Shown: piece after piece, positions 1 through 64,000 of the stretch
Numbering within the stretch: the stretch's first letter is position 1
How the letters are laid out: every line of letters starts with the position of its first letter
Translations under genes and position numbers: made by a program
The notes under the pieces: model-generated
Seen by the model: the letters and a program-made list of their open reading frames with translations, nothing else
Databases searched by the model: none
Told to the model about the DNA's origin: nothing
DNA from: Lophium mytilinum
Taxonomy: Eukaryota
Assembly: GCA_010093605.1 (NCBI GenBank)
Contig: MU004198.1
Span: 126,726 to 190,725, forward strand
Direction: 5' to 3'
Length of the DNA: 64,000 nucleotides

Positions 1-591
1 TCGCCAGCTCAGTCATCCTACTTACACATAACATTGTCTACTCAAGTGGTCCCAGATCAGTCATTACAGAACGAAATCAACGATGAAAGCTCCGACCAGG
101 AACCAATGTCCAGAGCGTCCACAGCCGTAGACATGGATAGTCCAATCGCACAAAGCAGACGCCCAACCCAAGAATTGTTTCCACACCATGAAACGCCTAG
201 TGAGACGAAACAATACCCAGATCTGCACTCATCAGGCTCGCAACTCCCAGATAAGGCAATAGCCCTTTATGGGCAGGAGCCGTTTCTACCTCATCAAGGT
301 GCCAACATCCGTGGCCGCCAGTATGCCAAACCCTTCAAGGACTTGTCATCAAGACAACCCACCCAACTCCCCAACGGCCAAGGATCTTTCAACTTTAGCG
401 GAGATTACTTTGATGAAGTCACTGCTAGCGGCAATGCTAAGCAATGGGCTGGACGATTCGGATCGGCCACTATGCCACAAGCATCCCAGTCAACCGGCAA
501 TTACTATGGAAAGATCAATTCTACTGAAAGTTCGAGGACATACCTTGGCCATTTTAGTGATGAGCAATGTAAAGATATTTTCAACCAATAA
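1..591 (+). CDS. 3' end of a gene that starts upstream of the window; disordered linker plus C-terminal two-repeat HET-s-like (HRAM-type) amyloid motif
   Basis: Frame 1 is open from base 1 to TAA at 589-591. The C-terminal pseudo-repeats DYFDEVTASGNAKQWAG (403-453) and NYYGKINSTESSRTYLG (499-549) are in register with HET-s PFD repeats R1/R2. Confidence 0.6.
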   Translation, partial: SPAQSSYLHITLSTQVVPDQSLQNEINDESSDQEPMSRASTAVDMDSPIAQSRRPTQELFPHHETPSETKQYPDLHSSGSQLPDKAIALYGQEPFLPHQGANIRGRQYAKPFKDLSSRQPTQLPNGQGSFNFSGDYFDEVTASGNAKQWAGRFGSATMPQASQSTGNYYGKINSTESSRTYLGHFSDEQCKDIFNQ

Positions 592-1652
592 GTCTTATTG
601 GCCAACCCTCCCGAATCTCATCACGGTGAGACGACGTCGAATGCCTATCACTACGCTATGGCTATTATACCATAGCCAGAGGCTGAAGTCTTTCAAGTTC
701 CCAGAAAGATGCCACGCCGTCTCTAGAGCTAGGATCTAACTCCGACTTGGATTCTCATGATCTCATCTGGTATCGATATCGACTCGACAAACTCGCCACC
801 TTATATCTGCGATCGACTCATCACCACGATCGATTTACCAGACCGCGACTCCACGAAGGCATACCTCATATACCCCAGCTCAGCTCCCTCTTACGCCTGA
901 CCTTCTCACTCACATAATCTACACGCAAACGAAAAGCCCTTCGAACTAGAACATTGGGGTTCGATAGCTGGCTCACTTGACCCGCGTATCAACGATCTCG
1001 ACTTTTCGATCTCGCCTGATAATCTACTCTGCGATACACCCTACTAGTTTCTTCTAGTTCTTTCCTTTCTACTACACCTGTACGCAGATCATATTCCACG
1101 CAACCTTCACGAGTTTACGAGAATTTTCTCATAATCTCAGGGGCTTTCCTGGAGTGAAAACGTTTCATTTTAAGGTGGTAAAAGGGAACGTCCAGAACAC
1201 CTTCCCTCCCATGCACAGATCTTTGTTTATTCTATCTTCTCTTCAAAATATTTCTACAGTTGATAACAAGACTAAGACAGCCCATACCCCTCTCATGCAT
1301 CCTAACCTCACTGCTTCTTGAGGTCTCCCGATATGTTTCTAGGACTCCACACAAAGGCGACAGCATCCTTGTCTGTGTAAATCCGTTGACTACCATGCGA
1401 GGTCTTCTAATATACTCTGAAACCCGGGGCCACAACTCCAAGTAATGTATATATTTTAAGTCTCCGAAGCTGACTTGTGGGCTGCCCTTTTCATTGCACC
1501 GCCGGTGTCGATGAGCTGGCCGTATTGAGCCCAAGCTTGTCGAGCAGCCGCAATGTGACATGCACACAGGCAACGGAACCACCTACATACCGGTTCGAAA
1601 GTGAGTTTCTTATGAAGCGATCCACCCCACACATCAGCGATATGTTCTTTGC

Positions 1653-2512
1653 CTAAGCCCTGTATTCGCTTTCCCGGGCTGCCGCGGTCCACTCGTACGC
1701 ACATTTACAGTCCTTTCTGCGGCACCCGACCCAGCAGAGCGCCTTGATTTCGACAATAACTAAATGTGGAAAAAACCATGCCAAGATGCACACAAATAAT
1801 GCCATACTAGGCTCGACATCGTCTTCGCTTCGCTGTCCTTGTCGAGAGCTCAGCTCTATACCGAATATTTCAAAGACGACTGCCATAGTGATAAACATTG
1901 CGATAAGCGGGGTGAAGGTTTTCAACATCAAGAAGTATGGCCCGCAAGTACCCCAGAACCTCCGTTTTCCGGGTGATTGCTACCAGCTAAATTAGCCTAG
2001 GGGCTCTTCACGTTCCATTCAATTATAAGACTCACATCTTTTTCCCACATCATGCATAGGATGGAGAGCACAGACCCGGCGAAGAACATGAATGTTCGAG
2101 TGTTTCCCTCTGCCGTGCCGATGTAGAACGCCCACAGACCCGTGCTGCTCTCGAGTTTTTGTGCACCAAAAAAGCGCACGAGGGTATCTTTCCGGGATTC
2201 CGGTAGCGTCCCGCCCACGCAAAGGAGGCGGCCTGTGTACCAGACGGCACGGAGTAGGAAGTAGTGCTTTGCCGGGCGGCCTCTCCAGCGGCAAATTTGC
2301 AAGACGAGGAGAAGGACTGCGGCTTCGACCACGAGGGCGATGAGTTTGGCGAAATAGGTGGGCGTTGGCCTTTCAACAGAGGCAAAAAGACCGATGATTA
2401 CGGTCGTCTCGAGATAGCAAAATGCTACCTCTCCCCAGTGGAGCAGGCCGGGCGGCTCTGTTTGCTGTTGGAGATTCATATCGTCCGAGTTTTCGTTCGC
2501 TGTGGATGCCAT
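1653..2512 (-). CDS. Hypothetical multi-pass membrane protein, 2 exons (about 267 aa)
   Basis: ORFs 1997-2512 and 1653-1931 join in frame via a predicted intron at 1980-2035 (GTGAGT donor, GCTAAT branch, TAG acceptor; phase 0/0). Several hydrophobic helices are present. Confidence 0.6.
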
Positions 2513-2719
2513 CTTTGATATGGAGGCAGGATTGTTTCTGGTGTTGTATGGGGGTTGAAGAGTGTTTAAAAGCGGGCGCGCGAATTCATAGGATTTGTGC
2601 GTGAAAGCTATGATTCGAGATCAGAGCGTGCTGTCGAGTTCGAATCCTCATTTTAGGGTAGCGAGTTGAGAACCGCGGTTGGGTCAAGTCTACCTCAACC
2701 AATGGTACAGGTCCTCATC

Positions 2720-3870
2720 AAAGTTTACCTCGCCCTTTTCTACCACTCATTGTCGTACTCCTCCGAATTGAAAGCTGATTACCTCGTGCAACTTCATCTT
2801 TGCGAACGGTCTTCCAACCAGAACCATCCTATTTCCAGAGCTGGATCCCTTCTATAAGCATTCTGAGTCCACGTCTTTGCGCCTATCAGAACTCCTCGTC
2901 CATTGCTAAGTCTTCATCCAGTATTAGAGAAGAACTTCAAGCTTGTGCAACGTGCTTGTCGGAGAGAATCAGTGCTGCGGATGCGTCAAGCATCTTAGTC
3001 GGCCCTAGACTGTGTTCTACGATGGTTGGAGAGCTAGAGTGTGGAACGCTGGAATTGGCGCTTGAGGCACGGCTATATCGATAACTCAGGTGATCGACGG
3101 CATGTAGAGACTATAACGAAGGGTCCTTAAATATTGAAGAAGCATAAGTTAGCAAGTCTGACGCTGAGGCGAACGAATCGTTTCGGGAGAGCCCTCACTC
3201 TCACGCGGCTCGTCAACTCTGGCTTGGACTCGTAGTCGTCGTCGAGGTGATTTGCTGGCTTAGAGAGCTCTCGGGGAATCGCATATAGATTAATGGGGCT
3301 TGTGGCTTTTCAACTGGGGCCTCAGACTCGCCATCTAAAGTGAATTGCGATCAATCGAGTCTCTGGCTAATCGAGTCTAGCTTGGGACGTCGTCGAGGAG
3401 GTAATCTGATGGCTCAGAGAGCTCCGTACGGGCAGCACATGAAGCAATCGGTATTTGGGTTGTCAACTTGGGGATCTCCGACTGCGGCGTGGTTTCGTCG
3501 TTGTCGGTGCTGCGCAAGGGGAAGCCCATGAAGCGATCGGTATTTGCTTCTTCGACGTGGGGCTCTTCGACTGTGGCTTGGATTCATCATTATCGTCGTC
3601 GTCGTTGTTGAGGTGATCTTCTGGCTCAAAGAGCTCCGTACGGGCAGCACATGGAGCAACTGGTATTTGCTCCGTTAGCTTGGGGCTCTTCGACTGCGGC
3701 GTTGACTCGTTGTTGTTGATGCTCCGCGGGGGAAGCCTATAGAGCAATCAGTATTTGCTTCTTTTGGTTTCATATTTTGTTTCTGTCCGAGATGTTAACA
3801 GAGATCTGTAGATCAGACAACTAGAATAGGGGAAACTCACTGTTTTTTGTGGCCATTTGTGGATACATGG
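2720..3870 (-). pseudogene. Possible decayed gene with internal repeats
   Basis: Protein-like reading (e.g. ESKPQSKSP..KQIPIA; DLAMDEEF**AQRRGLRMLIEGIQLWK*) is interrupted by stops and frame changes. Intron-like signals occur near 3125-3205 and 3807-3840. Confidence 0.3.
3395..3775. repeat. Degenerate tandem repeat, about 212-bp period made of two related about 100-bp subunits
   Basis: GGCTCARAGAGCTCCGTACGGGCAGCACATG occurs at 3411 and 3623. GTATTTG recurs at about 3451, 3540, 3663 and 3751, followed by TGGGG..CGACTG in the first three. Confidence 0.8.
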
Positions 3871-3888
3871 AGATTATTCTGAAGTTTT

Positions 3889-4155
3889 GATCTGAATTTT
3901 CAGGATGTATTGGGGGACCTCACACAGTGGTCAACAGGCGTACGCAGACAAAGGGGCTGTCGGTTTTGTTCAGGGCCTCGCAAACATGGAGTATATCCGG
4001 ATTGCGTTGAGATTTGATCTGGATTTCCAGAATGTACTGGAGGACGACACACGGTGGTCAACGAATGTACCCAGATAAGTGCTGTAAAGTTGATCTAGAC
4101 TTTGAGGATGTATTGGAGAAACTCAGACGGTGGTCAAAGACTGTACGCAGATAGG
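3889..4155. repeat. Three diverged about 63-bp direct repeats
   Basis: GATCT(G/A)..TT..AG.ATGTA.TGG.G....CA.AC.GTGGTCAA....GTAC.CAGA starts at 3889, 4016 and 4092. Confidence 0.75.
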
Positions 4156-4830
4156 ACTGCTGTGGATTCTGTCCACGATTTTCAGAACATATCGGAGTAC
4201 CCCAGATAGCGGTGAGGCAAGTGAAGTTATCGCTTGACCCGTCGCAAAGCCCAACACTAACCCTATCGCTATGGATGCCTCCAATAGAAAGCTTCGAGTG
4301 ATGGAAACTGCAGCGAAATACATGGGCAACACACGCCCTCTAGGTTAGCGTACGAAAAGCCTAGTACCACTTGAGGTCCTGTAGTACATTATGAGAGATC
4401 GGTAAGGGACAGTGTTGACAAGGTTGATAGCCTTGCGGGCCACCTCAAACGGTGTCGTACTATCGCTTTATGTTCAACAGCAAGTTCGAGCGTTGCGCCA
4501 TGACGGGATACGAGATAGGAAGCGTGCAATGTCTCGGTATCTTTATCAATAACAGAAAGGGTTGAATACGATAGTAGAAACACTCAAGCTCAGTCACATC
4601 AGAAAATGCTTTTATTCAAGCTAATAATACAGAAGTTCGAATTGAAAGACTAGAATACAGCTTTTGACCGCCCACCGCATCTAAACATCAGAGCAAAGTG
4701 AGAAGTACTACAGGATATAAGAACACGACAGTCAAGAATGTAGAAGTAGCAGATGAAAGCCCAATCAGACGCCCTGAGCCTCCTGATCAACTCCAAAACT
4801 CCAACTCCGGAATGAGAGCCTCACCTCAAA

Positions 4831-7083
4831 CTACCTCCTTCGATGATAACTGATTTCTGTCATATCGTCTACCGGATAAGGCAGTGGAGCTCCCCCTCTT
4901 CGCCCACCCCACGGTGGCGGTGGTGCCATCTCCCTTTCGCGAGTAAGCCGCATATGCTCCATTCTCTCTTCCATCAACCTTCGCTGCTGCCTTTCCGCGG
5001 GCGACTCTCGCGCCTCCAATGGCAGATACTCCGGCGCAGGCGCTAGTCGGCGCTGACCACTATACTGAGGCACATCGTGCCTCATCGAGCGTGGCACGTC
5101 GGGTGGATAGCCGCTGTCCCACGTGAGTGACCGCTGCTGCTGCGGCGGCGGCGGCGGCGGCGGCGGCGCATTCCTTGGGTAGTTATTGTGCTCGCTACGC
5201 CCCTCGAGGGAAAGATGGCGGTAGGATATCATATCAGGACGCCTATCTGGGTGGTCCTGTTTTGGATACACAGGCTCGCTATCACGGCGAAGAGGTTGAC
5301 GAACCGGCGGGTGCTCGCGATGGTGTTGGAGCTCGCGGTGCTGCGTAGGCGGGACATGGTTTCTATACACTGGTTTTGGGCGGCGTTGCTCGGTTGCTGT
5401 ATCGCGCTTGTACAGCGACCCCTTTCGACTAGGTGGGTAGTCGTCTTCGAGGCTGCTAGGTGGGGTGGGTGGGGAGGGCCTAGGGTCTGTGAATACGGAG
5501 TTGCCGGAGTGAGAGAAGGCGGAGCCGCCTTCGTCATAATACGAGTCCTCAGAATCTTGGTCGGAGACGTTGCGGTGATGAGAGGGCTCGATCCAGCCCT
5601 TCACTTTCGAATGAGCGTCGTACGCAGAGCTGCGGGTCTCTGGGTAAAATGTAGGACCGCGATCGATAGGAGCGGGTTGGGTGATGTTGATGATGGTAGT
5701 ACTGGGGTTTGTGTTGGGGGGACTGGGCTGGCGTTTGAGATGCTTCCCAATGGGAGGAGGTGGGAGGGTTTTTGGAGGTTTGGGTTGAGTGGACCTTTTC
5801 TCGCGCGACTGATGGCGGTTGCGTTGGTCGATGTAGTCGTCCAACTCTTCTTCTGAGCTAGATCCAGTGTCGGAGTAGTCTGAAACCTCCTCGTCGGTGG
5901 GATGATGCAACATCTTGACCCTTTGCTTCTGAAAGGCTTCACTGTCCTTCACTTTTGGAAACTTGGGAGGCTCGTATCGCATGCTTGGCTGCTGAGTTGG
6001 TTTTGGCATACCACCCATCTGTGGGATAGCACCCATTTGCTGTAGCATAGCACCCATCTGCTGTGGCGTAGGACCCATTTGCTGCGGCATTCCGCCCATC
6101 TGCTGCGGCATTCCACTCATCTGCTGCGGTATGACTTGTATTTGAGGCGCAGGTGGTGGCGGAGGTGGAGGAGGAGGAGGTGGTGGAGCCATCTGAGGCT
6201 GCTGGTTCTGCGGGCGGTTCTGCTGTTGCTGTTGTTGCTGATGCGGCTGAGGAGCAGGAGGGGGCGGTGGTGGTGGTGGAGGAGGCTGCTGCATCTGCTG
6301 CTTTTGCTGTTGTACAGGAGCTGGGGGCGGAGGCGGAGGCGGTGGGGGTGGGAACCCTTGATTATGGGTATTAGGTCTATTTTGCCCTTGATTCCCCGGA
6401 TTCGGCCCCTGGTTCTGTCCTGAATGTTGAGGCTGTTTCTGGTTTTGGTTTTGGGAGTTCCCTGGGTTTGGTTGCGGGGCCTTTCCTCCTTGGGATTGCT
6501 TCTGGTTTTGGGCATTTCCATTGCTGGCTTTGGGCTCACGAGCATAGTATGGGTCCTGATGATCGTCGAATTGGCTGGACATGGCATTCGCCTTTACTTG
6601 GGTCTTCAGGATGACTGTGATTGCAACTACTTGTTTATACTTTCGGTTGAGATCCTTCCATTCTACATCAATACTGGCCATAGTCCACTCGATATCCCTG
6701 GCAGATCGGGAGAGCTCCTTGTTCTGCTCGTCGATGAGCCTGTCAATCTGAAGGCGCATGTGGTCGGACTTGAGGCTATCATATTCGTTTTGTACAGAGC
6801 GGTGCAGCTTTTCTTTCTTAAGGCGCTGCTTCTTGACTAGAAACATGAGATCATCCATGGGTATTCTCATGGGGAGCTGCCGGACTCGCTGCCAGGATGG
6901 TTCCATGATGCCTTCCGGGAGTTCCTCGAGGGACACTTTTCGGAGAACCCATCCTGTGTATTGAGAGGTGAAACCACTATAGCCGGGGAATTGGCTAAGA
7001 GAGGTCCTTGGCCCTGCTTGCTGCACTTGTCGGAACTGGTCTCCTTGCGGGAGTGGTTGCCCACCATGTCCTCCCACCATCAT
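4831..7083 (-). CDS. Hypothetical Pro/Gln-rich protein (750 aa) with a folded-looking N-terminal domain and low-complexity C-terminal region
   Basis: Uninterrupted 2.25-kb ORF. The N-terminal segment YTGWVLRK...IEWTMASI...ITVILK looks globular; it is followed by Q/N-rich and polyproline tracts. Confidence 0.85.
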   Translation of the reverse strand: MMVGGHGGQPLPQGDQFRQVQQAGPRTSLSQFPGYSGFTSQYTGWVLRKVSLEELPEGIMEPSWQRVRQLPMRIPMDDLMFLVKKQRLKKEKLHRSVQNEYDSLKSDHMRLQIDRLIDEQNKELSRSARDIEWTMASIDVEWKDLNRKYKQVVAITVILKTQVKANAMSSQFDDHQDPYYAREPKASNGNAQNQKQSQGGKAPQPNPGNSQNQNQKQPQHSGQNQGPNPGNQGQNRPNTHNQGFPPPPPPPPPPAPVQQQKQQMQQPPPPPPPPPPAPQPHQQQQQQQNRPQNQQPQMAPPPPPPPPPPPPAPQIQVIPQQMSGMPQQMGGMPQQMGPTPQQMGAMLQQMGAIPQMGGMPKPTQQPSMRYEPPKFPKVKDSEAFQKQRVKMLHHPTDEEVSDYSDTGSSSEEELDDYIDQRNRHQSREKRSTQPKPPKTLPPPPIGKHLKRQPSPPNTNPSTTIINITQPAPIDRGPTFYPETRSSAYDAHSKVKGWIEPSHHRNVSDQDSEDSYYDEGGSAFSHSGNSVFTDPRPSPPTPPSSLEDDYPPSRKGSLYKRDTATEQRRPKPVYRNHVPPTQHRELQHHREHPPVRQPLRRDSEPVYPKQDHPDRRPDMISYRHLSLEGRSEHNNYPRNAPPPPPPPPQQQRSLTWDSGYPPDVPRSMRHDVPQYSGQRRLAPAPEYLPLEARESPAERQQRRLMEERMEHMRLTREREMAPPPPWGGRRGGAPLPYPVDDMTEISYHRRR
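6004..6130 (-). repeat. Coding 21-bp minisatellite (QQMG(G/A/P)(M/T/I)P heptads)
   Basis: About six imperfect copies of CAT(C/T)TGCTG(C/T)GGCAT.CC.CC on the + strand. Confidence 0.75.
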
Positions 7084-10000
7084 GTGGATTAGGAGGCGAA
7101 TATAATTGAATGATGGTTTAGATCAGAGATAACAAGAGAGTAAGAGTGGCGAAGTGGAGAAAGACGGTGAGGTAAATTGACGTGTCAGGCAGAGAAGAGC
7201 CTACGCTTAAGAATGAAGATAAGATTGAAGGGTATTAATAGGGCAGCATAACCTGATAAATGAGGCGGGGAAGGGGTTTCAGAATGGGATATATAGACAT
7301 CACCTCCTACCTCGAGTATCAGGTCGGTGTTTGTCTTGCTTGACAAGGACTCTCGCGGCTAGGCCTCATGCACGACTCTGGCACCACGTACAAGGCGATC
7401 GGTAAAGGACCAGCTGATAACACAGGCGGGACCTCTGACACTCACTTGATTGGTGTTTTTATGTTTCGTGTGCTTGCCTCAGCATTCGAATGGCTGCGGT
7501 GGACTCCCGCCGGTGAGGATGGTGCTTCCCATAGCGTCGGGCGTAAAAGAAGGCAATCGAAAAGTCAGATGCCTTCACGCCCGTCCTCGCGGCCTGCGAT
7601 TGGCCTTTGGAAGCAATTCGAGGTTCAAGATCATTGACCGGAAGACGCCCCGCGCCAGGAAGTAGGAGATGTAGCGAATATCGCTCCCAACTTCCGGATA
7701 GTCGACACGGCCTGATGGTGTTGCTCCTGCAGCCATGTCTGTTACATCCGGGAACTTGCTAGTACTTCCAGCCACTATTGCTTGCATCTGATAGGGACAG
7801 CCTAACAAGGCAGACTATGCTTTTGTGTTTGGGGTACGCGATGATGCCGTCGGCAGAAGGCAAAGGGATGAAGTCGAAGTCCACTAGCACCCGTCGATCG
7901 CCCCGCTTGGACCAGGCGTTGAGGGATGGCAGATCACTGACGACGTAGTAAGAAGGCAACCACCAACTAACAGGGCGATATACGACAACACCATGAGGGA
8001 CAATTTGAGGGACTTCGCCGGGCCGTCGCCGCTCACAATCAGGGCGCAGTCCTTCGCCCGGCCGTGTCTCAACATGTGTCTACCGCCTGGTGCCCGGCAT
8101 TTCCACCCCGCCAGCGCACTCTTCTCACCACTGCCTGCTGTCGTGCTCTGCCCAACTGAGTCACCTTTGCTCCAGCGCTGAAGCAACTGCAGTGCTGCCA
8201 GATTTCAGACCTGACGCTGAAACCGCCGAGTACCCCTCACAGGCACCAGCGAGCCATCGTAGCACATATGCGCCGAACATTCCTCTGCTTCGTGCCTCTG
8301 CAGCGGTGCTGTGAAGGCGATCAATACCATCATGGTGGAAACCACTCTCACGGCTGCGAGCGGAAGCTGTCTTTGCGCAGTGGAGTGCTATCCGCGTCCA
8401 GCTTGCCATTCGTGTAGGGTCTGCTTTTACGAGCTTCTAAGAACGCCTGCATATGCACAGCGTCACGCACTCCAACTGCCTTCCAGGCTGGGCTGGCTGG
8501 AATCGCATCCATGCCCTCGCGACGGGCCCTCGAGGCCGCTCCATATGCGGGCACCCACACTGGCATGGTGGAGCAACCCTATTGCTTCCCGGCAATGCGA
8601 ACCCATGGATACTGCCAAGGGTTCAGCCTTGCGAGCAGGGCGGACGGGCGTTCTTGGATATCATCCTTAGTCCCGAATAGGAAGAGGTTGAGCAATCTTT
8701 CTGGAGGACTGCAGGGGTGTGGTTCGTGTGTCTCCATGTAATCCCTTCATGTCAGATTTCCATCACACACAACTCGCGATGGCCGTCGGCATGGCTCGTG
8801 CGTAACCAAAGCGTTTCCGATTACAGCCTCTCTTTGCGTCCGGTGGTCACTCTCTAATACCAAGCCACAAACTTACCTTATAAGGGAGCGACTCCGAGCG
8901 CCTTTAGGGGGGAATAGCACCCTTCTGGCCAACCAAATCTCGAGCCGCTTCAGTGCTAACCTGGAAAAGCGCAATACCAGGATCGACTCAGCTTAGCGCT
9001 GGGTCACCGGACGCAAAGAAAGGCTGTAGTCCACGGTTCTAGATGTCCGCCTATGGCGAGCATCCGGGCCTTGAAACGCTATCTCATCCAAGCGACGTTA
9101 CCACCATGAGTATTGATCATACCACCAAAAATTCGGAACTGGTTGAGTAGTCTTTTGCAATGCTTCCCAGCTCGTTAGCCTTGTATTTCAATCACACTTG
9201 TCTTTTCTTCTGCCGTGGAACACTATCACTTTAAGGCAATCACTTCGCGTCAAACGAAGTATCGATAGTTGAATAGTACATCTCGTGGATTCAACGACAT
9301 TTCGAAATTGGCCTTATCATGTTTTGGTCCATAAGCTCTACCACAAAAATATAACAAGAAGCTTAAAATGGTTAGCCTCCTAAGACAGATCAGCTCAACT
9401 GTCTCATTCCTCTGTTTCTATACATACTAATGGATGGTATTCGATTTTCTATTCTAACGAGTCATTTCTATCATTCTCGACCGCTGTCTCACGGTCGCAG
9501 TATCATCACCTACCCAAAAACAAACTCACAAACTACCTCCTTCACGCTAAGTGCATCGTGCTCCGTTCCACGGACAAACTCCCAAAACGCCATCCCTCCT
9601 TCCCCGCAGCAGTGCCACACGATCGGTCCTCTCACTCGTCTGCCCGCCTCACTCCAAAACACCATGCCACCATGACCGCATTACCGAATCCGGACACCGT
9701 GATTCCAACGTGAGGCTACCATCACATGGCCGAAAATGGTACACCTCATCCACCTCACTTTCAACGCCGTCCATGCCCACCACGACGTCGCAACACTCCA
9801 TCCACGCGCAAAGGGCGCTGCACTCTGCACGCTTACTAACTACCGTCTTCGCCGAGGTGCCAATTTAACCGATCACGTGCAGCTTAGTCATCAATGTATT
9901 CGTTTCGCGGGCTGATCGATGTCAGTCCTTGACGGATGTCACCTCTGCGCCTAACACTCTCGCGACATGGCAAGACTTGCCTCCCGAGAGTACCGATTAC

Positions 10001-11105
10001 GCAGCAACAGCTTCTCAGCTTCTCGCTGCACATGTAATTTAGACAGAGCTAAACACAATATACATGTGTACCCCGTTCCATCTCTCCGCTGAATGCCTCA
10101 TAGCATAAGTTCACTTCCTCTACATAGTAGATTACTCTCTCATCCAAAACTATCTAAGCCCCCCGCCGCCCAAGCGTAGATAGACCTGTCCACCACGAAT
10201 AGCCCAAAAGGCCCTCATCACCACTTCCTAGACCTCCAGAACTCACCAGACCTCCACACCTACCTACACCCCCCCCACATCATCAGCCTCTAAACCCACC
10301 CAACCCTCCGTGCTCTGTCAAAGTTATCGCTAAGCCACGGCCTCGTTGACATGCTTCAAGCCTTCCCCACCTCTCGAACCCACCTCACGTGACCGTTGGG
10401 GTGGGTGCCCCAGCATCTACACCACCACCTCTTCGCGCCCTTGACTACACACAACAAGCTACTACTATTACACACCCATCTCAACAATACACCACGCCGC
10501 ACGAAATACTGCACATTCCCTTCACCAAAGTCATTTCATTCCACTATTCTATCTCCCACCCCTCACTCATACCAACCCCCAATACTCCCGCTCCGTCTAT
10601 ACACACCCCAAACCCCCCACCCGTCACATTACCCCGCCTACTCCCTTTATTAAGATTATTCAAACCCGCCCTCCCAGGCACTAGGCCGCAGAAGGGCGGA
10701 ACACAGACGCAGAATGCCCACGCATCTGACCAAGAAGCGGAAAAAAGGAGAAGAAAAGTCGCCAGCCATGACAGCAGATAGCGACAGACGCACACAGCTC
10801 TCGAGCCGTACAGCACTTAAAGAAACACACACACACACACCCAAAACAAAACTCCGAAATGCTTCATGCCCCATATCCCACATTAAAATCCCCGCGTTCC
10901 TGAAAAAAAGGTTTGTTTTGTTGATGCGAATGCTGCGCCAAAAAGCGAGTGGAAGAAATTTATACAATACACACCACACCCATCACACGAAGGGGCTGGA
11001 AGAAAAAGACACGAATGTGAAAGCTCACACAATCCCGTCACGTTCTCCCACTCCTTGAATATCATTACACTTCTACGCAACCCCCCCTCCTTACAGACCC
11101 GAAAT

Positions 11106-13145
11106 CTATCGTAACGGCACCTTGACATCCTCAACACCGCGCTTCAAAACCTCCTCCAGCCGCCACCGGGGCGGGCTCGCCACAAGCTGGTGCATCTCGC
11201 TGCCCTTCTCCCGCTCCCCCTTCTCCAGCACCTCCTCACCATCTACCGGCTCCGCGCCGCCCGCAACCCCGCTCGAGAACTTGAGCTGTAGCAGGTCGCC
11301 GACCTCGTCGCACGCCGCGAGCATGCGGTCCAGATCGTCCTTGGTATGCGCCGCGCTGACGCAGAAGCGCGCGCGAGAGCTGACAAGCGGCGTGGCGGGG
11401 TAGCCGACCACCACCACCGAGATCTTGCGCTTGAGCATTTCGTGGGAGAAGGCGGGCATCTTGGCGGGGTTGTAGAGCATCACGGGGATGATGGGGGAGT
11501 CGTCGTGGCCGTAGACGATGAAGCCGAGGCGCTTCAAGCCGAGGCGGAGGTAGCGCGAGTTGAACGCGAGACGCTGCAGGCGCTCCTCGCCCTGCCCGGG
11601 GCAGAGGTCGCCGGTGATCATCTTGAGCGAGGAGGCGATCTGCACGAGGATGGGCGGGGTGGGGGATTCAGCGAAGAGCATGGCGGCGTTGGAGACGCGG
11701 AGCTTGTCGATGATGTCTTTGTTAGCGGCGATGTAGCCGCCGTTGGCGCCGAAGGATTTGGTGAGCGTTCCCATGAGGATGTCGACGTTGGAGGGGTCGA
11801 CGCCGAAGTAGTCGCAGACGCCGCGGCCATTGGGCCCGAGCGCACCGACGGAATGGGCCTCGTCGACGAAGAGGTGGAACTTGTACTTTTTCTTGAGCTC
11901 GATGATGGCGGGGAGGTTCACCATAGTACCTTCCATGGAGTAGAGACCCTCGACGGCGACTAGGATCTTCTTCCATGGTCTGTGGGTGCGGGGCTGGCCT
12001 TGAGAGATGACCTCGCGAAGCAGCTTCTCTAGGTCCTTGGTGTCGTTGTGCTTGAACATCCTGATCGCAGATCCAGACAAACGAGCACCGAATCGAATAG
12101 AGGCATGGTTGAGTTCGTCCGAAATCATGAGACAGCCCTTTCCAACCAGGGCCGGGAACGCAGTGGCATTGGTAACGAAGCCCATGGAGAAAACCATAGA
12201 GGCTGGCTTTCCAACGAACTTCGCAATCAAATCCTCGACTTCCACAGCCAAATCAGAGTTACCCGCATCAGCACGAGGACTGACGAGACTGATACCGTGC
12301 TTCTTGACTGCAAGTTCCGCAGAGTCAGCACAAGGACCAACAGATTGAGCAAATCCGAGGTAGTTGTACGAGCTCATATTAAGGGTCTCGGTCGTGGTGC
12401 CATTCAGCGTAAACGTGTTGTTCCCATCCTTTGACGTCCGGTCTAGCAACGTAATGAACCGTCCCGGGACTCCAGTGACCGGTCGTGAAAAGCAATCATT
12501 CAATCTCATCTTCAGCCTGCGCGTGTAAAAGTTGTCGAAATCGCTATTTAACGGAGCATATCCATCGTTCTCCTTCAAGTGAGCATAATGCTTCTGGCGG
12601 AAGCGCTTGCCGAAGAAATCCCGCACATGGCCAAAGACTATGAGAATGAGGTAACTGATATAGGTCGTGATGAGAAAGTAGTATGGCGGCTCGTCTTCAA
12701 CGGGATCGGCGAAGGCTAACGTCTCATCGGCTTGGCTGGTATATCGGTGACTCTGCGAGCCCAATGGCCCAAACTCGGCGTGCGACTTGGCGAGACGGCG
12801 GGCTTCAGCTGGCGAGGGCGGCTGGAAGAGCGTCTGGGGTTCCATTGGCGACTTCTCGCCAGTTGCTGTGGAAAGGGAGATAGTAGGGAGCGATAGAGAG
12901 GACGAGTTGATGCCTTGGGGCGAGGGTGAGTTCAGCAGGAGGTGCTGCTGAGCGACAAGCGCAGCCTGCAGCGCAGCAGCGTCGGATGTCTTTGACTTGG
13001 GAGAGGTCGAGAAGAACTGCGAGAAGCGGGTGTTGACCTTGGAGAAGGAGGATCGGCGTACAGGCTCCTTCTCATTCATCGCATCGAGAGCAGAGGTGAT
13101 GGCGGGAGGACTGTTGGCGAAAGGGTTGATCGTGCGAGTCGGCAT
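11106..13145 (-). CDS. LCB2: Serine palmitoyltransferase catalytic subunit
   Basis: AOS-family motifs NMSSYNYLGF, DELNHASI and DEAHS, with the PLP lysine in GTLTKSFG; intronless 679-aa ORF. Confidence 0.97.
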   Translation of the reverse strand: MPTRTINPFANSPPAITSALDAMNEKEPVRRSSFSKVNTRFSQFFSTSPKSKTSDAAALQAALVAQQHLLLNSPSPQGINSSSLSLPTISLSTATGEKSPMEPQTLFQPPSPAEARRLAKSHAEFGPLGSQSHRYTSQADETLAFADPVEDEPPYYFLITTYISYLILIVFGHVRDFFGKRFRQKHYAHLKENDGYAPLNSDFDNFYTRRLKMRLNDCFSRPVTGVPGRFITLLDRTSKDGNNTFTLNGTTTETLNMSSYNYLGFAQSVGPCADSAELAVKKHGISLVSPRADAGNSDLAVEVEDLIAKFVGKPASMVFSMGFVTNATAFPALVGKGCLMISDELNHASIRFGARLSGSAIRMFKHNDTKDLEKLLREVISQGQPRTHRPWKKILVAVEGLYSMEGTMVNLPAIIELKKKYKFHLFVDEAHSVGALGPNGRGVCDYFGVDPSNVDILMGTLTKSFGANGGYIAANKDIIDKLRVSNAAMLFAESPTPPILVQIASSLKMITGDLCPGQGEERLQRLAFNSRYLRLGLKRLGFIVYGHDDSPIIPVMLYNPAKMPAFSHEMLKRKISVVVVGYPATPLVSSRARFCVSAAHTKDDLDRMLAACDEVGDLLQLKFSSGVAGGAEPVDGEEVLEKGEREKGSEMHQLVASPPRWRLEEVLKRGVEDVKVPLR

Positions 13146-15696
13146 GGCAATTGGCTCAAGCTACGTGGCGGGGAGCGGGTTGTGTATGCCTTGTAGCTGC
13201 GTAGATATACCGCGGGATCAATAGCACTGCCCGGCGTCGCAACGTGCAATTGAGGCGGTGAAGTGGCGAAGGGTACGCGTTTCGAGGGATGTAAAGCTCG
13301 ACTGAAGGACAACGAATATTAGCTTTGAGGCGGTATAGGCAAAGACATTCAAGGCGGCAAAAATGGAGCTGGAGAATGGAGGTGGTGGAGCTATGGGCGT
13401 TGTGGTGGAGTGATGACTATCTATTCGCTCATGCTCCCGGCAGCCACCGGAAGTGGAAACGGCGGATGTTGAAGCTGCAGAGAAGGCACTTACAGAGTCC
13501 GGTGACCGACTCCAGCAATTGACCTGCCTATCTCTCGGGGAGGGTGTAGAAAGACTGGTCGTCGACTAGCAGCGTCTGCAGCGGTAAAGGAGTGTGGTCT
13601 CGTGGCGTCCGAGTCGCGCTGATGGTGTCGCTACAGGGCCAGGAGGAACGCCGCCGAGAAGGGATCAAGAGCTGCAGATGCCGGTATGTCGCTGCTGCAG
13701 GCGGTCGACGATGCAGACCTAGCGGCAGGCTTCGTGCAGGACTTGATCGAGAATTATTAGGAGCTACGAGGAGGGCATGCAGGAGGATACGGGGGCTTCG
13801 GGTTATGGAGGAGCAATTGAAATTAAGAAAACGCCAAGCTGCCGCTCTCTCTCCTAACCCGCCACTCGCTTTTCCCACCGCACGACGGCGCCGTTGAGTC
13901 GGGGCCGTCAGGGGCATCATCAATCCTCACTGGCTGCGTGCACAAATCCCACAATAAATCTGCACTCCAGCGGGCCGCCGTTTTCACTCAGGCCTGCCGC
14001 GGGGACTGCACGCGAGAAAGCCTCGTCGAGCTCCATAAAACGAGCCATATAGGAAGTTGGAGTCTGTACAGTCCCAGACTTCGGATCCGTCGCAATCCTC
14101 GTAACTCGCACAGCATGTCAGCTTTCTCATAAGCCTCACCATTCACCTGCACTGCCCAGCCCCAAGCAGCCTCAGCTTACATCCAGCCGTCATACCCAGC
14201 ATCCCCACAAAACAATTCCAAACGCCGACTGCAAACCCTTCACAAAATGTCACCATGATACCACCGCATCTAGAAGCCACACTTATCCATTCACAAATAA
14301 CACCCATGACGCTCTCAACCCTCATAATAGCACTAGTGCTAGCGCCCGGCAGGGCTTTCTCTCCTCGCGTGCATAACCAGCCAGGGCTCAGCTCGTGCAC
14401 CTCGGCCTCCCGCAAGCCCGGCATCTCCGTTAGTGGCCGGGCCGTCACCACCACCCATGGATAACATATTCTAGGCCCACAGTGCAGTACTCACACGCGA
14501 CGCTGCCATCTCAGGGTACAGTATACATACATCAGGTGATTGAATATCTTTATATTGGGAAACTACCTATGCTAGCATGCCGCATCCCTGTATCCCGCAA
14601 ACAGATTCCGAAGCGCAAAGACGGAAGTAGTAAGAAACCGAGAAAGAATTAGAGGCCCGAAAGAAGTAGAGAACCGCAAGACGTAGAAGAAACCGGTATC
14701 CCTTGGTCTAATCTAGGACCATAGTTCTAATAAAAGATGAGAGGGGAAAACGCAATTAGAGACACACAAAAAGGTATCGCATATACACGCACAGCGCAGA
14801 GAGAAGACTTAAAAAGACACACACACCCCCCTCCACACCGGAAGACCCACGATCGCAAGTGACGGATTTGTTTGAGAGTTTTAGAGAGGTTATCAAGGTA
14901 GTTCCCGAATCATCGACTAAAAACTTCTGCAGAGAGCAGATAAAAGCCCCGTAAATGAGTAGGATGTGTGCCGCACAGCGGCTACTAATCTTCCCCTTTG
15001 CTCACAAAAACTCGCTCGCTCGCTTCCATGCCCTTCTTGCCCGTACTATATCCTCCACACACTCCACCCTCGCACTCGCACTCTGGTAGTAGAGATCTGG
15101 ACAAAGGAAAGATACACAACATAGGAAAAGATAAAAACGAATAAACAAAATGCCAATGCACACACACCCCCAACATGAGATGAACAAAATAGAAGAAAGA
15201 AACAAAGCCAGGCCAATCAATCCCACTTGAAAGAACACCTTCACCTCGTCTTGCTTTCCATCCGTCCCCGACGGCGGCGCAGGCTCCACCAGTCCGCCTT
15301 TCTTATATTCCCGTGTGTTGGTTGTGCCCCGGCCGTTTGTTTCCGCACCCGCAACGCCTTGTGTCCTGCCCGTGTTCGTTCAATCTGCGTAACGGAAGGA
15401 TTGGATTAAGTTCCCAATTCAAAGAATGGGAGTATACTGAATTTTGGTAAAAAGTGAGAAGAAAGTATTTCGAGTTCAGGGTGATGTATCGTGGTTGATG
15501 GCAATGCTAAATTACCATCCGCCAGGTACGCAAACCATGTGAGCCTAAACCGATAGAATTCAGGCCTGTCTCAAGGCTGGAGTCCAAGGGCAAGCTCCAC
15601 ATGTTTGCAGCGCACGTGAGACGCCATCGATGCAGGTATTAGTGATTTTGAGGAGCGAAGAGAAACCGAGTCGAGTTCTGGTCGCTATGCTCATTG

Positions 15697-17536
15697 TCAC
15701 AGTTGGTGATTCTCCGGTGACAGGCTAGACGGGTCGATTGTGCCGAATTGGACTAAATTGTGCATGTCGAGGTCGTCGACGTTGTCTTCCATGGGCGACC
15801 GGTATGGAAGGTTGAGTGTCTGCTTGGCGTACATGTCGGTCAGGGATAGGGCCTCATCCGAAACACCATTATCGTGCGACATCTGGAAGAGGTCGCCTGA
15901 GCCGTCCCGCCCCATCGACGTCAACGGCGGCGACTGGTTCGCAATGACCGGGTCGGGTGGGCCCATCGAAGACATGGGCGACACGGAATGCTGCCCATTC
16001 TGCCCGTTCGACATGGGTGATAGATATGGGATGTTATACTGAGTGTTGAAGTTGGACGCGGGTATGTTGTCGGTTGGGGGTCCCGACGTGAAGAAAGCCG
16101 GGGTGCCGTACTCGGAGGGTGAGTTGGCGGTTGTCGCAGACATGGGATACTGGCGGTAGTCCAAACCATATCCAGCCGAAGTGTCAATGCTCAGGTTCGG
16201 GCCGATGGGGCCTGGCTGCTGGCTGTGGTGCTGGGGAATGGGGGCAAAAATCTCTGGGTTGGGGATGTACGGCGATGGCTCTTGTTGGATCAAAAACGAG
16301 GGCATCGGGTTTCGCAACATGGAAAAGTCGACTGCGACAGGCACCGAACGACTCCGTTGACGCTTGTGGCCACGCCCAGGATGGAGGCCAGGCCCGAACG
16401 GGCCATCGTGAAACATGCCCATGTGCGGATGTGCGATGTGGTTTGGCTGCGACGCCGGCCGGTGGTTGATTGGCGAAACTGGCGCCGAAACAGCGAGCGC
16501 GTTGTGGTCGTAGAGGTTGTGTCGGCTCTGAAACGACTCTAGCGACACCAGTTTGGCCAGCTGCCCGCTGAGCACTTTGGGATGGCCGCCGAGGTGGTGC
16601 ACGAGAACCTGTGACGCCTGCTGCTCCTCGGTGAAATCGCCGCACTGGTAGAATCCTCCGGAACCGGACGAGTCCATGAAGAAGTTTGGCGGCCGGTTCA
16701 ATTCCACGATTAGGCCGCCGGGTCGCTGTGCTGCGCCCTCAGCATTGCTGGCGACGTCCCCGTTTTCGAGGCTGATGTTCTTGATGTAGGCGAAGGGGTA
16801 CTCGATCTTGTAGCCAGCCGAGTCGTTATTGATGTAGTAAGTTACACAGCACTTCTCCGGCGAGTAGAAGATGACGAGGTCCATCGCACTCTGGCCAACG
16901 CGACGCCACGAGCCGATGCTCAGCGAGCGACATGCGAAATGATGAATGACTGTGATACGTTAGACGAGACACAGCTAATGTGATTCACGTAACACTCACC
17001 AACTTTAGAGGAGCTTGTATCGGTATTGAGCATCATGGAGCCACTTCCGTAGCCTGCCAGGGATCCGGATCGACCTAGGGAGAAGTCCCGTCCCATCGAC
17101 TTGCCAGACTCCATAGCTTGCAGGGCAAGATATCGACGCATTGACTCTGGGATGTCGTTGCAGTCCTCGCCGCTCTCGATACTCTTCTTAGCAATGTTCT
17201 TTATCTTCGCTCGCCTATCGAAATCATCAGTATTGGACATGCAGTCCACTCGCGGTGCTCCTACCTGTTCTGGAACCAAATCTGTACAGAGCGCTCTGTC
17301 ATGTTGATCTCCTGGGCAATTCGCTCGCGCACGGCCGCGGTCGGCGTGGGGTTCTTGTTGAATTCCACCTCGAGGGTAACGAGCTGGTCTTGCGTGGCGC
17401 GCTGTCGCTTCTGGTTCTTCTGCTGCTGGGTTAGTGTGCTCTTGCGCGGCGGCCGGCGAGCGGCCGAAGAGCTGGTGGTGGCCGAGGCGGTCGGCGAAGG
17501 TGTCGAAGACATTTTGGTGTCCTCCATTTGCTCCAT
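15697..17536 (-). CDS. pah1: Homeobox transcription factor, PAH1/KAL-1/Phx1 type, 3 exons
   Basis: Homeodomain [10 protein letters not shown]...[14 protein letters not shown] and conserved [19 protein letters not shown] block. Predicted introns at 17215-17264 and 16950-16999 restore the frame. Confidence 0.85.
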
Positions 17537-19622
17537 CGGAAGGACTATGTGTAACGGGGTCCGGATAGAAGAAAGCGACGATCCACCTCGTCTGGGGTCG
17601 TCGTAAGTATTGTCAAATAATAATGTCCAAGCAATGGACGCGGTCGAGGCCGGATTGAATGAATGTAGAGGGCGCAAGCTTCGGGCGCGGGATCGAGTTG
17701 AAAGGAGCGTAGGGGCCGCGGTCGAGAGGTTGTATCGAAGTCACCGTCCAGGCGTGCGTCGAAGTATAGTAAGTAAGCTGCTGGCTGGGAGCAGTAATGG
17801 ATCGACCGAGAGCGATGCTGGCAGAAGCCGAAAGGATGATTGTGGAGTCGTGAGGACTAAGGAGGGGACAGGCAGAGCCCAAAAATGAATGAACGTGAGT
17901 GGAAGCTGGAAGGAGTGACAGCTATCCACGGAAAAGACAACAAGGACGAGAAGAGAACGTGGGCGAGCTCGTACCGACTGAGGTGACGATACAGAGTCCG
18001 TGTGGGAGGAGTAGAGGAGATGATGGAGTCGCGGGTTGTCAGGCTGCGAGTGAAGAAATGAAGGGGCGCGCCTTCCCTAGGGGTTCCAACGACGTAACCG
18101 AATCGGGCGACAGCGCGCACGTCCCAGCTGCCTATTCATAGCCAACGGCTGCCGCAGACTCGACTTGATTCTCTACTCTATCCTATATTGTACTCGTTCC
18201 TCTGACACTATCTTCGCCTGACCATTGGAATGTCCTGCGTACAGACACCGCAGCGTTGACGGGCACCGCGCCCGTGGTCTGCGGCGCGCGGTGGATGGCG
18301 ACACCAAACTGTGTGAGGCTTCTGCCAGGGCCCGCACGGCTAGACGACTTGGAGCCCGGATCAGGCGGCCTGGTGTGCAAGGCGTGTGGAACAGCGCCAG
18401 GAACCGCCCACAGGAGCCGCAGAAAGGCGCAGCTGACGGCGCCAGGAGATCCCAGCGGAGCCCTCGATTGGACAGAAACCCCCGCTCTCCAACAAGCATC
18501 GCAGGCATCGCAGGCATGAACTGCAGGGCTGCTCACCTGGGCTGCTCGTTCGCCGGCGCCGAGAATCATCCTTTTACCCACTGCCCTGGCGAGGGGCAAA
18601 AGCGTGGGACATCTGCATGGACCACACTTCGCATTTCCTCGCGACGGGGTACATTTACACAATTGAACGCTTGCAGGCAGCTTCGTCTACTGCTTGCATA
18701 TGCGTCCCGGGATTTTGGCCTCAATAGCAGCCCGTGGGGTTGAGAATATAGTCAGTGACGGACAATCTCAATCCGCGTCACGTGAATCCGGTCCGCCCTT
18801 GTCCTCTTCCATCGACGCGTTCAGGTGGCTTTCTCCTGCACTCCTGTTATCACCCCGACGCGTGAACACGGCACAAACAAGCACATCCCCCGAATCTTGC
18901 ATGATGCCATCGCCGCCGTTCCCGCTCGATCAAATTGCCGCGGCTTCGTGGCCAATGCCATCCGACGCAGCAGCCCAGACAACGTGATGGCATCTGACAG
19001 GATACGAGGAATACTTCCTCCAGCAAGCAGCATAAACGTATTGCGGCTGACTCGGCATGCGTACCTATCTGCCGAGAATCCCCTGTCTCACGTGCAGTAA
19101 TCGCAGAAAACGCGTGAACGGTTGCTGCTCGGTATGTAAAAAGAGCACGAACAACGGGCGTGTGTACCGTGACTGCTGTCAGACTCAAACGCCGATCTCC
19201 GTTGAACTCATGGGTAGGAGACGGCCGATGAGTTGTATTCTCCTCAGGCAATGGGAGTTGGAAGCTCTTCGCTGACTTCGGCTTTGATACGCCTTGTCAA
19301 TTCCCGGCTGCAAAACGGCGTTGTTTGGGCTTGGGAATCATGACGGCATTGCATCTTGGCCTTACCCACGAACTGTTTCATCGACGCGGTGGGTCATACG
19401 TGTTGCAAGCGAGGCCATGTTCGGGTGTTCGTAGCAGGAAGACATGAAGTTGATTTCATAACGTGTTCCCAAAGGTGTGTACACGTACATACAATGCTAC
19501 TGTCAGTACGTTAGGTTAGCTCCAACTAGAATTTTGCATCACTCTCCATTATCAAAAAGCCAGAACCCAGAAGCACAAGGCCCCAATGCGTTCGCATGAA
19601 TAATACCCCACTTGTTTCATTG

Positions 19623-20908
19623 TCATGACGAGTATTGCAGCTCGACGCCCACAGCCCTGAAGATCTGCTCTCGCCGCTTCAGGTCTAAACTCGCCCCTAA
19701 AGTGAACAGTAGCTCCTTAACGCGGCCTTCCCACAGCACTCCAATCTTCCAGTTCTGGTCGACTCTTGCTTTTAAAACACCCGCCACGTCGTCGTCCGGT
19801 TTTGGCGTCAGTGTGTCCCAATCTGGTCGTAGTTTCTTTACCGCCCATTCCACCTCAGGGTTTCGTCGTTTCCGCCATAGCTCACATCCCACCTGGAGGT
19901 CGCTCTCGTATGAATAGAAATTAAAGTCGAAACGCGTGCACAAGGCCAGATTCTGGCCTGCTTTGACCGCGTAAGTGGAGGAGAGGTTGCCCATTAGCGG
20001 ATTCAGCGTAAGCGTCATCGTGTATGGAAATCCAGTATGGTGCGGCAGCGTCGTAAAGCGCAGGCCGGTACTTATGCCACCACTCTTGTTAAGTATTCCA
20101 TAGTACAGTTCTGCACCTGCGCTGAACCGCCCTTGGACTGGCTCAGCTGTTTCTTGGCCGCTAGGTATTGTAGGCTCTACACGGGGGTCGATTCCAAAGT
20201 TGTATAGCCCGCGCACGCCCATTAAAGCACTGTCGGTGCTATACATATACTCCGTGCTGTATTTGCCATGGTCGTTTTGGAGAAGCCCTAGTATCGTGCC
20301 GCCATTGTTGAGGCTCGAATCGCTCACGCACGATATCCTCAGTTGTCGTGTGGGTGATAGTCGTCGGAGATAGAGCGCCTCGAGTGTAGAGTGTGGGACT
20401 AATATCCGGCCGTAAAGGAGGGTTTCTAGATCATTGTTCAGATAACATCCAGCATAAGGATGCGCGTCAAGGCTCACTCTTTCGATCTATTCGTTTACCG
20501 CCATGCCACAACTCCCACCACGCATCATCATCTGGCCTCCGGAGCTCTTTTAAATGCCGATATCCTCTTATAACACGGTGCAAGTCTATGTCGCAACTCT
20601 TTGCGCTTGTTTGAAGCGGTACCGAGGAGTAAAGATATGAGACAGATCCATCGACAACGCCGACGCTTCCAAGACTGTACGATGTCGCGAAATTCGGCGC
20701 AGCAAGTGACGATAAGTTTAAGCGCAAGCCTCGGGGGGTGTCGAAATCGAGTAAAGCTATGATGATGCGATCAGAATGGTAGTCTTATGGGGCGACAGAG
20801 GGGAAACCAACCTTGCGCGGTCGCATTCAAGGTTCCGTAGGAGTTGTCGCGGTTCCAATCGGTTGATTCAGCGAATGCATTCTGGACATAATCCATAAAA
20901 CCGAGCAT
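19623..20908 (-). CDS. MDM10: Mitochondrial distribution and morphology protein 10 (ERMES/SAM beta-barrel), 3 exons
   Basis: [35 protein letters not shown] and C-terminal GVELQYSS. Predicted introns at 20757-20811 and 20426-20477. Confidence 0.95.
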
Positions 20909-21240
20909 CTCTAAAGTCGTTGAGCAACATTGTGAGCCCTCAAAGGCAGCAATGACGAGCCCCGAGGTCAAAGTCGGGCCCCTCGACACGCACGTGCCGC
21001 AATGCCAAGATATCTGGTTCCCGCTAAAGTGGACCGCATCGAAAAGTTTCTAAATTTCACATCTGGACGACACGTCCTTCACCAACCAGGAATTGCAACG
21101 CTTTCACGACCTACAGTGCCTATTATCGCAGAAAGAAACCTGGTCCAGTTTTAGAGGCCAAGTTTCCCGACTACAAACAGTAGTCTTCGCACATAGCGAC
21201 TCACTAAGACCTTCAAAACCCCACCTCCAAACCACCCAAA

Positions 21241-22121
21241 ATGCCGAAATCCAAGCGCGCGAAGGTCATCCACATGTCCAAGACGGACAAAAAGGGCAAA
21301 GAACTCTCCCAAAAGCTGTTCGCAAACGTCCGCGAAGCAGCAGACACATACCAATACATCTTCGTCTTTTCTGTCGAAAACATGCGCAACACCTACCTAA
21401 AAGAGGTGCGCTCAGAATTCGCCGATAGCAGGTAATTCTCCTCTCTTCTTGTATACCACAGTCTATACTATTAGCAGACTCTTTTCAACACTATACCTTG
21501 TACTACACTTTCGCAAAACTCATAAAACTGACCTCCAACCCCCAGACTCTTCTTCGGCAAAACAAAAGTAATGGCCAAAGCCCTCGGCCTCACCGACTCC
21601 GACGAGCACCTCCCGAACCTGCACGCCTTGACACCCTACCTCGCCGGCAACGTCGGCCTCCTCTTCACGTCCCGCGACCCCTCCACCATCCTCTCCCACT
21701 TTGCCGCCTACACGCAGACCGACTACGCGCGCGCTGGTATCCCTGCCACGCAGACATTCACCGTGCCCGCTGGAACCGTGTACTCGCGCGGCGGCGAGCT
21801 CGCTGTTGAGGACGACGTGCCGCTGCCCCACTCGCTGGAAGTGACGGTGCGCAAGTGGGGGATGCCCACCAGGCTGGTATCGGGGAAAGTCGTACTAGAG
21901 GATGAGTATACGGTGTGCACAGAGGGCCAGGTGTTGAATAGCAATCAGACGGCGCTGCTGAAGATGTTTGGGGTGGCGATGGCCGAGTTTAGGGTGGATA
22001 TGAAGGCGTGAGTTATCTCCTGATTAATGAGACTGTGGTGGTTGGGGTCTGACTAACGGGGCTTAGGTACTATTCTGCGGCGACGCAGGAGGTCAAGGAG
22101 GTTGAGGCGATGGAGGAGTAG
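21241..22121 (+). CDS. MRT4: Ribosome assembly factor Mrt4 (uL10 paralogue), 3 exons
   Basis: MPKSKRAKVIHMSKT, NMRNTYLK, LFFGKTKVM, DYARAG. Predicted introns at 21432-21545 and 22008-22066; TAG at 22119-22121. Confidence 0.95.
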
Positions 22122-22751
22122 CGTTGGACGTGAAGAGAGTGTTTGGAGGTTTTCACGTTTAGCTTAGGAGGTGATGATGGGTTGCGTCACGGCTGTTCTG
22201 TCTGATCTTATAGAAAACTGCATGGTCAAGGCGTTTGGGTCAATGGCGTTCTCGAAAGAGGTAGTAGAAGGGACAGTATAACATGTCCTTTATATCCAGC
22301 CTATGTAAGTTTTATACCTACTCGTATAACCGGCATCGTTGCCCAACAGCTGGTTTAGATACAGTACTAAGCCACAAGTCTGGGCACATAGACTCATTAC
22401 AGCTTGGCTCCAACTTGCTCGCTCGACACCACTGTCGGGGGTACCCTGGCTGTTGAGCAGCCAATTAGTCAAGAGGTAGTCCAATCTGCACTGCTTGAAC
22501 CTCGACATCACCCTTGGATCTTCGAAATCCTGTGGGGGAACCCCATGCGGTGTCGAGCTAGTGTGCCCAGACTTGTGGCCTGTAACTGTATATCACTACC
22601 ATATGCGTTCATGTTTTCGCAGTGTCTGTTTTGCGGCCCCGTAGAACTGAATGACGGGAAACAGAGTTTTGCCGTGCGTTATTCCCGGTTGACGAGAGCG
22701 TTGATAGCTCTAGCTAGCACTGGATGTAACACAGCAACAATCCTTCCGCGT

Positions 22752-25258
22752 TCACGTCTCATTGGTGTGGGCGCCCTCATAGTGAGAAGCGATGTCTCCA
22801 GCTATGCTTAATAGCGCGTGCGAGAGACGGTCTCCCGGCCCATGAATATGCTTGTATAGGCTCACTGTTTCCCGCCGCCTCCAAAGGCAATCTGAGACCG
22901 GACAGCGCAACAAGGTATCCATTCTCTTCTTGCTGACGTATTTAGTCTACAGAAGTTAGATCGTTTCGCTGAAAGTATAGCACAATCTCTCACAAGTTTG
23001 ATTACGTATTTCTCATCTGGGTCATAATCTTTGATGCGGCATTCTGGTATGTTGCCACACGTGCATGACCCGGTCTCAGCACACAGTTCGCGTTTTCTTT
23101 GCGCAAGGGCAGGTTCATCTCGTAGACATAACATGATATGAGACGGTTGAAGGCAGAATCTGTTATGACACAGGAGATAGCTCGTAAGGTTTCCTGAACG
23201 AATCAGTTTCATATCGACATGAAAGATGGGAGAATACCAACCATCAACCCAATGACCCCATGTCTTCTCGTCTACCAAATTGCAGCCTAACATAATTAGC
23301 ATGGCTGCCGGTAGCTTGATTCTATGAAGTCCTTTGCATTTGTGGCATTGAAAGGGAACCATCGCTTCGCGCACGGGGTTGATAACAACAGTACCCAGAC
23401 ACGGCGCGGAATCACTTAAATACTGTGCATTTTCAGTATAGATCGTCCTCTTCTCAGAACCAAGATGCCCCCAAGGAATGAGGGAGGCATTCGAGGTGCG
23501 AAGTAACGAAAACGCTCTATTGGTAACTCCTCGACGGAACGTGCTGCAAGTGAATAACGCGGACGAGGACTTTCTGCCGACGTGGACTTCGCACTTCTGT
23601 TTTTTAGGTTTCCTTAAGCATGAACCGTGGGACAAATGCCCAAGGACGTTCTTGACAAGTTTCTGGCAATGAGGGCAGGGCCGGGGCTTGATGTGCTCTT
23701 GTGGATTTAGAGAGGGTGCAGAAGCGCACCTTTCAGCGATATGTCCGTAGAGATTACGCACGCGCACTTCACAATACGGACAAGCCTCCTTGTAATCTTT
23801 ATAGTCGGTCATGCCTTGCATGTCATTGCCTGAGGTGGTGACCTGAGGCACATTATCCAAATCATGTTGGACAGTCTCCCGGGACATTTGTGGTGGTGCT
23901 CGTCGTCTTATTGGCACGACAGGGCCCTCGTCGTCGTCGTCGTCGTCTTCGCCGAGGTCACCTTCATCATGATTGCTCTCATTCATGCTGGCGTCCGAAG
24001 CATCAGCACAAAGATCGATAAATCTTTCGTCTGAATCGTATGAGCGTGGTCCTAATACTCGTGCTCGATCCTTCGAACTGATACCAGCTGCCACTCTGGA
24101 ACTCGTACCAACGTTCTGGGTGTAGGCTATACTTGATCCTAAAGTCCTCCTGGAAAAGCTGTCCTCGACTGGAGTGGAATCACGATAAAGGTCATCGACG
24201 GATTCGTCAGCGTTCGGTGGCGATCCTTGGTCATATACGGAGCTGGAAGGGCTGTTGACTGTAGCTAATGGACTACTCGCACCTACTTGGCAGGTGTCCC
24301 CTTCGTCATCATCTTGTTCGTCGGCTATCTCCTCAAAGGATAGATTTCGGTTGACAGCGTGTTTGTTGTCATAGTTCTCTTCGTCCTGGACATCTGGAGG
24401 ATCCATAGTAAGATCAATGACCTCGCTAGTACTTCTGTGGGGATCTGAGGGCATGGTTGGTGTGGGTGCCTCCGAAGTTGAATTCTCAGACTTCACCGAG
24501 TCTTCTAATTTATTTTCGACTATGGTCTGCTCGACCTGAGCAGTGACCTCGAGATCCAATTCTCTCCGCAGTGTCGAGAAGCTGTATATCTTTTTGTCGC
24601 ACCAGTATTTGAGCGCATCTTTACTCTGCTTAAGATCGCTAGCATTTACCCCAAACCAAGGCAGCATGCGAACGTGTTCTTTGCAATACTTGATGATCGT
24701 TCGGCGGTCCCAGGCGGGACTCTCTGGGTACTCTTGCAGGACGTACTCTTCAAAGCTGGCTTTAGTTTTCTTGAAGAACTCCCAAGTTTCTTGAGTGAAC
24801 TTGTTGGCGTCCCTCTTGCGCCGTTCCACAGCTTTTCTGTCTTGTAGAATAGTTCGCCATCTGCTAGCTGACGTCTCTGAGGTAATATTACTCTTGGAAG
24901 ATAGGTGGCGTCCCTCGTTCGGTTTTGACGCACTGGTCGGAGTTCCTAAACTCTGTTCTATTGGTACTTTAGATGGCTCTCTGCGAGGGCAGCCCCCCCT
25001 TGTCTTTAGGATACTACGCGGTACTGCTGAATGCCGCTTTTTAAAAGGCTCCTCTCCACTCTCCTCTGCCGTGTTCTCTTCTTCATCAATATCCTCATCA
25101 TCGGTGATGCCCGACCAAGAAGCGTCCGTGTATTCCTGTTTCTCCGACTCCACAATTGTCTCCTCGGTAGGCTTCTCCTTGTGTGGGCGCTTCCTCTTCT
25201 TTCCACTGGCTGGGTTGTGCATGTGCGGCATACGCGTGACCGGGACCGGAGAGACCAT
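22752..25258 (-). CDS. Hypothetical zinc-binding protein with degenerate His-Cys-box/His-Me finger domain and CxxC..H..C fingers
   Basis: 815-aa ORF with CPYC..H..C, CPHC..H..C and LCHNRFCLQPSH...C-x5-CTC-x5-C. A probable terminal intron (TCTAAC branch, TAG acceptor near 22947) adds an exon with CPVSDC...HYEGAH ending in TGA at 22752. The start codon is uncertain. Confidence 0.7.
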
Positions 25259-26999
25259 ATTGTTGCCTCGGTGCAACCTGGCTTTTCGGATACGCCAAGG
25301 AACTCTCAACCAGGATTGTCAGAGACGTCAACGATCGACTTTGGACAATAACCTGAGGCATTACTGTCAGTAAGTTGCATATATATAAAGTCTGACGTGG
25401 AGGTAGAGGCAGAAAATGGTATTCTCGCCATGGCAAGCGGGGAACGAGAGAGTTTGACCTACCAGAGAAAGGAAGGCAATCTCGTATGAGCAGATCGTCC
25501 GCGTAGATGTATGGCAAGCACAGCTCTGTACTCTACCGTCCCACCAATCTCGGTCTGCTTCGTCCTGTGTTCATGAGTTGCGTGTGGTGGAAGCGCGTGG
25601 CTGACACAATGTGCGATGGTTGTTTGCTTCTTGTACGACATCAACATCAAGCACGTGATTAAACATCCAAGCGACCTCTGCAACCTTTCCGTATGCTTAG
25701 CACGATTGTGACTTGTATCTCTGAGAGTTCAATTAGCACCATTCTATGCTATAAGGCTTTTGAAAATCAAGTTTTCCAAAATCCAACACCACCCGGGCCA
25801 AGAGCCACTGAGAGGAAAGCCTCACAGAATGCGTCTCCAGTTCACCGTATCATTTTCTTCAACCTCTTTCACAACTCTTAATATACTCCCATTACTGCCA
25901 TTACTCTCCCCTCCACCCCACACAAATTTAGTCGCAAAACTTCAGACATCCACACTCCTCCGCCATGCCACTGCTTAAAAGTCTGATCCCGTCACACGCA
26001 ACAAGCAAGCCACCCACTGCGCACTAACAACATGATCTACAACATATCTCGCATTCACTAAATACACCAGACGCTAACAGAAATCTAATCGCAACTTCCT
26101 CTTTCCCAACCCTAGTGGCTCAACCCACCTCACGTCTCTCTCCCTACAAGCAATGATGAGGAACAAGAGCCCGAGAACCTGAATTTTTAAGGAGTCGAGA
26201 GTGTGTAACACTGAGAAGAAAAGGAGGGAAGGATGAGACTAATATGCGCAAAGCGGAGAGCAGAGACATCACGAAATACTTCATCTTAACACACCACACA
26301 CCACAAACCACGCCTCATCAACCTCACCATCTTTCAAATCGTCGAATCGAGTAGGGAGCTTTACTAAAGTATTAAACACACACAACTCAGAGTGCCGGTA
26401 TATCTCGAAGAAGAAAAAAAGAACTCCAGCGTCCGCCTAATGCAGCCGGCCCAGAGTCCCCATTCCCGCCACTAACCAAGTCCAAATGTAAAAGAAAAAA
26501 GGAAAAAGAGAAAAAGGGGATCTGTAAAACTTTTTGTAGTCGCGTCGCGGGAAGGGGGACCCGGACACCCCCACCAAATTTCCCTGCTCCCAGCGCCCCG
26601 TTTCAAAACGTACATGAAGACTTTACTCACCCCCCCATCCCATCTTCTTGCCGTTCTTTCGTGAAGTGTTGGGTTCAGGACGCACAGGAAATGGAGTTAG
26701 TTCGTCGTTGGAAACCCCGAGAACCCAACCACCATGCACAAGAAGCAAAAGCGCAGCAAAAAAGAGGGGTTTAGACAAGAGGAGCCTGCATGGAAATGTG
26801 TAGAAGTGACAAGCATACAAACCCCCCTCCCCCCTCACACTCCAAGGTACAGCCAGACGAAGTTTTGCCCCCGCCCAGAAATACTGCAAGAAGGCGACAT
26901 AAGCGTTCCCATTCCCATGCAACCGTACACTCGTCCATTATAGAAAGAAGATAACAGTCCCCACGACACGAGATTGAGAGAGAGATGCGGCCCACTTGC

Positions 27000-29050
27000 C
27001 TAAGAAGCAATGGCGCGAGAGCCTGGCGGACCGCCCTTTCGTCCCTTGGTGGACTTCTGGGGAACAGTACTCCAGCCGTCGTCTTCCAGGACCTGAGTGG
27101 TAGATTCGGTAGCGGGAGCGGGGGCGCCAGACTTTCGTCTCCATGCACCGGTCTCGGCTTTGGGTGCGTTGCGGACGATCTCTTTAGGCTTCACGGCCTT
27201 GTCGTCAACGATGTTGCCGTTAGCAGGGGCGTCGACAGCGTCATCTTCGGGTTCGTCAGTTTCGCCGTTTTCGTCATCTATGCGTCGTAGAATCTCGTTG
27301 TTTTTGGCGGCTGGCTGGTCTCCGCCATTCTCTTTAGCCTCTTTCGAGGACTCCTTTGGGCTTGAGGGAGTTTGAGCGTCCTTCTCCTTATCGGCAGCTC
27401 TCGCGGCAACATCCTTAGCTCTCTTCTCTTCACGTGCTTTGTCGTCATGCTCCTTCTTCTGGCGAATAGCGAGCAGGTGCTTCTCTTCAATCTCTTTCTC
27501 TTTCTTAGCAGTATCGATCGGCTTGGCAGCGCCGAACGGGTTGGGCTTTGAGTCGGTGGAGGATGCAGAAGCCGGAGCAGGCTCTGACTCCGAGACGGTA
27601 CGTTTAGCCAAGTTCAACCTCGGACGCGTAGCAGGGGCTGCGTGCGAGGGCGCAGGAGACGAAGGTACGCTCGCATCGGGGGTAGAGGTGGGCGACTTGG
27701 CTGGCGCATCTGGCCTCATCTTGGTTCGCCACTGGTTGTCAAGCTCGGGTGCGGTAGGTTGTCGGTCGTATGCTGGGCGGTCAGCGAACTCGCGGCGCGG
27801 TGGGCGTGAGCCATCGTTGGATCGACCTTCTCCCCGGCCTTCGCCCCATCCCGGCGACTGTCGTCGCTCTGGACGAGGGCCTCCATCGTTGCTGCGAACA
27901 CGTCCGCCTTCTCTCATGCCGCCAGTAGGTGGGACGGGGGACAAGGGGCCTTTCCGCTCCCAGTTGCTGAAGTCACGGACTTTACCGTCGCTCTCGAAGG
28001 CAGGACGCCTACGGTCTCCGCCACGTTCGCTGCCGGCGTCAGAGCCGTTGTCGCCAAATGCGCGCTGGTATCCGCCGCCTCGCTCAGACACACGGCGATT
28101 TCCGCCTGGGAGGTCAGGCAACGGCCCTTTGCGAGTCCAGTCGGTGATTTCGCGTTGTCCCTCGCGGTCCTTGGCTAAGCTCGTGTTAGTAGACTTCCTT
28201 GCTTGGGTCCGGGACAGGCTTACGAGGCTCAGCGACGCTAATTCGGATATTTCTACCCTGGAATTGCGTGCCGTTTAGCTCCAAAGCCTTTTTCAGGCCA
28301 TCAAGAGATCCAAACTCGACATATCCAAAGCCTTTCGGCTTCCTCTCCATCTTGTCCTCCACGATGCGGACATTTGTCACCTCACATCCACTGAAGAAGT
28401 CGGTGATGTCGCCCTCGGTAGCATCGAAGGAAAGGTTGCCAAGATGGGCGGTATACGGGGGTTTCGTGGGGAGGGGCAGCGCTTCACGGACGGCGTAGTT
28501 GCGGTCATTAGTGCCTGAAGTTGTGTCAGATGATTGTTGGGAAAGGACAGCCTTAGCAGAGACTTGTGTCGGCACATACTGGCAAAGCCACGGTCTGCGT
28601 ATCCGCCAGCGGAACCAAAGGTAGGTCGGCCTCCGCCATATCCAGTAGTCTGGGCTGTTGAAAAATGTGAGCGATTTTTCGAAAAACTTGCCGGTGCCAA
28701 GAGTATTTTTTGGCTATGTACCTGAAGCTGCGAATTGTCAGTATTGATCGGCAAAGGATGCGCGAGGCAGGTGACTTACTGCCAAGAGGCATATCCTCCA
28801 TTTCATCGGCCCATGATCCCAGAGCTGTATGTCGTTAGTCAAGGACGTCATGCCGGTTGGAGAGGTCGGCGCATACCTTGGTCGGTCAGAAAGTCCCCCA
28901 GGGACAGTTTCTGCTGCTGTTTCTTCGGAGGAGCTATGAATAAAGTGTCAGTCATGGTCTCAGTACCTTGCGAGACATGTCCGCTCGCAGCGAGCGATCT
29001 GTGGCCATGTCTCTGCCTTGCGGCGGCCGCACGAAGGGAAACGCACCCAT
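27000..29050 (-). CDS. TIF3: Translation initiation factor eIF4B, multi-exon
   Basis: MAPPKKQQQKLSLGDFLTD, GSWADEMED, RRM (PPYTAHLGNL, KGFGYVEF), DWTRKGPLP, PNPFGAAKP. A 4-nt first exon and a candidate 6-nt micro-exon are present; the last intron is at 28175-28223. Confidence 0.93.
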
Positions 29051-29346
29051 GATTGCGAGGCAAAGTCAACGCGCTGTTCGATGAGCGCGCTAGACGGTAT
29101 TGTTGAGAGAAGCAGCGGGGCCTCTCGAGCAGTGTTTGTATGGTGAGCTTGCGTGCGAAAGTGGTGTAAGATGGCCGATACGTGATCGAGCCGGGTCTTG
29201 GCCAGGTGGAAGTGAGGGCGAAAGAATTGAGGTGGGAGGTTCAGAAAGTGCCAAGCCGCGCTAGCGGACGTCCTCCAGCCGGCCAGGACCTCTCCTTTCG
29301 AACCGTGGTCGTTCATTGATTTGTATGGGATTATGATTTTATAGCA

Positions 29347-30421
29347 ATGGACCTGCCGATCGCAGAACCTCATATCACACGGCCCGCAGAGGTTCTGCAG
29401 CCGGCCTTGAAAGCGGGAGCATTTTCGGGTATGTATATTTCCTTCATTGTCCGCATGAAAAAGAGACCAAGTCCACATGTCAAGCAAAACTTGTGTTCCA
29501 ATGTCCTAGTACTATTACCTACAGTCTTATTATACTTCTTTGCACTCTATATACCATTGTCAACTGTAGGGAAGAGCCTTTTAGAAATGCCGCTTCTGCC
29601 AAGTTTATTCGCACACCCTTCTTTCTTCCATCTCATTAGCAACTATTTCCTTCGACAGCCGTCCACGTTCAGCAATGGCGTACTAACAATGCCCAGGTGG
29701 CGTCGGCATTCTAGTCGGAGGTGCTGCAGGTATCGTGCGGTCGTCAACGCCTGTTCTGTTCGCAACCGCTTCCGGCCTCCAATGGTTTGCTGTAGGCAGC
29801 ACCTTTTGGGGTATGTCGTTTAACGAGAATTCGAAAGCACTAATTAACCTTTTACAAAGCTACTCGAGGCGTCATTCTCCAACGTCACGGCCTCTTGAAC
29901 TGGTTTGAGTCGAAACGAGGTGCTCCACTTTCCACTGATGACGATATTCCTACAACAAAAGACCGGGTCACGGCGAGCGCAGTTGCGGGAGGGATCACCG
30001 GAGGTTCTCTTGCAGCACTGTTCCGTATGTCTTCTCTTCAAAACTCCGTAAATGACGGGCATTGGACTAACTGTGGAAAGGCGGGCGTAGCAACATAATC
30101 CCAGCGACTATAATGTTCACCGTTTTCGGGTACGGAGGCCAGAGCATTTACAACGCCCTCGACGCTCGCAATACGCATGAGCAGCAAGAGAGAATCCAGA
30201 ACCCCAAGCCGCCGGCAGAGGGAAACATCATTCATAGAATGGCGAAGTCGCGATGGAGCCCGATGAAGTTCCTCTCCGACGAGGAATACGAACACATGCT
30301 TCAGGAGAAGCTTCTCAGCATCGAGGCCGAAATTGCCATGATTGATGACACCATCGATAAATTCAAGAAAGAGCGAGACCAGGATTCGATTGCAAGTCCA
30401 AAGGAGGACGATCAATCGTGA
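29347..30421 (+). CDS. Conserved fungal membrane protein, Tim17/22/23-like Gly-rich helices, 4 exons
   Basis: Spliced reading GGVGILVGGAAGIVRS..QWF, AVAGGITGG, NIIPATIMFTVFGYGGQ and C-terminal PMKFLSDEEYEHMLQEKLL. GTATGT donors; first intron at 29429-29696. Confidence 0.75.
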
Positions 30422-31829
30422 CTACAGAGGAATATCTGACTGTAAGATGGGGCTTTGCCCTAAAAATTTCGTGTAAGATGAAAGGAGAGGAACCGGCAGC
30501 CCTATATCAGGACGGCGACCATAGAATCGAACCAGGCTATTGTATTCATACCAAGGCGAACGGTGATCTCAGCTACATAGTTGAGGTAGATGCGAACCGC
30601 AAACGCTAGCACAGCATCACTATCGATCATTACGACTGGAGGGGCCAGCAAAAAAAGCTACCGCTGAAACTAGCATATAATCTGTAAAATTATGTACAAT
30701 AAACCACATTCAAGACAGCCTTCAAATTCCAACCGCAACTCTCCTAGTCTACTCTGATCCTACCAAACCTCAACAAATATGTGTCAGCCTCCAGTGTCCC
30801 ATCCTTAACGACCCCGTTCTAACTCATCTCGTCCGACTTCCCCTATACAACACGCAGTCACAAGACCCACCCTCGAGAACTTACATCTTCTTCCACACAT
30901 CCTCCTCAAAACACCTTCATATTTCCTACCAAATAGTTCTTTGTGGCAGCCTCTCTAACAAACCCCCAACCTCCATAGTCCTTCTCTCCAATCCCCCCAT
31001 ACCCCAAAACTGTAGTGCAGCTCTCCAACCCAACCCCTCTCTATCGACTCCACTAAGAACAAAAACCCCGGCCCCGTCCCCGTTTCATCTTCAAACCTTA
31101 ACCCAAAGTCCACCGGCCTCGTTTCAACGTGACAGCCCTGCAACGGAGAACTCGGGCAGAGCTTCTAGAAGCTAGAATTAGCTTTCCCCGCCTACCTCCG
31201 TGTTTCATGCCAAACCCTATCTTCAACTCAGCCACACCAGCCTCCAGCTATGTATGACGACATCGTAAGTCGTGAGAGGTGAGGAAGCGAGCACCCAGAT
31301 CCGTCTGAGAAAATACCGTGAATCAAGCAATATATGATATGTATCACGATTCACCAATGCTAGACAAATATAGATAGAACACCACAGTCCCATATGCATT
31401 CCACACATACATCTACTCTACTCAGCACACAGGACCATACCGTCCCCCCCTTACTTTCCCATCCCGCCTATCCCGCCCATCCCACAAACCCACAAACCGC
31501 ACCCCCTCTTCCCAAAACTCCCCCAAAGAAACTCGCTAAATAGCAATTGCCCCCAGTCGCCAGTACAAAGTGCCCGGAAGCAGAATCCCTACCCTCCCGT
31601 CTCTTCATGAAGCTGCTCCATATACGCCCTTCTCCCCAGATAAAAGTGTGTCCGTGCTCATCAAAAGACGAGTTGGAGAGAAAGAAGAAAAGAAGAAAAG
31701 TAGAAGAAGAAAAAAAAGTCCCACACTTCTAGATGATCCATCTACCACAAACCGCCTCTCAAAACCCCAATCCCAAACACGCTTCAACCCCTCTCCACAC
31801 CATCACTACCTCATTTGCACGGAAGTGGT

Positions 31830-33561
31830 TCACAACACCCCACCCGGCAACTGCACCGCCCCCCGACTGCCCCCATCCCACCCAAACCCTCCCCCGCCTC
31901 CTCCTCCACCCCCGGCTTGCACAGGCATCTGCTGCCCGCTCCCCACCGTACTCACATGCCCCTCCACCGGCGCCGCATGCTTCCGCAGCATAAACATCGG
32001 CTTCCGGCCCTCCTTGTCCAGTTGCTTGAACAAGATCAGCGGGCGCTCGTTCAGCCCTAGACAGCGCTCCTGGTCGCCGTGCACAATGTACAGCGCGTAC
32101 TGCCGCCAGTCGGCCGTGATGTTGTATTTCTTCAGCGCAACGGGGAGGACCTTGTGGCAGGGGTCGTCGATGCTCACGCGGAAGGACTTGAAGATCTCGA
32201 CTTGGGGGTTGCTCGAGGCGTTTGCGGAAGAGGGGGTGCTGGATTGTAGGGTCGAGGTCGATGTGTTGAGGGAGTTGCCGGATAGCGGTGGTTCGCGGTC
32301 GGTGTCTGGTGCCGGGGTGGTGGCGGAGCGCATGGGGCGGGAGGAAAGAGGGGCGGGCGTGGGGTTGCGGAGGGTGTCACGGTCGCCGACGATGGTGGAG
32401 CCGGTGCTCCAGGTAGACGAGTTGGGCCAGTTCGGGGTGGATTCGTGGTCTGGATGGGCGCTGCGAGGCAGATCGGAGCGGTTGAAGGAGCGGGCGGAGT
32501 TCTGGTTGATTGTGGAGTATGCGGGTGAGGTGGGTGAGGGTTGTGGTAGCTGGTTAGGTGACATGGCGGACTGGCCAGTCATGGATGCTGTGAGGTGTGA
32601 CGAGGCGGCCATTGCGGCTGCGGAGGGGTTTAGTGATGAGTTGTCGACCAAAGTCTGGTTTTCGTGGATGGTGGGCGAGGGGTTTTTCGGTGCTGATCCG
32701 AGAAATAGCTTCTTCGTAGAGAACTTCCTCGACAGGCTGCTTCCTGACCGCGATGGTTCTGGTGGAGGCGGTGGTGAAGCGAGTGCTGTGAGGTGGTCGT
32801 CTGGCGTTGGCAAAGGCTGTGATCTGTCTTTGACCATCCGTACGAGTGGAAGCACCTCTTCCCTTAGTTTTCTGTTCTCCTCGGCTACCCTGTTCAAGTC
32901 GTCTTTGAGATGCCGTAGTTCTGACTCGGCAATATGTATCCGTTCGTCTCGCGCCTGTATGATGTGTATGATGCGAGCTATATCGTCCTGGGTAGGAGCG
33001 ACGTCCTGCACCGTGGTATCTGCAGCTGTACACAAGTCAGTCTCCCGCCCCCACCAAAGATATCATAGTCCTTACAAAGCGGGATATAATGATCCGGTTC
33101 GATGGCCACATTCTGCTTAACCTTGATCTCATAAACGGCCTTGAGAATAGTAAGGCGATGCCCCACACTCGTCAAGCCCATCTCCTTCAACTCCGCATGC
33201 TGGAGCGCAATCAACGCATCGCCCGTGATGCCCTCGTCTAGAAGCTCAAAGTTAGCGCCTCCCTACTCCCATAAGCGCACGTAGACCTACCAATAAACGT
33301 CTCGGCATAGTGCTCAAGGCCAAGACTCGATATAAAGTCGGCACACTGCTCCGCCGACCACTGCGGTATCATGCCCGTCGGCGAGCCATGGCTGTCTCTC
33401 GAATGTGTAAACGTCGTCGGCGTGTGCTCGGTCGACGGCGGGCCGGAGCTCGTGGGGGAGCTGCCCTCAAAGTCCGGTGGGAGGGTAGGCGAGGTGATGA
33501 CGCTGCGCTCGTACTCGTCGTCGGCGTCCGAGTCCTCGTGGTAGGTTGACTTATAGGCCAT
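31830..33561 (-). CDS. STE50: MAPK adaptor Ste50 (SAM, coiled coil and RA domains), 3 exons
   Basis: SAM domain (WSAEQCADFI..LKEMGLTSVGHRLTILK) and RA domain (EIFKSFRVSIDDPC..WRQYALYIV..PMFMLRK). Predicted introns at 33238-33290 and 33026-33075. Confidence 0.95.
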
Positions 33562-34648
33562 GGCGGGCGGTGGCTGCTGTCCTGGTCCTCAGGCTGCTCT
33601 TCTCTGCTTGGGGAAGCTGCCAAGGCGCAGGTGCGAGGGGAAGCTCGCCGTTATCACGGCCGTCGATAGTGTCGTCGTCGAGCTGGGTGTGGTTGGCAGG
33701 CTGGCGATGCCGGAACCTGGCTGAGACGAAGCGAGATTGAGCAGCCGTGTTTCGCGGCCCTGAGGAGGGGCGTGCTGCGAGATTCGGGCTTCGAGACTCG
33801 AGAGTGGTGGAGGTGCCCGTGTCGGATAGAGCGTCGCGGTATGCTGGCCACGGGCGGGCGTGGGGCGCAGTCGAGAGGGAGAAGTTGGCAGGGCGGCGGC
33901 TGGCAACGGTCACGACAACAACGGAGAGGGGAGAGCAAGCGGAGAGCTTCAAGAGGCGCGCAGAAGGTCAACGTGGAGTCGAGGTGCCAGCGAGGCGTGC
34001 GGTGGCGGGCGGGCAGAGGAGGAGTATCATTCGCAGCAGGGCAGCGGAGTCGTCAGGGCGTCGGTGGTGGTGAGTGATGCGGCGCTGGGCCTGAGGTTGC
34101 CAGTAGGTCTAGCTCTTCAGCGGCAAAGCAGCCAATAGCTGGAATGCAAGCCCAACTCCAACAATACGCCTCGTTCTTATTGTCCAGCGAGAGCCCTCCA
34201 CCGCAGCCCATTCTACCCTTTACCGCCCGACGCTTGCCCGCTGCAGTCGACAATCCCCCCAAAGCAGCCTGAGCCACTACTCCCCGAAACTAGCGACAGC
34301 CGCCCGCATCGCCCGAGCGCTTAGCCACTCCAAAAAAAGCTATACAGACCCGGCACCGAGCTCGAATCCCCATCCACAACCTCCGTGCACGACCCAGGAG
34401 CGACCAGCCGGCCTGCAAGCTCACCAAAAATACGCATCGATAGCCCATTCACCGTTGATCGCAATCTACTGGAAGAAGACCACATTCATTGTGCAAGGCA
34501 TTCACTATCCAAGACCTTCACCCCAGCCCAGCCACCCGGTCCCGGCGACACCATTGGAATACCCAACCTCGAAACCCAGACTATCTCAACACCCTCCACC
34601 TAATACCAACTACCATCCTCCCAACCAAACATAATACCCACGCCCACA

Positions 34649-35095
34649 ATGCCCTCCACAACCCCCCTCCCCTCAACCGCCGCCACAGCCCCCCTCCCTC
34701 CCCTCATCCAAAACGCCCTCTACTCCGCCCTCATGACCTCCCGCTCCATCCCGACCATCCAAGCCACCCTAACCCACGAGCTGCAAGCTTCCGGCTGGAC
34801 CACCAACCTGCGCGCCTACATTCAACAGCTCCTGCGCTCGGGCGAGTGCGCGACGTACAACGAGGTCATGGCGCGGCTGATGGAGGAAACGCGCGTGCAG
34901 AAAAGCGGACGGGAGAACGGGGTGAATGGGCACGCGAACGGGGTGGTGAATGGGGTGGATGGGAACGCAGAGCGGCCGAGGAGCGTCGAGGAGGGCGGGA
35001 TTCTGATACCGGAGCGCGCGGTGAGGGAGGGAGTGAGGGTGGTAAGAAGGGAGTTGGAGAAGGTGGTGGAGGTTGCGGTGGAGGGGGAGAGTTGA
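34649..35095 (+). CDS. SUS1: Sus1/ENY2-family transcription-export factor
   Basis: LQASGWTTNLRAYIQQLLR and IPERAVREGVRVVRRELE are typical of fungal ENY2-like proteins. Confidence 0.75.
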   Translation: MPSTTPLPSTAATAPLPPLIQNALYSALMTSRSIPTIQATLTHELQASGWTTNLRAYIQQLLRSGECATYNEVMARLMEETRVQKSGRENGVNGHANGVVNGVDGNAERPRSVEEGGILIPERAVREGVRVVRRELEKVVEVAVEGES

Positions 35096-35799
35096 GCGCC
35101 GGGGAAACGAGGGGAGATGATTTTTGCGGAGGGGAGACGACACTGGGCACGATGGGATGGTGGAGGGGTAGAGTTGGATTGAGACGGATATGCTGTGGGC
35201 GGATCAGTGCGGCAGGAAAATCTACGGCTTTGTTGGAACGGGTTGGAAGGCTGAAATTGGTTTCATTTCGCTCGGAGTTGCTCCTGTCACCCGCAAGCAC
35301 TCCCTCCCTCGAATGCTTGGATTTGGGCATGCATAGCGAGGACCGGCGTTCAGGGTCACACAAGATTATATCCATGGGACAAACACGGCGTTTAGGCAGT
35401 CTGCCATGAAAGCGGCAAGCAAAATCCGATCTGTTGGTTACACAACTTGAAATGCAAGGAACAAGGGATGTTTGGGCGGCAAGCCCCTCGAGCATCACCA
35501 TCACAGTGCAATTATGAAAAACGTCGTTTTTAACATATGCATCTCATTGCTAAGCTAATCTGCTGCGTCTACCTATGCACAATTCGACTTCGTCCCGAAT
35601 TCGCAAATCAGAGACTGTCCGTTCCCCCTTCCCATCCCACCCACTTCCCGGCAGAATTAGTCGTAAGGAGGCATAGATGCTGGCAACTAGAAACACTCCG
35701 CTCAGTCTATCCGTGACCCGCCCACACCGAAGGAAAGGAAAGTAGTATCCATGCAGAGAACATCATTAGCCAAGAACTTGGACCCGTAAACCCGCTGGT

Positions 35800-38561
<2,762 letters not shown>

Positions 38562-39276
38562 GGTGGGCGAAGGAGTGTTGGGTGGCTAGAAAGACAAACA
38601 GAACTAGAGAAAGAGGGTTAGAAGCTGCGCAGTGATGGGGCTTGAGCAGCGGTGGTTGTGCGGTGGTTGTGGAGCGGGTGAGGCGATGAGCAAGGCAGCG
38701 GGCGAGGTTTTGTAGTTGGAGCTGGGTGCCAGGTGGTGATGTAGAGGTGAAAGCTAGGTACCGACGAACGCGCTACCCTAGGTCCGAGCGCAGGCCGCCT
38801 CAGGAAAGTCATCGACCTCGTTGGAAGCACCTCGACCAACAAGCCTTGCTTTGCAATCCGTGCCACCCTCAACGCTGCTTAGTACTGCCTGTCACGCCCA
38901 CCTGGTGTCTGATACACACGGCGCCGTCGTGCTCAAAGAGGCAATCCAGCAGTTGTCGTGTCGCCGCCATCCCGTCCCAAACCGTCACCTTGTGGGAGCC
39001 TCATTTATCTGCCTCCGGGGCAACGGCTACACTAATCTCTTCGGGGCGTCGAGTCTCAGCACAGTTTATGGAAGGTTGACGAAGGTGAATGCGAGTTCCG
39101 AAATGCCCACTTCTATTACTACACTCTCTCCCAATCATGCCTCTTGCTAGACTAATTTACCTATCGTCATTGATACAACTTGATGATAACCTCCTTCTTG
39201 GATGCAAAGCAGAAGCGCTAGCTCTGTCAGCAGCGTAAACATTCGCAGTCTCCAGCATTCACCATGATCTTTCTAA

Positions 39277-40461
39277 ATGACAATGGCGTGGGCATCTTTG
39301 CTTTTTAATTTTCAAAGTCATCATCAAATTCGTACTCTACCAAGGACACGTAATTGCGAACTCCTCAGCCTCTCTCCGCCTCCCTACTACAACCCAACCA
39401 GCAAACCAACCCCCCCACCACAACCTCCAGCAATCAACCCGACCAGGGCTTGCAGAATGAGTCCTCGAAGCGACTGTCCACAGCAGCAGTCTGATAGGTC
39501 TACAAGCGCCGTTGGTCGGCCTCCTTCACCCGCAGAAACAACAGAAAACCACAATAACTCGCTGCCTGACTTGCCCCAACAAGCTATGGCTAACCGATCC
39601 ACGGCTGATGACGTCCGTGGCTTTGTTGCCCTCTCTGACGACGGTATCCTCTCTGACGACGGTGCTCTCTCTGACGACGGTATCCTCTCTGACGACGATT
39701 ATTTCGACGACGATGATGCCGCCGATATGGCCTTCACACACGAACGCAATTCCGAGTTGTCTGATCGCCCAATGGTGAAAGAGTTTTTTAATAAACTCCC
39801 CAACCTATCAACTCTAGCAGATCCAGAAACCCGTTCCTGGCTCGGTGATTTTCCTTCCGACATTTGGGAGGATGCTATTCCGCTCTTTACAGATGGGGAT
39901 CCTAAAGAAGCGGCTTCAACGGATTACCAGTTGCATCCTTGTTACACCCGCCTTAAACTTCGCAAAGCTGCACTACAGCCCCATCCGGACATCTTTCGAC
40001 TCTGTACAAGAAGTCGGTGTATCTACAAGAAAGTCGTCTTAGGTATTGGCTGCCTTTTCGTTAATATCCAGACCAACAATGGCCGAAAGTCGAAGTGGAC
40101 TGGCTACGAGATGTTTGTAGACCAGAATCTAAGACTTCTCATGGTTTTTGACTCTGGATCACTCAAGCATGCAATGAAAGACTGGTTTCCATTTGGGTGT
40201 AGACTCTCGTTATCACGCCCTCAGAATACTAGCAACAAGCAACACAATTGCTTCAAGATACTAGAGGAAGCGCCTTTTGGTTGGGCTGTCGTTTCAGACT
40301 CCTTGCAGTCAATTCATCAAGTTTCCTTTGACGACGTAAACAAAATGGTGGCCGATACCTTTCAAAACACAACAGGAGTGATTCAGGCGGATCAGCTCGA
40401 AATCCACTATATCAATACGATTTTTCCGGATGTTCGTCCCAAATCAGCGTCAAAGGCCTAG
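39277..40461 (+). CDS. Hypothetical chimeric protein (AIG2-gene-derived N-terminus plus unrelated domain); the start may be 39457 or later
   Basis: 394-aa ORF. ACRMSP..PQQQS.RS...NSLPDL.QQAMAN...RGFVAL matches the N-terminus of the 40864 ORF. Confidence 0.65.
   Translation: MTMAWASLLFNFQSHHQIRTLPRTRNCELLSLSPPPYYNPTSKPTPPPQPPAINPTRACRMSPRSDCPQQQSDRSTSAVGRPPSPAETTENHNNSLPDLPQQAMANRSTADDVRGFVALSDDGILSDDGALSDDGILSDDDYFDDDDAADMAFTHERNSELSDRPMVKEFFNKLPNLSTLADPETRSWLGDFPSDIWEDAIPLFTDGDPKEAASTDYQLHPCYTRLKLRKAALQPHPDIFRLCTRSRCIYKKVVLGIGCLFVNIQTNNGRKSKWTGYEMFVDQNLRLLMVFDSGSLKHAMKDWFPFGCRLSLSRPQNTSNKQHNCFKILEEAPFGWAVVSDSLQSIHQVSFDDVNKMVADTFQNTTGVIQADQLEIHYINTIFPDVRPKSASKA
39631..39697 (+). repeat. 18-bp coding tandem repeat (LSDDG(I/A)), about 3.7 copies
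   Basis: CTCTCTGACGACG starts at 39631, 39649, 39667 and 39685. Confidence 0.95.
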
Positions 40462-40863
40462 TGCTCTGTGGGCTCCCGCACTGCCTAGTCCTTGACATCG
40501 CGCCTAGATGTTTTAAGGCTCATGAGGGTGCACCGAGCAGTGGTAAGCGCGTGTGCATAGCGTTCTGGCTTGTCACTGTAGAGCTCTTGTGGACTCTGTG
40601 GCATCGTTGCAGGAAGTTAGATCCTTTATATCCTCGTTTCGGCCACTCGTTCTCAGTAAAGGCTCCTGCCAGACTACTTCTCCTATGTCTGTTTCTACAA
40701 CTCGACGATGACTTTCATCGTGGATGAGTTGTAGGAACCCTGTTCTGCCAGCAGCGTAAACATTCGCTGTCTCGAGCATTCACCCCGGCCCCTCTAATTT
40801 TTAACGGTCTGTGCGTCTTTGCTTTTTTGTCTTTCAAAGTCTCCACCAAACTAGTACTCTGCC

Positions 40864-41478
40864 ATGGCTTGCAGAATAAGTACTCCAAACAACTCTCCAC
40901 AGCAGCAGTCTGAGAGGTCTGCGAGCACCGTTGGCCGGTTTCCCACACAAGCACAAACCACAGGAGACCAATACAACTCACTACCAGACTTACTCCAACA
41001 AGCTATGGCTAATCAATTTTCTGCTTATGACCTCCGCGGCTTCGTCGCTCTTGCGGAGCCTCCAATGTTCCTCTTCGGCTCCATCATGTTCCCGTGGGTC
41101 CTCAACATGGTCCTTGAACTTGACGACCCTCGGCAAATGGCACAATTGATGACCCCTGGTAACATTCGAGGATACGAAGCGTATGAGATCGAGCATGCGT
41201 ATAACACGACTATAATACCATCAGGGCACCCAGGGAAACAAGTCAAAGGCCTAGTTCTCTGTGGGCTCAATGAGGTGGGTGTAGAGGCGGTGGAGGACTA
41301 CCTCGGGTTGGATCCGCCGAGCTATCTTCGGAAAGAACTTGCTGATGTAGAGATCACTCTGTCGGGAGGAGAGAAACGGACCATCGGGGCTGTCTGTTAT
41401 CCCTGGGACGGAGCCCGGACACTCTTACGGCCATGGCCAAGAGACATATCCACAGGATCCATATCGAATGTCTCATGA
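40864..41478 (+). CDS. AIG2-like / gamma-glutamylcyclotransferase-fold protein
   Basis: PMFLFGSIMFP..., MTPG.IRGY, VKGLVLCGL, VEITL...AVCYPW. The usual D.FEG motif reads DYLG, so the protein may be degenerate. Confidence 0.7.
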   Translation: MACRISTPNNSPQQQSERSASTVGRFPTQAQTTGDQYNSLPDLLQQAMANQFSAYDLRGFVALAEPPMFLFGSIMFPWVLNMVLELDDPRQMAQLMTPGNIRGYEAYEIEHAYNTTIIPSGHPGKQVKGLVLCGLNEVGVEAVEDYLGLDPPSYLRKELADVEITLSGGEKRTIGAVCYPWDGARTLLRPWPRDISTGSISNVS

Positions 41479-41933
41479 CTATGACATTTCTTTTTGAGAA
41501 TAATGTGCTCTTGGGTACGAGCTCCTTTCAACGATCCTGCCTGGTCTCCAAGCGCTTATCGACCCACCCGACTCCACGTCCCTTCTACTTCTCGGTACAA
41601 ATATGGCCGCCAGGATTTTGTATACCAGGTAGAAAATGCAAGCAGCGCAGGCTGGGATCACAAGCGAAGTCATGACGATACAGATTGTATAGTCCCACTT
41701 GCGAAAGCACTTTGGCGATTTATGTTTATGGAAGATGTCATCCTGTTTACAGTTGCAATGTCATTTTCGAGTTCTTGAAAGGGGTATACAGACAGACATA
41801 CCTGCTGAGGTAGACCGTTGCAAGGTTTGAGTATTTTTGGTTTGAAATAGAGTAGAACAAATGGCATAATTACGATACAAACTTCAATGTACTTCATGAG
41901 CCATTTTGCGAGGTCGGTCATGCTATTGCGCAT
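41479..41933 (-). CDS. Small hypothetical two-TM protein, 2 exons
   Basis: A predicted intron at 41743-41801 (GTATGT...CAG, phase 0) joins ORFs 41670-41933 and 41479-41673 into about 130 aa with two hydrophobic helices. Confidence 0.5.
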
Positions 41934-42533
41934 CTTGATGTGTCGAGTACGTAGTAGAACTACTAACTTAGATGTTGAGGTAGGTCTTGGGAGGATTAGC
42001 TTTCTATTGAAGTTGAGTTCATTGTGGGAGACTATTCAGGACTGCTTTCGGAGAGAACAAACACAATTTGATGATCCCCGCTCAGAATGGATATGCGAGT
42101 ACGGAGCATTCTACAAATCAAAATCGATGGACCTACTGCTGTACTACTAGATCATTCATGTGTATGTTCTGAACGAACTCTTTCGAACGGAGAGTCGTTC
42201 AAAGGACGCTAAATGACGAAGATCCCTGCACTAATTTTCCAGATGAGTCGTCAACCGTGTCACCCCTCCACCCCTCATCCCTTCACCTCGTCAACCACGA
42301 CGAATTTCGAAGTGAATTGCCCAACCATAGCTGCCCTCCAAGACCCTCATAGCCTAACAGACCCATTTAAGCACCTCGTAGTGGAGCCTGATCTTCTCGT
42401 ACATCTTCTAGTTCCCTCGTAGACTACCGCATACTCTTACTCTCATCTCACATCATTCCCGAGAAGCTCGTCCCGCACTCTGAGTTCAGTTCAAACCATC
42501 ACGTACTACTCAATTCACAGTTAAACCCTCACC

Positions 42534-43196
42534 ATGCGTCTCCCCTACGTCCCCAACCCTCCAGAATTCTCAGACCCCGCGGATCAAGCAATCCTCGAGC
42601 GAGTCCAGGAACGTCGAGGCGAGAGAGGTCTCTTAGAGCTAGATCGTGCCCTACTACACTCGCCTCCTGTGGCAGATGGCTGGTGAGCCTCATCAATCAC
42701 CACTGCCCTGCAATGCCTTTCTCTATTACTACTTCCGTCCCGTAAACGTACGCCTCTCGATTCTAACTCCGCCTTCATCAGGAACTCCTTCCTCGGCGCC
42801 ATCCGCACCCGCACCACTATACCTGACTCTATTCGCGAAACCGCCATCTGCCGCGTTGCTGTGCTGAATAACGCGTGGTACGAATGGGGCCATCATGCGC
42901 CATTACTTGATAAATGCCCGGGGGTCACAGCAGAATTTATGGCGCACATAAAGAACGCACCGCTTGGTCTGGAAGTGGGAGCGGGACCGGATCGGCCCTG
43001 GGATGAGAAGCATGCTGCGGTACTGGCGTATACGGATCAGATGACGATAGGGGTGAAGGTGGAGGATGGCGTGTTTGCGGAGCTAAGAAGGCTGTTCGAT
43101 GAGAGGGAGGTTGTGGAAATCACAGCGACGGTGGCGGCGTATAATTGTGTGAGTCGGTTTTTGGTGGCGCTGGATGTTGGGGAGAAGAATACATGA
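42534..43196 (+). CDS. AhpD-like / carboxymuconolactone decarboxylase family protein, 2 exons
   Basis: MRLPY..LLELDRALLHSPPVADGW/NSFLGAIR..RETAICRVA..YEWGHH..VAAYNCVSRFLVALDV; predicted intron at 42683-42781. Confidence 0.88.
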
Positions 43197-43810
43197 GGGA
43201 TGGAGGTTTCTACGTTTGGATGTGTTGAAATACTAGGGCACCAGTCCGAACATTTTGCTTTGCAATGGGTTAGCTCTGTAGGTCCAGAAGCCAAGAATGG
43301 GTTGCAGGGTCGTCGCTGGTGTAAATGGGCGTTGCCTTGAATGCCTCTCGACGAGGCTGCAAGGGGGCTGTCTAAGGATCCTCCTGGGTTGAATATGGAA
43401 ACTTCGAGCTTCCGGGCTGACACACGCTCCCCCAGAGCACCCTAAATATCAAGTAATGAGTGAAGTTGTACTGTCTGGAGTACTCCGTATGATCTTATAC
43501 TGCACTTCGGCGCTCTGATTGGCTGGACAGGGGCTGCATCAGCGCAAGGACCACGCCGCAGCTCAACTTCGCCCTCAAGATCACCAGGCTAGGACACTAG
43601 AAATACACCACCTCCCGACCATCAGGCACAATGACTCCCTCCCAAGTTTTTCGGCGACGACAGATATATCCTGATGTATCTTTGACAACTCCCAAGAACA
43701 TCTCCTTTCTCGCTCTCATTCCCACTATCGCAAACTTTGCCTTCATCTGTACCTGCTCTTCTGTACAATCTACGCGTTTTTGTCACTTCGAGAGTCGATA
43801 GTTGATCAAA

Positions 43811-46602
43811 ATGTCTGAAACCCAAATCAATCAACCTTCGTACTATGAGTCTATTGCGTTTCCAGGGGTTGGAGATGGATTTACCGAAGCTCTCCGCCTC
43901 GATGACTTTGCACCATTCTATGAGCTTGGATCCCGCATCCCTGACCCCGGGTACGAACCTGACTGGGTAGGTTGCGTTTTCTTATGATACGCAAATAATA
44001 TGATCATGCTGACACTAAGGTAGACTATGGCCGACGAGAAACCAGACTCAGCTGAGCACGACGATTGGACTTATTCTCAGGGCATTCCTAATGTTGCCAT
44101 GAATGATTTCACAGCCGACGAGTTATCCATAGAACCACCACTGTACAAGTGTTTGTATCCTCCATGCACATACGCCTCCAAGCGTGAGTCAAACTGTAAG
44201 CAGCACATGGAGAAGGCCCATGGCTGGGAATACGTACGCTCCAAGAGCAATGGACGCAAGAAAACCACCGCCGGCGGAAGCGAACGCAGCCCCCCAGCCT
44301 CAACTTTCGGTAGTGCCCGCACTGGTATGCATTCGCAGGACCTCCCTGCTTTTCCTCGCCACAACTTCGTAGAAACCGCCCTCATGCGAACACTTGGACT
44401 TTGGACCGAACTGGGCCCAGATGAGAAGTCACTCTATTTCAATACCCGTACAGGGAAGTTCGCGAACGAGTTTCCACAAGAAGACATCGTCAATTTGGAA
44501 GGGTCGAGTACTATCTCTGCTGGTCCTATGTACATTGCCGCGTCCAACGCTGGAAGGACGTCAAGCGCAAATGCACCAACAGGCGACATATTCGGTATCG
44601 CGCAGGATATTGAACCCCTGCCCGAAACGTCAAAACGCCCACGCCGCGCTTATCCACGGTCAAAATTCTCCTTAGAATCGATCGCAATACTCGAGGCATG
44701 GCTCGACGACCACGGAGATAATCCATATCCTTCCTCAGTCGAGAAAGTCACACTCGCCAGCGAGGCCGGCCTCCGAGTACAGCAGGTGGATAGGTGGTTC
44801 ACCAACAACCGGAAACGTCGGTTGAATGCTGTCGAAAAATGGCTTTCGTCTTCATCTGAAGATGAGGACGTAGTAAATGCTGCGATGCGCTCTGCGTCCC
44901 GAATATCTGTTTCCTCGATGAACTTCGGAACCCAGTCTCCATCGTCTAAGGCTAGCTCCAGCGCTGCATCAACTGTTTTGTCAAGCGCAAGCTCTGCCTT
45001 TTCGCAGTCAAATGATGCGGTGTGGAAGGTGTCGAAGAACAAGCGCGGAACCAAGAAGTACTTGATGAAAGACCTACTGCCTTTGCCAACCAGCAAGCTG
45101 TCCAAAGGTTTTCAATGTACATTTTGCTCCCAGGAGTTGACTGAGAAAGCCTGGAGGAGGCATGAAGAAACCCAACATCTGCCAAGAACTAAATGGGTCT
45201 GCGGTTTTGACCCCACGACGGTTATGGAACGCCCTTGGAATTTGACTTGTCTTCTATGCCCGAAAAGCAGCCCTGGGTTTGAGCACTACCAGCTTCATCA
45301 TCCTGAGGTGGTCGACTGCTTGCAGAAGCCCAAGGAGGACCGCACTTTCTACCGAAAGGATCACCTTGCGCAACATTTTACCAACGTCCATAACGCACAA
45401 TTGAACGGCGTCACAGCGGATCTCTCTAAGCAAGAGATAGACTACTCCAATCAAACTTGGAACTGTGGCTTTTGCGGGGAGATACTAGCTACCTGGGACG
45501 TCCGGGCACGCCATATTGCGGCTCATTTCCGAAATGGTAGTCACATGTCGCAATGGGACTCTGCCCGCCAAAAGGAGGAACATAATAGCAGAACGAGGGC
45601 ACGGCCTGATTTTCCCTCGCGCCGGGCTCGTAGTTTTAAAGAGTGCGAACGGTCTACGCCTGACAACGGTCTCTTCGAAACCGACAAGTTTGATAACAGC
45701 ATAGACTTACCGCCAGCGCCCCAATCAATGATGTCACAGTTTAACTTCAAGGTCTCTTCGAGCTCGCAGAAGAAGCACAAGTGCAAGATTTGCGACAAGC
45801 GATTCACCCGCCCTTCTTGATTAACAACCCACATGTACTGCCACACTGGCGAGAAACGTAAGTCCAATGGCCGTCAACACACAATACACGTCGCTGACAA
45901 AATCTAGCATTCGCATGCGAGGTTGAAGGCTGTGATCGTCACTTTTCCGTTGTCTCGGCACTAAGGAAACACCGCAGAATACACCGAAACGGGTCGCTTT
46001 CCGACTCTTCCGACATGTCTTCACAGCAGGCCGCTCCACCGGTAGCCACTCGGTTTGAATCTAGCATCGGAAACGAGTCTAAAGTAGCCCTGTTTGAGCT
46101 CGGAAGCACTTCGCCTTCACGACCCGCTCCCGTGGCACTCGACGACCGACAGCAGTCCCAGCTAAACACCATGGGCTACGACCACCTCCGCTATCCCGCA
46201 CCGCACTTTTCGAACCCGTGGAGGTCGGGCCCCGCCGCGCCTTCATCGCAGATGTATCCCGCGTCTGGACTCGAGAAGTTTGAAGGTGTCAGTCAGCAGC
46301 ATGTTCAGAGGCCAACGAGCCTATTGCTCCCCTTCCACAACCTCCCCGTCACGGCGCCGCCCCTAGGATCAGGTATTAGTCTCTCAGATGGCACGTTCGG
46401 ATCACAAAACTTACTTCACGCTTCGCAAGATCTTCTCAACCCGGCAAGGACGTACAGCGGAAACTCGTCAGCCTCGCCCAATGCTGCCTCATATGCCCCA
46501 ACGTCAGCACCGAAATATCTCATGGACTACTCCAACAACTCCAGAAAGCCGTATGCGTACCAGCAGGACTCCCTCCGCCAACTTCTTCGAAATTCAAGTT
46601 AA
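43811..46602 (+). CDS. Mosaic TALE-homeobox / C2H2 transcription factor with in-frame TGA at 45818-45820 (truncated allele or pseudogenised tail)
   Basis: Predicted introns at 43967-44023 and 45858-45907. Homeodomain ...NPYPS...WFTNNRKR; C2H2 FQCTFC, RKDHLAQH, WNCGFCG; extra SltA-like and MtfA-like fingers. The frame continues past the TGA into ORF 46015-46602. Confidence 0.8.
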
Positions 46603-47740
46603 GAGAGAATAGTTCAACCCGACCCCGATTACCGACAGGAGACCAAGTTCGAAGAAATCGCCCTTGCGAATCCACGAATAGTCTTTTCTCAGGCATAGAG
46701 CGCTCACACAGAGGAAAAGAAGGAGTAACCGTTCTCGAAAACTCCGGACCCGGTCCCTCGCAGGGACCAGCTAGGAAAAGGAACTTAAGAACTTTAATTG
46801 CGGGGCTACTGGACATTGACCTCTCAGACTCGGTATCGACAAGGTTATGCTTGCCGCCTGCTCCTCCGCCAGCACCAGCAAACCTCACATTTGCACCCTC
46901 TAGACAAGAAGACAGCCTCTTGTGTAGATTCAGCAAGCGGCGCTTTTCTCTTGTCAGCACATTGGAAGTAAATTAGCCACAGGAACGGTTCTGTACATAA
47001 GTCAGGATCCGTTTGAATATACACATTATTGCTAGGATATTGTCCCAGATTCGCATGAGAAGGGGATGTTGCAACCGTCGATTTTCAACCCTCGACAAAA
47101 TTGAGGAGACATCGAGGTCGGATTTGCAGTACGAGATCATAAATCTGGGCACACGGATTTATCAATCTCTAGCTTGAATCTTGCTCGCTCGAGACTACTG
47201 TAAGGGGCCCCACTGGCTATTCATTAGGCAGTCAGTTAAGAGGCAGTCTAATTTGCACTGCCTGGAAGTTGACATTGGCCTTGTGGTCTCGAAATGCGGT
47301 GGAATCACCCCAAACAGCGGCGAACTAGTGTTTTTACTGTAGGTCACGAAGCTGAGTACTGGAAAAGAGATTTTATCAAAGCTTTCTTGTCCATAATGTT
47401 TATACACGTTGTATTCAAGCAGTACATAGACAGCTACACTTCCCTATAAATTCATTCAACCCGAAGATCTGTCAGCGTCCTTCTCCTGAATCGCACTTGT
47501 CATGGATCAAGTCCCATTTCCCTCCTACTGGAACACTCGAATGCCTTCCCGACCGAACCGACAGGTCACAAAGCGTCACCTCATGCATCAGGCCCCTTAT
47601 GAAAGTCTTTTGACGTATTACTACCGAGGACGAAGAACCCCATGACCTAACCCCAACCCCTGAAACCACAAACCCTCAAAGAAGAGCACCGCAAACCCCA
47701 AGCCCAACGCCTCAACCCGCTCCCCCCATTTCCTCACACC

Positions 47741-48802
47741 TCACACCCCCTTCCTAACCAAAACCCCATACCACACCCTCCGCCCCACCCACTTCCTCCC
47801 CCTCTCCCCGACCCCCTTCCCCAAATCACCCTCCTCCACCCCCCTCTCCCAAACCCCCACAACCTCCAACCCAGCCCCCCTCGCCGCCTCCCCCGTCTCC
47901 CCAACCCCATGCACCCAACTCTCCCCCCTCACCTTCCGCCCATCCCCCGCCACAAACCCCGCCTGGCTCTCCCGCCCCATCTCCTCGTGCATATTCGTCA
48001 CTAGCGCCCACCCCCCTACTTTCAGCAGCCCGGCCACACGCTGCCAGAAGGCGGCGAGGGGCACGTGCTCCAGTACGAGCGTGCTGATGATGCCGTCGAA
48101 GGCGGGGAGGGTGGCTAGGACGGCGGGGGCGGGGGTGGCGAAGGCGTCGGCACAGTGGAGGGTGGTTGAGGTGATGGAGGGGGAGAGGGGGGTGGTGGCG
48201 AGTTTGGTGCGCGCGAGGGCGAGCATGGGGGCGGAGAAATCGAGGGCGGTGAGGGAGACGGTGGTTTTGGGGAGGTAGGGGTGGGTCGCGAGTTTGAGAG
48301 TGGTGCGACCGGTGCCGCAGCCGAGGTCGAGAAGGTTGAGGGCGAGTGGTGCTGAGGAGGTGGATGTAGTCACGGATTCGAGAAATTGGGGAAGCAGGGT
48401 TGCGAGCTCGAGGTCATCGATGGCCTGGAGCATGTTCCCGTCTGTATCGTAGACGGATGCCCACGCGTCGTAAGTCGCGAGGGTTGGGAGGTGCGTGATG
48501 TGGGTAGCGGCGGCGGTGGTGGAGAAGGTCGAGAACGTAGGGGAGGTCGGGGCTTTTGGGGCAATGGCGGAAGATGGGACCGTCGGGGTCCCTTCGTGGG
48601 CACTATTGGTGGTGTTTCGTGACGGGATATCATCCTCATCAGCCGTAGCAGTTGTTTGGGATGGAGTCTGATATCGACTGTAAAGTGAGGGATCAGACTC
48701 GGTGGATGAGCCGAAGGATTGAGTAAGTGCTGGATCGGTGTCTCCAGCATATGCCAGCGACGTATCAAAGGTCATGTTGAGCGTGGTGGGCTGTGATGAC
48801 AT
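47741..48802 (-). CDS. Class I SAM-dependent methyltransferase
   Basis: YDAWASVYDTDGN.LQ, motif I LLDLGCGTG, LDFS, ISTLVLEH, LVTNMH. Confidence 0.85.
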   Translation of the reverse strand: MSSQPTTLNMTFDTSLAYAGDTDPALTQSFGSSTESDPSLYSRYQTPSQTTATADEDDIPSRNTTNSAHEGTPTVPSSAIAPKAPTSPTFSTFSTTAAATHITHLPTLATYDAWASVYDTDGNMLQAIDDLELATLLPQFLESVTTSTSSAPLALNLLDLGCGTGRTTLKLATHPYLPKTTVSLTALDFSAPMLALARTKLATTPLSPSITSTTLHCADAFATPAPAVLATLPAFDGIISTLVLEHVPLAAFWQRVAGLLKVGGWALVTNMHEEMGRESQAGFVAGDGRKVRGESWVHGVGETGEAARGAGLEVVGVWERGVEEGDLGKGVGERGRKWVGRRVWYGVLVRKGV

Positions 48803-49312
48803 TTTGATATAGAGAATATCCAAAACACCAAACGATGGTGACGGGAAGGGTACGACAAAGTGAGGATAAAGTATGCCGCAAACGAGCCTTAGGCAAGGAA
48901 AATCAAGCTCGAAGATACGCTAGACAGAGATTGAAGAGGTTGGCACAGTAATGAGAGGCCTTACCGCTTCATATATACCCCCAATAGCAATCAATGCACG
49001 CCCTTCTTCCCCTCCCCAAGCGGCAGGCCGATGTAGTGCAAACTTTTGGATGACTCACATCATGTGCCCACGCGTTCCGGCAAATGCACCGGACGCGAAC
49101 GGAGGCCAGCCACACCCACACGACGTGCTCCAAAAGTGACAAATCGTATCTCTTCCCCTCGTTATACCAAATAAGATGCTCCCAACGCCCGTTCCCAAAT
49201 GCTGTACCACCTAGCTCTTATCATACACCAGTCCGGCTCTACACCACTATCATACAACCATTGTTATACATCGGAAAGCCCGAGGTCGACCCACAGCATG
49301 AGCTCTCAGTGG

Positions 49313-50332
49313 TTAGACGCTGGGAAAATATCCTGCGAGTATCCTGTCCCGATGAGCCACCAACTTTTTATGAGCCAGCACGCTGTTTCGGAGACGCGGT
49401 TCCGCCCAACCGTTTCCGAGATAGGCGTCTAGCAGTAGATGCGTGTATGCGAATACACTGGCATCAAAGAGCCCTGGTTCTTTTGCGCCAAAGAACCACT
49501 TTTTGTCACTAAGCATGGTCTCCAAAGCACCGAGCGCCTCTTCAGCTTCCTTGTACAGCGTCTGGGCATCAATGACAGCAGCATGCTTCAGCAATTCAGT
49601 CTCTGCCGCTTTACGCAATTCATACGTCGTGGTAAGCCGGACCATCGCATTCGTCGAAATAGGAAGAACATAGAGGGGTTCCGCGATAGACGTAAAGTTG
49701 GGCGTGAGGTAGAGCGTGTAGAGCTAGAACCAGTCAGTCGCCACATTCTAGAAAAGCCACAAATACACCCACCCAAGCCCTCCGTATCCGGTGATCGAGG
49801 AGTGACAGATACGCCTCATACCGCATATCGTCTGGCTCTTCGACCTTTCGGCTCCCTTTCTCTAATGCCCATTTCTGCAGCTTTGCCGACGGAATCGGGG
49901 ATACTGACTTCCCAGCATCGTGCGTCGAAGGGAGGAGGAAGGGCAGCGCGCCGCTAGGAGAAGCATGATTATTCGACGCAACAAGCAAGAAGTCAACGTC
50001 GCTGAATTTCAGATACGTCTATATGCGAATCAGTCCATTGCCACCTTGAAGAAGGATTGCGCCGCGCGCAAACTGACCTGCCACTTCAGACAGCTCGGGT
50101 TATAGGATGGGGAACCTTGTATAGCCTCCAAAGGGGTCGCGAAGATGTATAGCACATTCTGGTCGCGTTTTCGAGGTGAGCGCGCGGGGAGTTCGTTCGC
50201 AGGGTAGGTGGTGAGCGGGAAGCGGTCGAAGAGGCGCTTTATCGGTGCCGGGACTGTGAAGATGCTAGACTTGAGTGGAGAGCGGGTAGTCGGCTGCGAT
50301 TTTTCATCGTGTGGATGGTCTTCGGAGGGCAT
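49313..50332 (-). CDS. SAM35: Mitochondrial outer-membrane SAM complex subunit Sam35 / metaxin-like, 3 exons
   Basis: LFDRFPLTTYP, PSYNPSCLKWQ/TYLKF, SNNHASPSGALPFL and GST-like C-terminus WFFG..PGLFDASVFAYTHL. Confidence 0.88.
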
Positions 50333-50915
50333 GTTCCATGATCTGAGGGTGGATGCTGCTGTCGAGGGTTCGATGGAACTTGCGCTGGGAAAAATGTATC
50401 GCGTAAAATTGCCCCTTTTGTACACTGCTTGCTTTCACCACTTACAGAGAACTTCGATGCCAAGGGGCAACGCAGTGTTGTGGACTCCCTTTGAATTATG
50501 TTTTTACTACTCAAAGAAGTACATAGTCCTTACGGCACTTCACTCTATGGCCACATAATACCACACAATATCTCCTCTTTGTATTCAACTCTTCTCTCAA
50601 TTCTCGAAGGTTAAGACTTTCCTGCTATTTATCCCCATACAACATCGAGAAAGGGGTATGGCCTAGAGCATTAGATCAATTCTATAGTTTCATACATTGG
50701 GGTAAAATTCAATGATCCGATATTTGTTCTTAGATATCAAGTCTACTTTCGAGATAGATTGTCGGGACTTTCTTTTCTTATACCGGTAATCGTCCCCAAC
50801 TATCAGAATATTTGTGGATATCTCTAACAAGTTTCTCTTTCTCAACCCAAAGAAAACTCTCATGTTCTCTCCATGAGAATCATTCCAGGATCAACCAGTC
50901 CTTCAAGCCCCATCA

Positions 50916-51823
50916 TCACTGCATCTCCATCCTCATCCCCTCCTGATCCAACTCCACCGGATGCGTACCCATCACTGTCATCTCATTCGCACTACCAGGA
51001 CGCCCAGGACGCACAGCACCAACAAGACCATCATTAGTCTCCTGAGAACCCCCCGAATCCCCCTTCTGCATCACCGCCGCCTCACCCACCCTCCGCCTCG
51101 CGCTAAGCAACATCACAGACACCACCCCGAGCGACAACACCAACGGTACCCCGACGCCCGCTCCCACAGCCAACATAGCGCTCCTCTTCTCCCTCCCCTT
51201 CCCGCTAACGCACGCCGTCTCACTAGCAGCCGCAGTTGCGCTCGCATCGCGCACTACCGTCGTCGTCACCACAGCAGTCGACGCCGCCGCCGACACAGCC
51301 AGCGCATCCTTAGCCAACGGCCCCCACCCCGGAATCACCCTGCCCCCCGTGAGCGGAAACGGCCCGCCGTTGGTCGAGCAATTGCCATCATAGAACTGGC
51401 AGCACCACATGGGCTGGCCGCCGATGAACAGCTTGCCAACAAGCCCGCAGCCAGAGTCGATGTAGGCTAACTCGCGCCCCACTACATCAGCGTAAGGTCT
51501 GGTGAGTGAGTGGACGCGGGGACGGGATACTCACTCTCGCGGCAGTACTGCGGACACGCGGTCGAAATCCACGTCGAGTCGGTGCAGCTCTCGCGCGCCG
51601 TGTCGCCGCTAGTGTAGACGTAGCAGAGGCCGTTATCAAGGCAAGCGTTGATGGCGGGGTCGCAGCAGTGGCTGTGGCCGTCGCCGGAGGTGGAGAGGCA
51701 GGGTTTGGTGTTTGGGGAGAGGCGGCCGCTGGGGAGGTAGCAGGGGAGGTCTGGGTCGACGGGGCTGGCGGTGGTGAAGAGTGTGTGGAACGCGGAGAGG
51801 AGGATTTGGTGAAGGAGGCGCAT
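50916..51823 (-). CDS. Cys-rich single-pass cell-surface protein (signal peptide plus Mid2-like TM anchor), 2 exons
   Basis: Hydrophobic N-terminus, CY.PSG..C..SHCC..CLDNGLC..RESCTD.TW...CP.YC and TM AVGAGVGVPLVL; predicted intron at 51482-51534. Confidence 0.8.
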
Positions 51824-53161
51824 TTTAAGGAGTTGTAGTTCTGCTACTTGGGGAAGCTTGGGTTATAGGCTAGATACGGATCGCTCGTAGAAGTGGAAGA
51901 GGTCGTATTGAGGTTAGAGAGCTAGAATCAGATGTTGTTGCGCTGCGGAAACGAAAGCTTCAGGCTACTGAACCAGAGGAAAACGAGAAGAAAGGGGAGA
52001 AAGAAGAAAATAGAAATATTTCAGCTTTGCTCCATTGGATATTATGCCCACTGAGGCTGGGAACTCGGGTTCCGGCGAAGTTGTATCATAGCATTGTACA
52101 AGCTCCTAATCACGTCCCACAGCATACAGCCCCTAAAGCTCTCGTTATTAGCGTGCCAAGTGACATCAGTATCACGGAGGCTACTGATCAACCAATGATC
52201 TCGGTCGTTGTGAAGTTCCACGTCATTTAGACCTGATTCTGTGCGATTAGCCAGAGGCTTTGTGCACGTCTTGGTTGGATGCACCTGTATATTTCACCTC
52301 GGCAAATTTCCTTCCCTTTCGCGATCTGATTGAGACGAGTTTGAAAAGCGCCGGAGGCTGCATCTGGAAGTATGGAAGCCCACGTGGGCTCACATCTTGA
52401 GATGGCGTATAGGTACAGGCGGACGAAGGATGGGGAGTTTTGACCCATTCGAGTAGGAAAGACTAGAGCTTTGAGTTAGATATAAAGCTTGGCCCCAACA
52501 TGAGCAGTCGACGTACAAAGGTTCCCTAGATCTTCCAATCCCAACTTATAAGCATAACATCAGTTTCTTTCTATCCCAGTACAACAAATCACGGCAAAGA
52601 TACCCTTTTACTCGATAATGCGCCGAGCGCGTAAATTAAGCGTATAAGCCAGTATACACTAAACATTACAATACACAGAACATAACCTCTCTGCTAGGAG
52701 TTTTTATTCGCCCCAAAAAATGCCAAATAAGCCGTCTAGTTACAGACGCGGGAGGGGATATAAAACGAGTTCCCAAAAAGCCAACGTGAGGCGTTGAAAG
52801 AAGTGCCTAAAGAAGGGGTATATGTGCAATCCAAAAAGCTAAACCCAGCCGACCAGAAAATATTTGGAGAAAGGTAGATGTGATGCCATGGACATGCTCG
52901 ACATGCGTCTAGCGACTTGCGAGGAAAATGGGAAAAATGAGGGGTAAAGGCAAAGAAATGAGGCCGAAACGATGGACGCCGGTGCAACGTTCGCGCGTCG
53001 CTTGATGATAACAAAAAATGTGAGCGAAAGTGCTGTGCCGCCATGCAAGTGCTGAAGCCGCCATGCAAGAGCGTGAAGAAAGGGGCCAAAATGGGGTTGA
53101 AATATAGACGGTGAGAATCGAAATTCCAGTAATGCGTAATGCCGCGTCGAAAATTAATACC

Positions 53162-55512
53162 TCACATCATCATCATTAGCCTTGTGGTCCGGCGCTCCGG
53201 ATTCCTCCGCGCGCCGAGCATGTTGTTCTGCTGCGCGACGTGGAAGGCGTGTCGTTCACAAAAGACCTTCCCCCCGACTTCGAAGTAGTCGTCTCTTAAT
53301 CTGACTCGGCAGTGGTTGCAGGTGAAGCAGTTCGAGTGGAACTTCTGTCGTTGGTCGGTTTCAAGATACTGGCCTTCAATGCCGCGATTGCAGCCCCTGC
53401 AGAGGGATCCGTTGAGTTGGTGGTAGTGCTGCTCGCAGTAGGGAAAGTTGTTGATGACGTAAAAATCTGCTGTCTGGAACGGGGCGCGGCAGGTCTTGCA
53501 CACGAAGCCTTATCTCGATATTAGCATTAGAAAGTGAAGGGGGGCTGCATTGAGACATACATTGCTTGTGGTAGCGACCAGTAAGACGCCCGTCCGCAGC
53601 TTTGACAGACTTGCCAACAATAGGCTCGGAGCAGCCTCTACATTTACCCTTACTCGCAGTCGTACCTCGTCGGCTGGCGGGTGGTGTCGATGCTTGTGGG
53701 GCAACCATTGGAGGAGCGTCCTTGGGAGGGCTCATCGAAAAGTTGAATGAGGGAGGGGGTGGTGGTGGGCTAGGAAGCACAGAGGGCTTGGAGGGGCGCC
53801 TCTGGTTCAGTAAACCCATTTGTATAGCAGGATCCATTGGTGACTCCGGCCCGTCTGCGACCGGAAATGGCCTTGGTTTCATCAACGGCTCAGGTGCCAT
53901 CCCTCTGTTGTAGCCGGTAGTGCCGTTGCGGCTGTCGCTCCGCGTCTCTGGGGTAAGAGGCCGGGGGGACTGAGTTCGCGAATCTACGCTGGGACTGGCA
54001 ATCCTTTGTATCCGATTCTCATCTTGCACTGGTGGCTCGTACGCGCTGGCCTTGGAAGGCCTTCGTGACAAGCCCCAAGCTTCTGATGCTGGCGGGCTAG
54101 ATCTTGAACTCGTTGCACTTCGAATGTCGGAGTTGGCAACCGAATCATCGGAGGAACCTGAATCAGAAGGTGTATGAAGCGGTTTCGCAGGAATTTGTGT
54201 CTGGATGTTGGGCAACACCGGCAGTGCCGGAACTGGTGGAGGGTCATCGCGTCTCATGCCAGCCCTTGAACCACTGAAAGAGCCGCTGCGGCTTGCGCTC
54301 CTCGGTGGAAACCCGTTGGATGATTTAGGGTTGCTCGGCAGGCCCACTGATACGGCGGAAGAGCTATCTGATGTCTCGGATCCAATGGTTGGCCGCCTTT
54401 GAAGTGGTGGTAACGCTGGTAATGGCGGAACATCGACATTAGCTTCGCTATCCGTCCGTAAAGGAAATGTGCGCGCCCGGCTTTCCGCAGTCAACCCTCG
54501 CGTCGGATGTTCGTTGGCCTGCTCCTGCAATTGCTCCAGGAAAGCATCAATCCCTTCGGGTCGTGCTGGTCTCGTAGGTGGCCCTGGTTGTTTGGGACGC
54601 GATGGAAGACCAACGATTCCATTTGATGATAGCGTTGAACTACGAGATCTGGAGGATCCCGCCGAGGAAGCTCTTTGCACTTTTCCAGCGTTCATGCTGC
54701 CCACACTACCGTGAGTAGCATTTCTCCTATGGCCCAGCCCTGATTTGTCGATTGGCGGCGTCTTTTCTGGTTCTCTACCAGAGCGCGCATCGAATGGGCC
54801 TGGCGCAATCGTGTTCATCCGCTTGAGCACACTAGCGCCACCAGTTGTACGTGGACTTAGAGGCGCGTACAAAGGATCTGCCTCGGCATACCGATGATCG
54901 GGTATGGGCTGTAGGCCATTCCTAGATTTGGGTTTTGGTTCCGTACGTGTAGGCGTAGCACTGCGAGCAGTTGGGAATGGAGGGAAAGGGCAATCCATAT
55001 TACCCGACAAGAGGTCGGGAGACGATGAATTGAACTGTCGAGGCATCGGACTGGTGGCGCTCCTCATCATCTTTGGTTTGTAGCCAGGGGAAATGGGAGA
55101 GGCGCTCCTCGGGTCACTATAGCTGCTTAAGGGTGTCAACTGATCGCGTGGCGCGAAAGGTTTATCTGCATCTGAATTAGTTTTGATCTCATGTCCCTTG
55201 CTGTTGGAAGCTTACTGGCAGCAGAAGAGTCAATCTTTGGTGGCGGTGGCATGCGATTAGGTCGAAGCAATCCTGACGTCTTCGCAGCCAAGCCTGTGCT
55301 GAAGGTAGTCGCCCGGTCCATTCTGCTCTTGGGCGATTGAGGTTTGTCTGTTGTACAGTCAGTATCGTGTGAAGGAAGAGAAGCGCTGTAAACATACGTG
55401 AAGGAACCTTGGAGCAGACATGGTCGGCCATGCTCATAATTTCAATTTCCACACCGCAATCTGAGCACTTGATTGCAGGCAGCATGCTCGCAGGCCGCGG
55501 CTCGGTGGCCAT
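53162..55512 (-). CDS. Paxillin-like LIM-domain protein (two C-terminal LIM domains, N-terminal CxxC..HxC), 4 exons
   Basis: KCRGCSEPI..YHKQCFVCKTC..CEQHY and CRGCNRGI..FHSNCFTC.HC..CERH; N-terminal IKCSDCG..DHVC; three GT-AG introns. Confidence 0.88.
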
Positions 55513-57149
55513 GGTTCCTGCCGACAGGGAGTGGTCCAGCACTTGGGGTCGTGTAAGAAAGTAGGAACGCTGGAGAGATGTTCGATGGGTCGTCCGTAAT
55601 GGTTGTCAAGACTGGCGGTTGCATGAAGGACGCGACGGAATCGATAACAGCAAAGGAGATGCGGCGGCAGTGGACGGTGGAGTTGCAGCAACTAGCGGTG
55701 GGCGGCCCAAGAGAGAAGTGACCTGCTGAATGCAGAGGAGGCCAGGCCAGGCTCGGAGATGTTGCTGAGATTAGGATCTTGTTGATCGCCGTGATGTTGG
55801 ATGCGCGAACTGCCCAGGTACGTTCGATATCTGCCGGAGAAAACTATGGAAGCTGTCACAAGCGTCGGATGCGGCGCGGATGGCAATGTGAAATGTAACT
55901 CCTGGATATATTGACTTTCGTAGGTAGCCCGGTCCCAGCAATCAATTGAGAAATAGAGAATACAAGAGCAACAACGAGCGACTTGAGGGAGAGGTGCGGC
56001 AGCATGGGGGCAAGGGTGCGGGAAATGCAGGTCAACCGTGCTCCCGTGCCCATGTCCCTGAAGGAGGCGTCCGAGGCCAGTCGATTCGCCGGCCGGTGAT
56101 TTGCTGCACTCTCAAAAGGCCATGCACAGGGCGTTCGGAGGCGCGCAGGCCAGGGGAGCCAAGACTTCGTGCCGCGACCATATTGGCAGCACCCTGCCGG
56201 CGACAGGCGCAACGTGAGATGACACAACCCACTGGTCTGCCTCGCTGGGCGTCGCAGCCGCTGGGAACACGTTTTGTGGCCGTGTAGGGCTGGGTACGAG
56301 GTCACGATGACCTTTGGTGAGTGGTGCTGGGAGACGTGGTTCGCAGACGGAGCCGTCACCAAAGCACGCCGGCGAGGAGTGGGAGATGAGAGATATCGCG
56401 AGCCAATCACGCCAGCGAGCCCCTGACGACGACCCGGAGTGCCTGAGTGCTTGAGTGCGGACTGCCGCCGGTGCAATCGAGCCCCTGGGCGGCCAGCCAT
56501 GACGGCAAACAATGTGGAGGTCGCTTCGAAACTCTGATCGCTGGCCGAACACGTCGTCCAAGTCTGAGTTCGCCCCAGGGATGTGTTCTGAGCATTGTTG
56601 CCTGTGCCGCCATGGTTTGGGACTATGTTGCGGCCAGCGCCACCACGAAGTCGACTGTTTCGGTGCGTCTGAGGCATGCGAGAAACCCAAATGGAACTGT
56701 ATCCCCCGACGGCCAGCATGCCGAATTGCTTCTTTCTTCGCGGTCCGGTCCGTCTCGATTCGACGCCGCTTGATAAGTCTAGCACTTACTAGACGCATAC
56801 CGCTATGTATACCGGGTTTGTTGTACGCGAGAAACCTAGGCTTGGAGGAGTAACTGGTGTGCCGATTAGGAGGCGTTCTGCTAGTAATTAGCATTCTTGG
56901 CACTTGTTATTTACTTCCTGCGTGATCTTTATAAAATCTGGATACTGCTTGGCAGCAGTAGCAGCCGGCTATATTAATATTAGCGTGGTGTTTAGGCCCT
57001 TATAGATTAGCCCAAGATTATTAGGGGGAGGATAACCCTTAGTAGACCGTTTTTTAGTATTTTAACGTAAGGTCAGCGTCCTTCTATTATCTTAATATCT
57101 CTATATTTTGTATTTTTATTAAAAATTAGCTAAAATTATTCTAAAATAG

Positions 57150-58378
57150 ATAAAACTAATACTTACCTGCGCCGCTTTCTCTCTATATATAGCACCGCTG
57201 CTATAGCTATTACTAAATTAAATAGGGCTGCCTATAGTACTCTACTACAGGAGAATTTAGATCTTTATCTTAAAGAGCTTAATAATAATAAATAGAATAA
57301 CTTTAAAGATAAGAAGCTTAATAAGGAATTAGATAGTAACGGCGAGCTACTAGTAAATTAGCTACCGCAATATTATAATAATCTACTATATACTTAGTAT
57401 TCCTTTATAGATTATTTTAATATAATTAGTAAGGAAACCTACCGCTATAAAATATAATTTAGTAAGCCTAAGATTCTTACGCTCGCCCGTTTATTCTATC
57501 TTAATAACTGCCGGCTTAATTACTACTACTAGGCCTCTCTAGTAATAAAGCTATATATTATTCTATAGCGCCTTACCTTTCTATAATAATTTAGTAATAT
57601 AATAGCTATATTTAGGCGTAGTAGGTAGTAGATTTATAGTATTTTCTAGAATATAGTATAGTTTCTAGCTTATTACTATAAAGCTTATATATTCTAGAAT
57701 AGAAGAACTTTAACGCGCAAGAAGCTAGAGGACTACACCGCGGCAATAGAAAGGCACCTAGGAATTAGTAAAGTTTAGAGCTATATTAATAGAACTATAC
57801 GGCCTATAGCTAATTCTAATTATCTAGAAATATAGGTAATAATATACTCGGGCTATAAGAAGATAACTTACCTTAAGTTCTAGGCCATTATTATGCTAGA
57901 TAGATTAATTTACTCTCTTACCGGCCCTTTTCCGGGCTCTACAGGCAATTTTAAGATGGCTAAGAAGTCTAGATTAATAATAAAGCTAGAGTAGATATAT
58001 AAGGGGCTACTAGTTAAAGAGATTCTATATCTCTATAGTAATTTAGCTTATATTAATAGCTGGGGCATAATTAGAGCCTTTAAAGGTAGGCTAATTAACT
58101 ATATAATAAGGCGGCCTAATTAATAGTAGTATAATAGAGAGCTAGTAAGCCTCTAAGTAGCTATTAAGTATAGCTTTAGTTTAGTAATAAAGTACTAGAG
58201 CTTTAGATTCTATTATATAGCTATAAGAAGTTATTAATTACCTATAGGCAGCTATTATATTATAGCAGTTCTTCTAATAAACTATTTAAGCTATTTCTAG
58301 GGCAATTAGATAGTAGATAAGTATAAGATAGGCACGCCTAATATAGAGGAGTACCTAGGCGTTAAGAAAGTAGTATAG
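57150..58378 (+). pseudogene. RIP-destroyed HARBI1/DDE_Tnp_4-type transposase (5' end approximate)
   Basis: One frame from 57773 reads V*SYINRTIRP, YSGYKK..LKF*AI, GPFPG, LYSNLAY, L*VAIKYSFS, AVLLIN..GN*I..EEYL. Reversing C>T/G>A changes gives VWGYIDGT.RP, LKFQA, LYGD.AY, RVAIEH.FG and VLLTNC..GNQ. Confidence 0.88.
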
Positions 58379-58699
58379 TATTAAGAATAGAATTAAATAT
58401 AGCCCTCTAGTAGCCTTTCTATTTTATATAGCCTTACTATAACTAATTTTAGCCTATAATATTATTACTACCTAATAAGTAAGAATTTAACTAATTAGAG
58501 GCCGCGCTAGGCCTAGCTCCCGCTCGCTAGCGAAATAGGTAAGGAAAATTAAACTACTAAAATAATAATAAAGTTTAATACTAATATATTTATACCTAAG
58601 TTTTAATACTAATTCTATATTAATTTACTCTAAAATAATAAGAGACTATAGTAGAGGACTGCAGCTATAATTTATACTAATTATATTAAGGCTAGAGGT

Positions 58700-59950
58700 A
58701 ATAGCGTTTAAACGCCCTACTCCCCTCTTATCTAGCTTAAAATATCTAAGTTTCTAGGCGTATTAGGGCCGCAATTCTTTAAGCTAGGTAATCTATTAAG
58801 CTCTATATCTAGAGTTTCTAATAGATCTATAACCTCTATATTCTTCTTCTTATTCTCTTTATTATAGCTAACCTTTCTACTACCTCTATAAACCTCTCTA
58901 GGCCTCTACTAGTTACTAGAGGCCTTACTAAGCGCCTTATAAGGACTAGCGGGCTCTAAAATTAGCCTTAGAGTACTTAAAAGCGCCTAAATAAGTACCT
59001 TATTTAATTTCTTTTAAGCCTTAATTAATACTATATTATAGTAGACCTAGGCTATTTTACGCCGCTACTTGCGCTCCTCTATATTAATTCTATACCTATT
59101 ATCTTAAAAACGCCTCTTATTCTATACTACTATAAAGCCTTAATATTAAGAGGCTTTCTATAGTACTGTACTACCGCTTTAAGGCTGCCTAGATCTATTA
59201 TTAACTGCCTTAATACCGCGCTTTCTACCCTGCTCGGCCGTAAGGTTATAGATAATATTAGCGCGGTTCTACCTGCGGGCGTTAAAGCTAGGTAGGCCCT
59301 TATAGTGCTTTTTAAAGTTATTATTAACATCTATAGTCTTATTAATTATAATATTAAGAAGTTAAGTATACTTTATATCTCTCTAGATAGTTCTAGTCTT
59401 ATAGCTTTACTTTTTACGCTTCTTAATACGCGCGTCTATTACACGCTATAGAAATTAATAGTAGTTACTATACTTATAGGCACGCTCTATATAAAGTAAC
59501 CGGCGATTAAACTCTAGTTATATTTTATTATCTATCTACCTTTTAAACTCTCTCTTTTTATATATAAACTTTAATTATATATAAATCTAAAGAAGTAATA
59601 GCTTCTTCTTCTCTAAGAGCTGCTAGCGCGTGTTTAATTATACTATAGTATAGTTTAGAGGATTATATATTACGCTATTATATAGATTCTCTTTCTTAAT
59701 ATTATTATCTTTAATTACTAGAGGAATAGGCGGCTTCTATAATACTCTAGTTACTACTCTAGGCGTAGCTTCTAGCGTAGCTCTAGGTATAGGCCTAGGG
59801 CCTATATACTCTAGCTTCTTATTTATATTATAGTTATAGAGAGGTAGATAAGGCCCCGTAGTTAAGATAGGCTAGTAATAGCTACTAGCAGCTACTTAGT
59901 AGTAGAAGTTATATACTAGTCTAGGGTATAGGCTCTTACTACCCTTATTA
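58700..59950 (-). pseudogene. Probable RIP-destroyed second ORF of the element (Myb/SANT-like accessory protein expected)
   Basis: Minus-strand reading gives charged helical relics (LEFNRRLL.IERAYK, DARIKKRK..KTRT). A second ORF is expected in PIF/Harbinger elements. Boundaries are approximate. Confidence 0.4.
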
Positions 59951-61484
59951 AGTAGATAAGTAAATTAAGAGAGGGTAGGCTAATAAGATAATATTATAAA
60001 ATAAGGTAGTAAGTATTAATTTTTCTAAGTATATTAATAAGAGAATAATTCTAATAGCTTAGTTAACTTAGGTAAAGATTTCTTAGTAATATAGTATAAG
60101 AAGAACTTAGCCCTCTTAAATATAAATATTAGCCGGCTTCTTATTAATATACTCCGCCTTCTATATTATTATCTATATTATCCTCTATACCTCTAGGTAG
60201 TAATTCTTTCTATTAAGAATAAGTTAATTAAACTGCGTATTCTATACTAAATTATCTAATATAGCTAGAACCTTATAGATTAATTATAAAGAAAAAGAAG
60301 AATATTTAAATAATAAGTAATTTATACTACTAATAGTACTAAGCCCCGCACCTATATTACTAAACTAATAATCTTTAACTCTTAATTACCTTATTAAGCT
60401 AGCAGGTTTATTACGGATTTTAAGGCTATCTAGTCTTAGTATTAGGGTAAGGCTAACGCCTTATATAAACTAATGCTGGGGGCCCCTGCTAGTAAAAATT
60501 TATAAAATTCTTGTGCTAATAATTGTAATAGGGGGTTAATGCTACAACGTATTAATATACGTGTTAAATAGCCTGTTTTGGGTAATGCATGCGGTTGCGG
60601 TATGCGTCTACTTATGCACCACATCCGCCGGCCTGCCGTCTGGCGTCCCTCTCCCATCCCATTCCAAATTCTTGATAGCCTTCGCCGTGGGAGCACCTGT
60701 ACGTAAAACCATCTCGTGCTTCTGCCGTGTCTCTACCTCTGCTATTGCCCCACACCAAGACGTCTGACGTCCACCGCAGAGCCCTGAAGCGCGCGCTGTC
60801 TCGCATATGTCGTGGCCCTGAAAGCGCGTGCCCGCCCCGCTTACGGTAGCACATGCTGCTCGGAGTGGCACTTCATGTCGATGTGTGCACAAGCAAGGTT
60901 GGCGACATGTCGACAGCACGTTGATTTTGACAGACCGTGTTTCTTACCGACACTACTGTTGACAGACTCGGCACCCTGCATGTCTTCAGCCGCCCTAAGC
61001 GTGCTTAGGACGACATCGGCTGCCCAAGGGTCTGGAGTAGTGGAGTCGCAGTACTCCACCGCGGGGCAATGCCAACGAGCATCGTGAGAAGCCTCCTGCC
61101 TCCGCTTCCCCAGCAATAGGCTTTGTCTGCATATCCGTCTCTTGAAATCTGCACGCTTATCAGCGCCATCACATCTCAGCAGTAGCACTCGCCGCAGATT
61201 GGCCCTGTGACTGCTCGGAACGCCCTCTTCTGTGATTCCGTGACAGCTGGAGACGGTGGATATGGATTCCTGTCAGGGTACAGTACACGTTGACATCGCG
61301 AAACGCTACTGCTGGCCGCCTGGCGCTGCCATTGGCTCGCCCAGGCTCATCGGCGGCACGCAATTATCTAGCCTCAGGCTTGGAGTCGCAATTGGAAGAA
61401 GCGGTGGGATGCACTCTCCGGCTTGGGCCGGCACGACGCGTTTGCTATCGATAAGCCTTCGGAGAGAAACACGAGTGCTCCCTC

Positions 61485-61490
61485 TATAAA
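61485..61490 (+). promoter_or_regulatory. Candidate TATA box of INO1
   Basis: TATAAA followed by a pyrimidine-rich initiation region, about 370 bp upstream of the ATG. Confidence 0.55.
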
Positions 61491-61642
61491 GACGCCCCGC
61501 TTCCTTTCACACACTGCCACCACAATTCTCCATTTCTGATTACCAGCCAGCAAGCAAACAGAACTCCCCTCCAACTTCTACCCAAACCTAAATCCTCGGG
61601 CCATTGCCCAGTCGCCAAGACGTTCTCCAATCTCCTCAACTC

Positions 61643-61743
61643 GTGCGTATCCCCCCACCATGCCAGAGCAAACAGTCCCTCAGATCAGTGGAAATCGTTC
61701 CTCAATGGCCTCGTGCAGTTGGAAAATGCTAACATCCGTTCAG
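61643..61743 (+). other. Predicted 5' UTR intron of INO1
   Basis: GTGCGT donor, GCTAAC branch site and TTCAG acceptor. Confidence 0.65.
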
Positions 61744-61855
61744 GGTCCACCACCCATTCGCAGGCCGACGCTCTTCTCCTTCTGGAGGTGCATCGGACTT
61801 AAAACACGGCAGATAAATTCTATCTTCCAAGCAATCAACATAACTGCTATTCAAC

Positions 61856-63551
61856 ATGGCTCCCCATGCGGAAGATAGCGCTAGCTTTGCGAATGGGGGT
61901 GTGGCACCTTCTCCGCCCAAGGACCTCTTCGTTGTGAACTCCCCCAACGTTGAGTACACGGACGCTGAGATCAAGAGCAAATACACGTACCGCACCACCG
62001 CAGTCACCAAGGGAAGCGATGGCAAATATGTTGCCACTCCCAAGGAGACTAAGTACGACTTCAAGGTGGACCGCAAGGTTCCAAAGGTAGGTGTCTTGCT
62101 TGTCGGTCTCGGTGGCAACAATGGAACCACTGTGACCGCCGGCATTCTCGCCAACCGCCGTGGCCTTTCTTGGGCTACTCGCACGGGCACGCAAACTGCC
62201 AACTACTTTGGCTCTGTCGTTATGGGATCCACCATCAAGCTCGGAACCGACGAGAAGACTGGACAGGAAATCAACATCCCCTTCCACGACCTCTTGCCCA
62301 TGGTCCACCCCAATGATATGGTCATTGGTGGATGGGATATCAGTGGCTTGAACCTGGCCGAGGCCATGGATCGTGCTGCTGTCCTGGAGCCAACCTTGAA
62401 GCAACTCGTGCACAAGGAAATGGCTGCCATCAAGCCCCTTCCCAGCATCTACTACCCTGACTTCATTGCCGCCAACCAGGAGGACCGTGCCGACAACTTG
62501 ATCCCCGGCAGCAAGGCTTGCAACGAGCACGTTGAGCACATCCGCAAGGATATTCGGTATGCTTCATGCTATCAACTTATCACGGCGAAGCTAATGCTGT
62601 ATCAGTGATTTCAAGGCCGCGAACAACCTCGACAAGGTCATCGTTCAGTGGACTGCGAATACCGAGCGCTTTGCCGACCTCATCGAAGGCGTCAATGACA
62701 CTGCTGAAAACCTTCTCAAGGCCATCGAAACTGGCCATGAGGAAGTCTCTCCTTCAACCGTCTTCGCAGTTGCGTCCATCCTTGAGGGTGCTCCCTTCAT
62801 CAACGGCTCTCCCCAGAACACCTTTGTGCCTGGTGCCATTGCTCTCGCTGAGAAGCACGATGCCTATATTGGAGGCGATGACTTTAAGTCTGGCCAGACC
62901 AAGATGAAGTCCGCGCTTGTGGATTTCTTGATCAGCGCTGGTATCAAGCTCACCTCCATTGCAAGCTACAACCATCTTGGCAACAACGACGGCAAGAACT
63001 TGAGCTCCCAGAGGCAGTTCCGCTCCAAGGAAATTTCCAAGTCCAATGTTGTCGATGACATGGTTGCAGCCAACTCTGTCCTGTACAAGGAGGGAGAACA
63101 CCCTGACCACACCGTCGTCATCAAGTACATGCCTGCCGTTGGAGACAATAAGCGTGCGTTGGACGAGTACTATGCGGAGATCTTCATGGGTGGTCACCAG
63201 ACCATCAGCATCTTCAACGTCTGCGAGGACTCTCTTTTGGCGTCTCCTCTGATCATCGATCTAGTCATCGTTGCTGAGATGATGACTCGCATTCAATGGA
63301 AGGCCCAGGGCGAGGATGGCAAATACGGCAACTTCCATAGCGTGCTCAGCATCCTTAGCTACATGCTCAAGGTAAGCATCCATTCATCTCCCGTACCATC
63401 TACTAACTCGGCACAGGCACCGCTTACTCCCTCTGGCACTCCTGTCATCAACGCTCTTGCTAAGCAGCGCGCGGCTCTCACCAACATCTTTCGCGCTTGT
63501 GTCGGTCTCGAGCCCGAGAACGACATGACTCTCGAGCACAAGGGCTTGTAG
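61856..63551 (+). CDS. INO1: Myo-inositol-1-phosphate synthase, 3 coding exons
   Basis: [48 protein letters not shown]. Predicted introns at 62557-62605 and 63372-63416. Confidence 0.98.
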
Positions 63552-64000
63552 ATGGCGATGGTCGACTGCTTGGTACATGCAGTGAGCTGACTTCAACATC
63601 AGCGTGGGTGGATGGGAGGCTGAGATAACGCCGGCTTGACTTCAACATTTTGCTCAACACTCAGACTGCCTTCCCCATTTCCTTAGTCTGACCAGATCCA
63701 ACACACTCATTCAGAAGATGCAATAAACCTTGATTCTTGATCAAATCTCCACATTGCCACGTGACCCCCCTAATCCCAATATCTTCGTCAAACAGACCCA
63801 TCTCTTAAGGTACATCGTCGCACTCAGCTAGACATTGAAACGTAAAGTATGTTCATCAGTGCCATTCTGTAGAGTATCAATGAGACCATTCGTTGAAAGT
63901 CGTCCATTTAGCCTTCTTGCCTCGGTCAACTCTAAATGAACTTCAAACTGACTTCCAACTCCTATTCCCTCCTCCTCTCCACATCTCCTCCAATAGCTAT

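Follow-up and report, generated by a model that had tools for sequence, protein, structure and literature searches.

At the left edge of the window, a stretch of 64,000 nucleotides of Lophium mytilinum DNA (G000:C18:126726-190725, in a 43-Mb fungal assembly), a frame on the plus strand is open from position 1 to 591 and its C-terminal end consists of two repeats. The initial annotation had read these repeats as a HET-s-like amyloid motif on an effector that would be templated by an NLR encoded nearby. What kind of protein carries the repeats, and what would seed them? The features that bear on this question are collected in Table 1.

Table 1. Features of the effector gene, the gene next to it and the paralogue of that gene (positions without a prefix refer to the window)
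Feature	Position	Strand	Description
Candidate receptor gene	L002:6423-7503 = G000:C18:123922-125002, left of window	+	344 aa once a 46-nt intron is removed
Effector exon 1	L001:898-1485 = G000:C18:126123-126710, left of window	+	SesA-type helical domain (about aa 1-140), start of linker
Probable intron, 3' part	1..60	+	CAG acceptor at 58-60
Exon 2, disordered linker	61..396	+	Rich in P, S, Q, E, D and R
Repeat R1	397..459, core 403-453	+	21 aa: D3, F5, V8, A10, K15, Q16, W17, A18, G19
Inter-repeat loop	460..492	+	11 aa
Repeat R2	493..555, core 499-549	+	21 aa: N3, Y5, I8, S10, R15, T16, Y17, L18, G19
C-terminal tail	556..591	+	11 aa ending I-F-N-Q, then stop; short helix predicted
C6 paralogue	L168:709-1812 (G000:C6, about 86.1-87.2 kb)		r0, transmembrane helix, stalk, cysteine domain

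Repeats, fold and family of the effector

With residues numbered in the 21-position HRAM scheme (PMC4518210), the end of the frame has the two-repeat HRAM layout of two imperfect repeats, a loop within the published range of 6-18 aa (PMC4518210) and a short tail. The positions that characterize an HRAM are occupied accordingly (F/Y5, V/I8, A/S10, K/R15, Q/T16, A/L18 and G19), position 16 is polar in both repeats, as it is in the Q16 subgroup, and K7 of R2 lies opposite E7 of R1. The cores are 17 residues each and the invariant glycines are 32 aa apart. The best ungapped self-match of the last 68 aa falls at the same offset of 32 with a score of 37, which none of 2000 shuffles equalled, the margin over the best shuffle (36) being narrow. 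The open frame thus ends as had been claimed, and the two pseudo-repeats at the C-terminus are real. The HET-s repeats with which they had been aligned agree with the 2RNM row of the published table (PMC4518210). Two signs that had been read as pointing to a variant motif or an atypical effector lost their meaning: the published HRAM table has G-R as well as G-H rows, position 20 being variable, and a long linker is a trait of the family. The linker had been put at a minimum of 130 aa; it is long, as stated, and now comes to about 164 aa, of which 65% are P, S, Q, E, D, K, R or G and 17% large hydrophobics. Since the first 60 bases of the window would be intron, its open frame probably begins with 20 residues that are not protein.

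A profile built from 18 homologues, with the query left out, scores the motif at 41.2 bits, while the best of 1000 shuffles reached 15.6 bits and none equalled the motif; the score falls to 32.8 bits once the closest homologue is also removed. The homologue alignment leads to HELLF in the PDB as the top match (6EKA, E 0.0014). In Pfam, neither PF11558 (HET-s_218-289) nor any other family matches the motif at E<=10, so that Pfam does not place the repeats in the canonical HET-s PFD (HRAM1). Searches with single sequences returned less. Phmmer of the motif against the PDB found neither HET-s nor HELLF, the Atlas search with the motif gave no usable match, and word-index protein searches gave no match or the query alone. 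In the AlphaFold model of the motif region (pLDDT 78.8) the strands of R1 and R2 are in register. At Z>=2 this model matches only two of 48,161 chains. One is HET-s 2KJ3 (Z 5.8, rmsd 3.9, 66 aligned), the other HELLF 6EKA (Z 5.5, rmsd 2.2, 53 aligned); Z-scores <8 can arise from a common arrangement, and the model may echo known structures. Foldseek also ranked HELLF 6EKA first, but at E 3.1. The beta-solenoid that was to be modelled is thus matched by a predicted fold that resembles HET-s and HELLF alone.

The N-terminal domain, for which the initial annotation had left several choices, is of the SesA type by two methods, which would make the protein a HeLo-related two-repeat HRAM effector. 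In the Atlas, the exon 1 protein has a first match of 0.97 and falls in a cluster with SesA on 13% of its members. Hhalign aligned the domain with the best SesA match of the genome at E 1.6e-5 over 112 columns and gave no match with the PigL_N domain of an effector on contig C5. Pfam has no match to SesA (PF17107) on the effector itself; when 32 homologues were scanned for Pfam domains, one had this family above the cut-off and three had it weakly, and two of the 32 were full NLRs. Taken with the profile and the fold, the repeats are very probably a true HRAM of a SesA-type effector.

The first 144 aa of the effector have 276 homologues at E<=0.001. Repeats were counted in 150 of the 276, with a single-repeat matrix from which four gapped rows were omitted and which was built in part from many of the same rows. 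At least one repeat was found in 27 of these 150 and at least two in 21, with three instead of two by the matrix in five (P0066, P0074, P0079, P0094 and P0099). Of the 21 listed homologues with at least two repeats, 14 are longer than 310 aa. The 2015 HRAM screen was limited to proteins of up to 310 aa (PMC4518210) and the reverse screen to C-termini of up to 150 aa (10.1101/2022.03.16.484565). The effector, at 372 aa with about 230 aa after the domain, therefore lies outside the limits of both. None of the rows in the five parts of the 2015 table (PMC4518210) has the motif of the effector or the Q-[ILV]-N-G signature that is common among its homologues; the Q16 subgroup comes nearest in this table, together with the HELLF group. 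A scan of metagenomes with the window's own domain gave 122 candidates, none of which was confirmed.

A candidate seed without an NLR

No NACHT or NB-ARC gene was found in the 103 kb around the effector (C18:87.5-190.7 kb), where all Walker-A motifs belong to a CDC48-type ATPase. The nearest NLR-type match on the effector's contig is at 317.8 kb. The neighbouring NLR that had been expected as the partner is therefore missing from these 103 kb, and a matching single repeat is found instead on the adjacent gene, which encodes a membrane protein. Elsewhere in the genome, four Pfam searches gave 40 NACHT, 5 NB-ARC, 70 NPHP3_N and 17 AAA_16 matches (overlapping), and about 1.5-2 kb upstream of them no repeat of the effector type was found; the scanned DNA amounts to ~0.48 Mb, about 1% of G000. 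As a positive control, a relaxed scan recovered the r0 of the NLR on contig C5. This NLR, a NACHT protein whose r0 is N-terminal, forms a canonical head-to-head pair (L106, G000:C5:1499543-1502791) with a PigL_N/HeLo-like effector that bears two HRAM repeats; the pair is identical to one row of the 2015 table (PMC4518210). Loose first looks at the same genome with the motif or with single exons gave no second effector and no third receptor. Six HeLo-domain matches in the genome showed no HRAM resembling the r0 of the adjacent gene or that of its paralogue (the frame at L176 is probably wrong).

Several other loci were seen during these searches. A HeLo protein on contig C20 (L172, G000:C20, about 749.9-750.9 kb) ends in an N/G-rich stretch with G-x-Q-x-G, which we take to be a PP-like motif; its 3.6-kb locus has no P-loop. 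On contig C10 (L033, G000:C10, about 407 kb), the short N-terminus of a NACHT gene is rich in N, G and H and may be a further amyloid motif. In the window itself, an AT-rich block at 57000-60500 is strongly marked by RIP (TpA/ApT reaching 1.9, substrate index 0.13-0.28) and is probably a decayed transposon. The segment 3380-4170 holds local duplications that are degenerate (60-165 bases long, 76-81% identical) and contain no long ORF. On the minus strand, 4831-7122 is an open frame of 763 aa, rich in P/Q and more ordered in its first third.

The candidate receptor gene lies 1,120 bases upstream of the effector. Its predicted intron (L002:6692-6737, 46 nt) has a GTAAGT donor, a GCTAAC branch site and a TAG end. 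Exon 1 ends at this donor in the r0 core NRFSLVNVSGRAKAFIG, which is identical to R1 at 7 of 17 positions, and exon 2 begins with N-F-Y-G. The protein consists of a P/Q-rich region, r0 (aa 72-92), six K/R residues, one transmembrane helix (about aa 109-131, hydropathy 2.8), a stalk that is 46% S/T/P and a domain with 12 cysteines. By the positive-inside rule, the charge bias would place r0, and with it the P/Q-rich region, on the cytosolic side. No Pfam family matches the receptor below E 0.06, an exact look-up of its exons in the protein collection found them absent, and the predicted fold of the cysteine domain, made from 2 sequences, has a pLDDT of 43.8. In the C6 paralogue, NWFRSIVNQGNCRSFAG closes exon 1 in the same glycine codon (G19) as the receptor r0, and the cysteine domain is 56% identical to that of the candidate receptor. 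The paralogue looks broken; ahead of the cysteine domain the frame runs into a stop (L168:1449-1451) and changes, and core position 10 holds a polar residue. No effector was found among the ORFs listed in the 20 kb around it, and its flanks are housekeeping genes.

How well does r0 match the repeats of the effector? Among 38 family repeats, the best two matches of the receptor r0 are R1 and then R2 of the effector, with scores of 36 and 31 versus 10 and 10 for the repeats of the C5 HRAM effector. For the r0 of the C6 paralogue, R1 is likewise the best match of the 38. The two r0 motifs agree at just 5 of 17 positions, and the stretches upstream of them at 2 of 24, yet R1 is the best match for both. 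When 30,770 G-ending 17-mers from about 0.48 Mb of G000 DNA were ranked against R1 and R2 together, the repeats themselves were followed by a stretch of URB2 (57), the C6 paralogue (55), the adjacent gene (54) and a next match at 44, and none of 3000 shuffles reached the score of either r0. The URB2 stretch is unrelated and has no aromatic residue at position 5; since this chance match scores as high as both r0 motifs, the score alone is no proof. The receptor r0 was noticed by eye before scoring, so that its figures are after the fact, and the C6 paralogue was found through its cysteine domain and not through the motif. A single repeat like the effector's own is thus present on the adjacent gene, but on a membrane protein, and its position at aa 72-92 counts against the pairing, as r0 is at the extreme N-terminus in NLRs.

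The strongest of the other explanations, and still an unlikely one, is that the protein is a conventional HRAM effector activated by an NLR that is unlinked or lost, with the repeat next door a coincidence or of no consequence. Among published effectors, 98 have an adjacent NLR and 57/155 do not (PMC4518210), NLR/effector pairs 95 kb apart are on record (10.1101/2022.03.16.484565), the URB2 match is as good as either r0, and the NLR scan consisted of the four Pfam searches only. Against it, the flanks of these overlapping matches hold no matching repeat, while the relaxed scan did recover the C5 r0, and the repeat has stayed at the same exon boundary in both paralogous membrane proteins.

Homologous loci were found in metagenomes (L134-L136), of which L135 and L136, from one lineage, are informative. 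They have an intron-less 330-aa relative of the effector with a non-NLR r0 gene upstream of it, and the ORFs listed there include no NLR. This gene (L136:3604-4146, plus strand, also in L135) encodes a 180-aa protein with an N-terminal r0, kept in 7/7 cluster members, and a 13-residue hydrophobic tail. A small ORF on the minus strand (L136:5158-5535) consists of a disordered part and two repeats. The r0 protein scores higher against this small ORF (65, 55) than against the effector (23, 32), and it differs from the candidate receptor. The effector, the r0 protein and the small ORF of L136 are possibly a three-gene amyloid cluster without an NLR.

The predicted intron and the probable full-length protein

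Exon 1 of the effector has 196 codons in the same frame as the window ORF and is parted from it by one TGA only. This TGA lies in frame inside a predicted 75-nt, phase-0 intron with a GTATGT donor at L001:1486, 15 bases left of the window, whose in-frame removal restores a single 372-aa frame. From its splice signals, the intron probably joins exon 1 to the window frame; alternative, out-of-frame acceptors lie at window positions 46 and 55. The single sequencing run that was compared covers the whole stretch as one unspliced contig, may itself be the source of this DNA and has no bearing on splicing. The SesA-type domain and the repeats occur in one chain in homologues. In L. mytilinum the one-chain effector hinges on the predicted intron, and a deposited model ends earlier: P0156 (200 aa) reads exon 1 through to the intronic stop. 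A second deposited model, P0002 (197 aa), stops at the same point, and neither has the repeats. Models that end inside the intron count against the full-length effector. The homologue P0003 of Lepidopterella palustris speaks for it. This 367-aa protein is 57% identical in the domain and has the domain, a linker of equal length and both repeats, and P0152 gives the P0003 chain as one continuous frame. The motif region is 37% identical to P0003/P0152 over 67 aa, while the linker is without similarity. A motif kept next to a linker without similarity, and a spliced length of 372 aa versus 367 aa, support the spliced full-length effector.

It is improbable that the protein has lost its repeats or carries them only rarely, with the intron retained or spliced out of frame to leave the 200-aa domain alone, while the locus decays or retains the switch in a regulated isoform. 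Both deposited models end in the intron, the out-of-frame acceptors at 46 and 55 are closer to weak branch candidates, and the C6 paralogue looks broken. However, 176 codons downstream remain open with the motif kept, the spliced length agrees with that of P0003, and the short models have company: 97 of the 150 listed homologues are <=235 aa, and these may be first-exon calls, which would be common in the collection.

Proposed signalling and related systems

From the match of the repeats and the order of the genes, we favour by a little the reading in which a surface receptor seeds the amyloid of the effector via its matching r0. In this proposal, the seed would most likely be the r0 of the adjacent membrane protein and possibly also that of the C6 paralogue, to which such a function can only be ascribed provisionally. 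A ligand from outside would cluster the membrane protein through its cysteine-rich domain, and the clustered r0 repeats would stack beneath the membrane and template R1/R2. The growing fibril would then concentrate SesA domains at the membrane, within reach by the 164-aa tether, and the concentrated domains would damage it. In known systems, oligomerised r0 repeats template R1/R2 and the N-terminal domain is released (PMC12881547). Since 164 disordered residues lie between switch and domain here, crowding at the membrane is likelier than direct unfolding. Different HRAMs need not cross-seed (10.1101/2020.07.06.188508, PMC7889193). Least likely is a real pairing with another role: the effector's amyloid might be kept at the membrane by the membrane protein acting as scaffold, decoy or inhibitor, or the outcome might be something other than death. 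In its favour, the cysteine domain has no known ligand or fold, amyloids of the insect IMD pathway signal without causing death (PMC13506858) and no test of killing by a SesA domain itself was found in the literature. On the other side, the single-repeat partner is an activator in the tested pairs NWD2/HET-S (PMC12881547) and Agp/Bab (10.1101/2024.11.07.622273), and exon 1 of the effector opens with a hydrophobic first helix (hydropathy 1.8).

The favoured reading, seeding by the adjacent receptor, can be compared with several known systems. HELLF/FNT1 of Podospora anserina (10.1101/2020.07.06.188508, PMC7889193) is the closest, 6EKA being both the best profile match and the lowest-rmsd fold match to the motif. 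Like the effector, HELLF has a HeLo-related domain, two 21-aa repeats with an aromatic residue at position 5 and a short helical tail ending in F. However, HELLF is 277 aa long with an NLR neighbour, whereas the effector has a 164-aa linker, a SesA-type domain and a membrane-protein neighbour; it also has D/N at position 3 and no Q-G at 18-19. HET-S/NWD2 (HRAM1; 2KJ3, 2RNM) shares N/D3, hydrophobic residues at 5/8/10/18, K/R15, G19, one salt-bridge pair (E7/K7 in the effector) and an adjacent single repeat. It differs in that the effector has no PF11558 match and no G-G-aromatic tail, and in that the partner is without NACHT or WD and its repeat is not N-terminal. The Q16 subgroup of the 2015 table shares A-K-Q-W at 14-17 with R1 and has tails of the x-x-A-x-D-F-F type, but R2 lacks Q16 and no row has the motif of the effector. 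The label HRAM5 denotes the Q16 subgroup in the 2015 text (PMC4518210) and HELLF in the 2020 paper (10.1101/2020.07.06.188508), with the Q at 18 in the 2015 numbering. In Bab/Agp of E. coli (BASS11, 10.1101/2024.11.07.622273), the genes are also adjacent and the membrane-targeting effector is switched on by a non-NLR partner that carries one amyloid motif; the system is bacterial, with a cytosolic TPR-GreA/B-PIN sensor and an unrelated motif.

Is there a precedent for a receptor at the surface that carries an amyloid motif? PGRP-LC is a membrane receptor. In Drosophila PGRP-LC/Imd (PMC13506858), the amyloid motif (cRHIM) of the pattern receptor seeds the downstream protein, as is proposed here. 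This is an analogy only, as the motif is of the RHIM type, the output is NF-kB and homology is not expected. In the accounts of PMC4518210, PMC12261475 and PMC12881547, the seeding motifs of fungi are placed on NLRs, at the N-terminus, and PMC12881547 lists the ligands of fungal immune receptors as an open question. No fungal surface receptor with an HRAM came up in the literature that was open to search; subscription papers and bioRxiv supplements (e.g. the neighbour lists of 10.1101/2022.03.16.484565) may hold one.

The effector belongs to a known type; the pairing of receptor and effector, if real, is a new form of amyloid signalling. More generally, we suggest as a tentative idea that fungi have type II single-pass receptors, with a mucin-like stalk and a cysteine-rich outer domain, that signal by HET-s-type amyloid to a necroptosis-like effector without an NLR, and that long-linker SesA-HRAM effectors, most of them too long for the published screens, are a class wired to non-NLR seeds. 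If this is true, both halves of such pairs would escape screens that stop at 310 aa or look only at C-termini of up to 150 aa or at the N-termini of NLRs, repeats cut by an intron would have the same effect, and a possible explanation is at hand for some of the effectors that were published without a neighbouring NLR (57/155 in 2015, PMC4518210). The outer domain of a surface protein would then be a ligand-accessible input for amyloid death signalling in fungi, comparable to the necroptosis set off at the cell surface in mammals and to the cRHIM signalling of insects.

What the first reader, a model, noticed from the sequence alone, without database searches (positions are those of the whole stretch)
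43811..46602. Patchwork transcription factor assembled from pieces of several unrelated fungal TFs
Seen, in one spliced frame: (a) 44138-44260 PLYKCLYPPCTYASKRESNCKQHMEKAHGWEYVRSKSNG; (b) a TALE homeodomain at about 44650-44825 and a C2H2 array at about 45110-45530; (c) 45713-45986 PQSMMSQF..KVSSSSQKKHKCKICDKRFTRPS*LTTHMYCHTGEK/PFACEVEGCDRHFSVVSALRKHRRIH; (d) from 46171 MGYDHLRYPAPHFSNPW...SQDLLN...YAPTSA. Recognised from memory: (a) is the last finger and tail of SltA/ACE1, (c) is the MtfA zinc-finger pair with its leader, and (d) resembles the N-terminus of another conserved Pezizomycotina C2H2 regulator. None of these donor genes is present here in full. Inference: an accessory homeobox-C2H2 gene repeatedly captured fragments of core TFs in frame. 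The intron inside (c) points to DNA-level rather than retro-capture. The product could be a decoy or a rewired regulator, loosely analogous to integrated domains in NLRs.
Basis: partly seen in the sequence, partly recalled or inferred. Interest (0 to 1): 0.72.

Follow-up and report, generated by a model that had tools for sequence, protein, structure and literature searches.

The report
Fungal regulator patched with core-regulator pieces
A fungal homeobox/zinc-finger gene has had three short pieces of two master regulator genes (ace1/sltA and flbC) copied into its reading frame, and distant members of the same fast-evolving subfamily carry similar pieces gained separately, pointing to a little-noticed way that fungi build new regulators.

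Summary
Real, with corrections. The gene (43811-46602, +) is an old TALE-homeodomain/C2H2 gene, next to the same upstream gene as in a relative, with three in-frame inserts copied from intact genes on contig C5: Ace1/SltA finger 3 (44135-44302, 92% DNA identity), the FlbC finger pair with its 50-nt intron (45705-45974, 83%) and the FlbC N-terminus (46132-46572, 91%). So two donors, not three; the second is labelled FlbC, not MtfA; its two pieces lie in swapped order. The broken paralogue and the positional orthologue lack the inserts. Short-read contigs bridge every junction and one run shows both introns spliced, so it is no assembly chimera. TGA at 45818 ends the protein at 650 aa, leaving most FlbC sequence untranslated. 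Only the Ace1 finger shows clear purifying selection (10 silent, 3 replacement changes). Recurrence: 11 of 53 long-branch family members, but 0 of 33 in the conserved orthologue clade, carry pieces of core C2H2 regulators (Ace1, FlbC, CrzA-like and others), at different positions, with donor introns kept in two further loci. Best reading: serial ectopic DNA copying of pieces too short for RIP, filtered by frame, then birth and death. Function untested; no prior description found in ten literature searches.

The parts
43503..43634 (+). Upstream element shared with the broken paralogue L002 (probable promoter or 5' leader)
   Evidence: 82% identical over 135 nt
43811..43966 (+). Exon 1 (52 codons), backbone, shared with paralogue L002
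   Evidence: 52% aa identity to L031 4579-4734; matches N-terminus of P0003
43967..44023 (+). Intron 1, 57 nt, GT..AG
   Evidence: Spliced joint in run X3
44024..44134 (+). Backbone start of exon 2, homologous to the paralogue up to about 44118
   Evidence: DNA local alignment, 1 of 300 shuffles as high
44135..44302 (+). Captured piece (a): third zinc finger and basic tail of ace1/sltA (donor G000:C5:1280304-1280471)
   Evidence: 155/168 nt; 10 silent and 3 replacement changes; orthologues named ace1
44303..44641 (+). Linker of unknown origin (an HMG-box-like look was not confirmed)
   Evidence: No match in own genome, paralogue, orthologues or 13 HMG loci
44654..44818 (+). TALE-class homeodomain (backbone)
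   Evidence: PF05920, PF00046; Meis/TGIF/Pbx hits
45110..45568 (+). Family-specific C2H2-type array (backbone), all invariant Cys/His/Trp present
   Evidence: Alignment A1 of 27 family proteins
45569..45704 (+). Backbone linker, homologous to the paralogue up to about 45670, which includes the first cysteine of the paralogue's tail finger
   Evidence: DNA local alignment, 0 of 300 shuffles as high
45705..45974 (+). Captured piece (c): leader and finger pair of flbC with its intron (donor G000:C5:807928-808197); similarity runs to the last His at about 45984
   Evidence: 224/271 nt; codon comparison
45818..45820 (+). Premature TGA in the recognition helix of FlbC finger 1 (donor has Ser); ends the 650-aa product
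   Evidence: no other letter at this place in runs X1-X3
45858..45907 (+). Intron 2, 50 nt, inherited from flbC (same length, phase and position)
   Evidence: spliced in run X3
45985..46131 (+). Linker between the two flbC pieces; not from the donor loci; weakly like the paralogue's sequence behind its tail finger
   Evidence: P 0.0125, one of 24 protein tests
46132..46572 (+). Captured piece (d): N-terminal 147 codons of flbC from its second ATG (donor G000:C5:808616-809058); in frame but behind the stop
   Evidence: 405/443 nt
46573..46602 (+). End of the read-through frame (TAA 46600-46602)
42536..43196 (+). Upstream CMD/AhpD-like gene, the synteny marker shared with locus L084 (not part of the chimera)
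   Evidence: 67-100% identical collinear blocks; weak PF02627 hit, E 0.005

Best explanation
An old accessory TALE-homeodomain/C2H2 gene belongs to a fast-evolving subfamily whose regions around the two conserved cores act as acceptors for foreign DNA. In this lineage it received, in separate events, short DNA copies of its own genome's ace1/sltA and flbC (shown: donors, ends, intron, frame, absence from paralogue and orthologue). The copying was most likely ectopic, template-switch type break repair rather than a transposon or an mRNA (inferred). The pieces are short and unlinked to their donors and show no RIP signature although the genome has RIP (shown), so fragment capture is a route around RIP (inferred). 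Selection keeps in-frame arrivals for a time. Today the gene most likely works as a rewired DNA-binding regulator of 650 aa: homeodomain plus array plus one constrained Ace1 finger and basic tail that add a DNA or protein contact (inferred). The FlbC finger pair replaced the ancestral tail finger, changed at DNA-contact positions, and was then switched off by a nonsense change, so the FlbC pieces are on their way out (order inferred).
For: Donors, identity and sharp ends. Intron kept. Backbone much older than the inserts: pS 0.76-0.84 and pN 0.28-0.30 to paralogue and orthologue against pS 0.18-0.37 for the inserts. Orthologue L084 has the same upstream gene and no inserts. Junctions bridged by contigs without differences, both introns spliced in X3. 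Ace1 piece: 10 silent, 3 replacement, P 0.006-0.02 against a neutral copy at equal rates. The two flbC pieces differ in silent divergence (P 0.016) and the linker is not donor DNA. RIP-type block at 57.5-60.5 kb (composite index 1.66) but gene -0.42 and no C-to-T bias in the inserts. Recurrence: 11 of 53 long-branch against 0 of 33 conserved-clade proteins hit a 21-locus panel; 9 marked carriers need at least 7 changes on a 97-row tree; donor-position introns in L093 and L102.
Against: Constraint on (c) and (d) is not significant (P 0.09-0.3), and the pooled signal (P 0.002-0.03) and most of that for (a) fade if the donor lineage ran twice as fast. No single RNA contig spans the gene and X3 is only guessed to be RNA. 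No pre-insertion allele is at hand, so microhomology could not be read. Only 1 of 80 metagenome loci hit the panel and 7 of 277 proteins at 50% identity: carriers are a minority. Most other carriers are singleton predictions from short-read assemblies. No functional data; the paralogue is already broken.
Confidence: 0.6

Rival explanations
1. Near-neutral mosaic: the inserts are tolerated passengers in loosely constrained regions of a dispensable gene that is decaying; frame continuity is only the filter for not killing the gene at once.
For: Nonsense codon in (c); (c) and (d) compatible with neutrality; private changes at residues invariant in 120 orthologues; broken paralogue; second probable capture in the genome (L055) is also broken; many carriers hold degenerate pieces.
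Against: Ace1 finger and basic tail have one replacement against ten silent changes over codons 1-54; all eight zinc ligands of the FlbC pair are unchanged; the same donors recur in separate lineages.
Confidence: 0.2
2. Decoy or competitor: the captured modules mimic Ace1 or FlbC to bind their partners, proteases or a foreign effector, as integrated domains do in plant NLRs, with the homeodomain/array as output.
For: Donors are central regulators; ends fall near module limits (start codon, finger ends); a second lineage also holds both the FlbC N-terminal motif and its fingers (P0085/P0022); some family members hold non-DNA-binding pieces (PX, WW_2, DUF3295).
Against: No NLR, HET or signalling domain in the protein; neighbours are housekeeping genes; FlbC pieces are behind a stop; no interaction data.
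Confidence: 0.09
3. Transposon-mediated transduplication (Pack-type DNA element or Helitron) assembled or moved the pieces.
For: Transduplication is reported in a Dothideomycete (PMC3538342, passages); a decayed MITE-like repeat lies 525 nt downstream; the paralogue sits 137 kb away among other neighbours.
Against: No terminal repeats around gene or inserts; single copy; the gene sits at an ancestral position; the repeat is on one side only and has lost its inverted ends.
Confidence: 0.06
4. One circularly permuted flbC capture (through a DNA circle), or pieces taken from a sister lineage's genes, whose earlier constraint would explain the low dN/dS.
For: C-terminal piece precedes N-terminal piece; at one position of (d) the copy shares its residue with the nearest orthologue rather than the donor; nearest orthologue is 99% identical, so a sister donor cannot be excluded.
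Against: Linker is not donor flank on either strand; silent divergence differs between the pieces; (d) carries lineage-typical residues and nearly all other changes are private.
Confidence: 0.04
5. Assembly chimera.
For: X1 and X2 may be the source sample.
Against: Pieces are 8-17% diverged from their donors; separately assembled contigs of X1, X2 and X3 bridge every junction with no differences, while the donor alleles appear as separate contigs.
Confidence: 0.01

Closest known systems
Fungal dual-specificity C2H2+homeodomain transcription factors (Shelest 2017, PMC5415576; passages read)
   Same: Backbone has a homeodomain and C2H2-type fingers; the type is reported in 60% of fungal genomes and can expand to 27 copies.
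   Different: That paper concludes dual factors mostly arise by duplication, not by new fusions; here extra modules were copied recently from identifiable single-copy donors, several times, in a fast subfamily only.
FlbC (C2H2 conidiation regulator; review passages PMC10253035)
   Same: Donor is a full 380-aa orthologue by database labels; finger pair, intron and N-terminal motif are copied.
   Different: Pieces only, swapped order, middle missing, DNA-contact residues changed, stop in finger 1.
Ace1/SltA (three-finger C2H2 regulator)
   Same: Third finger and basic tail are 53 of 56 residues identical to the donor; orthologues named ace1.
   Different: One finger of three, placed in front of a homeodomain; the full gene stays intact on C5.
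Transduplication by DNA transposons: plant Pack-MULEs, and the hAT and Tc1/mariner cases of Pyrenophora tritici-repentis (PMC3538342; passages)
   Same: DNA-level capture of gene fragments with introns, in-frame chimeras, reported preference for transcription factors in plants.
   Different: No terminal inverted repeats, no transposase, single copy, ancestral position; the acceptor is a host gene family.
Plant NLRs with integrated domains (recalled; search listing only)
   Same: A subfamily that repeatedly and independently takes up domains of conserved regulators.
   Different: No NLR part; no evidence of effector sensing; integrated pieces often decay.

Membership tests
Fungal TALE-homeodomain + C2H2 transcription factor family | TALE homeodomain with three-residue loop and intact recognition helix | tested here: met
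   PF05920 55 bits over cut-off 24; best PDB hits Meis, TGIF, Pbx
Fungal TALE-homeodomain + C2H2 transcription factor family | Downstream C2H2-type array with the family's invariant ligands | tested here: met
   Invariant columns of alignment A1, which includes P0001; 169 and 4618 relatives at E 0.001
Fungal TALE-homeodomain + C2H2 transcription factor family | Sequence-specific DNA binding and regulation | not testable with these tools
   No binding or phenotype data
FlbC orthologue (donor on C5) | Full-length similarity to proteins named FlbC | tested here: met
   120 of 120 listed hits cover 95-100% of exon 1; 9 named FlbC, 4 conidiation factor, 0 MtfA; labels are automatic
MtfA orthologue (donor on C5) | Closest to MtfA rather than FlbC | tested here: not met
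   No hit named MtfA; MtfA and FlbC are distinct, 25% identical (PMC3774644 passages); that L056 is the MtfA-type gene is recalled, the atlas gave no name
Ace1/SltA orthologue (donor on C5) | Three-finger array conserved with proteins named Ace1 | tested here: met
   L004 translation; 3 hits named ace1; 71 orthologues agree with the donor
Transduplicate (Pack-type element) | Fragments between terminal inverted repeats with target-site duplication | tested here: not met
   None around gene or inserts in 40000-50000
Transduplicate (Pack-type element) | Multiple dispersed copies | tested here: not met
   One copy of each piece besides its donor
Helitron capture | Helitron 5' and 3' ends with hairpin, repeated in the genome | tested here: inconclusive
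   No repeated ends found; no dedicated scan, old ends may have decayed
Retrocopy | Loss of donor introns | tested here: not met
   flbC intron kept; (a) and (d) span no intron and are uninformative
NLR with integrated domain | Nucleotide-binding and repeat domains | tested here: not met
   Pfam finds none
NLR with integrated domain | Integrated piece acts as bait for an effector or partner | not testable with these tools
   No data

The most novel reading that the evidence does not exclude
A Pezizomycotina-wide subfamily of homeodomain/C2H2 genes works as a standing integration scaffold: it repeatedly takes up modules of the same few master regulators (Ace1/SltA, FlbC, CrzA-like, Rpn4-like and others) because each capture is selected, either to redirect the factor onto those regulons or as bait, giving fungi a counterpart of the integrated-domain NLR clade and a systematic way around RIP.
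Probability: 0.25. Interest if true: 0.85.

Novelty: new variant of a known kind. Interest (0 to 1): 0.66.

Why it matters
RIP is thought to block new genes by duplication in filamentous ascomycetes, and multi-domain fungal transcription factors have been read as ancient fusions spread by duplication. Here donors and chimera sit in one genome at 83-92% identity, so the steps can be ordered, and the same donors reappear in separate lineages. That gives a testable route for regulatory innovation (fragment capture below the RIP threshold), a tractable case to ask whether one captured finger changes binding, and a warning that such chimeras can be taken for Ace1, FlbC or CrzA orthologues.

Tried and rejected
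Third donor for (d): rejected, same ORF as (c). MtfA as donor: rejected on database labels; a text search for finger motifs found 0 papers and the atlas named no cluster. HMG-box origin of the 44303-44641 linker: no support from the own-genome search, atlas or 13 short stretches covering the 18 HMG matches in part. Circular flbC intermediate: linker not donor-derived. RIP as source of the differences: no bias. Transposon ends: none. Read-through or editing of the TGA: no other letter in three runs, contigs only. No listed holder is on record as RNA; depths were not used as expression. Other copies of the donors' pieces in the genome: none. A metagenome scan with P0012 confirmed no locus among 34 stretches. 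Other own paralogues (L003-L017) showed no obvious donor pieces by eye, but that output was cut and flanks were 1.5 kb. No structure or complex prediction was run. Wider DNA around L055, L049, L053 and L068 was not seen, so those cases stay provisional.

Full report
Observation. The region holds one spliced gene on the + strand: exon 1 43811-43966, exon 2 44024-45857, exon 3 45908-46602. The frame is 894 codons with a single internal stop at codon 651, TGA 45818-45820. The 650-aa product is in the protein collection as P0003, labelled there a hypothetical protein of Lophium mytilinum. It has a TALE homeodomain (PF05920; Meis/TGIF/Pbx in the PDB) and the family's C2H2-type array with all invariant ligands.

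Donors. Of 120 listed orthologues of that gene 9 are named FlbC, 4 conidiation factor and none MtfA; the mtfA paper treats the two as distinct, 25% identical proteins (PMC3774644, passages). That L056 is the MtfA-type gene is my recollection. The reverse searches found no other copy of either donor. Identity falls to background within one 15-nt step at each end. The flbC intron is present in the copy with the same 50-nt length, phase and position, so the template was DNA or unspliced RNA.

Not an assembly artefact. Contigs of three runs cover the stretch; pieces with no differences bridge all six junctions, and the donor alleles appear as separate contigs (24 of 100 pieces were listed). X3 shows both introns of the gene and one of the upstream gene spliced at GT..AG. 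Limits: X1 and X2 are one sample that may be the source, X3 is only guessed to be RNA, and no single contig spans the gene.

The acceptor is old, the inserts are young. A broken paralogue 137 kb away (L002) shares the upstream element, exon 1, homeodomain and array but none of the inserts. Metagenome locus L084, nearly the same protein as P0005 and close to P0004, has the same upstream CMD-like gene (67-100% blocks) and no inserts, and ends in a different zinc-binding tail; downstream synteny was not shown. Backbone pS is 0.76-0.84 with pN 0.28-0.30, against pS 0.25, 0.37 and 0.18 for (a), (c) and (d). Homology to the paralogue runs up to about 17 nt before (a) and about 35 nt before (c), there including the first cysteine of the paralogue's tail finger, and resumes weakly behind (c) (P 0.0125, one of 24 protein tests): the FlbC pair probably replaced an ancestral finger. 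The linker between (c) and (d) is not donor flank and their silent divergence differs (P 0.016), which favours two captures from flbC over one circular one.

Selection. Donor-versus-copy counts: (a) 10 silent, 3 replacement; (c) 18.5 and 16.5; (d) 19.5 and 15.5. Replacement changes are almost all private to the copy among 71 and 120 orthologues. Against a neutral copy of a constrained donor, (a) gives P 0.006-0.02, (c) 0.09-0.3, (d) 0.09-0.22, pooled 0.002-0.03 at equal rates; with a donor lineage twice as fast only (a) at the lowest transition bias stays under 0.05. So the Ace1 finger looks constrained; the FlbC pieces are undecided. In (c) the zinc ligands are intact but the helix positions changed, and the stop sits in the helix of finger 1. 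The genome has RIP (block 57.5-60.5 kb, composite index 1.66) but the gene and inserts show none; RIP is reported to act on duplications sharing 155-802 bp and to let some small duplications escape (PMC11628664, passages).

Recurrence. Family members were collected with the whole protein and with the core alone. Of 277, 7 hit a panel of 24 own-genome C2H2 loci at 50% identity or more. On a 97-row tree of the array, a short-branched clade of 34 rows holds no marked carrier, while 9 marked carriers are scattered and need at least 7 changes. With cores masked, 11 of 53 long-branch proteins and 0 of 33 conserved-clade proteins hit a 21-locus panel (Fisher P 0.005, rows not independent; own loci, P0128, P0030, P0027 and P0175 were left out; P0022 came only from the search whose query held the inserts). 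Ace1 pieces occur before the homeodomain (P0012) or behind the array (P0229); FlbC fingers between homeodomain and array (P0010, P0022/P0085, P0333), a different place and branch; a CrzA-like trio (name recalled) in P0008, from a 1.6-Mb genome contig. Pieces of P0124, P0265 and L093/P0309 each match other single genes of this genome at 56-71% in their best blocks (the first exon of the L093 piece only 28%). Pfam adds Zn2Cys6, CENP-B-type HTH, Myb, PX, WW_2, DUF3295, PF24537 and PF24818 in some members. In DNA, L093 and L102 keep an intron where their donors have one. Against: only 1 of 80 metagenome loci hit the panel (13 of the 80 were read by eye), and 9 of 10 proteins looked up are singletons from short-read data, so some may be misassembled, although their pieces are diverged.

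Mechanism. Shown: DNA-level copying of short pieces from two own genes into frame, separately, with transcription and splicing in one run. Inferred: ectopic templated repair of breaks (templated insertions are reviewed in PMC9779921, passages, mainly for animals), escape from RIP by small size, selection for frame, and a present role as a rewired regulator with one extra finger, the FlbC additions having been switched off. No transposon ends, copies or transposase were found. A decoy role is possible but has no direct support.

Comparison and novelty. Homeodomain+C2H2 factors are a known type, and Shelest 2017 (PMC5415576, passages) concludes that such dual factors are mostly not formed by new fusions. 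Fragment capture by transposons is known in a Dothideomycete (PMC3538342, passages). PMC10253035 and PMC8396895 were read as passages only. Ten searches of the open library listed no description of recurrent capture of core-regulator modules by this family; subscription papers are not covered, and no supplements were seen (Shelest's tables and the mtfA alignment figure may bear on naming and prior notice). Verdict: real, corrected in its donors, a new variant of gene-fragment capture; interest 0.66.

Noticed in passing
L055:1350-1827 (G000:C5, about 2.381 Mb) against L054:1243-1720: Probable second capture in this genome: a 482-bp, 78%-identical copy of the finger region of another C2H2 gene, with an intron at the same place, behind unrelated coding sequence and now broken by stops.
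   Followed up: partly
L049 (G000:C13, about 399 kb): A long unrelated ORF ends in a degenerate CrzA-like finger trio (name recalled); may be another capture in a different acceptor family.
   Followed up: no
L053:1255-1695 and L068:1246-1695: Two loci share a 450-bp finger block at 81%; in L053 it follows a RING/IBR-like region (recognised by eye).
   Followed up: no
L092 and L093 (metagenome): Related family genes, 73-75% identical in three blocks but with different foreign pieces (Myb, C2H2, PF24537): extreme patchwork.
   Followed up: partly
P0062, P0049: P0062 has an Ace1 block inside a CreA-like finger pair; P0049 holds Ace1 fingers in another subfamily: capture is not limited to this acceptor.
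   Followed up: partly
window 22359-22591 and 47127-47340: About 230-bp MITE-like repeat with terminal inverted arms in the 22.4-kb copy, decayed at 47.1 kb; further copies on C4, C18 and C19.
   Followed up: partly
window 57500-60500: AT-rich block with a strong RIP signature (GC 0.31, composite index 1.66), probably a relic transposon.
   Followed up: partly
G000:C5:0.81 Mb and 1.28 Mb: Both donors lie on one contig 470 kb apart; could be chance or reflect chromosome contact.
   Followed up: no
window 39122-39632 and 40644-41051: Adjacent tandem pair of small genes, 73-78% identical.
   Followed up: no
window 3388-4163: Degenerate tandem repeats, 76-81% identical.
   Followed up: no
window 42500-44182: One X3 contig runs from the upstream CMD-like gene through the spacer into the chimera with both introns removed; overlapping or read-through transcripts are possible, not shown.
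   Followed up: no
window 46171: An in-frame ATG in good context could start a 143-aa FlbC N-terminal peptide behind the stop; speculation.
   Followed up: no
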